Of a stretch of 64,000 nt of DNA, positions 1 through 64,000 are shown piece by piece; the first letter of the stretch is position 1, and every line of letters begins with the position of its first letter. The stretch spans positions 64,170,001 through 64,234,000 of the forward strand of contig OX597818.1 of NCBI GenBank assembly GCA_951406725.2, read 5' to 3'. Position numbers and translations under genes: made by a program. The DNA comes from Octopus vulgaris. Its lineage: Eukaryota. The notes under the pieces are model-generated. The model searched no databases and was not told the origin of the DNA. It was given only the letters and a program-made list of their open reading frames with translations.

Positions 1-207
1 GACTGCTTTGGCCGGATCGTGTTCTGCCCTTACCTACGAAACTCGCATTGAGTCGAAACAGGGTCAGCTGAAGAAGGGGAATATTCCTTGTATTGTTTGT
101 TTGTCTTGTACTCTGTTTTTTCGTTGTTAAAAAAAGTCCGTTTCCTTGTTTGATTTTATGTTTTCGTTTCTCGTTGTGTTCTACGTTTATTTTGGTGTCG
201 TGTACTC
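1..207 (+). mobile_element. Putative Penelope-like element terminal (pseudo-LTR) fragment abutting a (TA)n tract
   Basis: Degenerate hammerhead-like segment cctacGA-aactc-gcatt-gagtc-GAAAcagg (about 32-63), then a T-rich tail that runs into the microsatellite. Same layout as the clearer modules at 20338 and 30178. Confidence 0.35.
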
Positions 208-476
208 ATATATGCATGTATATATACATATAGATGTAGGTATGTACATATATGTATGTATGTATGCATATGTTTTATTTATTAAATTGTTATATATATA
301 TATATATATATATATACGTACATATATATATATATATATATATGTGTGTGTATATATGTATATATATACATCTATACATATATATATGTATATATATATA
401 CATATATAAATGTATATATATTTTTATATATATATACATATATACATGCATACATATATACACACATATATATCCA

Positions 477-530
<54 letters not shown>

Positions 531-566
531 CGTATGTGTATGTATGTATGTATGTGTGTATAAATA
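208..566. repeat. Compound (TA)n/(TG)n/(TATG)n microsatellite, representative of dozens of such tracts
   Basis: Direct reading. Similar tracts at about 1890-2100, 7858-8180, 9288-9500, 12272-12350, 20263-20337, 20530-20710, 26980-27134, 30978-31200, 34723-34822, 39835-39957, 40937-41240, 43220-43420, 47735-47820, 48600-48733, 53560-53742, 56648-56912, 61692-61860. Confidence 0.98.
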
Positions 567-1890
567 TCAGTTTGCCTAATGATTTTCACCGAAACACTCG
601 CTACTAGGAAATGTTATTTAAGCAATTTTTCCATTCTAGCTTACGGCTGAGATCAGCAAAATCCTATGATTTCTTTGTCAAGGAAATAGTGAGGAGGCAT
701 GTCATGCTTTTGTATTTGTAAATCTATGCAAATCACTTTTCCGTGTATATATATATCCTTTACACCGAAGTGAGTTAATGTCCCTGCACTTGATAACTGG
801 GAATAATGATAGTCAGGCTACAATGGGCGAGAATATCGGGCGAAAATAAATTTTGATGGCGGTTATCTAACTTTTTAGTTTAAAGATAACTGCTGGAAGT
901 CGTAAAGCAGAGTCAATGAAACGCATCATGTATATGTATGTGCAAATCTATGCCCATATGTGTCTCTGTTTGTTTATGTCAGTGCGTTAGTGTATGTTTG
1001 TGTGAGACTGTGTGAGTGTATGTGTGTGAGTGTATTTGTGCATGTGACATTTTGTGTGTTGAAATAATTTTGACTCTATTGTTATATTTTTAGTATGTCT
1101 ATAATTGACTAAACATACACAACTGCATTTCTTTATGAAGTTGTGTACGCATGTCTATCGTTTCATGATGTTTCCCGCACGAAAATATTACAAAGCAATT
1201 TAGAATAAATAATATTTGATCTTTTGTTTAATTAACTCATAAATTCAAACTTGCACACGAGTAACATAATAGACACTTCGAGAAATAGCTAAATATTTCG
1301 TCAAACGGAACAATAGACAAGAAACACTTGACTATTTTTGAAGTATGACAATGAAATGCTTATATATTCTCCTACAATTTCGTTAACATTTTCTATAACA
1401 CAATCAATAACATAATTGATTCCTGTTAATGGGTAAAATTGCCATTACAGTAATTGTTGGCGCTAAGATGATATTTCGGGGGCTTTTATGTATAGGTAGA
1501 AAAAGAGCAACAACCAATCAAAGTGTAATATAAATTGGCCACTTCAATTAATACGTTCGCTAGTATTCTTGGTCTCTAAAAAGATATAGAAGCTATTGGT
1601 AGAACAATGGCGTGGGATACCAAAATAACTCACCGTTTCTTTCACATTAACGATGCCTTTAAATAACATACATTGAATTGAATCAAAGATCAATGGAACT
1701 TTTCCTATTGACCTTATGTCTATTTCCAGCGATATCTACAGACACATTTACACACACATATGCATGCACGAACACACACACACGTACACACATATATTCA
1801 AACAAAAGCACACACAGATGTGCTTTATTCACCATTATTTTTACATTCGCTTTTTTTAAATGTATGGAGAAGCTTATGACAGATTTTTTA

Positions 1891-1954
<64 letters not shown>

Positions 1955-1980
1955 TGTGTGTGTATATAGATATGTATATA

Positions 1981-2075
<95 letters not shown>

Positions 2076-3221
2076 ATTTATGTATGCATGTACGTGTGTG
2101 TCTCTTTGTGTTCGAAATAAGCTATTATTCTGTTTGCATCGGTATTCTGTCTGTTCTTATATATTTTCTAAATTTTCAATTGTGATTTGTCGGATGTAAC
2201 ACCGAGGATGCTCAGTGTTTAACGGGTCATTGTTCTTCGTACGCAAATCATGGTTGCGGCTGAAACTGAATGCAACATTTGTTAACGATTTTAGAATTAG
2301 GATATTTTCTTCTTCATTCACCCTTAGAATCTTTATGGGATACAGGGATAATTATTGTAGATATATTCACAACACCATGCATATTACAGATTCAGGGAAT
2401 TAGCGCATTCAGTCGTTACACTGTATTAGTCAATAAGTTCTGTATTAATTTATCACTTTTAGCTATAAAAAAATATTAGGTAAGCTAATAGTCTATATAA
2501 TAAATTTAAATATAACACGAAACAGATGAGACGATAAATAGATTATTCTGGTTCAGTACATGCAGTAACCGTTATTGTTCACTTTAGTATACATAGGTAT
2601 AATATTGACTTATGCATTTAAAAGTGATTTCTAGGATATTTGCTACACTTCCAACTATTATTGCCGTTTACCACTCATTAATTTGCACTTTGTGTAATCA
2701 GATTAAATATAAGAGCCTGGAAGCACATTCTTAACATAATGCTAATTTGAATTGTCACTTCTTAGCATTCGTCTGTAATTCAAATTAAAATGGCTATTTT
2801 GTTTATGTTTTCTGGCTTTGAATTTCGGTCACTCCAGCATCCAGTCGTTCATATTAACCGACTTTTTTTGACAGCCAAGAGCAACACGCCTAATCCCACA
2901 CACACAAAAAAATGGAAGGCAGATAAGTGATATCTAATAGTCAAAAGAGATTGAAACGTCTTTAGAGCCTCAAGCGGCAAAGGGAAATGTAGAATAAGTT
3001 ACATGTATGTACAAGACACCAAACGTAGAATTAACATTATCATCAAGACATAACTTGAATACAGGGCATGTCTTTATCACTAAGATTACGTACCACACCG
3101 TTAACAAAAAAATAGCAACAAAGAAGAAAGTCCTGAATTAAATATAGAGAGTATACGTATTAGTGAATTCACTATACCAGGACAAGTAATTAACTATGTT
3201 CAGAAAAAGTTAAAGAATTTT

Positions 3222-4426
3222 AATTTTGCTTTAACCGTATATGAATCCATTGATATTCAATTGCTTGTATTTGTATGATTTATTGACGAGAATGGAATAA
3301 ACAATCAATGTGGAGGCGCAATGGCCCAGTGGTTAGGGCAGCGGACTCGCGGTCATAGGATCGCAGTTTCGATTCCCAGACCGGGCGTTGTGAGTGTCTA
3401 TTGAGCGAAAACACCTAAAAGCTCCACGACGCTCCGGCAGGGGATGCTGGTGATCCCTGCTGTACTCTTTCACCACAACTTTCTCTCACTCTTACTTCCT
3501 GTTTCTGTTGTACCTGTATTTCAAAGGGCCGGCCTTGTCACTCTCTGTGTCACGCTGTATATCCCCGAGAACTACGTTAAGGTTACACGTGTCTGTGGAG
3601 TGCTCAGCCACTTACACATTAATTTCACGAGCAGGCTGTTCCGTTGATTCGTAACCGACGGAGTGTTTCCACAATCAATCAATTTTTGTGCGGTAAATAA
3701 ATGTCCACAATTACAAGAGGCCAAGATATTTTTGATTTGATAAGAGGCTACCTTAAAAAAAATGAAATTGTTTAGGAGCTTCTGCATGACAGGCTGTATT
3801 AAAGAATCTGGTTCCTTCGTAGAAGAAGAAAACCCAAATTTCATTCGTACTCATCACTTTCTACATAGAAACGTTCTTGTTTCAAAAATATTGCTGGAAG
3901 ATTTAAAGGCTGTGTTACATCAAGTCGTTGGAATGGTCAATTATGTAAAAAGTAAGCCATTGAAGTAACGATTATTTGAACAACTGAGCAAAGAGATGGA
4001 CTCTCATCGTGTCCAGGAGTTAATACACACTGTGGTTTGTTGGCTGTGAAAATGCAAATTACTAAATCGTGTTCACGAACTGCGCAAGGAATCACTATCA
4101 TATTTTTGCTCCAGGAAAAGCAGGAGAAGTTCTGTGAATAACTTAGCAGCGAATTTTGGATGCCTAAAACGGAATGCATAATATAAATATATATTGAACT
4201 AAATAGAGAAAATAATAGTATGCAAGGTAAAAACGAAAATATTCTCACTTCAACAGACAAGTCAGTTACCCTCAAAAGAAAAATTGTGATTTGGAAAGAA
4301 AAGATCAATCACTGGCAATCTTGATATGATTCCTTTATTGCATTGTTTTACCTGCATTAGAGAAATGATTGTGGTTACTCATCTGAGATCCCTGGACGAA
4401 AGCATTAACAATTAATTTCCGTCATT

Positions 4427-4478
<52 letters not shown>

Positions 4479-4835
4479 ATGATTAGATTAGAAATCCCTT
4501 CATAAATCATTCTTCTAACTTGAGTGACAGGAAGAATTGGCCGCCGGTTCTAGTGACCGCGTGTTAAGATTAAAACATCCGACTCTGCCCATTGATTCAT
4601 TTTGGATTTCACTTCAAGACGAGTATCCCATATTATGTAAAAGAGCTTCAGCCATTTTATCACTATTTTCAATTTCTTATTTATATGATTTATGGTTCCC
4701 AAGATTAAACGACATCAAAAACAAGAAGCACCAGATATTACGTACAACGGAAGAAGAAATAAAGGTGTGTTTGTCTCATATTCGACCAAACATTGAGAAA
4801 ATTATGAAGAAATGCCAGGCTTAAATTTCACTCTA
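3222..4835 (+). pseudogene. Decayed hAT (Buster/Charlie/ZBED5-like) transposase, interrupted by a SINE and a (GA)n tract
   Basis: Motifs in the expected order despite stops and frameshifts: NFALTVYESIDIQLLVFV*FI (cf. FALQLDESTD..QLLVFVRY), THHFLHRNVLVSK (HCxxHRxxL), VLHQVVGMVNYVKSKPLK*RLF, SMQGKNENILTSTDK, YD*IRNPF, and a C-terminal dimerization region FWISLQDEYPILCKRASAILSLFSISYL...IRPNIEKI. Confidence 0.9.
3310..3671 (+). mobile_element. tRNA-derived SINE, family A, full length, inserted in the hAT remnant
   Basis: Pol III A box TGGCCCAGTGG (3322-3332) and B box GTTTCGATTCC (3366-3376). Flanking direct repeat caatcaat (3302-3309, 3672-3679). Homologous copies at 41362 and 45232. Confidence 0.9.
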
Positions 4836-5023
4836 AGGAAACCAGACAGTTTACAATGTAGTGGTTACTTGTTCAATACATCTTTTTACCGATATTAATA
4901 TCTCGATAAATCAATTGGTTAAATATTGCTTCCCTCTTTGAATCGCTTAATGTTACCCTGTAACAAAGTACATTCCCCAGTGCCTACTTGCAGGTCCGAG
5001 CTGTGGGCCCTAAATCAAACACG

Positions 5024-5426
5024 CTTTTACTTGTTTCAGTCATTTGACTGCGGCCATGCTGGAGCACAACTTTTAATCGAGCAACTCGACCCCGGGACTT
5101 ATTCATTTGTAAGCCCAATACTTATTCTATCGGTCTCTTTTTGCCGAACCGCTAATGTAACGGGGACATAAACACACCAGCATCGGTTGTCAAGCAATGC
5201 TAGGGGGACAAACACAGACACACAAACATATACACACGCATGCATATATATATACATATATACAACAGGCTGCTTTCAGTTTCCGTCTACTAAATCCACT
5301 CACAAGGCATTGGTCGGATTGGGGCTATAGCAGAAGACACTTGCCCAAGATGCCACGCAGTGGGACTGAACCCGGAACCATGTGGTTGGTAAGCAAGCTA
5401 CTAACCACACAGCCACTCCTGCGCCT
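5024..5426 (-). mobile_element. tRNA-derived SINE, family B (CORE-like segment, internal TA/TG microsatellite)
   Basis: Reverse complement of the 6808 copy. A box TGGCTGTGTGG, B box GGTTCAGTCCC, CORE-like segment cttgggcaagtgtctt, tail related to (GTAAAAGA)n. Confidence 0.9.
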
Positions 5427-6807
5427 GTGGGTATTTATCTTCTCTGACTAGACTTCTTTCCAAATTATCTATTTTGCTAGGTAAAAATATGGAAATAGCT
5501 TCGTTTCAAACTCATCGCTGTAAGATATCCTGTTCTATACACTATAAATTCTTGTCTTACAAATGAAGCTTAAACAGGAATTACCTAGATATTCTATTTA
5601 AGTATATTTGCGACGATTATTAATTTCCTATTCGAAATTAAAATACATTATCTTCTACCATCAATCTCTCATGTGAACATCTTACAATATTTTAATCATA
5701 TCATTTATATTCTAACTATAATGTCACACAATATCAGAGATTTGCTACTGGTGATTGAATACTAATTCTATATTTCTTTGATGCATTCTCTGCATCTTGC
5801 AAGAATTTATTAGATAATTTTCACTTTGTTAAGTAGCAACTCTTTGATAAATGTCGACTTGGATCACTGGCCTCCAAGCTATACTGATAAGTATAATTCG
5901 TATAGTGGACATTCCATAGAATCTAGATATTCCGTATATCTATTAGAGTATCTTATAAACTGCTTTGGGAAATGGTTGTCTTACGCTTCTCTCTTTACTT
6001 CAGGTTTTGTGACTCTACGAGCAGAAGAGTTCAATGTCTGTAATTATGCATCGTGAAGTTTCGTGATGTGTTCTGTGTTGTTCCAACATTAAAAACGCAG
6101 ATACACAGGTAGGTCAGACGTCAAAATACATAAAAAAAGGTAAATTGATTAGAGCTTTAAATACTCCAACCTTAATACTGACCTCCCCTAATATTGTAAT
6201 TTGGGTTATTTCAATGCCCTGCAGTTGTCACTGGGATCGCTCTCATTATATTGTGATTCCACTTTTCTATCCTTAATTCTTTTCCATATCTATTCGTTTT
6301 GTATTCCCATTCAGCTTCTGTATTTGTATCGCTTTCTATGACATAGCAAACTGATAAATATTCAATTACTTTCAAGACAGAACCAATGTACCCTTGCACA
6401 ATTTTGTAACAATGATTAGATTCAGAATTCGATGTCTATAAATCATATATTGGAATTGTATTGAAAACAGTGAAATTGATATGACAGACCTTATCTTTAC
6501 ATGAAAATTATCATTCCGAAATTATAATTTAAGTCATTAATATCAGCATAAAATATATTGAACATGACGCTAGCTAAGGACTGTGACAGGGAAATTTAGG
6601 GGGTGAGCCTTCAAATCAGCGATCTCAAGAGAAATAGTGTGATGCAGGGCAGGGAATTACTCTTTATTTTCCGAAATTACCATTTCAATAAAAACTATGA
6701 ATGAGTAGCGAGCTGCTTGGCCTTTTGTACACTGAATCGAACAAAAGATAAGCGCCCAGAGGGAGTTTGGAAACAGCTGGCATCGATCTCATTCATAATA
6801 TACTAAC

Positions 6808-7224
6808 AGGCGCAGGAGTGGCTGTGTGGTAAGTAGCTTGCTAACCAACCACATGGTTCAGGGTTCAGTCCCACTGCGTGGCACCTTGGGTAAGTGTCTT
6901 CTACTAAAGCCACGGGCCGACCAATGCCTTGTGAGTGGATTTGGTAGACGGAAACTGAATGAAGCCCGTCGTATATATGTATATATATATATGTATATGT
7001 GTGTGTTTGTGTGTCTGTGTTTGTCCCTCTAGCATTGCTTGACAACCGATGCTGGCGTGTTTATGTCCCCGTCACCTAGTGGTTCGGCAAAAGACACCGA
7101 TAGAATAAGTACTGGGATTACAAAAGAATAAGTCCCAGGGTCGAGTTGCTCGATTAAAGGCGGTGCTCCAGCATGACCGCAGTCAAATGACTGAAACAAG
7201 TAAAAGAGTAAAAGAGTAAAAGAG
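6808..7224 (+). mobile_element. SINE family B, full length
   Basis: aggcgcaggagtggctgtgtggtaag head, A and B boxes, internal (TA)n(TG)n linker, 3' tail gtaaaagagtaaaagagtaaaagag. Confidence 0.92.
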
Positions 7225-7853
7225 AGTGAATTTTGTACATCGACGCATGAAGGAAATGAAACATATTATTTTCACTATATGAGTTGTAACATATTTGCTC
7301 ATACATGTATAGCCATCTGTGTTCAAATGTGTATGAATATACAGATAAGCACAAATGATAATAAACACCAAGGGAAGACAACTCAAGTAATATAGTTTAT
7401 TATTATTAAAAGTCATTAAACAAATTTAAAGTCTCACAACTGTTTGTTGGTTATCCCCAAAACATGTAGAATACGCCATAATCGTAGATTAGATGGTGCG
7501 AAAATGAAAGGGTGCAGATTACGGAAACGATGGAGCAAAATACTATGAGAAATAAAGAAATACAGAGATGTAGAAATAACAGAAAAAAGGAAAACAATAT
7601 ACAAATGTTCACAGTTTAAGTTTCCGATAGTCCAGGTGCTAATCCATCAGTCTTTATGTACAATCATTTGTGAATCGAAGTAAGGTAATATTTCTCATAT
7701 TTTTAACAAATTTATATCCGCTATATCGTAAATCTACAATAGTTCCTTAGTTCCATATCTTCTGTCACGGTTACGTGCTTGGAAGCCTGGTAATCCGATA
7801 CAGCACTTACCCAGCATACCTATCCGTTTAGATCACCTGCGTACTAAATCCCC

Positions 7854-7903
<50 letters not shown>

Positions 7904-7906
7904 TAT

Positions 7907-7970
<64 letters not shown>

Positions 7971-8045
7971 GTAGGTAGGTAGGTAGATAGATAGATAGAT
8001 AGATAGGTAGATAGATAGATATCTACCAACCTACCTATATATATG

Positions 8046-8108
<63 letters not shown>

Positions 8109-9287
8109 GTATATATATATATATATATAATTTTTTTATATATATATATATATTTATACATATATATTTATATATATGCACGCCAATCTATCCTGTCCCT
8201 AATTGTATACACACGCACATATACGTTGCTTTATGTATTCAGTATAGAGCTAAGAGCAGTGATTTTATATCTACAGCTTATAAAACTACGCCTAGTGTGC
8301 CCAAGTAACGTTCAAGCTCTGTTCCATGGTCTATACAACTTACAAACAGTCGATCAGAACAAGAGAAGGCAGGAGAAGAGCGATGAGAGTTTGGAGGATG
8401 CAAAAATTGATATGGGAAAGAAACAGAGAAGATAATGAAAAAAGAAGGAACGTTTGAATAAAGGACGAAAGAAAAAAAGAAATAGAGCGATGTAGAAATA
8501 ACAGAAAGATGAATAAATTATATAAAACTTCACAATTTAAGTTTGGCTGAGAAAACGGAAACGTTAATATTTCCCTCAAAAACCAGAGATATTGTAAATC
8601 ATATTTGTAATATGCAATGAATGGTGAATACAACAACCAACGTCCGTAGAAACGTCCGTAGCAATTCGCTGAAGATTTAAGAATGTACATCCAAAGTTTA
8701 TGTTCTTACAATATCTATCCTACACCATAGCGGCACCAGGCTAAGAATCTTCCTTTAAAATTCTTTGGAAGATGGGAACAATAAGCATTTGCTGGAATAA
8801 ATAACGTATGAGCTTTTTATGAGCACATTCAAAAGAATTCAAAATAAACGGACTTAACGGATACATACATATACATACACACACTTACGCGTGCACACCC
8901 ACATATATTTAGATAAACTTGCATACACAGATATATATATAAGTTGCATAAATGTTTGGAAAATAAGTGAAGCCAGGAGAAACAAAATTCCTTCAATAAA
9001 TTAGATAATTTTACTATAAGTGACGCAATCACTAAAGCATAAGCTCTAGGCTTTTTGGTAGATTGAAACTATCTTTTCGAAATATGCAACATACTTTGCA
9101 ATTCTTCGTCAGTGCACGTTTCAATATTCATAGAAATAGATTCATTTTGTCTGAAATATATTTTAATATTTCATAACTGAAAGATACTAATTAAAATATT
9201 ACATTCTGCTATATCTTTTCAGTTTCCAGTTTTAATATGTACTGAAGCGTATGAAAATATATTCATATATGCATTATAAATGGCTCG

Positions 9288-9328
<41 letters not shown>

Positions 9329-9337
9329 GCATGTATG

Positions 9338-9390
<53 letters not shown>

Positions 9391-9394
9391 TTAC

Positions 9395-9425
<31 letters not shown>

Positions 9426-9465
9426 TATATATATATATATAAATACAACTATATATATATATAAG

Positions 9466-9498
<33 letters not shown>

Positions 9499-10352
9499 AT
9501 GGACTAGTTATATGCATGCATGTATGCATATATGTGTGTAATCACTAAAATATTATAGTGTCGATTAACAATAACTTTTACAATTTTCTATCTGAAAACA
9601 CTTTGATAATGTGAAAATTGTTCATACAGAACATAACACCATTCAGACTGAAAATACTTCCCAATATTATTTATGTTTCAGATATTCAAATAATTCCAAA
9701 TATGAAAATAATTTTTCTTGCTTGATATGCCATATTTGTATCTATGAATTAATGTGATGCATCGTATGATGAATATTAATATGAAAAATATGTTTTATAG
9801 AAAAAAATATATTGTATGAATATATAGAAATTATATATATATTTATATATATATAATAAGAAAAAAGTATTTCAAAATGGATTTTTACAAAACTTTCAAT
9901 GATTTTTGGCCCGTAGAATTATATATTTCAGAAGAATATGTTTTAATTATAAAATTATTGCTGATGGCTTATGAAAATTAATCTCCAGTCGAGAGATTTG
10001 GGGTATATTTTTGAGAGTTAATAACAATATTCATATTTTTTGAATAAGTTATTCCTTCCGATATATGAAATACTAATATTATATAATTAGGCTACATATA
10101 TTTATACACATCCGAACAGATAATATATTCATTGCGTTTAATCAGTATGTTTTAAAATGAAATTAGCTTCTCACACGTTAAAGTATAATATTTCACTCTA
10201 CTAACAGTCTAACGCCTACCCATGTTTAATCCGTCCCTTCAAACGACACGGTTAAAAGATTTCACAATTTTTGTTGCATTACCTGGATAACTACACAAGA
10301 AAATAACCTTTTTTTCATCGTATGATTTTAACTAGGAATGTATTTGCATCCG

Positions 10353-10588
10353 AAAGGTGGCGAGCAGGCAGAAACGTTAGCACGTCAGGCGAAATGCATA
10401 CCGGTATTTCGTCTGCCGCTAATTTCTGCGTTCAAATTTCTCCGAGTTCGATTTCGTCTTTCATCGTTTCGGGGTCGATTAAATAATACCAGTTACGCAC
10501 TGGGTTCGATGTAATCGACTTAATCCGTTTGTTTGACCTTGTTTGTCCCCTCTGTGTTTAGCCCCTTGTGGGCAGTAAAGAAATAGGT
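10353..10588 (+). mobile_element. tRNA-derived SINE, family C (Meta/MESC-like central domain), monomer
   Basis: Head ggtggcgagcaggcagaaacgttagc, B box gttcaaatt, central tttcatcgtttcggggtcgattaaataataccag, tail ccccttgtgggcagtaaagaaatag. Approximate TSD gtattt(g/t)catccga. Confidence 0.88.
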
Positions 10589-10597
10589 ATTTTCATC

Positions 10598-11987
10598 CGA
10601 GAATGACACGGATATTCTTTTATATCATAACTTGAAGTCGAATTCCATGCAAGACTGGAAAGGTTAAACTCATAAATACTTTAGTTTCTGTTATCAACCT
10701 TCAGGTTTGAAATTTACACGAAATCGTTAAGTCTGTTTCCAAGGGAGTGCCGCATTCAAGAGAAGACTAGCATGAAAAGCAACGGGACTGATTACAGTAC
10801 TCTCGCAGACCAGAACCTACTTGCCGTCGGTCATCTATCTTCCATTCTATGCAGATCTACACGAGTTGCTAAATTCCGCGACAAATCAAGGTCTCGTTCC
10901 TGATTCTATTGCAGAAATTGGTCCCTGCTGTACTCTTTCGCCATAACTTTCTCTCAACCTTTCGTCTGTTGGCCTGCTTGCTTAGCCAGCGGGGTGGCGT
11001 CATTTCAAGGCTAAAACAATGCGAAGCACATTGTGACCAGAGATGTGTAGCAACATCTGATAGCCTGGTCGGTCATGGTGATCACGGTGATATATATATA
11101 TATATTTATATATATATATATATTACGGATATGAAATGTTCTCCAGTAAACACTTGAACATTTTTTATTGAATTTCTTTCCATCGCAGATCAGTGTTTAT
11201 TAATATCTATCGAGAATCCAATCAGAAGTGCAGCAAAGCAACTTGGGTAACTGTTTTCAATCGTAACTGATTCAACCTGTGTAACTGTTTACATTCAAAG
11301 ATATTATTGTTCCTCTTACAAAAAATTTCAATTTTATTCTATTATCATAAACTTTCTGTACAAAAGAAAGATCTTGAAAATCTTTAATACACTTACTGAC
11401 ATTTCAAAAAACTTAGACGTAGACTAAACAGAGGTTTGGAAACATTTGAATTACTTAAATATGGAATTTTACCAAGTTTCCTTCAATATGTTACACCGAA
11501 TTTTCTATTCTTTTGACAATGTACCAATTACAATGAAATAAATAAAAAAAAAAACAGTAATCTGTTTTCATAGTGCGATTGAAAATAATATATTTTCGGC
11601 TTAACTCGAATTATTTATTTACACCTTTTAAAATAAGATTGAACTTATTTATTACATTAATTTTTATTCCAATCCAACGGCACTACAAAGAAAATTGTCT
11701 ATAGAATTTGTTCTGCTCAACCTCCGACTTCCTAGTAACGTTATAAGATGATCGATGACACATGTTAATCTACCTTGTCAAGGAGATAGAAGGGAGAAGT
11801 GTTTTGTCCTAAAATTCAAATGTTTATGCAACAGTCACTTGGAAACAGACTTAACTAAGGATTTCGTGTAAATTTCAAACCTGAAGGGTGATAACAGAAA
11901 TTAAAATAATTATGAGTTCAACCATTCCAAGCTTGCATGGAATATTATTTCAAGTTATGATTTAAAACAGTATCCGTGTCATTCTCG
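10598..11987. repeat. Long imperfect inverted repeat (arms 10598-10743 and 11838-11987)
   Basis: cgagaatgacacggata...ttcaggtttgaaatttacacgaaatc..ttaagtctgtttccaag is the reverse complement of cttggaaacagacttaa...gatttcgtgtaaatttcaaacctgaag...tatccgtgtcattctcg. Confidence 0.9.
10922..11092 (+). mobile_element. 5'-truncated family A-related SINE with an alternative 3' tail
   Basis: tccctgctgtactctttcgccataactttctctca matches the family A body, then switches to an unrelated tail ending ggtgatcacggtga-(TA)n. Confidence 0.6.
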
Positions 11988-11999
11988 TACGAATGTTTT

Positions 12000-12266
12000 T
12001 TATTTAGGCGCCTTTTTCAAGCCTAGCCAGGCTCATGGGCCCGGTATTCCGGTTTCTATGGCGTATGTGTCCTGTGAAAAAAGGTAGAAAGAGTGAGAGA
12101 AAGTTGGGTCGAAAAAGTACAACAGGTGTCACCACCACCCGTGCCGGAGCCTCGCTGAGCTTTTGGGTGTTTTCGCCGAATAAACACACACACAACGCGA
12201 TTCTCATAAAACACGATCCTCCGACCATAAGTCCGCTGCCCTAACCACTGAGCCATTGTGCCTCCA
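12000..12266 (-). mobile_element. Family A-related SINE with a third type of 3' tail
   Basis: Head tggaggcacaatggctcagtggttagggcagcggac is shared with family A. After caactttctctcactctt the sequence changes to ...catagaaaccggaataccgggcccatgagcctggctaggcttgaaaaaggcgcctaaataa. Confidence 0.75.
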
Positions 12267-12268
12267 TA

Positions 12269-12354
<86 letters not shown>

Positions 12355-12564
12355 TTGAAACCCATACGACTAAAATTGGGTAATTCTCTCGTTGAATATT
12401 ACGTTATATATCGATTTGGAATGTCGGCACAAGGCCAGCAATTTATAGGAATGGGTTACTCGATTACATCGAAGCCACTGATCAACTGGTATTTCATTTA
12501 TCGACCGAGTAGGGTTGAAAGGCAAAGTGGATCTCAGTAGAATATATATATATATATATATAAG

Positions 12565-12777
12565 CTGAAAGAAGCCCGTCGTATATATATATATGTATAT
12601 ATATATACATATACATATATACGACGGGCTTCTTTCAGTTTCTGTCTACCAAATCCACTGACAAGGCTTTGGTCGGCCCGAGGCTATAGTCGAAAACATT
12701 TACCCAAGGTGCCATGCAGTGGGAATTAACACGGACCCATGTGGTTGGTATGCAAGCTACTTACCACACAGCCACTC
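12565..12777 (-). mobile_element. SINE family B 5' half with a fold-back end
   Basis: Head on the minus strand at 12777. ctgaaagaagcccgtcgtatat (12565) is the inverted copy of atatacgacgggcttctttcag (ends 12638). Confidence 0.85.
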
Positions 12778-13166
12778 TGCATTTTTCCAGCGTTACTTCC
12801 TTATTTGACTCTGTTGACCACCTTTATTTTGAGTGCCTTATAAGGACAGATTTTGATTGGTACGCAAAGCAATAATTAAATGATTCTATATCACAGTATT
12901 AGAATGCAAATTCCAGATGCGATAAACACCTACGATTCTTATAAAATGAATACGGCATATGAATATCAATATGAAGATACAATCTTCATTTAAGAGTGTG
13001 TATGATGTTGTGATAAGCGAAATTCAAATAAATTAAACTTAATTATACGTTCTAATTTTACAGCGCATTTATGACTAACCGCTCATTATCTCAGACTTCA
13101 TCATTGCATCTCATTCTGTCTCCGTTCTATATATAGCTTCCTATCTATCTATCTATCTATCTATCC

Positions 13167-13200
<34 letters not shown>

Positions 13201-13225
13201 TTATATACCTACGTATCTGTTTGTC

Positions 13226-13702
13226 TCTCAATTGTTGATATTATAATTCCCTTCTCTCTGTTTTTTGCTACGGTACTTACCGTTAAAATATGTTTACTAG
13301 ATAACTCACGTGGGTGGAAGGGGAAGGAACTTGAATCTTCGCTTGTACATTTTGAATTTGCTAGTACTGGCAGTTTTGAAGATGTTTGTCTGAAGTGATA
13401 CATCGCTGGACGGGTATGTTCATTATTTTTAGTGCTTTCAAATCCAGAATTAAGAAATGTTGAGCTGACGAAAGAAATGCTGAGTTTTATTTCGGCTAAT
13501 TTAGAAACGTTGACGTTCTCAAATGACCTTTGAACTTGTGATATTTTACTGTTTTTACCTCCATATCTTCGTGAGTTGTCTTTGAGTAAACATTATCTGA
13601 GAGAAGTTTTCTTAAAGTAGTGGAAATGGCTAAAAACTTTTTGGCTGCTATTTCTAGAAAGTTCAGTATGTGGCAAAGTAATTTATTTTACTAAGCCCTA
13701 AT

Positions 13703-13706
<4 letters not shown>
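13226..13706 (+). mobile_element. Hammerhead-bearing non-coding module, a diverged relative of the 30-kb element (Penelope pseudo-LTR/retrozyme-like)
   Basis: Colinear with 30400-30872 (ctcaattgttga.attataatt, ggtgga.gggg, tcttcgcttg, gggtatgttc, caaatcca, ttgagctga.ga, gctgctatttcta, ggcaaagtaatt.attttactaagccct). Flanked by (TATC)n and (TA)n. Confidence 0.75.
13460..13522 (+). ncRNA. Putative type I hammerhead ribozyme
   Basis: Stem I TTGAG/CTCAA; core CTGACGA (13465-13471); stem II aaat-gctgag...ttcggc-t-aattt; GAAA (13504-13507); stem III ACGT-tg-ACGT; cleavage triplet GTT. Confidence 0.7.
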
Positions 13707-13754
<48 letters not shown>

Positions 13755-14182
13755 CTGTTTGTCTACATGTCTCTCCCTCTTTCTCTATACATAATGAAAT
13801 AGATACGTAATTAAATACATATATACAAATACACAGACACACACGCACAAGCCCAAACACACACACACACACAATGAGACCCACGCGTATGAAGCATGAT
13901 GCGCGTGACCCTTCACGCGGGAGCGAGTATGATTTCAGGGAGTTGACAAGTTCAAAGAATCCTAAAAATTGCATTGTACATTTTTTTAACTTTCAGAAGC
14001 TGAGAACAATGTGAAGGTGTTAATTAAATATGATCTTCCTTTTCCTGTAAAACATCTTCCAAAGCTTCTTCTACCATTTATTCAGTAAATATTTTTTTCA
14101 TATGAAAACTTACCCTGTTTTTGCAGTAAAACCTTTCTCTATAAAAGCATTATCATTTCAAGACTTAACTATTGTCGTACGT

Positions 14183-14303
14183 ATTGTACCTGTATTTCAA
14201 AGGACCAGCCTTGTCACACTCTGTGTCACGCTGAATATCCCCGAGAACTACGTTAAGAGTACTCGTGTCTGTGGAGTGCTCAGCCACTTGCGCGTTAATT
14301 TCA
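14183..14303 (+). mobile_element. Internal fragment of SINE family A
   Basis: ttgtacctgtatttcaaaggaccagccttgtcacactctgtgtcacgctgaatatccccgagaactacgttaag...gttaatttcac matches 3508-3628. Confidence 0.85.
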
Positions 14304-14473
14304 CAGATATACAAATCCATATGAAAATCTTAGAGACTTATATATCCATATAATTCTTGTACACAGACAGTATATACACACACATGATATATACTCACAC
14401 AATATAATATAATGTATACACGCACACACATAATACCTGCACACAGACGAGATATATATATATATATATATAT

Positions 14474-14704
14474 ATTTCTTTACTACCCACAAGGGGCTAA
14501 ACACAGAGGGGACAAACAATCAAAGACAAACGGATTAAGTCGATTACATCGACACCAGCGCGTAACTGGTACTTAATTTATTAACCCCGAAAGGATGAAA
14601 GGCAAAGTTGACCTTGGCGGAATTTGAACTCAGAACGTAACGACAGACGAAATACGGCTACGCAGTTCACCCGGCGTGCTACCGTTTCTGCCAGATCACC
14701 GCCC
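14474..14704 (-). mobile_element. SINE family C monomer
   Basis: Reverse complement of the family C consensus. The tail ends in a (TA)n tract. Confidence 0.88.
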
Positions 14705-16047
14705 TATATATATATACACACACGCAACGCGCGTAAATACCCTCAACACATATAGACAATGATAACTTACGCCCACAAATATAGTCTATACACATATGTA
14801 CTATTTGATCACAAGCACGCACAAATATATATACACATGCACACACCACAGGATAAAGCACACTCCAACTGCTATACACATACGATAGTCACACACGCAC
14901 AAACACACACAAACACACGTTAGCCCCACTCATATACAAGCTCATACGAATACTCAAACACAGAAACAGTTTCATAAACCCATACTTCTCCGGATATACC
15001 TACTCACTTGCCCCCATTCATACACCATTCCCACATACACACACACGCTACTATTCCATAGTTTTTCTTCTAATCTTTCACCGGTTTCACAGTTTACACT
15101 GATTTATTTGCTAATAGAAAAACGTGCCTTATGTCGCATCTGTCTTGATACAAACAAGCTTTTGAAGTTTGTTCTGTTTTTATAGGCTGTTCATGGTTTA
15201 AATTAGTATATTTTGAATAGGTAGAGGATAGTCACATGACTGGTTCCCGGCTACGTCCGTGTGTTAGTATCAGGTGACAACGTTTGGCGTCGTAAGTTAA
15301 GGCTGATACAGTTGACTGAACAAGTACAAACAATCAATGTTCTAAATGTTTTCTGTGAAACTTTTGCTGAGAATAATCTCATGATTAAGTTTATAACCGT
15401 CTGTTTTTTTCCCGCTACATTCTTGCGTTGGAGTCACGTAACGGTATATTTTGCGCCTAAAAAGAGGACCGACATGGTTGAGTGAACATATTTAGTTATA
15501 ATCAAGGCACGCCAAGTTTAATCTGTCCGCTGGGAGAGCAGACACGTGCCGTTCGTATGTAGTCGTTTGTGGACAGGAGTGATTTTTATGCAGTCGTTTG
15601 TAAGCACTTAATATTGCATTAACTTCCGTTTGTGTATTTGGAAGGGAATAACATGATTTATATAAAGACTTACAGCACGACTATTACTTCATCTGACTTC
15701 AAATCTTGGCATCGAAACAATATATTACATAATCGAATAAAGCTTCATTAATATATATCATTCCCAAGTAGGTTGCCACTCTAATCGATAAGAAAATGAG
15801 TAAAGGCGAAACGTTACGTATTTGGACACAGATTTTAAATCAGAAAAGATAACACAAAAATAGTTTGATCAATGCGTTAGAATTTCTACTAATCTACTTC
15901 CAAAGGACGTAATGAGGCAGAACATTACTTCGGAAGACGAAGTGCTAATATGGATGACTATTTATGATTTCCATCATCTGAAATACGTGAGGACAAAATA
16001 AAGATTATACAAGTAAATATCTGAGACACATTTCAAAATATATTATC

Positions 16048-16222
16048 AGGCGCCGCAGGAGTGGCTGCGTAGTAGGTAGCTTGCTAACCAACCACATGGT
16101 TCCGGGTTCAGTCCCACTGCGTGGCACCTTGGGCAAGTGTCTTCTGCTATAGCCCCGGGCCAACCAATGCCTTGTGAGTGGATTTGGTAGACGGAAACTG
16201 AAAGAAGCCTGTCGTTTATATG

Positions 16223-16292
<70 letters not shown>

Positions 16293-16518
16293 GTGTGTGT
16301 GTGTTTGTGTGTCTTTGTTTGTCCCACTAGCATTGCTTGACAACCGATGCTGGTGTCTTTATGTCCCCGTTACTTAGCGGTTCGGGAAAAAGAGCCCGAT
16401 AGAATAAGAACTGTGCTTACAAAAGAATAAGTCCCGGGGTCGAGTTGCTCGATTAAAGGCGGTGCTCCAGCATGGCCGCAGTCAAAAGACTGAAACAAGT
16501 AAAAGAGTAAAGAGTAAA
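16048..16518 (+). mobile_element. SINE family B, full length, with an expanded internal (TA)n
   Basis: Same head, body and tail as 6808. The internal microsatellite spans about 16216-16310. Confidence 0.92.
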
Positions 16519-17724
16519 GGGTAAGAGAGATTAAAGATGAAATATTTCACGCCATGTTTCTTTATTTCAGTGTGTGTATGGGTGCTGCTATTTTTCTTGC
16601 TTGCGCACACACCTATGTACCTCTCTGTTTGTGTGTATCGGTGTATATTAATTGTGAGATTTTCCAGCAATGATTGGGAACTCATATCACAAATTAATCT
16701 ACTCTCAGATCGATACCGATAGATGTGAAACTAGTTCAAATGACAAGAAACTTTTTTTCCTTTTTATTATTTATATTTCTAGAGAATGACTCAAGAAATC
16801 TATCTCAACGAGCTTCTTCAGAGAGAGAGAGAGAAAGGAGGAGGAGGAGGAGGAGGAGGAGGATGTGGAGGAGGAGGAGGAGGAGGAGGAGGAGGATATG
16901 AAGAAATGTCATGTTGTTTTATGCAGTAACGCAAGTGTTAAAAGGTAGTTTTAAATCTAATTTTTATTTGGTGAGAGAAGGAAGTTGATCACACTCCTAC
17001 GTTCGTTTTACGTGCCTATAACTTTACATTAAAGGAAATACATATCTGTTTTTATATTAGTAAATGTTTCAAATGTAATTCAATATAGTGCAACATATAA
17101 ACGTGCACTTCATATAACGATTCACGGAACGGTCAAATAAATGTAGTAACTCAATAATGTGTGCATATGTGTTTGTGCAACTTGGCTTCGGAAATTATAT
17201 CACATATAAGCATTTTCCGTAGTCACGTGTATTTCATCTAAGCATTTTGTCAGTTAAAGACGATCGATTAACCTTCAAAGGGTGATGAATTTAGATACGC
17301 CTGAGAAAGCAGAAACGGATTTGTTTTAATGAGATCGCCATAAACTGACATTTAAGGAATTTTAAAAGGCCATATGTTTTTGCGCTTTTAATCTAATTTT
17401 CCCGTTCTGGGTATTCACAATATAACTAAATAGAGAGAGAGCTTTCAGTATATTCGACTATATTACTTTAGCTTAAATGAAGTCTACATTAGTCACGCGA
17501 TGTAAAGAATGTGGAACTCGTGGCATTGCAGTTTCGATAGTAAAGTTTGAATCGCTTACACGTTGAAAGGTATTATCAACTAAAATATCTACCTCAAAGT
17601 TTTTTGACGAATCCGTTTCATGTGTTTAGATATAGGTAAATATGTTATCCAGTTGCTTATAGAAAACGATTCGAGATCGGAATTGTATATGCGATGTTTT
17701 CAAGAAAGAAAAAGTACACAACAC

Positions 17725-18245
17725 ACAATTTCAGGACTTGTGTCTATAATAGAAAGGATTATTATTATTATTGTTGTTGTTGTTGTTGTTGGGGCGGTGA
17801 GCTGGTAGAATCGTTAGCACGCTTGACGAAATGCTTACCGGTATTTCACCAGTCGCTACGATCTGAGTTCAAATTTCACCGAGGTCGATTTTTTCTTTCA
17901 TCCTTTCGAGGTCGATAAATTATGTACCAGTAAAACAGTAGGATCAATATATAATCCACCCATCCCCACCACTGAAATTCCAGGCCTTGTGACTATAACA
18001 GAAAGGATTATTATCATTGTTTTTTATCTTTCTTTTGTGTGAGCTGGCAGAATTGTTATTTGGCCGGACGAAATGCTTAGCGACATTTCGTCTGGCACTA
18101 CGTTATCGTTCCAATTCAACCGATGTCGACTTTGCCTTTCATCCTTTCAGGGTCCATAAATTAAGCACCAATTGCGAACTAGGGTCTACATTATCGGATA
18201 ATCCCATACCCCAACATTTCACGCCTTATACTTATATCAGAAAGG

Positions 18246-18304
<59 letters not shown>

Positions 18305-18308
18305 TAAA

Positions 18309-18367
<59 letters not shown>

Positions 18368-18858
18368 CATTATTATTATTATCATTATTATTATTGTTAT
18401 TATTATTATTATTATCGTTGTCGTTGTTGTTGTTGTTGTTATGGAGGCGAGCTGGCAGAATCGTTAGCAAGCTGGATGAAATGCTTAGCCGTATTTCGTC
18501 TGCCGTTACGTTCTGAGTTCAAATTCAGCCGAAGTCGACTTTGCTATTCGTCCTTTCGGGGTCGTTTAAATAAGTACCAGTTGCGCACTGGGGTCGATGT
18601 AATCGACTTAATCCGTTTGTCTGTGATTGTTTGTCCCCTCTGTGTGTAGCCCCTTGTGGGCAGTAAAGAAATAGGTATTTCGCCAGTCGCTACATTTTGA
18701 GTTCCAATTTCCCCGAGATTGACTTTGCCTTTCATCCTTTGGGGGTCGATAAAATAAGTATATCATCAACTGGTCCATTACCCTTAAATTTAAGGCCTTC
18801 TGCCTTCAGTAGAAATGATTATTATTGTTATCTTTGTTATTGTTGTTATTATTATCGT
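17725..18858 (+). mobile_element. Head-to-tail cluster of family C SINEs separated by (ATT)n/(GTT)n tails
   Basis: Tail fragment 17725-17790, then units at about 17792-18015, 18040-18250 and 18444-18820 (dimer). Units end in ..gcctt.tg.ct.ta..agaaaggattattatt. Long (ATT)n at 18246-18415. Confidence 0.85.
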
Positions 18859-19571
18859 TGTTGCAATGTTACACGTCAAACTAAATTTTCTTCGTTCAGT
18901 GCTTAGACAGATTCCCTTCATTACTGATGTAAGAACTCTGAAAGAAATGGAACGTCATCAGCTACACAAAATGTGTATATATGTTACGACAACTTGCATA
19001 CAAACACACACACATATATATATATATATATACACACACTTGCATATACATAAATCATACATATACATACACGTGCAAAAGCAAACACACACATATATAT
19101 ATAGCGTTGTAGTGCGCTCGGTTTACTTTATAAAGAAAGTTCAGTCACCTCTCTTTCATACCAAAAGAGGTCAAAAGTTGGTGTACTTGAGTCATCGTTG
19201 AATCAAGTGTCAATTATGGGAAACAATTTCCGTGTCGTTTGAAGAATGCCATCCATATCAGTGCATTAGATTATTGCATGCATTAAGATGTAAAGTCTGA
19301 GGAGAAAGCGAGAGAATCTCTAAACTTTGTTCGTCCCTGCTAGCCCTGAAGGAACTGCGGGAACACCAAAAGAGCTCCGTAATGTTCCTCACTTCCTGGC
19401 AAAAATTACCTTGGGAGCAATTTTCCAGGATCATTATGACACTTTAAATTCCTTGGTCATGTTCAATTGTCATTATGTACTTGTATAAGGTGAACAAGGA
19501 AAATTTAATTACGATAATGTTCGTTCTGATATTTCTTTCCTATTTGTGAGAGATCTAAGCATCATGTTACT

Positions 19572-19839
19572 CTCTCAAAATTCTTTGCCATCTTATTTTT
19601 CACTTACGCTTAAATATATACTAGAGAAACATTATAGAGTTGCAAATACTCCGATTAGCTGTACTGCGCTTTCGTTCAATTGACTTAGAAAAATTGAAGG
19701 ACCGCCTCTCAAAATTCTTTGCCATCTTATTCTTCACTTACGCTTAAATATACGCTAGAGAAGCATTATAGAGTTGCAAATACTCCGTTTAGCTGTACTG
19801 CGCTTTCGTTCAAATGACTTAGAAAAATTGAAGGACCGC
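19572..19839. repeat. Tandem duplication, 2 x 134 bp
   Basis: ctctcaaaattctttgccatc...gaaggaccgc occurs at 19572 and again at 19706 with a few substitutions. Confidence 0.95.
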
Positions 19840-20261
19840 AGCAATGAGTGTTTGAATATAAAAGGAAATTATATTCAAGAACAAATCATAATTAAATGAT
19901 ACTTCTTTATATTATTTTGCCAAAACATAAATCTCTTCAGCACCATTTCGTACACTATTGGCAAATGTAAGTGTCATGTTGTTCATAAATTGAGGAAACG
20001 CAGATTCTTCCAAATAGATTTTCTAAGAGACACGACGATACTTTCTACTTTCGTTACGTTCAAGAATAATTCATTTTCATCGGAGACTAATGCATCGCAG
20101 TCAAGGTGAATGATAAAATGTTGCTTATAGAACAAAGGAACCCTTAAACACACCCATTCGATTGTAAAACGAATCCTCTGAATGCATGAAATGATAATAT
20201 TGGATTCAAAATCTCACTTCTTCTTAGAATTACACGAGTGTACGCATGCAAATGCATGCGA

Positions 20262-20337
<76 letters not shown>

Positions 20338-20339
<2 letters not shown>

Positions 20340-20528
20340 CGTGTATATCGTTGGCAATTTTTTCTCCGTCTTCCCTTCCTTGGACTTTTCCTTTTGTCAT
20401 ATTTCTGACGAAGAGCTGCGCTCGAAACGTTAAATCTTCCTTCTTTCTTCTCTTTCCTGAGAGTCCAATAACACTATATTTGTTCCACGTCCTCGCATTG
20501 TTGTGTTTTCTCTTTGTTCATGTTTGGC

Positions 20529-20530
<2 letters not shown>
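20338..20530 (+). mobile_element. Penelope-like terminal fragment with a minimal hammerhead, between (TA)n and (TATC)n
   Basis: ATTT-CTGACGA-agagc-tgc-gctc-GAA-ACGT-T-AAAT at 20401-20435, followed by a pyrimidine-rich tail. Confidence 0.7.
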
Positions 20531-20598
<68 letters not shown>

Positions 20599-20607
20599 AT
20601 ATCTATA

Positions 20608-20714
<107 letters not shown>

Positions 20715-22410
20715 CCAAGGGAAAGATAAAGTCCGATACGGATTGATACCTGGGACGTAGCATCTTTTTTTCAACAGCTGAAAGCAATGAAGCAACGTGA
20801 AAGGAAAATGTCTGTCACAAAGTGTTTTTCTCATAGCATAAACCCGTCGTTGTAATCAGTATGCCATGCGCATTAAGATACACGTAGATATATAGATAAC
20901 CAAAAATCAAATGCACGCGCACACACACACACACACACACGGACACACACATAAAAATGCGTACACTTGTATGTATAAAGTTATGCCTTGTAGAATAGGT
21001 TCGGGAGTTGATTTTAAGATTACATTGATATACATTTTGATAAAATTATGTGACTTTATCAAGTGCTTTATTTGTTATATTTCAAACGCCATTTTAAATG
21101 TTACAATATTTTACCCAGTGTAATAAATAGTTACGTTTATCTAAGTAAATGCAGTTAAAATATCCTATTAGAGTAATCATACATAGTGTGCCATCTTGAT
21201 TTTAACAAGCAGCTGTGTTGAAATTCGATAATGTTATCGGTATCTCTCATTTATCAGAAACCTCATTGATTTATATATGCTTAAGGTGAAATTAATTACG
21301 TAGAAACAAAATGATTAAACATCCAGCACTATTTGTGTAAGAAATTAATTTTTGTTTTTTGTTTTATTAGTTCGTGATTGATGTCTTTTTAAGTGATAAA
21401 TGTAAGCAAATTGTTCAGTTTGATAGCAGGTCAACAACCAGATTAATAGGTGGCTTTATATATTTATTTGATATGCTGGTATGATTCATGAAAACATCTA
21501 ACCGATTTCCGTAATACACTTCTTCGTAATAAAACCTATACGTATCATGAGCAGTAGTCTTGCCTGAGTTGAGGGGAACGATTTAATGAAATATTTGACG
21601 AAATCTGATATATATGGTACCTCATTTTTGCCCATAATTCAAACAATGGAAATATATGAAGTATATAACGAGTATTACAAAACTACAGTCTGTTTAAATT
21701 CTTAATCCAGATTTCGGGCGGGTCTTCTGCATCTCAAACTCTTTTCTTTACCTCCAGAACATCTGTCTATACAGATATAATTGGCAATGATTCCTCAATA
21801 GAATTGTACTTCATTTTTGAAATTCCGATGAAGGTAAATGGCGATGCACAAACACTGAACAATTAATTATTAATCCAGATTTTTTCATAATTAGATATTG
21901 ATATAATTTTCCTGGGTATAATATAAATCCTAATATTGTAATCATTTCTATACAAAATGCTTCATCTCCAAGTAAAAAAAACAGCAACAACAGTATTTCC
22001 AAATATAATAAATACGATTATGTTGTAAAGGGAATGTGTTGTATATGAGGCTTATTTCTGAGATTAGAGCATCAAGCTTCTTAGCAGATATTTTGAGGCT
22101 GTTGGGAATTAAATAATTACATCTATTTCAAATAAATCTGGGAAAGTGAGGAATGTAGTACATTGAAACCCATGAATTAATCTAGAAGTAAGAACTAATA
22201 CAGTTCCTTAGTCAGAATGCTGCAAAATGAGTGAAAGAGTGAAGCAAAACTATGGTCATCACGATCATACCACTATACGATTTTTGATAACTAGATGGTA
22301 AAAAACCACCAATACGATACTTGACTCAACAATGAATAAACTACAGTGATGAAATAAAAAAAGATATTGCGGCAGATTTCCGGCAATTCAAAATCGTTTT
22401 ATTTTGTTTT

Positions 22411-23240
22411 TTAGTTAGTTAGGTAATTTTTTGGCTCAAAAAGCAAACAGCAAGGCCATGTAGGGGGACATAGAGTTATGTACAGGGTGGTGTTCATGTA
22501 AAGAGTTCAGGCCACTTGAGGTCAAGGGAGATTTTGAAAGGTCGTCCGTATCTTCACCATCTCGTCTAGCAGCTTATTCCACGGATCCGCAACCCGGACG
22601 GAGAAAGCCCCTCTCCTTCGATTGAGATGAAATCGTTTCAGATAGAGCTTTTCGGAATGACCCCGCAGCCGACCCTCTGGAGCAGGAGTGAAGAACAGCT
22701 CTTTCGAGAGGTTACACTTTCCGTTTATGATGTTGTGAGCAAGAATGAGATCACCACGGCGTTGTCGTTTTTCTAGAGAATAAAGGTCGAGCGTCTTCAG
22801 CCTTTCTTCATAAGACAAATTCTTGAGACCAAGAACCATGCAGGTAGCCAGCATCTGGACTCTTTCGAGATGCTGTATGCCTTTGAGGAGATAAGGAGAA
22901 GAGGCTTAAATCCCGTACTCCAATATGGGTCTCACCAGCGTGACATAGAGCGGTAGGAATATGGTTGCTGTGAGCATTCCGAATGACTGTCGAATCAAGA
23001 ACAGAACTCCGCGTGCTTTGTTGGCAGCGTGGACGCACTGAGCAGTAGGCGAAAAGGAGAAATCCACCAAGATACCCAGGTCCTTTACCTGATCGGTCCT
23101 CTCCAGCAGCAGACGACCCGGCTCGAAATCAAGTTGAGTTGCAGGAGGAGAGCCAACAGGCAGATGACAGCACTTTGACACGTTCAGACACAGGTCCCAT
23201 TCGTTAGACCATCTCCAAATTTGTTGGAGGCATCGATGCA
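22411..23240 (-). mobile_element. 5'-truncated CR1-clade LINE (C-terminal part of RT ORF2 plus 3' UTR)
   Basis: WSNEWDLCLNVSKC, VKDLGILVD, AANKARGVL, LYVTLVRPILEYG, LSYEERLKTLDLYSLEKRQRRGDLI, RGHSEKL, FSVRVADPWNKL. Short (TAAC)n tail at about 22411-22425. Frameshifts and stops present. Confidence 0.93.
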
Positions 23241-23369
23241 TGAATATTCATTTCTCAGACATGAGTAAACCAGAAATGTCCAACGACTTTCTCGAAATTA
23301 ATATCCATCTTGCCAGGGACATGATATTACAATTTCTAATATACTTTGGTAATGGTAGATAAAGCACAA

Positions 23370-23784
23370 AGGCGGCGAGCTGGCAGAAACGTTAGCACGC
23401 CGGGCGAAATTCGTAGCCGTATTTCGTCTGTCGTTACGTCCTGAGTTCAAATTCCGCCGAGGTCGATTTTGCCTTTCATCCTTTCGGAGTCGATAAATTA
23501 AGTACTAGTTACACTCTGGGGTCGATATAATCGACTTAATCCGTTTGCCTGTCCTTGTTTGTCATCTCTGTGTTTATCCCATTGTGAGTAGTAAAGAAAT
23601 AGGTATTTCGTTTGCCGCTACGTTCTGAGTTCAAATTCCGCCGAGGTCGACTTTGCCTTTCATCCTTTCGGAGTCAATAAATTAAGTACTAGTTACGCTC
23701 TGGGGTCGATATAATCGACTTAATCCGTTGCCTGTCCTTGTTTGTCCTCCCTGTGTTTAGCCCCTTGGGGGTAGTAAAGAAATA
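23370..23784 (+). mobile_element. SINE family C dimer within one TSD pair
   Basis: Full unit plus a head-truncated unit joined at gaaatag|gtatttcg. TSD ggtag(a/g)taaagcacaa (23354-23369, 23785-23800). Confidence 0.92.
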
Positions 23785-24234
23785 GGTAGGTAAAGCACAA
23801 CCATGCAGGACTGGTAGGTTCTAATGAAAACTGGCCTCTGACATGTCTTTACTCCAAAAAAATATAGAATGTTGTTTCAAGGCAGTAATAGTCTAAAAAC
23901 AAAAGAATCAGTTCATTTTATGCACGGAGGTACGTGTATGTGTCGGCCCCTTGCATCTCGTCCTTCTCCGGGACAAAAAAAGCGGTTTATTTTCAAAGGG
24001 CAAATATATAATCTATTAAGATATTATATCTAAATATTGCATCAAAATAATTCTTGAAATATTTCTGAAAATATAAATTAAAATCAACTCAATTTTTGTC
24101 TTAGTTAGACAACAGTGAAAGTGTTCTTGTTTATAAAAGACGTACAGAACTTCCCAGAAGATCAAGATACGAAATGAAAGGGTGGGGGGCTTAAGCAATG
24201 CGTGCATACAGATTTTAGTATAGGCATCAGGATA

Positions 24235-24445
24235 TACTCTTTACTCTTTTACTTATTTCAGTCATTTGACTGCGGCCATGCTGGGGCACCGCCTTTGGTC
24301 GAGCAAATCGACCCAAGGACTTATTCTTTGTATGCCTAGTACTTATTATATCGGTCTCTTTTTGCCGAACCGCTAAGTGACGGGGCCATAAACCCACCAG
24401 CATCGGTCGTCAAGCAATGCTAGGGGGACAAACACAGACACACAA

Positions 24446-24480
<35 letters not shown>

Positions 24481-24652
24481 CATATATACGACGGGCTTCT
24501 TTCAGTTTCCGTCTACCAAATCCACTCACAAGGCATTGGTCGGCCCGGGGCTATAGTAGAAGACACTTGCCCAAGATGCCACGCAGTGGGACTGAACCCT
24601 GAACCATGTGGTTGGTTAACAAGCTACTTACCACACAGCCACTCCTACGCCT
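24235..24652 (-). mobile_element. SINE family B, full length
   Basis: Reverse complement of the 6808 consensus. Confidence 0.92.
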
Positions 24653-25005
24653 ATCTTTCATAAATTTCCAAACGAAATTTATATCCAAAAGAAATAATAA
24701 TTGAACTGACAAAAAATAAAGTAAATTTTCGAGGAAATAGGTTCGTATAACTAGCTGAACGAATAGAAGCATGAAAAGATAGAGGAACCGGAAATAGCAT
24801 CCTTTCAATAAATTAATCAATCAAATACTTTGGTGGACTCACATTTCGAAATATTGACTTTTTAAACAGATTTAAAAAATAGAAAATATGGCTTTCGTAA
24901 GAAATGAAAAGATCGAAGAGAATAGTCGATTACATGATCTTCTCTGTCCCTTTATTTTATCGGATACGTAACGATTAAAGGTACAATTAACCTTGGTGTG
25001 TTTAT

Positions 25006-25424
25006 AAGGCGGCGAGCTGGCAGAAACGTTAGCGCGCCGGGCGAAATACTTAGCGGTATTTCGTCTGTCGCTATGTTCTGAGTTTAAATTCCACCGAGGA
25101 CGACTTTGCCTTTCATCCTTTCGGGGTCGATTAATTAAGTACCAGTTACGCACTGGGGTCGATGTAATCGATATAATACCTATGTCTGTCCTTGTTTGTC
25201 TCCTCTGTGTTTAGCCCCTTGTGGGTAGTAAAGAAATAGGTATTTCGTCTGTCGTTACGTTCTGAGTTGAAAACCCGTCGATGTCGACTTTGCCTTTCAT
25301 CCTTTCGGGGTCGATTAAATAAAGCACCAGTTTCTCTCTGGGGTCGATGTAATCGACTTAATCCCTTTATCTGTCCTTGTTCTTCCCCTATATATTCAAC
25401 CTCTAGTGGGCAGTAAAGAAATAT
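25006..25424 (+). mobile_element. SINE family C dimer
   Basis: Same junction gaaatag|gtatttcg. Approximate TSD attaac(c/g)ttg(g/a)tgtgttt. Confidence 0.9.
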
Positions 25425-26975
25425 ATTAACGTTGATGTGTTTTGAACCCATGACGTAACGGAGTAGAAGAAAAATGCTTTGGAAAAAGTGGCTTTTACCT
25501 TGTAAAAAAATTACATATTTTGAGAAGTCATGTAATATTTTCATTACAATAAATTACCCGTGCTGTGAAATCAATCTCAACTTAAGTGGCATAAATATGA
25601 AAGTCGTTTTCGTGAAATTATTTACCGAAACGTATTTTTCTGTAAATCAAAACTTCACACAAATTATATTTCTATGTCCGTGAAACGGACAAAATGGCAT
25701 ATATGTACCATTGAATATTAACTTATTTTACATGGTGTAGACATGAATGCAACACAAGTATTATCACCACGCATTTCCAATGTGTTGCATGTATCAATAT
25801 ATGATGCGAAATATATAAAGTGTCTGAATGATTCTGAACATTTGCTACAATTTGAATATGAATGTGAATATCCTAAAATAAATGTTTCTCGTGTCATTTT
25901 GCTTCCAGAAGGATTAGTTTCATTGAACGACGTCACGAATTGAGAAGTCATAAATATCAGATAACTTTATACATACTTCTGTTACAACAATACGTGTATA
26001 TCACAGTTTATGAATTCATATCATCTTATGTCTACGTATATTTACATCAATTAAAGAAGGAATGCGAGGCAGTAAGGTTTCAGTTAGCTTCTTTATCGAT
26101 ATCTATAAGAAAATTGAAGATACACTGAGGAATTTGAAAGTAGATAGTGCCATAGAATGTTTAACGAAGCGTGAAGCTTATACCACGTTAACATATTATA
26201 GAGAGCATGAACGCAACGAAGAGTGAAATTGGATTAATATGTAAATGCCTACTAAATAATATAAATGTCAAAAACAGGAAAATCACAAATTCCTGGAAAC
26301 CGATAAACAGGGACACACTGTATTAGTCCCTTTCGAAAGTATTGTCCTGAAATTTAGTTGTAGTTATACTGAATTGACAATAAAGGAAACTCCCTCTCAT
26401 CATGTATGCAAATAACCGGAACAGTCAAGCGTCCATCATTCACAATTTAAAAGAGATCTGTAGTTTATCACTCGAGAGAATTTGTGCTAATTTTTGTTAA
26501 TTTAGAAATTGTTATTTAAACAAAGATATTTCTTACTGCATTTAACATGTAAAGTTGCTTCTCAAACAACATCCCAGTATTTCATCTTGCATTTAGACTC
26601 GCCGCTGTATTAGATAATATCTGTGTAAATAAGGAGATTTAATGAGTTTTGTAAGGTGCTAAATATGAGAATGAAATATTTTGAAAATTCAGCTGCACCG
26701 TAACTATTCGGTTCCAGCGGTGTTGCCTACAATCCTGTTTACTATACAGAATTTCATTCTTCTAAGTTCAAACTTCTACTTTCCTTAGGACAACGCTATT
26801 TTCATAAGCATTGCGTTGTAATTTCATAATAAACGATAATGATAGAAATAGGAAATAGCAGAATTTCACATCGACTTCACGTTTGTGAATGAAAAAAGGA
26901 TTCCAGTGATATTAATTTATGATGACGCGTTTGATAGCGCTGAAATATTCATCACTGTCCACGCATAATACTTTG

Positions 26976-27137
<162 letters not shown>

Positions 27138-27697
27138 ATTTTGGCACTTTTGGTAAATTGCATACGACAGACTTGAGTTATTTAAAGTAACGGAAAAGAG
27201 CAGGCAGAGTTGATGATACTTATTTATTGAACATGCATATATAAGGATCAACAAAAATGGGACACATCAAAATATTGCTACTAAATAAGAGTTTATTCAC
27301 TGTTATTTAAAGCAAGTAATACAGCCATATTTAAGGATCTTGTATTTTGTCAGTTGGCGCGAAAATAATCCGTGCTGAGCAAGGGTATATGGGTTGCCGT
27401 TGAGTGCGGTTTTCTCTACGTCCGCCTGTTTGATATTGGACTGTCTCATGTCGGTTATGCATGTTCTGCAACACGTAGTTATCGGACGACTTCTCTCTCT
27501 CTCTTATCTCACTGGTAATACTTGTTTTAGAATAGTGCTGTTCTGGAAACCAGATGATATGACCTCCTAGCTTCAGTTTTAGTTCATTCGTGATTGCGAA
27601 AAGTGGTCGTGTTTTTGGTTCTCTTTAGAACGTATTCATTACTTACGTGGTTTGGTGGTTAAGTTATCAGAAGCCTATTAATACATATTTGATTGAA

Positions 27698-28295
27698 GAG
27701 GACGAGCTGGCATAAATGTTAGCATGACGGACGAAATGCTTAGCGATATTTCGTCTACCGTTACATTCTTAGTTCAAATTCGGCCGAGGTCAACTTTGCC
27801 TTTCATCCCTTCGTGGTTGATAAATTAAGTACTAGCTACGCACTGGGTTGTTGTAATTGACTTAATTCCTTTGTCTTTCGTTGTTTGACCCCTCTGTGTT
27901 TAGCTCCTTGTGGACATTGAAGAAATAAGAAACGTTTGCCGACGGGCGAAGTGCTTAGCGGTATTTCGTCTGCCGTCACGTTCTGAGTTCAAATTCCGCC
28001 GAGGTCGACTTTACTTTTCATCCTTTCGGGGTCGATAAATTAAGTACCAGCTACGCATTGGGGTCGATGTAATCGACTTAATCCGTTTCTCTGTCCTTGT
28101 TTGTCCTCTGTGTTTAGCCCTTTGTGGGTAGTAAAGAAATTGGTATTTCTTCTGCCGTTACGTTCTGAGTTCAAAACCCGCCTTTCATCCTTTCGGGGTC
28201 GATAAATTAAGTACCAGTTGGATACTGGGGTCGATCTAATCGGATGGCTCCTTCCCAAAACTTTTCGGGTCTTGTGCCTAGAGTAGAAAGAAAGG
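27698..28295 (+). mobile_element. SINE family C trimer within one perfect 18-bp TSD
   Basis: TSD aatacatatttgattgaa at 27680-27697 and 28296-28313. Three units, the last with the alternative tail cttgtgcctagagtagaaag. Confidence 0.92.
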
Positions 28296-28879
28296 AATAC
28301 ATATTTGATTGAAAACATCTATCATCCTGGTCAAAACAATATATTAATACCTAGTGTTACCCTGTTCTTTCTCAGCTAACGTCACACCATTTCATTTGGT
28401 CAAAAACAGGATTTGCTTCCTGACATAGAAATGTAGATAGAAAGGTCAGCGTAGGACTTATGTCTATTAATATCTCACAGGGCAATAACATTACTTTACC
28501 GTTTGTAATTTTGTGAAACATCTGAAATATTGGCAGTATACAACGAAACCATGAATATAAAAAAGTACATGACGTGGCTATATCCGAATTTTCCACGCGA
28601 TGTCATAATTTAATTAAATTGTGAGGTGTACATTATTCGACAAATTATTTTCACGATGTTAATGTGTCAACACACGAAGGTAAATCAAACAGCTATTTAT
28701 ATTCTAGCTAACCAACGATGTTTGGTACTTAACTCTGAATTTGTATACGTCTATAAATCACCAAATTGGTAAAATACTCGTTTCACAAATTCCGAGAACG
28801 GGATTTTACTGCTGCAGTAATTGTCATCTTTATTATACCACTAAAGTTTCGTGACGTCCTATTCCTAGACATTAATCTG

Positions 28880-29314
28880 TTTCTTTATCACCAACAAGGG
28901 GTTAAACACAGAGGGGACAAACAAGGACAGACAAACTTATCAAGTCCATTATCGACCCCAAAATGATGAAAGGCAAAGTCGACCGCGGTGGAATATGAAC
29001 CCAGAACGTGACGGCAGACGAAATACGGCTACGCATTTCGCCCGGTGTGCTAACGTTTCTGCCAGCTCGCTGCCTTCATTCTATTTCTTTATTACCCACA
29101 AGGGGCTAAACACAGAGGGGACAAACAAGGACAGACAAATGGATTAAGTCGATTACATCGACCCCAGTGCGTAACTGGTACTTAATTTATCGAACCCGAA
29201 AGGATGAAAGGCAAAGTCGACCGCGGTGGAATATGAACCCAGAACGTGACGGCAGACGAAATACGGCTACGCAATTCGCCCGGTGTGCTAACGTTTCTGC
29301 CAGCTCGCCGCCTT
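28880..29314 (-). mobile_element. Two tandem family C SINE units
   Basis: Units at about 28880-29076 (internally deleted) and 29082-29314 share the variant gaccgcggtggaatatgaacccag. Flanked by att..agacattaatc on both sides. Confidence 0.88.
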
Positions 29315-29681
29315 CATTTCCAGACATTAATCCTACAACTAGTATTCTTAAAAATGTTTGATTCTATAAAATACTCTCAACGCAATCTATGTTCAAATAA
29401 TGAAAGTGTACTCATTGTTTCTTTGTTTTTTTTTTAATTTTCCTGTTTATTATTTTCTGGTTGCTATGTATTCACTATTTCAATGTGAAATGTTTGTCCG
29501 AATTCAGATTCTACGATCAACCGTTTCGATCTTCCAAGTAGGTCGCTGCGTTCCATAATTAATCGTACTGAGTAAAGAGCCGAATTAATCTCTGTTGAAT
29601 AAATCTCTACTTGACGGTTTACAAAAGAGCAAGGCCTGTAGTTTTCCTATAATTAAATTCTACGTTACATTCATGAGAGAA
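29240..29681. repeat. Dispersed duplication copy 1 (partner 34061-34499)
   Basis: SINE C head plus about 365 bp of non-SINE flank (agacattaatcctacaactagtattct...acattcatgagagaa) repeated 4.8 kb downstream. Confidence 0.93.
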
Positions 29682-29921
29682 TTTCCAATATAGCACTGGG
29701 ATAAAGCGGTTATTCAATGGGACTTTTATCCTTTTCACCTGATAAAATGAGATCACCTATAACAGATAATCATGTACCTATAATATTGAGAAGACCCACG
29801 TGATTTAACAGGCGTCTGTTTATCTATCCATCTATCTATCTATCTATCTGTCTATATATCTATATATCTATCTATCTGTCTGTCTGTCTGTCTATCTATG
29901 TATCTATGTATTATCTATCTA

Positions 29922-29967
<46 letters not shown>

Positions 29968-29974
<7 letters not shown>

Positions 29975-30972
29975 TACATTATATAAAAGGGCTTAGTAAA
30001 ATAAATTACTTTGCCGCATACTGAACTCATTAGAAATAGCAGCTAAAAACTTTTTAAAGCTATTTCTAATACTTAAAGAAAATCTCTCTCATATATAGTG
30101 TTTGCTTAATTCAACTCACAAAAGTTTGGGGGTAAGGACATCAAAAAATCAAATGCTAAGGTTATTTGAGAACGTACGTTGAATTAAGCAAACACTATAT
30201 ACGAGAGAGATTTTCTTTAAGTATTAGAAATAGCTTTAAAAAAGTTTTTTAGCTGCTATTTCTAATGAGTTCAGTATGCGGCAAAGTAATTTATTTTACT
30301 AAGCCCTTTTATATAATGTAATAATTTGAATTCGCCTTAAATGGTCCCTTTGCATACTGAACACTTGGTGAAATTGATTAATAATTAATTAATTTTACCC
30401 TCAATTGTTGAAATTATAATTAATCTCCCTCTAATTAATGCTTCGGATTTTACCTAAATAAGCATAGTGTTTGATGATTTTAACCCACGCTGGTGGAGAG
30501 GGGAGAACAGAAATTCTTCGCTTGCTTATTTGGGTTTGTTGGCACTGTTAGTTGCGAGCAGATCTTCGAGAGCGATGAGAAGCCGAAAGGGTATGTTCTT
30601 ACTTTCAGTGTTTCCAAATCCAAACCAAGGAGTTTTTGAGCTGATGATAGAAGTGTTGTTTTGACTAATCTTGAAACGTACGTTCTCAAATAACCTTAGC
30701 ATTTGATTTTTTGATGTCCTTACCCCCACACTTTTGTGAGTTGAATTAAGCAAACACTATATATGAGAGAGATTTTCTTTAAGTATTAGAAATAGCTTTA
30801 AAAAAGTTTTTTAGCTGCTATTTCTAATGAGTTCAGTATGCGGCAAAGTAATTAATTTTACTAAGCCCTTTTATATAATGTAATAATTTGAATTCGCCTT
30901 AAATGGTCCCTTTGCATACTGAACACTTGGTGAAATTGATTAATAATTAATTAATTTTACCCTCAATTGTTG

Positions 30973-30980
<8 letters not shown>
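29968..30980 (+). mobile_element. Hammerhead-bearing 562-bp repeat unit in partial tandem with an inverted 5' copy, inserted in (TA)n (Penelope pseudo-LTR/retrozyme-like)
   Basis: Direct repeats 30178-30418 and 30740-30980 (offset 562). 29968-30180 is the reverse complement of 30675-30889. (TA)n on both sides. No long ORF. Confidence 0.85.
30635..30690 (+). ncRNA. Putative type I hammerhead ribozyme
   Basis: Stem I TTTGAG/CTCAAA; CTGATGA (30641-30647); imperfect stem II; GAAA (30673-30676); palindromic stem III ACGTACGT; predicted cleavage after T30684. Confidence 0.72.
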
Positions 30981-31008
<28 letters not shown>

Positions 31009-31012
31009 TGTA

Positions 31013-31120
<108 letters not shown>

Positions 31121-31350
31121 TGTATGTATATATATAATATATATATAAATATCTATATATCTATCTATCTACATACCTATCTACCTACCTACCTCCCTAT
31201 CAGGCTGTCTGTATGTCTGCATGTCTGTCTATCTGCTTGCCTGTCTGTCTATGTAGAGTAATCCTTCGCCATATCGCGATACACATATCACGTTTTTTTT
31301 TTAAATTTAAGCTTACGCTGATTCCTCCCTGGTGTTGTCTTGCTTTTCTA

Positions 31351-32643
31351 GTAGGTGGGCAACTAAGTTCCCGCCGTTTTTTTAAATAATTTATATGTTT
31401 TAAAAGGTTTAATAAACAATGACAACTAATTAATCAATAATGTATTCACCCTTGTTGTTTACAACTTCTTCCCAACAACGTTCAACAAGATTTTCAATAC
31501 CTGTTGGTGGAAATCACCCGATTTCCACTCGAAAAATTGATCCAACCAAGCTCTCAATTCTGCATCAGTATTAAACTCACCGCATTGAATTTGAAAGAGA
31601 TCGAAAGATGTGCAAATCCGTTGGTGCCAAATCAGGAGAGTACGGTAGGTGTGGCAGCACTTCCCCGCCGTGCGTTTGAATGTCTTTCTTGGTCATATTG
31701 GCGATATGCGAGCGGGCGTTGTCGTTCAGCAGAAGAACTCTATACTGCCGATTAGGTCTTTTCTCTTGAATATCCGTGTTGAGTCATTCCATCTGTTGAA
31801 TATAGAGTTCCGCGTTGACCGTTTGGTTCCGTTCAAGCAATTCGTAATGGATAATCTTTTCCTAGTCCCACCATACGCACAACATCGTTTTACGCGAATT
31901 AAAATTTTGTTTCACACGCGGTATCACTTGTTTACCAGGGCTAAATAATTCCTTACGCTTCTTCATATTGATGTACGGGCCCCCTTTTTCGTCGCCAGTA
32001 ACGATTCGGTAAAGAAATCGTTGCTTATGTCCATGAGTTGAGCGGTGACAAGCAAGCAAACCAGCGGAAATTGTGGCTCGTTGATTTTTGTTGTTGTAAC
32101 TTAAAGCATGCGGAAACCATGCTCCATACTTTTGAACCTTTCCCACCGAGTGAAAATTCTTCTCTATAGCAGTTTGGAAGCATTCCATTTTCTCTGCCAG
32201 TTCCCTTATCCTAGGAGAATTGTCGTGCATAAGTTGGTTTAATCGCTCCTCATGGAACTCAGCTGGACGGCCAGAACGAGGTGTGTCTTTGAGGTCAAAA
32301 ATTTCATTTTTGATCTTGGCATGCCAAGCACGAACGGTTCTTTCAGCTATGGTAACCCTCTCCATGCACAGCACAAATGTCGTGAGCTGCTTTTGCGGCC
32401 TTAGAACCTTGATTAAAAGTAAAAAGAACGAGGTGTCGAATATGCTCGTTTTTCTTAAATTGACATTCCATTTTAATGATTTGAAAATAAATAAAAATTA
32501 ACTAAAATTGACTAGAAAAACAACAAAATAGATTCCATAATGATTCGAAAACAGAATTCTCGAAAAAAATGGATTCCGAAATCTAAAAACGCAATAAATT
32601 CCAAAATTAAAAGAAAACGGTATGAACATAGTTGCCAATGCAA
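31351..32643 (-). mobile_element. Full-length decayed mariner DNA transposon (1293 bp)
   Basis: Imperfect TIRs gtaggtgggcaactaagttcccgccgtttt / aaaacggtatgaacatagttgccaatgcaa. TA on both sides. Typical 1.3-kb length. Confidence 0.93.
31430..32471 (-). pseudogene. Mariner (DD34D-type) transposase pseudogene
   Basis: MECQFKKNEHIRH start, PRSGRP, WFPHAL (WVPHEL), IVTGDEK, MLCVWWD, DNARSH, LPHLPYSPDLAPTDLHIFRS. Interrupted by stops and frameshifts. Confidence 0.93.
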
Positions 32644-33462
32644 TATTTCGTGTATTTTCTATCACGAAGGATTTTGGAACGTCACACCCGCGAGAGTCGA
32701 GGTATTACTGTACTTATTTATATGTGTATGTGTGCTTGTGATTGCATATGTGTATTTGTATGTGAGAGAGACAGAGAGAGGAAGGGAAGGAGAGAAAATA
32801 ACCAAGCCAGGATCAGCGTCACAGAGAGCATCATCGAAGACTCCAGAACAACAATATAGTAGGTAAATGAAGTACGCTTTCACACATATACATATGATCC
32901 AAGAAGCACATAGCCATGAATATGTTACACCTTCAAATATAGCAAGAGATAAACCAGAACACATGTCAGTGGACACATTTATGTTAAAACACAATAGATA
33001 TTTTAAACGAAGAAACGAGCACAGAACCTACGCAAAAGCCACACTCAGTTATAATCATAAGTAGGATCTCATCAGGATGATAACACAATAGGGAGCGGTC
33101 ACACTTGTATGAATATCCTCATATAAGCTGGACACGGTCGATCAAACTTCTGATTAGGTTTTCATGCATAAACTTACCTTACATAGGTTATAATCGAAAA
33201 TTTATGTATTGTAATCTATATTTAAGGAAGGTATACTTAATTATGACATAAAGAGTGTGGGTGAGTGTTTGTGTGGGTAATTCAATATGTGTGGTCCCGT
33301 GTGCGTGTGTGTAAGTGTTTGTGTGTGTGGAGGGGTTTATTTGTGCATGGGCACTGAAAGAAAGAGAGAAGGAGAAAGTAATTTGTTAGGAAAATGTAAT
33401 ATAAATTACAGCTTTTAAAACCGTCGCTGTGAAACAAGAGTGTTGTTTTTCACTGAACAAAT

Positions 33463-33498
33463 ACTACTAATACTACCACCACTACTACTACCACCACC

Positions 33499-33538
<40 letters not shown>

Positions 33539-33649
33539 TTACTACGTGCTGCTATTGCTGTTGCTGCTACTAATACTACTACTCATTATGAAGATAATGG
33601 TGATGGTGATGATGAGGATGACGATGATGATGATGATGATGATGATGAC
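33463..33649. repeat. Compound trinucleotide repeats (CTA/CCA/GCT/GAT)
   Basis: Direct reading. Confidence 0.95.
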
Positions 33650-34060
33650 TGAATGTATTACTAGTTATATGACGTAGTTTAGCCTGTTGGCTAATTATAA
33701 AAAGCAACTTTTTTCTTTTAACTATACTGAGAATGTAAAAAAATTTATTTCAATGAGAAATCACAACCAAGAATTCATGGTAGACGCAGCTTTTTTCTAT
33801 TTTTAATATAATTAATCAATACGATTCCCTCAACAAGACCTGTTACAAGGTTTCAGATAAATCTTTTGCAGTAAAACTACAGGTGTGACTTTTTATGCCA
33901 AAACTAGACAAAAGAAACGGATAAGATAAAAGTAGTTATTCCATTCGCATAAAAAATGAAGAAGCGATAACATCCTAAAGTTTTTCACATTTATATTTCG
34001 AATCATTAGAGTTTTTAATGCCCAGCATTGTGTGATAGCTATGAAAGCTGAGAGCAAACT

Positions 34061-34499
34061 CAGAACGTGACGGCAGGCGAAATACGGCTACGCAATTCGC
34101 CCGGCGTGCTAACGTTTCTGCCAGCTGGCCGCCTTCATTTCTAGACATTAATCCTACAACTAGTATTCTCTAAAATGTTTGATTCTATCATATACTCTCA
34201 ACGCAATCTATGTTCAGATAATAAAAGTGTACACATTGTTTTGCTTTTTTAAAAATGTTCCTGCTTATTATTATCTAGTTGCTATGTAGTCACTATTTCA
34301 GTGTGAAATGTTTGTCCGAATTCAGATTCTACGATCAACCGTTTCGATCTTCCAAGTAGGTCGCTGCGTTCCATAATTAATCGTACTGAGTAAAGAGCCG
34401 AATTAATCTCTGTTGAATAAATCTCTACTTGACGGTTTACAAAAGAGCAAGGCCTGTAGTTTTCCTATAATTAAATCCTATGTTACATTCATGAGAGAA
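34061..34499. repeat. Dispersed duplication copy 2 (partner 29240-29681)
   Basis: See copy 1. Only the SINE head is present in this copy. Confidence 0.93.
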
Positions 34500-34729
34500 C
34501 GAATGACGCATTGTTGTTAATACTAAAAACGAATGAAACTCTATACAATTCAGAAAAGTGAAGACAAAAGAAAAACACTTATGAAGGAAGACTGAACAAT
34601 TAAAATGTGAGTGTTAGTGAATGAAAGATGGCAGATGGAGAATTACAAGGCAAAACATATTTGAAAATAATTTCAAACGTCGAAGTCATAAAAAGGCAGT
34701 ATTATGATATGTATCTATGTACACACACA

Positions 34730-34825
<96 letters not shown>

Positions 34826-35214
34826 TAAATTAGAGATAAAACCACTATTAGGCAAATCAAACAGTGAAAAACATAAGCCAATACATAAAATTAATTTTAA
34901 AATATAAAAGTTAAAAATTAAAAAAATTATTTAAATAATTTAAACTTGTAAATTTTAAATATATATATACAAATATATATATATGTATGTATATTTTTAT
35001 AGTTATATATTATTATTTTTTTATATATATAAATAAATATCAAAAGTATTAAAAGTTTAGTAAACATTTAATAAAAGATAAAGGGTAAAACACATATAAT
35101 ATATAATATATAATATAATATAATATAATATATTTATACTATAAAATTGGATTTAATCCTAAATCTAATTTTTTCCTGTAAGTTTGGATTTATTCCTTAA
35201 TATTATTATTATCA

Positions 35215-35264
<50 letters not shown>

Positions 35265-36598
35265 CAGCCTTTTTATGACTTCGATATATATATACATAGA
35301 GAGAGTCTATAGGAATACCAAAGTTTTAAATATCTTCGTCGCAGACTTGAGGCAACGCTCCAATTTCGTGGAATAGTAAAAAAAAAAAAAACGTTAATGA
35401 GGGCGGGTTATTTCCACTTAATCAGACGGAAACTTAATCTTCATAGACTCGGACAGGCCAAACGAACAAAATAGGTGATCCAATTTTCTAGGGAGTAGCG
35501 CTTGAAGTGGATGCATTTAGAAAACACCTCTTTACCGTCGTTTATTGCGCGACGTTTCGTATAGTCCTTAAGCAGTGAAGTATGCTAAATTATTTTATAA
35601 ACTTTTGTGTTTGAATTAATTAATATATATAAATTTAATCCTTATCTAGATAGATATACGTATATATTTCTGTGTATAGAATTGTGTATATTTGTGTGAT
35701 GTAAAGATATATAGAATATATATGTATATTAACTCATATATATGAAAGCGCACATATATATCTATTCATAAGTATATATATGTATATATAAATATCTATA
35801 TACATGTATGAGTATAGGTATACATATGTATATATGTATGGGAAAATATAATATAATATATAAGAATATATATAATATATAATATATAAAAGAGTAAAAA
35901 GGAATATAGCGCATATATCTTAATTTAATTTTTTTTTATTTTAGCTCGTTTTTCGTATTGAGTAGATTTCGTTTTTCGTTTTCTTCCAATAAATGGAAAA
36001 ATATTTATCTCCCTTATATTTACCCTATATATTATCGAAAAATTCGTAGTTTAATCTTTCTTACAATTTTATTTTTTAAAAATTTCAATTAATATATAAA
36101 CAAAATGTTTACCATATATATGTGTGTGTGTGTGTGTGTGTATGGAATTGTATATGTAAGTAAGATGTAGATATATATGAAGATAAATACGTAAACTTAT
36201 GTATGTGAGTAAGCAGGTATGTATGTATATATATATATATATATATAGTTCCTCAAATATATATAATGCGAATAAACTGGATTTCAGATAAGTGCTCCTC
36301 GTATGAGAAATGTGTAAATCCTTAAAGATATTTAGGGATTCAGTAAAAGGGATTATTTATTATATCGTAAATGCAGGAAAAATTTCATCAAACAATTTAA
36401 GAAGATGTTCGTTCATGCTATAAGTAATATTGTATTAATAGATAAATATATAATGTATGATTATATGAAACAGTTTCAGATATCTTACCATCGTTTCAGG
36501 AATGTATTACCCTTCGAAATGAAATCCAAATTTGACAATCTTTATTAGGTGGTAATCATTATTATAAAATTGATAATCATTTTTTCTCGTCTCAGATA

Positions 36599-37082
36599 TG
36601 ATTTGGTATTGATTTTTTTTTTCGAATCATATAAACGTTTCACACGAACTTAACTGTGCACTCTTCTTTCTTTCTTACTCTTGTACACATAATGTAGTTT
36701 ACAAATGCGTAAACATCTGTAATATCATATGAAGCACCAGTGACCAATCATTTTCTAGCAAATTCTACATAGTACCAATCACACTAACCGTGAGAACCTC
36801 CATTCAGCTATCACATATTTTATGTTGGCACATGAATTTGTGTTGTAAATAGTGAAAGGCAAGCGAACACCAAGCTACATATACAGGAGTAGGAGTGGCT
36901 GTGTGGTAAGTAGATTGCTTACCAGCCACATAGTTCCAGGTTCAGTCCCACTGCGTGGCACCTTGGTCAAGTGCAATATACTATAGCCTCAGGCCGACCA
37001 AAGCCTTGTGAGTGGATTTGGTAGACGGAAACTGAAAAATGTCCGTCGTATATATGTGTATATACATATGTGTGTGTATATG
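36599..37082. repeat. Dispersed duplication copy 1 (partner 45828-46311), including a SINE B 5' half (36884-37082)
   Basis: tgatttggtattgatt...aagctacatatacagg.gtaggagtggctgtgtgg...atgtgtgtgtatatg is near-identical 9.2 kb downstream. Confidence 0.95.
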
Positions 37083-37293
37083 GGAGAGATGCTATTTCAA
37101 ATCCTATGATAAAGATGTTGTTTAAAACGTTACTGGTGTAGATGTGTATTGGTACAAATTTGGGCTAGAATATTGAAAATAAATTATATAAATCCATTGT
37201 AAAATACATTTGTAGAAATCCATAATGGCTGTGTGTAGATAGAAGGGCCATAATGCCTTTTCTCTTCAGTATGTAATCCATAAATGTAAAGAA

Positions 37294-38390
37294 TTCTTTA
37301 TTTCCCACAAGGGTCAATATAGAGGGGGCAATACAACATGGGGACAAGAAGACGAATGTAATGAATGAAGAAGATAATGGATTAAGATGATTAACTGTTA
37401 GTCTTCATTTTTTCTGAAGAACGTGTATATTTAATCAACGTGAAGATTATGATCATCTGTCCACTTTGGTATTCATAGACCCCTCTTCTACTTCCTCGGA
37501 ATTTTATTTGTCTCTTGTCGGCGCTGAGGGTTACAAGCTTTTCTCTGGTCTTTACGGGCGGCGGACGAAAATCCGCTCTAATATGGCCTTTCAAACCCCA
37601 TTTCTAGCATCACGGTGTCCTGCCTTCCACTCTGACTCTCGAATGTCACATCTTCTATGGTGATGGTCTCCCCTATGATTTCACGGTCCTTCGGGGCCGC
37701 CTGGATTACCATGACCAGGTTGTGCCCTTGCCAGTTCTTGTGCGCCGTTCTTGTAGGACCGCTATTTTTTCTTCCTTGCACAGCAGTACGGTAGGTGCTA
37801 GCCAGGTTACATCACTCTCAGGTATTATCTTCTACCCTAACCATGGAAACACGCGTCCCAAGTCATATGGATAGAAGTACCATTTCTTCCGTCATTAATA
37901 TTGTGGCCGTGTGTAGCCTGGCTATAACTGCCTCTCGGAACTGCACCTCCATCCTTCCAAACTTTCTTCCTCTGAAAAGGTAAACTTCTCCTGCCAGATT
38001 GGTTTTAAAGCTTCCTCGACTTGCACGGTCGACATGATTTTTATTTTCTTTGTTTTTACAGAGTATGTCTTGTACATGAGGTTTCTGTCCTTAGATGCTT
38101 TTAAATTTTATTTAGGATGGGACACCTTTACATCGAACTTCTCTCTACGAAGCATATTATAATACTTGCTTAATTCCGATAATTCAGCTTCGTTGCTGTG
38201 GCTCTTGGCCACTACGGCAAAATTTCTTTTCCTCCTTTTCTTCTTCTTTTGTCCCTCAATTGCATTCACAACCTCCAGTATTTCCTCCTCGGAAGACGGA
38301 AGCTCGGAGGAACTGAGGTTTTCATACTCCATCAGTGGCACCAGTGCTACCACTTTCGAAGAAAGGGTAGGCTTCAACAAAGTGCCGTAA
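37294..38390 (-). mobile_element. Decayed non-LTR ORF1-like (zinc knuckle) retroelement without ORF2, ending in a SINE C-like tail
   Basis: MEYENLSSSELPSSEEEILEVV...KKKKRRKRNFAVVAKS near the 5' end; WQGHNLVMVIQA; EGRTP*C*KWGLKGHIRADFRPP (decayed CX2CX4HX4C, about 37560-37630); 3' end ttgccccctctatattgacccttgtgggaaataaagaa. Confidence 0.65.
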
Positions 38391-38514
38391 CAGAGAAAAA
38401 TAAAGTGTAAATCAGTGTTTAAAAACACGAAGCCATCAGCAATGAACACATTTTGAATTACAAATGATTTCAACTGATGTACATAAGTGTAAGTAACAAA
38501 TAAATGTAAAAAAA

Positions 38515-38745
38515 TAATTTATTACCCACAAGAGGTCAACATAGAGGTGGGGAGATAAAACTAATGTAAGTTACGAATAATAGATGAAAACGAAAAATGC
38601 TATGAAGCCGTTCGGCCCCCAACTCCGATCGACTTCATGGAACCAGTTTGTACGACTTTAAACAGTTAAACTTCATCTTCCTGAAGAACGTCCATATTAT
38701 AATCAGCGCGAAGATCACAATAATCTTTCCACTTTGGTAATTCGC
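38515..38745 (-). mobile_element. 3' fragment of the same ORF1-like family
   Basis: cttcat.tt..tgaagaacgt..atatt..aatca.cg.gaagat...tccactttggta and the cccacaag.ggtcaa.atagagg tail are homologous to 37300-37472. Confidence 0.65.
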
Positions 38746-38775
38746 GGGTGTCTATATTCTTGACCCAGTATTCAT

Positions 38776-39170
38776 AGTCTATAGCTTAGTCGTTTATTCT
38801 CGACTTATTACACACATGTGAGTGAGAACACTTTGAGATATTTTTGGTATCTAACATATGTCAGATACTGCGAGCGCTGCTTCTGATTGGTCAATCCATG
38901 GTGATGACCCGAGGTCACGGTGACAGCGCTGCTTCTGATTGGTCAATTCATGGTGATGACCCGAGGTCACGGTGACGGCACTACTTTTGTCATTCATAAG
39001 TTACAACTAAACGTGAAGAATTTAGTTATTGGGTTAATAAAATATGGTCGTTTATTCGTGTGTAATAAATAAAATACCAAACTCATTCCCTATGGATACC
39101 GTATTTATTACAAGCCACTCGTTGTAATAAATACGGTATCCATAGGGAACTCGTTTAGTATTCTCTATAT
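38776..39170. mobile_element. Putative non-autonomous DNA element with an internal 52-bp tandem and a terminal 28-bp hairpin (class uncertain)
   Basis: 2 x 52 bp at 38873-38976, each with ctgattggtc. Perfect stem 39086-39113/39122-39149. gtcgtttattc occurs twice, and ttattacaca/tgtgtaataa are inverted. Confidence 0.45.
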
Positions 39171-39840
39171 ATGTTCTACGTTGCCCCCTCACAATGGTAT
39201 CGCCATGCTAATCCTCGCTATACGGAGGCATTTACTTTTATTATATCGTCCCATGTGTCTATCTCATCGTAGTTCGTTCCGTCATATTTGATAACGTATT
39301 TCTTCTCACGGCCAGTTTTGATGCTCCTTTGTGCATGTGTTTGCCTTTATGGTGGTGGTGTATGGAGTGCTGGTGTTTCTACGGTGAGGATGGGACAGAT
39401 AGGCTTGTGACCTGCCTAAAAACAAAGTTCAGCTAACCATTGCTTCGCTTAAGAAGCAATTTACGTATCCAACGATCTGACTGCTGCAATGTATCTGCCT
39501 ATCAATCTATAGCAGTGTTTCGTTTAGAAATCAGAACTATCCACTTAAATTCGTAGCTCCCTAATTTGCTGCTTAAAAACAATGTCTTTCATTACCTATA
39601 ACGTACCCTAATATTGTAGGCTAGATACCATAATGTAAACAATATATATTTTCAATTGATAAATCTACATCTGATTGGGTGAAAACCTCTTATATGTTTA
39701 ACTGAAATGCTTACTGTAATTTTGCATTTTCGGCGATTGATTTTTTTAATAGAAACAACGTACATATAAATTTCTAACTACATTTTCATACATATACACA
39801 TAAATACCTACATATATACACTTGCATATAAATGCATATA

Positions 39841-39950
<110 letters not shown>

Positions 39951-40101
39951 TATATAATGCATGAAAGTACTAGTTCAATCAGAATGAATATTTAACATTC
40001 TACTATTTCATTTATTTTATCCAATTATAATATATTATCTTATAATATATCATTATAAGATTATAAATATAAACGTGATAAATCAGACAAGGTTGGAATT
40101 C

Positions 40102-40155
<54 letters not shown>

Positions 40156-40938
40156 AATAACCAGGCAAATTGATAGGCAGGCTGGTGGATAGATTTCAAT
40201 TTTAGATTTTGTGTTAGAAGCTTACCTATAATGTGATATCACACACTTACTGATTTTGTTCTGTCAAACGTTTCCAGCAATGGTAATTTGTCCTGAGAAT
40301 ATCCCTTTAATGACGTGCAATTTTACATTAAAAAAAAGCATTGCATTCCTCAAAGCCAGGTGCAACGAATAACCACAAGTGAAAGATAATGATAGACATT
40401 GGTATCTCACACTTACTTTTCTTCACGATTACCGTGTACATCATTAATTCTGCTCTTCATTAATGATTATAATGTATACAAATTATTCACCTGCAAGACG
40501 GGTATCCATACTTATTGCAGTTTGAATACTGGTGAATATAACACTATGTTTGTATTGATTTTTCCTGTGACTGCATTTCCGAGAATAACAAATTAGTTTA
40601 GTGTTAAATAAACAGTTTTATCCAATTCTTTTTTCCAAAATGTCTGAATGATGCATCATAAGAAATGTCTCAACCATTTCTTTAATACTTACAGTTTATA
40701 CAAAATAAGTAGGGTCATTTCTCCAAGTGACAAATTGTAACAAGGTGTCTAGACAGATGTGAAACATTTTAATACACACTCATTTCAATTCGCTGACTAT
40801 TCATACATATATTTAATTATAAATATTTATGCTTCTACACAAGGAAATTGTCAGTAATAGCGAACAAGTCCAGGCTAAGGTGTTAAAACATTTCTTTTCG
40901 CATTGGTTTAACACACACTAAAGGTGTATAAGCTTTCA

Positions 40939-40996
<58 letters not shown>

Positions 40997-41002
40997 CATA
41001 TA

Positions 41003-41052
<50 letters not shown>

Positions 41053-41177
41053 TATACATAAGTACGCATATGTACGTACGCAATTTGTATATGTATAGAT
41101 ATATGAATTTATATGATATATACGATTTATATATTTACGCACATATATCGATATACATATATGTACATATATGTATA

Positions 41178-41220
<43 letters not shown>

Positions 41221-41361
41221 CGTGTGTATGTGTATGTGTGAGCGTGTAAATGTGCATACGCATAGAAGGGTACGGGAATGGCTGTGAAACTCAGGAGCGT
41301 GGCCTGTTCCCACATTTCTGGTTCAGACCCATTGCACGGCACATCGAACAAATATCTACTA

Positions 41362-41747
41362 TGGAAGCACTCCGTCAGTTACGACGACGAGGGTTCCGGT
41401 TCATCCGAATCAACGGAACAGCTTGCTCGTGTAATTAACGTGTAAGTGGCTGAGCACTCCACAGACACGTGTACCCTTAACGTAGTTCTCGGGGATATTC
41501 AGCGTGACACAGAGAGTGACAAGGCCGGCCCTTTGAAATACAGGTACAACAGAAACAGGAAGTAAAAGTGAGTGAAAGTTGTGGTGAAAGAGTACAGCAG
41601 GGATCACCACCATCCCCTGCCGGAGCGTCGTGGAGCTTTAAGGTGTTTTCGCTCAATAAACACTCACAACGCCCGGTGTGGGAATCGAAGCCGCGATCCT
41701 ATGACCGCGAGTCCGCTGCCCTTACCATTGGGCCATTGCGCCTCCAC
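41362..41747 (-). mobile_element. SINE family A, full length, nested in an old family B-like copy
   Basis: TSD atctacta (41354-41361, 41748-41755). The left flank ggttcagacccattgcacggcacatcgaacaa resembles the family B B-box/CORE region. Confidence 0.92.
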
Positions 41748-42380
41748 ATCTACTACAGACCCGACATGGCCACTGACTTTCCAGTGAATTGCATGAAAAG
41801 ATGTTGAGCGGAGACTATTCGTGCTTATCCCTTTTAACGTAGGAAACTGTAAGTGTCTATGAGATTTCGTGCGTGCTTACGTCAGTGGCACATCGTTCGT
41901 GTTTGTCACCACACTCAACAATCGTTGCTTTCTTGACACATCTGAACCTATTTGTTCGACAAATGAGACCCTTAAAAGAAGTAACAAGTGAAAATAATTA
42001 TATCGATGTGTTCATTGACTCGTTCAAGATATAAGAAGTTTGGTTTATATATATATATATAAAATATATATATGTATGTATGTATGTATGTATATGAAAT
42101 GCGAGCTTCGTATTCTGAGAAGTGGAATACAGTCTATCAGAATTTTTTAGGAAATGAAGGTTGAACACTCATCTTAAAATGTTACAATGTAGAGTGTGCC
42201 TTTAAGTAACTAAGCACGTAGATTATTGCACCGATAATTCTGTGTTACTCCAATTACGCATGGAATACCCAAGTACACGAAGCAGCATAATTGGATTATT
42301 ATAAACTAATGAAATATATGTAGGTACATACATACAACCATACATAAATATATATATATATATGTATGTGTGTGTATGTA

Positions 42381-42424
<44 letters not shown>

Positions 42425-43216
42425 TATATAAATACTTGGATACAAAATAAGGCCGGCGATGATATAATATATATATATATTATATACAGATTCATATTTT
42501 ATATATACAGATTCATATTTTCACTCAGACTCAAACACGCATACACATATATCTCTACGTATGAATGGAATTTCAAAAATTTCGTTGTGTAATACATACG
42601 TACAATTTATGCCAATATTACAAATCTTTCTAGTTCAAAAAACATAAGCCGTAATCCAATATGTATATATTAATATTCTGTTATTGCGATGCGTTACGTT
42701 TTATAGAAAATCTGTTGGAAATGAATAATATATTAATATATCATTGCTGGGAAAGTTTTATTGAATTGAAAAATGTAACAATTTAACTTACGATATTAAA
42801 TATATATTGCATTTTTTTAAACAACGTATTATAATCACTATGATGTTACGCAAAGCAATTTGTGTTTGCAATTCGGAATATTCCAATACAGACAATTTTA
42901 AAGTACTTTTTCTCTTCCCTCAGTATATATTTTCATAATTTCTTTCTTTATCTGAGTGTATATATGCATATATTAACCTATGCTTTAATAAAAATTCCAG
43001 CATATATTTTAATTCCTATTAAATTTTTGATTCATGAAGACACACGCATATATTTATGCGGTCATACTATTGATTTTATACAAACATATACTCACATATA
43101 CTCACTGAAACACACGCACAAACACACACATATAGGTATCCGTATTCATACGCACTTACAAATATATGTACAGAGACTCACACGCATGTATATGTGTGTG
43201 AATGCGCCTGCGTGTC

Positions 43217-43291
<75 letters not shown>

Positions 43292-43363
43292 ATGTTTGTA
43301 TATATATATATATACATATATATATATGTATATATATATATATATGTATATATATGTGTATAT

Positions 43364-43397
<34 letters not shown>

Positions 43398-44603
43398 GTA
43401 GGTATATATATATATATATATTTCTAATACACACATACCTATATGACAAGATATACGATATATTTTCGGTGGTAAATAATGTTCGGTCTGTATGTGTATC
43501 AGAATATTTATATTGTTGATTATTTCTCGGAAAATTTAATTATTCCTGTCTACTACAGTAATTTTGCAAGCATGTCACACTAACTACGCTATAAAGTTTC
43601 CAAATATTTAACCTCTCAGCATTTATATTTTTGTAATGCTCGATATAATTATCACAAGCTCTAAGCTATACGCTGTCTGTACAAAATATCAGAGCACATT
43701 TCTTTAACGGAATACAATCATCCTATGAGGTTAGTTGACAACATAAAGGAGTATAAATATCAGATGTGTAGCATGTCATAGTTTCAATACAGCTGCAGTT
43801 ATTCGTGAATTGGGACCAATAATTACTAAGATGGACTTTAAGACTTTCTATATACACACACATACACACACAGATATACGCATGCAGGTACACACAGTCA
43901 TAGAACGCAGAATAGAATAAAATTCAGCTCTAGCGAAATCTTACAGATAATGTTATAGTCTTCGGCTTTATTTTAAGAATTCATAGAACTGTCTACGTCT
44001 ACGAGAACAATTCTTGCTTTGCTTTGCTTATGACAAGAACGTAATGAAATGTTTCCTAGCAAAGACTACCTCATTCATACGTGTCTGGGTATATGTGCAT
44101 GCTTCTGTGTGTGTGTGTGTGTGTGTGTTTGTGTGTGTCTGTCTGTCAGTGCGTTTAGATTCAGACTATCAGCAATAAAATCTTTTAAGAAGACGATTCC
44201 AGTGCAAAATTCTTCGTTAATATATCATAGTTGTCATTGAAAATTATATGATGCAATCACAATCAATATGTCAGAAATATTAGCGATGTCACAATAGGTG
44301 CAGTAATCATGTCTCTCTAGATTCAGGATGCAGACAACCTGCATGTTATAAGATAACTGTCAACTTCTCCCATCAACTAACTGTTTCGAAATTATGAAAA
44401 AAAGTTTTGAAGTTTCATCTGCTAAAAGGAAGAAACGACTATTAGTTTGCTGATAAAGAGAAAATGCAGTCTCCACATTTAAACTAATAACAACAAAGTC
44501 AGAGACAGAATGACATAGAAGATCATAATTAGAATTAATTAAAAAAGGAGATATAGAAATTGTGAATTTTCAGTCAATGGATATAGTAAAAAACAGTGAA
44601 ATA

Positions 44604-44987
44604 TCTCTCTATATATAAACGGCAGTTTGTCTGTGCTTTTTCTGTGTGTCTGTTTTCTCGTACCCTCACTCTGACCACGGCTTTCAACCGATTCTGATGA
44701 AACTCGACACACACATAGCCCAATGTCATAATTCAAAACTAACGCAGCGAAAATTTTGAAAAGTTCCTCCAGTTCTGAAAAAAATCGATAAATTCGACAT
44801 GGGGTCGAGAATCAGAAACCCAAACCACAGACCGTCTAGGGGACGCAACTCCACCTTTTTTAACTCTCAAAAAAAATTTACCATCATTTTTTTTCCATTT
44901 TTTTGCTATTTTTTGGCTATAACTCTCTAAAAATGCTTTATAGTTATTTCCCTTACAAACCTGAGCAACGCCGGGCGATACTGCTAG
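44604..44987 (+). mobile_element. Non-autonomous Helitron
   Basis: A|TC 5' end (tctctctatatataaa), subterminal GC-rich hairpin cctgagcaacgccggg (44960-44975), 3' CTAG|T. Inserted between A and T with no TSD. Confidence 0.82.
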
Positions 44988-45231
44988 TATATATATATAT
45001 ATATATTTTTAATTAAAATATTTCGCTTCAGATAAATCAAAGGTAGTTTTCTTCAGCTGTTCATCTGTAAATGATTAGCGGAGCAAATCACGAATTGGAC
45101 AGAACTAATACTATGCATAGCGTATGTAACATTTAAATTAGCGCATCATATTTTATCACAGATCTATACCGGATGAACAGCATCTTGGTTCTTATCTCAT
45201 GAAAAGCTTTACAATAAGGTATTTATGATCT

Positions 45232-45611
45232 TGGCTTTCCGTCGGTTACGACGACGCGTGTCCCAGTTGATCCATTCAACTGAACAGTCTGCTCGTGAAA
45301 TTAGCTTGTGATTGGTTGAGCACTCCACAGACATGTGTACCCTTAACGTAGTTCTCGGGGAGACTCAGCGTGACACAGTGTGGGACAAAGCTGGCCCTTT
45401 GAAATACAGGTACAACAGAAACAGTTAGAAAGAGAGAGAGAAAGTTGTGGTGAAAGAATACAGCAGCGTTCGCCTCCTTCACCTGCCGAAGCCTTCTTCA
45501 GATTTAGGTGTTTTCGCTCAACAAACACTCACAACGCCCGGTCTGAGAATCGAAACCACGATCCTACGACCGAGAGTCCGCTGCTCTAACCACTGGGACA
45601 CTGCGCCTCCA
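45232..45611 (-). mobile_element. SINE family A, more diverged copy
   Basis: Colinear with the 41362 copy. Approximate TSD taa(g/t)gtatttat. Confidence 0.88.
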
Positions 45612-45827
45612 TAATGTATTTATATATGAAATCAAAAAACAATGATTTGCATTGAATACAGAGAAAATGTTTAATTGAAAAACAGTTACACTTTATCATC
45701 TGAGACAGCAAAACAACAATTCACCATGTTAGATCGAATTTAAATATTTAACACCCAAAATAGTTCTCACCACATGCGTAGCATGTTAAAATATTGCACT
45801 CTGGTGTTCATAGTGCATGTTGTTATT

Positions 45828-46350
45828 TGATTTGGTATTGATTCTTTTTTTCGAATCATATAAACGTTTCACACGAACTTAACTGTGCACTCTTCTTTCT
45901 TTCTTACTCTTGTACACATAATGTAGTTTACAAATGCGTAAACATCTGTAATATCATATGAAGCACCATCGACCAATCATTTTCTAGCAAATTCTACATA
46001 GTACCAATCACACTAACCGTGAGAACCTCCATTCAGCTATCACATATTTTATGTTGGCACATGAATTTGTGTTGTAAATAGTGAAAGGCAAGCGAACACC
46101 AAGCTACATATACAGGCGTAGGAGTGGCTGTGTGGGAAGTAGCTTGCTTACCAGCCACATGGTTCCAGGTTCAGTCCCACTGCGTGGCACCTTGGGCAAG
46201 TGCAATATACTATAGTCTCAGGCTGACCAAAGCCTTGTGAGTGGATTTGGTAGACGGAAACTGAAAAATGCCCGTCGTATATATGTGTATATATATATGT
46301 GTGTGTATATGTTTGTGTTTCTGTGTTTGTCACCCCAGCAACGCTTGCTG
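45828..46350. repeat. Dispersed duplication copy 2, including a 3'-truncated SINE B (46113-46350)
   Basis: Partner of 36599-37082. Confidence 0.93.
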
Positions 46351-46786
46351 GTGGGTCCTCGTATCTTATATATACATATATATATATATATATACATCAA
46401 TATATATATGTGTGTGTATGTGTATGCGTTTGCGTGTCGTGCCTGACTGTCGATCCCCATAAACATAAACCAACACACACAACCATTCACACACGCACAT
46501 ACACATACACACACTGACACACCCACAAACACACACACGTACAGAAGCGCACGCGCATTCCATATATATTTGTGCGAGCGCATGTCTCTATCTGTGTGTG
46601 TACATATCAGAGTGAACCGAATAACAGCTCACAAACTGGATACCGAAAATGCGTCAAAATGCCCAACACCGTGCATTAAATTAAGAGCAGAATATGGTAA
46701 CATTTTACATTTCCAAAGCTTAGAATTTTCCAGCGACTTCTCAAAAGATCGTTGAGCTCCTAAGTATGCAGTTGTTGCTGCGTCTT

Positions 46787-46940
46787 GTGGCTGTGTGGTA
46801 AGTAGCTTGCTAACCAACCACATGGTTCCGGGTTCAGTCCCACTGCGTGGCATCTTGGGCAACTGTCTTCTGCTATAGCCCCGGGCCGACCAATGCCTTG
46901 TGAGTGGATTTGGTAGACGGAAACTGAAAGAAGCCTGTCG

Positions 46941-47011
<71 letters not shown>

Positions 47012-47231
47012 CTGTGTCTGTGTTTGTCCCCCTAGCATTGCTTGACAACCGATGCTGGTGTGTTTACGTCCCCGTCAATTAGCGGTTCGGCAAAAGAGAC
47101 CGATAGAATAAGTACTGGGCTTATAAAGAATAAGTCCCGGGGTCGAGTTGCTCGACTAAAGGCGGTGCTCCAGCATGGCCGGAGTCAAATGACTGAAACA
47201 AGTAAAAGAGTAAAAGAGTAAAGAGTAAAAG
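46787..47231 (+). mobile_element. SINE family B, nearly full length
   Basis: Starts at the A box gtggctgtgtggtaag. Internal (TA)n(TG)n; tail gtaaaagagtaaaagagtaaagag. Confidence 0.92.
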
Positions 47232-47751
47232 GGTAACTCAGGATATTTCTATTTTAATTTGCATACCGAATGAAAACCCAGCTCTCCAAGAAACAGTAAT
47301 GATGTTCGGCTTTTTCCTCAATCAACCACCAAATCCAAACCAAATTGAGAGACATCAAAAAGAACAGAAATGCACACATTAACTCACAGCATGGCCACAA
47401 TCCCCCGCTGTTACACGTAAAAGTATATGCACGCGCGCATAAGTTTTGTGTTTGTGTCTGCGTGAGTACGTACGCCCGCACGTGTATGCATCTAGATACC
47501 TGGAGTGTCCACTCGAATGCCACATAATTAGCGATAGTTAAATCGTATAGAACGTATAATACTGATCAGATAGAAATCGCTGTTATATTGAAGAGACAGG
47601 TGCCAAGTGTGAATAATAATCCGGAATATTGTCTTTGTTATCGGAATTAAATCTGCACTCAAATATCGCCTAAAATGCATGCTGAAATATGTACACATGA
47701 ACATATGAAGATATAGAAAAAGGTATATGTGTACATATAAATATATATATA

Positions 47752-47827
<76 letters not shown>

Positions 47828-48021
47828 TAAAAAGAGTGAGTGAAAAAACGACAGAAGGCTTAAATGTTAAAAAATATATGTATTTGCGTCAATATGTCTG
47901 AAGAATATACGCAAATATATATATTTTTTAACTTTATAATGACATATCTACACAAATTTGACCAAACTCTTTACTACTTTTTATATATTCACCCACGTGT
48001 TTTCACAAAAAACAACTTTCG

Positions 48022-48086
<65 letters not shown>

Positions 48087-48168
48087 TATGTATATATATA
48101 TATACATATATATATGTTTAAATGTTTGTTGTGCAAGATTTTTTATGTGAAGTCGTGTGTTGAAACAG

Positions 48169-49023
<855 letters not shown>

Positions 49024-49566
49024 GAACATCTGGCGGTGCAGATGTGTGTCGTCGGGGGATAAATAGACACAGCTCGTTAAGATAACAGTTTTGCAATGAG
49101 TCTTCTCATTCCAGAAACGAACAGCGTGATGTGTTACGCAACCTGAAGAAAATGCTAGCCGTGCCCTACCTGCTCAGTTTATCTTAATATAAGGTCACCA
49201 TGTCGGGCACATATTTTTTTGCGACGCATGTGCCTGGTGTACTCTTATCAGACGGGTAGTCATGATGGGTATACTGGGCTTCGTATATTCTACCCCAGTG
49301 TCATTTTGATAGCATGCTCTCAGTCAATAACAATAATAATGATAAAAATAACAATTATAATAATGATACCAATTTTTGGACAAGATCTGCAACTTCGGAT
49401 GAGGGACATTTTCGTCGACAACAGTGCTCGACGTAAACTTATTCTGATCAACCCACACTGGATCAATGGAGACATCGACCTTTGTGGAGTTTGGACTTAG
49501 TGTGCATGGTGGTGCAAACGCGGCTAATGTTTTCGCCCAGCATTCAACTGATTCTGGCAGCTCATC

Positions 49567-49603
<37 letters not shown>

Positions 49604-50693
49604 TACATGTATGTGTATGTATATATATATCTTTGTGAGTTTGTGGGTGTGTGTACTGATACACGAATATATATATATACATATTTGTATTTGTGTATGT
49701 GTTTTATATATACATAGATATAATTATGAATGTATACGAACACGTTTACGTACATGTATGTAAACGTTCCTATTTATTAATAATGCATTTACTTTTACGA
49801 GTATTACAACATTTAATTTCATGTTACCAAAAGTCATTATTTTGTTTATCAAATATATGCTATTTTCATATCTATTTTACTCCATTGTAGCAACGTGCAT
49901 ATTTGAAAAAACATTTTACAGAAAAGAGACTTCGTAATAACAAAACATTATTTATCTATTATATTTCAGTAACTACCAGTGTTATTTACTGAAAACTGCT
50001 ATGCACCAAATTACGGTAATTTGCTTAATATGTGATAGTTTATAGGTGAGTTAAGAAATAATGTTGCTTTATTTGCAAATAAAATAAAAATATATTTCAT
50101 AATATATTCCCTGGAATAATAATATTATATTTTAATAGTTGTTTGCTCTCTAACATGACAAACAGATATTTTTTGTCCCTTATTCACTAAAATATTCTGT
50201 TTATGTGAGCAAATTTTAATAATAAATGTTGTTACAGCAACTTTTTGTGTGTTTCTGACAATAATTTGAACTTTGTATTATGCAATTTCAGTAATTACCG
50301 ATACTCAGCAGATGACATGCTATGAACTCACAAATGTGTGGAACTCAGAGTAGCAACGGTTAATAAGTATTATTAGCGTGCACTCTTTGCTTTATTCGAG
50401 TTCTCCAATACACTGACAAAGCGCACATTATTGTATAATGCACTATACATTCCACAAAAACGTGTCAACCCACAACAGTGGAATACTATTGGAGCAATTC
50501 ATCTATCTCTCTACATATTTTCGTTACTATGACTTCAATAATTAATCTGGCAAGGGCCGATCAGCGGCAACATTATTTAGCACTTGTATACGCGAACATA
50601 TTCTTCTAAGATTTTTTAAGAAAATACATGTCTATAAAAGGATGATTTAATATATCAATGTAATACAAATTATATATATATATATATATATAT

Positions 50694-50917
50694 ATTTCTT
50701 TACTACCCACAAGGGGCTAAACATAGAGGGGACAAACAAAGACAGACAAAGGGATTAAGTCGATTACATCGACCCCAGTGCGAAACTGGTACTTAATTTA
50801 TCGACCCCGAAAGGATGAAAGGCAAAGTCGACCTCGGCGGAATTTGAACTCAGAATGTAACGACAGACGAAATACGGCTACGCATTTCGCCCGGCATGCT
50901 AACGTTTCTGCCAGCTC
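50694..50917 (-). mobile_element. SINE family C monomer, followed by an older diverged copy at about 50960-51172
   Basis: Reverse complement of the family C consensus. Confidence 0.88.
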
Positions 50918-53044
50918 TAGGTTAGTAGATGACATCGTCATGGCATATTTCTCATATTTTACTGACCCCACTGTGATGAGATCACAAGGATTTCAACTCA
51001 TTATGTGGAGAGTTGGAGCAATTATATCGAATAAATTAATTATTTCATGGGCCCTGGAATGATAATAGGCAATGTTGACCTCTGTGGAATTTGAACTCAG
51101 AACATAAAGCCGGAAGTAAATGCCGGTGAGTATTTTGTCTGGATCAACAACGATTCTGCAGCTTGCTGCCGTAACACATGCTGCAGTGAAGCAAGAATAT
51201 ATATAATAGTTTTGGTGATTTAAGCTAGGTGTTGCCTATTTTTTCTGTAAGATAGTTAGAAACAGTTTAGTGTTTGAATAGTTCAAGTGTTAAGACCATA
51301 TCATTAATTCTAAGAAGTACGCGTTGTGTATAGTTGGTGTCGAATTAAATTTGGTCACATGGAATATTTTACCTGTGTGTGGTACCAGGATATCTACTTC
51401 CAAATTGTCTTCAATGAAAACTACTTCATAGAAACATCGTAGAAATCGGTCGGGGAAACTTTTTACTTATTGCCTCCGTGACATATTTGCTGACAGGTTT
51501 AAGACCAGCAGTTCATTGTTACATGACTTTAGTAGAGTCCATTTAGCTGGAAGCATGAGAAATAGCTATTTGATCGACGGACGAGTATCCCCTCCATTAT
51601 AGCAATGTTGGGCATACTGGAATGTGAAAACAATCATATCGTATTAACGGCACTATGAGATGAAAAATGCTGTAAAAGAAGACAAGGGAATAGTCTTTAA
51701 CTCATTTCTTTCCGTTTGTATCCTTTCACCCGATCTGAGTTAAAAGAAAACTGCTGCCTAAAACCTTATTATATTCTTTACATAACGTGTCTAGATCAAA
51801 CTGCGTTGATAATGCAGACTGGCGTTGTCACCTACAAACGGAAAGAAATTCAGATTATTGTGCAAGTATCGATGTTATTTTGCTGGAAAATGGCAGCACA
51901 CGACAAAGTGTGTAAAAAAAGGTGAGGGGAGAACAGTAATATTAAATTCCTTTATAGATTTTGCAATGAATTATTGGGTCCATAATAATGGGAATTACGT
52001 TACCCAAAGATATTAGGCAGTACATTATGAGCTTTATGAACCTGGTTACTTTTGAAAAGCGATTTTTAATATTCCTTCACGTCATTTTCGGCATTCAATT
52101 GCCGAAAATATCCATACCACCATAAGAATGTGTACGACTGGAAGTACTCGACACAAATATTTATGAATCTGCTATGTAATAGATGTTCCTTTTTCAAATG
52201 AGCTTGTTTTATTTTTGACATAAAGAAACATGAGACGAGATAGTGAATATCAATACCGTGCGAGGAACATGTCCGCAGAAATACATAACAGCACACACAC
52301 GCACACACACTTACATACGCATATATACGTATTTGCTTGTATATATTTCTATGTGTAAGTATGCATGAGTCTCTCTCTATGTGTGCTTATACACAGAGAA
52401 ACACAGACACCCATATACATATGAGAAGATCATTAATAGAATTTCTGAAAGACTCTCAAGATACCCACATGCGTATAAATGTACTTTCGCACAATGCAAT
52501 GGGGGCTAAATTTGAATAATTCGAAGCATCATTTACTTTAAGGTATGGATGAATTAAGTTTAGTTTAAACCGCCCCATTCCTATAAACACCCCATAGTTA
52601 TTTAACTCGGTTTGTGATCGTCACTGCACCATACCACTGGAGGGTATATCAACCGAAACGTTATCTTAACAAGAAAGATGGGGACAAATATCCGTCAAAT
52701 ATAAATAATGTAAATAATGTTCAGTGCAATACCTTGCAAAATACATTTTTCGAATATGAATAATAAATTATGTTCCCTAAGTGTTTTTGTTGTCAGTATC
52801 AGTTTCTTTATATTTCTGTTTATTAAACGTCATTTCCTCCTATTTATGTGCATGGTAGTTGTGGCATTTTCTTTCAGATTTGTTACAGATCTTTCCGTTT
52901 TGTAACAAGAAGTAGACGCAGATAGAATGATTATTCTCCTCTTAGGATCTAACATTATATCTTATATCCTTCTCTATTTTTCCGTATGTTGAATGGGAAT
53001 ACAGACTTATCTTCTTTCTATACGTATCTCTCACGCGCTCCCCA

Positions 53045-53091
<47 letters not shown>

Positions 53092-53551
53092 ATATATATA
53101 TATATATATATAATATATATAGCTAAAGAAGTTCATAGTATAATCGTTCATACCTTTGGTAACGTTTTTCCTTATTAACCTAAACGTTTTGTTCTAAAAC
53201 ATAACAATATTAAGATCTATACCAGGCTAGACTCGTAAATATGAAGACGAATATATATGTGTGTGTGTGTCTGTATGTGCATGTGAGTGTGTGTGTGAGC
53301 GTTTGTGTGTGTATAGATAGAGATATAAATAGAAAGACAGATAGGGAGAGCGAGAGAGGGAGAGAGACGGCTTCACGCTTTTTAAGAGCAGCTGTTCTCA
53401 ATTGCTTTTTTGTTAATGGTGACAACATTTAATATATTACAAATATATCAATATATTATGAATTTATCGTGTAGGTCTTCGATAAACATATATATATATA
53501 TATATATATTTATCGACAAGGATAGATGTGAGTGTAATTACATGTATACAT

Positions 53552-53595
<44 letters not shown>

Positions 53596-53684
53596 TCTAT
53601 ATTTTTTAAACGTATATATGTATATATAATATATGATATAATATAATATAATCCATAGGTGTATCGCGATATATCTGCATGTAG

Positions 53685-53745
<61 letters not shown>

Positions 53746-54398
53746 GGTATGTATAAAGAAATGCAAAATATGGGACAGGAACAGAAAACATCCATACAGC
53801 TAGATGATACAAAAAAGGGACAAGAAAAATCACGGATGGGTCATTCGAAGATTTCTTTTCCCAGTCGAGTCCAGATTTAACAGCAAAACCCGTCGTTGAT
53901 CGGGTAATTACTTTGCTGTTTATGTTTGCATTTTTAGAAGAGAAAACTTTGTAATAATTGAAGTAGATGAACGATCAATATCGTACATGGACTTGTGTTT
54001 GTTTGTCATATGACAATAATAAGTAAGTTGTTTGTGTTATTTTATTTACGTAGCGTTCCATTGATGTTCAATTTCAGATGCACGTAGAGTTTTCTTTCTC
54101 TGTCGCCGATCTGCAAGCCGTGCGCGTGTCTCATCTATGTTTCCTGATGCACATCATGCGTTTGTTTGATTTTCGCTTTGTGTCGGTCTTTTTTTTATGA
54201 AACGTTTTCTTGATAATAAATATCTGTAAGTAATACGGAAATGCAATTCGGACGCTATGTTAAAGTAATGCAAGGAAAATAGGTGTATCATATAGAAGAA
54301 CAGCTAAAGGGTATGAGAAATGTTATTGGTAATGCATATCAGTACGTTGTAGTGAAGTGAAAGTACGAACGAGGTTTGAGTGTCAGTAAATAATAGAG

Positions 54399-54497
54399 AA
54401 ATAAATCTACTAAACCCAAATAAATCTACGAAACCCAAATAAATCTACTCAACCCAAATAAATCTACTCAACCCAAATAAATCTACTCAACCCAAAT
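54399..54497. repeat. 19-bp minisatellite, about 5.2 copies (aaataaatctac(t/g)(a/c)aaccc)
   Basis: Direct reading. No spacers between units. Confidence 0.95.
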
Positions 54498-54743
54498 GCT
54501 GAATTGTGCCAGTTTTTTTGAAATTCCGACGCTATATTATAGGAATGCTGAGCAAGACATTGTGTTGTTGTCTTTTTGTTGGCGTGTCGAAGATTTTCGC
54601 TTCGCTGAGAATTTATGTCTCTGTGCGTATGGCTTCACAATTAGACTGTCTCTGCTTATGTAAAAGAAATGTGTATATTTATATCGGTACGGAGAAGTTA
54701 GTAAAAAATGGTTATATCTGAAACATGAATGAATATGTGTGTG

Positions 54744-54807
<64 letters not shown>

Positions 54808-56115
54808 TGTATATATGTATATATACATAGGGAGAGGTAAGTATTTTTTTTGGTGGCTGGACTTTGATCAATCCCATTACGAACAACAGGTGGTTGATCT
54901 TTAAACTATATCAGTAAATATATTAATGTAATAATTTTATGGGCATGTTATTTGGATAAATATTAATTCGTACTACAGCTAACAACAAACAAGGTGAGAA
55001 CAAATATTCGTTAAATGTAAATAATGTAATTAATGCTAGTTACGAAAACTTGAGTACAATTCTGTTTCTAAACCTATTGGTGAATCGCGTTATACTATAG
55101 TACTTGTTATATTTTTTAATCATTTATACACCCTTGTACACCTAAAGAAAGATTCACCCCCGCCAATGACGTTTCTAGTTTAATCACTTGCTCATCGACT
55201 TCAAGCGCTTAACTGCAAAATGTTATGATTCAAATATATTAAGCCTTCTTTTTTCTTCATCTCGAGGCCCTGTTCTTTTCTCTTCTCTTCTTTTATTTTA
55301 TGCATTTGTGTTCACTCTGATGAATCTCCATGTACCAGATGGGATAAGCTATAGAATATAACATATATTATTCTCATAATTTTCTTTAGCAACGCTGACA
55401 GACATTGGAAACAGAAACAGCTGTTAGAAATATTAACGATTTGTATTAAAAAATAATAGCCGTTGGTAGACATTTTGTTTGTTGATAAAGAATTTTCTTC
55501 AATTTCTGCTTAAGTTATATATATATATACAGATACATACATCTATGCTTCTACCAGCGTTCAACATACGCATTTTCTATGATATGCACAAGTGTGTGTT
55601 ATGTAAGTGTATACATGTGTATCAGGTGTGGCATAACTGGATTCTATGAGGGTTGAACGCATCAGTATGTGCAGCAAAGGAAGATTTATGGACAATTTGG
55701 TCATTATATTACGTTTGTTAATCTTGGTTAACTTATTACAGTAAATTCAATATCCAACTTAACCACCGGAATTCAATAAATATAATATTAAGATAATTTT
55801 ATGTAAGGTCCAGTGTTTCGATATTAGATAGCCAAATGGCTGTCCACGCGAACAACCAATTAGAAAGACATCTAGACTTGGCGCTTCAACCATTCACCAT
55901 TTCGATAATGTTGAAGAAGCAGTGGTTTTCTCTGTTCCATACCATGGTGGAAACTGAAGAATATGATAAAGTATTAGCTACGTGAAGAATTCTACGCTAC
56001 AGGCCAGGCGTCAGGAGCGACTGTTTAGAAAACAACATTCTACGTGATTTTCAGCCGGGCACAGTGTTTGTAAGTTTAGCGTTATTTACATTAATGCATA
56101 CATACATACATACAT

Positions 56116-56157
<42 letters not shown>

Positions 56158-56646
56158 CATATATATATATACATATATATGTGTGTGTGTGTGTGTGTGT
56201 TGTATATACGTGTATATATTTACTTATAGGCATATATATAAACAAAAATACCAAGACAGGTGGTGTAGACAATTGACATATATTTTAGTTTAACGTTCGG
56301 GAAGTGAAAAAGTTTTTAACTTTTCGAGCCAAGACGGATAGATAGGTAGATAGATAGACAGAAACACACACACGTTTGAAAAACCAACTGTTTTTTGCTT
56401 AAAGAAACACAACATTCTGTCATTAAAATATTAAAGTGCAGAAAACATTCTTACTTTAGAATATATCTATATAAAGCCATGTATTATGTATGTGTTTGTG
56501 TGAGTATGTGTGTGTGTGCTAACCCAAATTTACACGCACTCGCGAATGCTTATGCAAACATATATATATGTATGTAAGTATGTATGTGTGTGTGTGTGTA
56601 TAAAGCGGACATAGTGATAAGTAAATAGAAATATAAATCTATAGAT

Positions 56647-56690
<44 letters not shown>

Positions 56691-56732
56691 TCATCATCAT
56701 CATCAGCATTGTTCGACTGTGAAAAGACTATC

Positions 56733-56777
<45 letters not shown>

Positions 56778-56838
56778 TGCAATTATCTATCTATCTATCT
56801 ATCTCTCTCCTTCTCACTCTCACTCCCTCTCTCTCTCT

Positions 56839-56916
<78 letters not shown>

Positions 56917-58772
56917 TAATAATAACTGAGATAGTGATATAACTTTGTGCAGACATAAGCAACAGATACGTGTATGTCTCCCTCTATTTATATGTGTACG
57001 AGAGTGGACGCTTGTTTTTGAGCATTTGTGTTTAATCTTTCTTATGTTTTCCGAAATTACGCATGTAGAAATGAACCCAGGTAGACTATAATATGCGCAT
57101 CGCTTAATTTATCAGTGATGATGCCAACCGTTGTTATAATGAGAATAATTTCTATGCTTCAATTTTAGTACTGTCTATTTATATTTTAGCCATATTCATT
57201 AATTGTTCGTTTTTGTTTTTGTTTACCTTCTTTCTTTTATATTTCGGCAAGAGAATTCTATTTCATACAAACAAAATCCTAGAGAAAACATTGGTACACA
57301 TTGTCATCAGCGGAACCATAGAAACCTTACATGTCTGAATAAAAAACCACAACAACAACATTAAAATGGTAAATTAGAAATAGAGAGCTATCATAATAAA
57401 TAATGTCGGCTGATTTTATGATTGGAACTTCCGATTAATCCATCCGATCATTTCTTTCGTAATCACCATAAGGCTGTAACAATTGTCAGCTGTACAAAAT
57501 AGCTGATGAATTCAACGTTTGTATTGTGAATTAGAAATGAGTAGACTGCAGATAATAAAATTCATTGGTCAAGTGCTTAACTAAACAAACATCATTCTTT
57601 GATGTTGGCGCCACATTTCCCCAGTGTGTAGACAGCATGTCTGGCTACATTCATGTAAAATCAACCGGGAATAAAATAATCTTTTGATGCGTGTTTGTCA
57701 TTAAACCTTGTGAACTATTCGCAAGTAACGCAGCATAATTCACTGCCAGACATTTCAGTCGGCATTTTGACTTATTCACATGAAAATACGATTTTTTTAT
57801 TTTATACAGCTTTATAATTTGCCACTTCTTTCTAATCAAATATTACACCCGTCTATTTTTTTTCCATAAATATTTTCATTTTATTATTTTTTTTAATATT
57901 CTTCAATCTTAGTAATATCCATTATATTATTTCTATTCAATTATGATATCTCATTATATAGCAATGAATTATTTTAATTCATTTGCGCAGCAATATCGCC
58001 AGACTTACACATACTCTTTTTCTCAAAGAAACACATATATAAAATTCTCTTTACTCTGTTTTATTTTGTGTGTGGGTTTTTTTTTCATGTTTCTTTAATT
58101 AATATCTGGTTGTTTTATCTCACCGTGTGACTATAAAAATAATGCGCTTAAAACAACAAGATTCCACCATCACAGGACGGCATAGAAGACATTACGACTG
58201 AAACAAAGAAATATACGTTCTCGCCTCAGTACGAGAATATATAAACGGTTGTTCTGTTTAATAGACAATGTAGTTAAAACATCCTCTATCAGAACATATC
58301 AACATTTAAAATGAGCTAGAGAACAAACATCATAGTAAAACGACTAAAATATGGAAAAGATACTTGTGGTATAACTTCAACATAGACCCGAGGGACAAAA
58401 TTAAACACAGCTAAAATCAGCCACAAATTTGTATAAATAATAATATGTTTAATGCTGTTTTTTCGAGAAATGGAATACCAGCGGATCGAAAGATTTAAAA
58501 TACACAATTCACATATATTTGAGACACGATTTGCGTATTCGAAAGTGAAAGATTGAATTATGTAATATTTTCGCTATGGATATAACGATATATATGTAGG
58601 AATCTTAAATGTCACCGTGAAATTTCCTTATAGGTCTTAACTGAAGGTTTACTCTACCAAAATTAATGACGTAACTGGACATACAATGAAATAACTTATT
58701 TGTACTTATAAATGTAATTATTCACGTATTTATTTATTATTATTGTTATTATCATGCATACACATGTCTCCC

Positions 58773-58803
<31 letters not shown>

Positions 58804-59181
58804 ATGAGGCGAGTAACTTTATTGTTTAGTATAATTACTATTCTAGTCCTTTCTGAGATTTTAGAGCTAGTTATTTTGGTTGTTGCAAATCAGAGACTGG
58901 TGGTTACTTTGTTTACAATATATTCTAAGCGTCTGAGGAGACTGGCTATAGCCCTGGCGTACAGGATCTTGCCACTGACGATGAACCATATAGATTGAAA
59001 GTGAGTCAATCACGCGATCCTGATACCTGCTGCAGGGTGGCAGGAACTCGCTCTCCACGTGCTAAATATATATTGCATACAAAGGGTGCAGAGCTGCACC
59101 GATAACAAGCTGGTGGGGAAACTGCCTGGGTTGAACGTAGTAGTAACATTCAACAGCCACATCTATGTGGCGACTGGCTTT

Positions 59182-59213
<32 letters not shown>

Positions 59214-59304
59214 ACGATAGATAGATAGTTAGATAGATAGATAGATTGATAGATAGATAGATTAATTGATTGATTGATTGATTGATTGTTTCAGAAATTT
59301 TGAC

Positions 59305-59676
59305 TGACACGATGCTGAGGCACCAACTTAAAGGGTTTTAGTCCGAGGAAACGGGCTTTCTTAACGCCTAGTAAATACTCTCTCGCGTCTTTAGTGCTCA
59401 CTCACGACGACGTAAACACACCACAAGCGGTTTTCAATCGGTAGTGGGGGACAAAAACACACAGAGACATAGATAAACACACATACATACACACACATGT
59501 GCACACACATATACGACACGCTTATTTTTTTCCAGTTTCCGTCTATCAAATTCACTGTCGTGGTTACAGTTACTTGGGGGATATTATAGGAGACACCAAA
59601 GGTACAACGCTGTGGGAACAAAGCCGGAACTATGTAGCTATAACGCTGTGGGAACAAAGCCGGAACTATGTAGCTA
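59305..59676 (-). mobile_element. Old diverged SINE family B with a 36-bp tandem duplication (59606-59676) in its head
   Basis: cagtttccgtctatcaaattcact and ggggacaaaacacacagagaca match family B. aacgctgtgggaacaaagccggaactatgtagcta occurs twice. Confidence 0.65.
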
Positions 59677-60104
59677 CATACGTATACATGTAATTTCCTA
59701 ATAGGCTATATGTCTATAAGATTGAACTTTAAAAACGAAGCAACTACACGATCGATGTATTTATCATTGAGTATAAATCTGTATGCACTTACGAGGTGTA
59801 ATCACAGAATAAATATCGAAAGTATTTCTATAGCGGTTTTATTATACGCTTAGCAATATGTAGAAGCATGTAATTAAGGACGAGCAAAGCATATAAGTTT
59901 AGCATATAGAATTGAATACCACTTTAAGCATAAACTTGTAATTCCAAATGAATGGATATAAATAGAGCAAAGCATTAATGTTTGAGTGGAATTGTTGGTT
60001 TCGTAAATGGAGTCTTTTGAATTGGTACACGTTGAGGAGATTGGAAATTGCGATTTTATGTCTAGATAAATATATTTGTGTACGATTGTATGTACCTTAA
60101 ACTT

Positions 60105-60280
60105 TAGTCGAACAAATCGAACCCAGGATTTATTCTTTGTAATCCAATTACTTATTCTATCGTGCTCTTTTGCCGAACAACTAGGTTACGGCGACATAAA
60201 CACACCAACATCTGTTGTGAAGCGATAGTGGGGAACAAACACACACACACATAAGTGCACACGCACACACGCACACACGC

Positions 60281-60329
<49 letters not shown>

Positions 60330-60400
60330 TACATACATACATACATACATATACACACGCATATATATATACACACGCATATAAACATCGGGCTTGTAAA
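60105..60400 (-). mobile_element. Diverged SINE family B 3' half
   Basis: tagtcgaacaaatcgaacccaggatttattcttt...acttattctatcg..ctcttttgccgaac. Confidence 0.75.
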
Positions 60401-60494
60401 TGTCGCTTACTCACCCATGCCATTCATAAATCATGAAATACTCAAGATAAACAATCCTCAATGAAAATTACATACTTTTAATAATAATAACAAT

Positions 60495-60527
<33 letters not shown>

Positions 60528-61456
60528 AATAATAATAATAATAATAATAACAATAATAATAATAATAATGATAATAATAATAATCAGTATTATTATCATT
60601 ATTTTTATTTTTGTTGTTGTTGTTATTATATATACATCACTGCCATGAAGTTCCTCGAATATTTCATCCTCACCACCATTCTTATTTGTACGAAATTATC
60701 CGTTGCCATTCATTCCCTCATAACCACCAAACATGTTGTGTCACTGATTTGAATTTTGAAACAGCCTTATATATCAATTTATATGAGCATTAACATATGG
60801 AATGATATTTTACCTCGAAAGCTTCAAAAACATTTTTTCGGTGTCAACTTTAAAATCATTAAAATCCAACCTTCCGTTAAACCAAACTCCTTTATTAACT
60901 CTAGTCTATAGACGTACAGTATTTATAACATTTGTAATATTTTAGATTTCTAGACATAAAGAGATTTTACCTTTGATATTCGATTTTTACCGCTTTACTT
61001 GCATGGAAAGGGTGTTTCTTTTTTTATAATTATTAACCTATTTATATTTATTTATATTTTTTCTTATTTTTTGACCCGCTATCAGTGAAGATGCCAAAGG
61101 GCTCAATCCGATTTTTATGCAATTTCTGAAAAAAAAATTATAATCTTTACATATTGTAATCGATAAAAGAATTTTCGATGTAAATTGCATTAATGATCGT
61201 ATTTATTTATTTATGTATTTCGTTGTTCCGCTTTGAGGAATTTTAAGAATAGCATTTCTGTTTGGTTTATAAAATGTGGAGAAATTAAAGTTGCTGCAGC
61301 AGTGCATTGAGACTTGTCTCACCAAATTTCGCATTTATAACTGCGTTGATATACTTATTAATTTTATTGACTCATATTAACAAAATAGTGCATACAATAT
61401 TTGCAATACACAAGAGTTAACAGCTGATAAAGTGTTGAAGCAATTGTTGTGATTAG

Positions 61457-61503
<47 letters not shown>

Positions 61504-61686
61504 ATTTGAAACCCCACTGGAATGGGAGAAAGCGCTAATAATCCGAATGATATGATCTGAATTGATATGATATGTTATATATATCTTTCCTTGTTTGATT
61601 TGCATAAAATGTAATATATAAATAATATATCTATAAATATGATTCATCCGATCTTCTGATTACCTTTTTCCTGTAAATTTATTTAT

Positions 61687-61774
<88 letters not shown>

Positions 61775-61779
61775 TATAG

Positions 61780-61818
<39 letters not shown>

Positions 61819-61820
61819 TG

Positions 61821-61860
<40 letters not shown>

Positions 61861-62422
61861 AACATATATGTATGCGCTCACAAAAGCACACACATATTTA
61901 GGCATGTATATAAGCTACTTCTACATACTCTATTGCTACTAAGCACACAGTGTGAAATATGAGATATTAAAACAGAACGGTCCCCCAGTAAATGGTGTAT
62001 CTAATTATCTCCGTCATGTATTCAGTCACATCCAGGTATACAATTTTTAGAAATGTCCGTGTAATTTCTACGAACATAATCACAAAATGAAAAACTGTTC
62101 GTAGACTTTAGTAATGATCCATTTATAATCTTTTATCAGACTTTAGGTAATTTTATATTATTTTTGCAAGGCATTTTGTGTTTAAAAGAATTTTACAATT
62201 TATAAATAGAATGTTGTCAAGGCCAAAGACTCATAATGCCAATCACCTGTCTTTTATGGCTATCATCATAGGAATCTCACTGAAGCGGATGCTGATATTC
62301 CGTTGGGCAGAAGACCGGAAATCTCGAGGGAAAGGTGCAAAACAATTATATCAGCGTCTGTTCTTGAATAGTATCTTACGTTATCAGCCTCGAACAGCTA
62401 AAAGTCAAAATTGCGTGATATC

Positions 62423-62634
62423 TATTTCTTTATTACCCACCACAGAGAGGACAAAGAAGGACAGACAAACGGATTAAGTCGATTATATCGACCCCAGTGC
62501 GTAACTGGTACTTATTTAATCGACCCCGAAAGGATGAAAGGCAAAGTCGGCCACGGCGGAATTTGAACTCGGTACGTAGCGGCAGACGCTAAGCATTTCG
62601 CCCGACGTGCTAACGTTTCTGCCAGCTCGCCGCC
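62423..62634 (-). mobile_element. SINE family C monomer
   Basis: TSD aattgcgtga(t/g)atc (62409-62422, 62635-62648). Confidence 0.9.
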
Positions 62635-64000
62635 AATTGCGTGAGATCGACTGGGAACATAAAGAGCTGAAAGATTTTCTGATTAGTATTTTGTATTGCA
62701 TGTGTTAATCATTCTGGCAATTAGATGACTTAATATTATAGTTATAGTAGATATGTGCGATTTCTATTTCATCTTCCATGCTCTGTTAAGTTTGAAGCAA
62801 AAAAATTATAGAGATGCAATTACACATTATTCATATCTGGCTATGGTTTAGAAATATTTTGCATACTACTCAATATTCGTCCTTGATGTCGTTATACATT
62901 ACCTTGACGAATTGAATACTGCAGCACAAATTCAAAGTTTACTGCTCTACGGAAGATAACATTTCATCGTTTAACAATACATTCTGTTTCAGTATAATAT
63001 TTACGTAACTTACAACTCCATTTCGCAGTGCTGAATGGTTCATCGACAAGTGAAATATGTATTTTGCTCGCCGATCAAAAGGTCAAAAATATATATAATA
63101 CCCGAAAATTCTGACTAGCAGTATATATTATATGTTTAATAAAATATGGTGATACATTAATTTCTATGTCAAATTTAAATTCTGCAACTTATTCTCGTAT
63201 CATCGCCTTTAGCAATATGACGATTATTAATTAACGTTGGAGCACATGCTGGTAGTTGTCATTCGTAAGAGGGATTGGAATATGTGAAGTAATCTTGTTG
63301 AACAGCTGAGATGATCATATATACACCTGCACACTGAACTACACTACCGTACATGTATACACGCATATTTGTTATCAGACATACATGTACGCATAGATGC
63401 ACATATGTAGACACAAACACGTAAACACACACGCCCCCCCACATATATATGCACTTACACACATATATATATATATATATGAATTACAAGGATAAACACA
63501 TTAATACAAGTTTAAGCTAAAGTTCTTACGCGCGTAGATTTAGTACCACAAGTACATATACAAATAATTATGAAGCTAAGTTATCAGCAAACAAAGGCAA
63601 ACGGCTGGACAGGGATAAACCTTTTCTACTGGATCCGTCAGATGAATAGCAACCAAATTTCAACCCTTTGACAACCCTAATGTGTCATGCAACTGCTCTA
63701 TAGGCAGTCATCTGGAAGCTTAAAGAGAAAATTGGAAGAGTCAAGGAAAAGCGACAATTACAACTGTTTCAAATGCTATTCCTGCTGCTACTAAGATGCG
63801 GTAATACAGATATTGCCACGTCACGTGATTTTTGTGAGAGAAACATTTGAAATGTTTATACTTATGTGATTAAAGGATAATTTTTAATTTACTTCAATTC
63901 CTTTTCTTTCTGTTATAGTATAACTGGAATGTGATTTTACGCGACAGAAAACGGAAGAATATTTTGACGAGAACCTATATATTCCTTTCGTCCTTTCTGG

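What the first reader, a model, noticed from the sequence alone, without database searches (positions are those of the whole stretch)
29968..30980. A 562-nt hammerhead-ribozyme retro-unit in partial tandem plus inversion, inserted in a (TA)n tract
Seen: a non-coding unit of exactly 562 bp (direct repeats 30178-30418 and 30740-30980) carries one well-formed type I hammerhead, TTTGAG-CTGATGA-stemII-GAA-ACGTACGT-T-CTCAAA (30635-30690). It is preceded by an inverted copy and bounded by (TA)n on both sides. Established: Penelope-like elements (PLEs) have partial-tandem and inverted pseudo-LTRs with minimal hammerheads whose short palindromic stem III works as a dimer; non-LTR retrozymes are tandem non-coding hammerhead repeats that yield circular RNA. 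Inference: this is a non-autonomous, self-cleaving, microsatellite-targeting retroelement. It is either a cephalopod retrozyme or a pseudo-LTR-only PLE derivative, and its roughly 1.4-mer structure fits reverse transcription around a circular or tandem RNA.
Basis: partly seen in the sequence, partly recalled or inferred. Interest (0 to 1): 0.85.

Follow-up and report, generated by a model that had tools for sequence, protein, structure and literature searches.

The report
Penelope-copied hammerhead retrozyme, two fixed starts
This is one young copy of an abundant, protein-free jumping repeat that carries a conserved motif predicted to be a self-cutting RNA; it belongs to a known class (animal retrozymes), and its insertion scars suggest that Penelope-type retrotransposon enzymes copy it from two fixed start points, probably off a re-joined RNA circle.

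Summary
Observation confirmed: 562-nt period, inverted arm, type I hammerhead motif with a predicted cut after 30684, (TA)n on both sides. It is one insertion of a non-coding family with at least 808 terminal junctions genome-wide.

The ends are not circularly permuted. Of 143 arms, 132 stop at one of two fixed 3' sites about 98 nt apart, the Penelope 'tail' pattern, usually as two back-to-back arms. None of 79 loci is joined to an RT ORF. The 11 catalytic-core bases show 0 changes in 1951 calls (3% elsewhere). Helices covary across related families. The cut site is read through without an indel 181 of 181 times. This favours cut-and-religated circles as templates, but uncut linear multimers and later DNA-level expansion are not excluded.

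Three autonomous Neptune-type Penelope families share the insertion pattern, but none matches the unit in sequence. Cleavage, expression and circles are untested. New member of a known kind. The scan had already reported sister retrozyme families in this genome with the same reading.

The parts
29924..29967 (.). (TA)n target tract, left half
29968..30180 (-). Inverted arm, 0.38 unit. Its 3' end (29968) is the family's proximal fixed end (unit position 206, where q1 = 30684). Its 5' end lies 9-10 nt upstream of the predicted cut site, so this arm reads across the scissile bond
30165..30180 (-). 3' half of the hammerhead (stem III palindrome, cut site, 3' strand of stem I) inside the inverted arm
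30178..30980 (+). Direct arm, 1.43 units of the 562-nt monomer; 3-nt overlap with the inverted arm at the junction; ends at the distal fixed end (q293-297)
30178..30418 (+). First copy of the 241-nt direct repeat (pseudo-LTR-like partial tandem)
30635..30690 (+). Type I hammerhead motif: stem I 6 bp, CUGAUGA, long stem II with U-U at its base, GAAA, palindromic stem III, GUU; predicted cut after 30684
30740..30980 (+). Second copy of the 241-nt direct repeat
30776..30971 (+). About 200-nt structured 3' module shared by six related families; a long helix encloses the proximal end site; likely the signal bound by the PLE protein (inferred). A second copy lies at 30214-30409
30883..30980 (+). 'Tail': about 98 nt between the two fixed 3' ends; present on this arm, absent from the inverted arm
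30981..31005 (.). (TA)n target tract, right half (boundary ambiguous from 30977)

Best explanation
This is a non-coding, multi-copy ~560-nt repeat with a conserved hammerhead motif that inserts into (TA)n as arms ending at two fixed sites; it is likely a non-LTR retrozyme copied in trans by a Penelope-like (probably Neptune-type) RT-endonuclease, and likely from a self-cleaved, re-ligated RNA circle. Steps: (1) Tandem copies are transcribed (inferred). (2) Two hammerheads pair through their palindromic stem III and cut after GUU to release monomers (predicted; the core is under purifying selection, shown). (3) A ligase closes the monomer without a scar (inferred from mussel and axolotl retrozymes; the seamless junction in DNA is shown). 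(4) A PLE protein, probably a dimer, binds the conserved ~200-nt structured module, cuts both strands of a (TA)n tract, and primes cDNA at two sites ~98 nt apart, one per strand (two-end, two-arm pattern shown; enzymology by analogy with PAc in vitro). (5) Each RT runs a variable distance, often more than one unit, and the two cDNA ends are joined, giving partial tandem plus inversion (pattern shown). (6) Some arrays later gain whole units at the DNA level (suggested by two arrays). My odds: about 0.9 that it is a PLE-mobilised non-autonomous retrozyme, about 0.6 for the whole chain including the circle.
For: Family size: 808 exact 'distal end + TA' junctions, 694 internal junctions, 1999 ribozyme-half matches, controls 0. 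Fixed ends: 132 of 143 arms in 79 loci end at q190-207 or q290-305. In the 39 loci not selected on TA, 63 of 70 arms do, and 62 of those 63 run into (TA)3+. Two-arm loci pair one distal with one proximal end (45 of 79 loci are exactly this). No ORF link: 6 of 79 loci have any PLE-protein hit, all at least 407 nt away across a (TA)n tract. Three autonomous PLE families with RT, a CX2-5CxxC linker and GIY-YIG show (TA)n targets, inverted arms and two ends about 30-45 nt apart. Ribozyme under selection: 0 of 1951 calls vary at the 11 core bases vs 3074 of 102,845 elsewhere; 11 of 11 core positions invariant vs 194 of 551 others. Across 6 sequences of 5 families, 7 of 13 pairs have two-sided changes; 93.6% of cells pair vs 20-41% in slid controls. 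Cofolding two copies gives intermolecular stems III and I at -22.0 vs 2 x -6.6 kcal/mol. Read-through: 181 of 181 passes over the cut site have no indel; 0 of 131 primary arms start at q1-3 over 175 passes. Arrays are clonal: within-locus median 1 substitution (124 pairs), opposite arms median 1 (34 pairs), between loci median 11 (3197 pairs). 18 variants are fixed across both arms of one locus and seen in no other of 39 loci. The two arms' 5' ends coincide within 15 nt in 11 of 26 position-ordered two-arm loci (permutation mean 1.8, max 8 in 20,000), pointing to one template molecule. The monomer folds well, z -5.6.
Against: No cleavage, RNA or circle was shown. 8 of 9 predicted Xenopus retrozyme dimers did not cleave in vitro (bioRxiv 10.64898/2026.07.22.740005), and Anolis PAc transposes in vitro from uncleaved RNA with the hammerhead dispensable (PMC11167929). 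The monomer and circle minimum-energy folds do not form the hammerhead, and the stem II base pair is missing in 5 of 6 aligned sequences. Coincident 5' ends at scattered positions imply templates with a physical end (linear or nicked) or a fold-back step; 0 of the 21 longer, similarity-selected pairs coincide. Period-2 variant blocks in L033 and L037, and in-phase arms differing by whole units in L045 and L104, suggest some array length arises after insertion, so long arrays do not prove rolling-circle copying. 5' ends show a weak excess within about 20 nt of the cut site (15 vs 9.8 expected, P=0.07); two arms start within 2 nt of it (L096, L107). Counts over related copies are not independent events. 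No autonomous PLE with sequence similarity to the module was found, so the enzyme is assigned by pattern only.
Confidence: 0.6

Rival explanations
1. Same class and same PLE enzyme, but the template is an uncleaved linear multimer transcribed from a source array. The hammerhead only trims the RNA out of a longer host transcript, or acts late, and long arrays are regenerated by unequal exchange in DNA.
For: PAc uses unprocessed RNA and hammerhead mutants still insert in vitro (PMC11167929, part 2). 11 of 26 two-arm loci stop at the same template coordinate, as expected for a linear RNA end. Period-2 blocks suggest DNA-level expansion. The monomer fold disfavours the active ribozyme.
Against: It must explain strict conservation of the core together with 175 passes through the site and no pile-up of ends at it. 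Whole arrays of up to 13 units carry one haplotype across both inverted arms, in many sub-lineages.
Confidence: 0.3
2. An ordinary 5'-truncated terminus (pLTR) of an autonomous PLE whose full-length copies were missed.
For: PLE insertions are mostly 5'-truncated, with the same tandem, inverted and tail pattern (PMC8557442). Only the best 40 of 1465 candidates were scored in the similarity search.
Against: Upstream of each unit lies another unit, not an ORF, in arms up to 8.85 units. 0 of 79 loci are joined to an ORF, and none of 175 loci of six related families.
Confidence: 0.03
3. A DNA-level satellite, or a rolling-circle or palindrome-amplified DNA element, with no RNA intermediate.
For: Tandem arrays, perfect palindromic junctions, signs of local block duplication.
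Against: Polarity (fixed 3', scattered 5' ends), selection on ribozyme catalytic bases, covarying RNA helices, and the same scars as coding PLEs.
Confidence: 0.04
4. The element is mobile, but the hammerhead is a dead relic or a protein-binding fold that never cuts.
For: No Rfam hammerhead match; weak stem II base; the youngest relative has a C in place of core U4; most Xenopus candidates were inactive in vitro.
Against: Invariance is confined to catalytic positions while tolerated positions N7 and H17 vary. A relative carries the U3-A8 paired swap, which keeps the core pair.
Confidence: 0.03

Closest known systems
Metazoan non-LTR retrozymes (Cervera & de la Pena 2020, PMC7229834: coral, Mytilus, axolotl; Li, Clavereau & Pollet 2026, bioRxiv 10.64898/2026.07.22.740005)
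   Same: Non-coding tandem units, one type I hammerhead per unit, low GC (34%), strongly folded monomer, dispersed multi-copy family, co-existence with PLEs. The axolotl HHR_Amex2 also has U-U at the base of stem II and works better as a dimer.
   Different: Unit of 543-565 nt, longer than the 150-450 nt of the 2020 paper but inside the 51-972 nt range of the 2026 preprint. Two fixed 3' ends, inverted arms and (TA)n targeting are not described for retrozymes in the parts read ('inverted' and 'microsatellite' have 0 hits in PMC7229834). No pLTR homologue was found, unlike 21 Xenopus cases. circRNA not shown here.
EN+ Penelope-like elements, Neptune/Nematis type, and Poseidon PAc (PMC8557442, PMC11167929, PMC4209133)
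   Same: Partial tandem, adjacent inverted 5'-truncated arm, tail on one end only, two RT start sites, microsatellite targets without visible TSD, hammerhead with palindromic stem III.
   Different: No ORF. Tail about 98 nt instead of 30-40 nt. Longer stem II than the minimal PLE hammerheads. No sequence match to the three coding families examined.
Non-autonomous Chlamys PLEs such as MRC1 (PMC8557442, passage)
   Same: Non-autonomous, pLTR-forming, multicopy head-to-tail insertions.
   Different: [quoted passage not shown]

Membership tests
Metazoan non-LTR retrozyme | Tandem non-coding repeat units | tested here: met
   arms up to 8.85 units; longest stop-free frame 76 aa
Metazoan non-LTR retrozyme | Type I hammerhead motif in every unit | tested here: met
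   core invariant in 175-183 calls per position; covariation; no Rfam match
Metazoan non-LTR retrozyme | No LTR/PBS/PPT, low GC, dispersed copies | tested here: met
   34% GC; copies on many chromosomes; repeats are partial tandems, not LTRs; PBS/PPT not specifically searched
Metazoan non-LTR retrozyme | At least two consecutive complete hammerheads (Li et al. criterion for an active copy) | tested here: inconclusive
   Not met by this locus (one complete hammerhead); met by many other loci of the family
Metazoan non-LTR retrozyme | Self-cleavage of the transcript | not testable with these tools
   only folding and conservation evidence
Metazoan non-LTR retrozyme | Accumulates as circular RNA | not testable with these tools
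   only assembled contigs were available, which cannot show ends, strand or circles
Autonomous EN+ PLE | ORF with PLE RT and GIY-YIG endonuclease | tested here: not met
   0 of 79 loci joined to such an ORF
PLE-type insertion (works like) | Partial tandem plus adjacent inverted 5'-truncated arm | tested here: met
   47 adjacent opposite-arm pairs in 79 loci
PLE-type insertion (works like) | Tail on one end, i.e. two fixed 3' ends | tested here: met
   132 of 143 arms; spacing about 98 nt rather than 30-40
PLE-type insertion (works like) | (TA)n target as in Neptune/Naiad | tested here: met
   62 of 63 ends in loci not selected on TA, and 28 of 28 unselected proximal ends in the C1 sample
pLTR derivative of an extant PLE | Sequence homology to the pLTR of a coding PLE in the same genome | tested here: inconclusive
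   None found by blastn or nhmmer against three intact families and 30 GIY-YIG loci; other, more diverged PLE remnants exist and the genome could not be scanned whole

The most novel reading that the evidence does not exclude
A long-lived lineage of viroid-like circular RNAs, at least six families of 520-590 nt in this genome, that has no surviving pLTR parent and recruits Penelope enzymes through a conserved RNA structure alone. A protein dimer reverse-transcribes one circle from two sites ~98 nt apart. The combination of an invariant catalytic core and scar-free read-through of the cut site would be direct genomic evidence for the circle-as-template step that the retrozyme model proposes but has not shown.
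Probability: 0.35. Interest if true: 0.65.

Novelty: new member of a known kind. Interest (0 to 1): 0.42.

Why it matters
Animal retrozymes are known to make abundant circular RNA, but which enzyme copies them back into DNA, and whether the circle is the template, has been proposed rather than shown. This family gives mapped start sites, a candidate ~200-nt recognition structure and very young coding PLEs in the same genome. That makes the question testable with the published PAc-type in vitro assay. As a class it is not new, and the scan has met sister families in this genome many times.

Tried and rejected
Rfam scan of 27000-34000: no hammerhead, only spurious microRNA matches on TA repeats and the inversion hairpin.

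Circular permutation of ends: rejected for 3' ends. Templates ending at the cut site as the main route: not supported (0 of 131 primary arms at q1-3, 175 passes).

Search for the autonomous partner:
- Family 1 (781 aa), family 2 (785 aa) and family 3 (775 aa plus an upstream ORF) show no homology to the unit or module. The only strong hit among family-3 loci was a nested family-A insertion in L372.
- 30 GIY-YIG loci gave no joined module.
- Six related repeats that might have been coding termini (B, C, D, E, F, G) were all non-coding tandem units again.
- The long upstream stretch of L237 was not a PLE ORF.

Expression: no RNA holder listed. 19 of 24 listed runs hold part of the stretch and none is on record as RNA. 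Four runs guessed to be RNA were laid; they are contigs only, with no usable starts, ends or strand, and no silent-stretch control was run. Not used as evidence either way.

TSD: cannot be seen inside (TA)n. Alignment A1 held one wrong stretch and was replaced by A2.

Full report
Observation. The sequence is as described. A 241-nt direct repeat with 2 mismatches lies at 30178-30418 and 30740-30980, period 562. An inverted partial copy occupies 29968-30180, and (TA)n tracts flank the whole. The hammerhead motif at 30635-30690 has a 6-bp stem I, CUGAUGA, GAAA, a palindromic stem III and GUU, so the predicted cut is after 30684. Stem II begins with U-U. The isolated motif prefers another fold (-6.6 vs -0.6 kcal/mol), while two copies cofold into intermolecular stems III and I (-22.0), the dimer mode described in PMC4209133. 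Rfam gave no hammerhead match. I number the unit from q1 = 30684.

Family. A search of the own genome (2.8 Gb, 227 contigs) gave 167 matches from 40 scored of 1465 candidates. Exact patterns gave 808 distal-end/TA junctions, 694 internal junctions and 1999 ribozyme halves, with 0 for reversed controls. I analysed 79 loci: 39 from the similarity search (L001, L031-L068), which favours long, young copies, and the first 40 by position of the 808 junctions (L089-L128), which were selected on the distal end plus TA.

Ends. Of 143 arms, 78 end at q290-305, 54 at q190-207 and 11 elsewhere. In the 39 loci not selected on TA, 63 of 70 arms fall in the two classes and 62 of those run into (TA)3+. The 28 proximal ends of the position-ordered sample, which were not selected, are all in TA. 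68 of 75 loci have TA on both sides; four complex or gapped loci were left out. The usual insertion is two back-to-back arms, one with each end class. In the window, the direct arm is 1.43 units ending at q297 and the inverted arm is 0.38 unit ending at q206. This is the partial tandem, inverted copy and one-sided tail of Penelope-like elements (PMC8557442). Frangieh et al. (PMC11167929) showed that such a tail is the distance between two RT start sites. Here it is about 98 nt, not 30-40.

Non-autonomy. The unit has no frame over 76 aa. Only 6 of 79 loci hold any PLE-protein hit, always at least 407 nt away across (TA)n. Three coding PLE families were found: 781, 785 and 775 aa, 47-68% identical to one another, each with RT, a CX2-5CxxC linker and GIY-YIG motifs. 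That linker marks Neptune/Nematis in PMC8557442. They show (TA)n targets, inverted arms and two ends about 30-45 nt apart. None matches the unit in sequence, so the partner is inferred from pattern and remains unidentified.

Relatives. Five further non-coding families of about 520-590 nt (B at window 13227-13713, C, D, E, F) share the hammerhead region and a ~200-nt 3' module; G shares only the last hairpin. On six sequences of A, B, D, E and F, 7 of 13 hammerhead pairs change on both sides. 93.6% of cells pair against 20-41% in slid controls, and the base of stem II is unpaired in 5 of 6. I drew that structure from these sequences, which inflates the contrast. RNAalifold on seven module sequences predicts 38 pairs, 5 with two-sided changes but a slightly unfavourable covariation term (+1.62); a long helix encloses the proximal end site. 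Within family A the module varies at 1.0% against 4.1-4.2% for the rest.

Is the ribozyme needed? The 11 core bases show 0 changes in 1951 calls against 3.0% elsewhere, while N7 and H17 vary. All 11 are invariant against 194 of 551 other positions (about 1e-5 if positions were independent; copies are related). Yet cDNA crosses the cut site: 181 of 181 passes have no indel, and 0 of 131 primary arms begin at q1-3 over 175 passes. There is only a weak excess of 5' ends near the site (15 vs 9.8, P=0.07), and two arms begin within 2 nt of it. A ribozyme that must work, with templates intact at its site, is most simply a cut-and-religated circle, as shown for mussel and axolotl RNAs (PMC7229834). 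This step is inference.

One template per insertion. 82 full monomers in 39 loci differ by a median of 1 substitution within a locus, including across opposite arms, and by 11 between loci. 18 variants are fixed across both arms of a single locus and absent from the other 38 young loci; private means private to this sample. In 11 of 26 position-ordered two-arm loci both arms stop within 15 nt of the same coordinate (permutation mean 1.8); none of the 21 longer, similarity-selected pairs do. This fits two RTs on one molecule. It also implies that molecule sometimes had an end, or that a fold-back step exists.

Against a pure rolling-circle reading, L033 and L037 show two-unit blocks duplicated after mutation, and L045 and L104 have in-phase arms differing by whole units. 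Some length is therefore probably added later in DNA; assembly error is also possible. PAc inserts from uncleaved RNA in vitro (PMC11167929), and 8 of 9 Xenopus retrozyme dimers did not cleave (bioRxiv 10.64898/2026.07.22.740005). Hence 0.6 for the circle route and 0.3 for a linear multimer.

Literature seen. bioRxiv 10.64898/2026.07.22.740005, parts 1-3 of 5. PMC11167929, parts 1-2 of 4. PMC7229834, parts 2-4 of 6 and passages. PMC4209133, part 1 of 4. PMC8557442, passages. PMC13282606 and PMC6962438, passages. No supplements were read; they could list such families. Four searches showed no paper describing this family. PMC7229834 has no hit for octopus or cephalopod, PMC13282606 none for ribozyme, and PMC6962438 only counts 235 hammerhead matches in squid. 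Repbase and Dfam could not be searched.

Earlier scan notes. After forming my reading I found notes on sister families of 352-535 nt in this genome with the same interpretation. None matched this unit by sequence. They are unchecked AI notes and are not independent support; the host label 'octopus' comes from them.

Verdict. Real, and a new member of a known kind: a non-autonomous hammerhead retrozyme with Penelope-type insertions. What this family adds is selection on the core combined with scar-free read-through, a conserved candidate recognition structure, and an unusually long tail. Interest 0.42.

Noticed in passing
window 13227-13713 (+): An older relative (family B, 71-80% identical) with its own hammerhead at about 13459-13523; it ends at the same proximal site in (TA)n. 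1992 candidates genome-wide.
   Followed up: yes
L309 900-2200 on the - strand (G000:C4:155899957-155903242): Family F: 588-nt unit, 99-100% identical copies on many chromosomes, so very young. Its core reads CCGAUGA (C at position 4) and it has a very long stem II.
   Followed up: partly
L363 (G000:C1:27838500-27848499): Very young autonomous two-ORF Neptune-type PLE with a 4271-nt unit, 99.5-100% identical copies, and tandem and inverted insertions with two fixed ends. By eye its 3' UTR holds a hammerhead with a CCGAAGA core and U-U at the stem II base.
   Followed up: partly
L129-L144, L175-L204: PLE family 1 carries a minimal hammerhead variant with a UUGAUAA core (U3-A8 swap) about 50-100 nt before its ends.
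   Followed up: partly
L334 1-425, L373-L397: Family G: another ~546-nt non-coding tandem unit in (TA)n that shares only the last hairpin of the module.
   Followed up: partly
L142 (G000:C7:620000-629500), + strand near 6883 and 7365: Two canonical-looking hammerheads 482 nt apart, an unrelated retrozyme-like repeat.
   Followed up: no
window 31862-32497 (-): Remnant with a weak Transposase_1 match (E 1.5e-4, below the curated cut-off), probably mariner-type.
   Followed up: partly
window 27691-28242 and 28876-29318: Several copies of a dispersed ~200-240-nt repeat in both orientations; it looks like a SINE (recalled, not tested).
   Followed up: no
L001, L036, L059: Three arms have their 5' end at q554-555, the start of the stem III palindrome: a possible RT pause or palindrome-mediated junction; post hoc, small numbers.
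   Followed up: partly
L372 9450-9590: A family-A insertion sits in the (TA)n at the end of a very young family-3 PLE, suggesting overlapping activity periods or a shared target.
   Followed up: no
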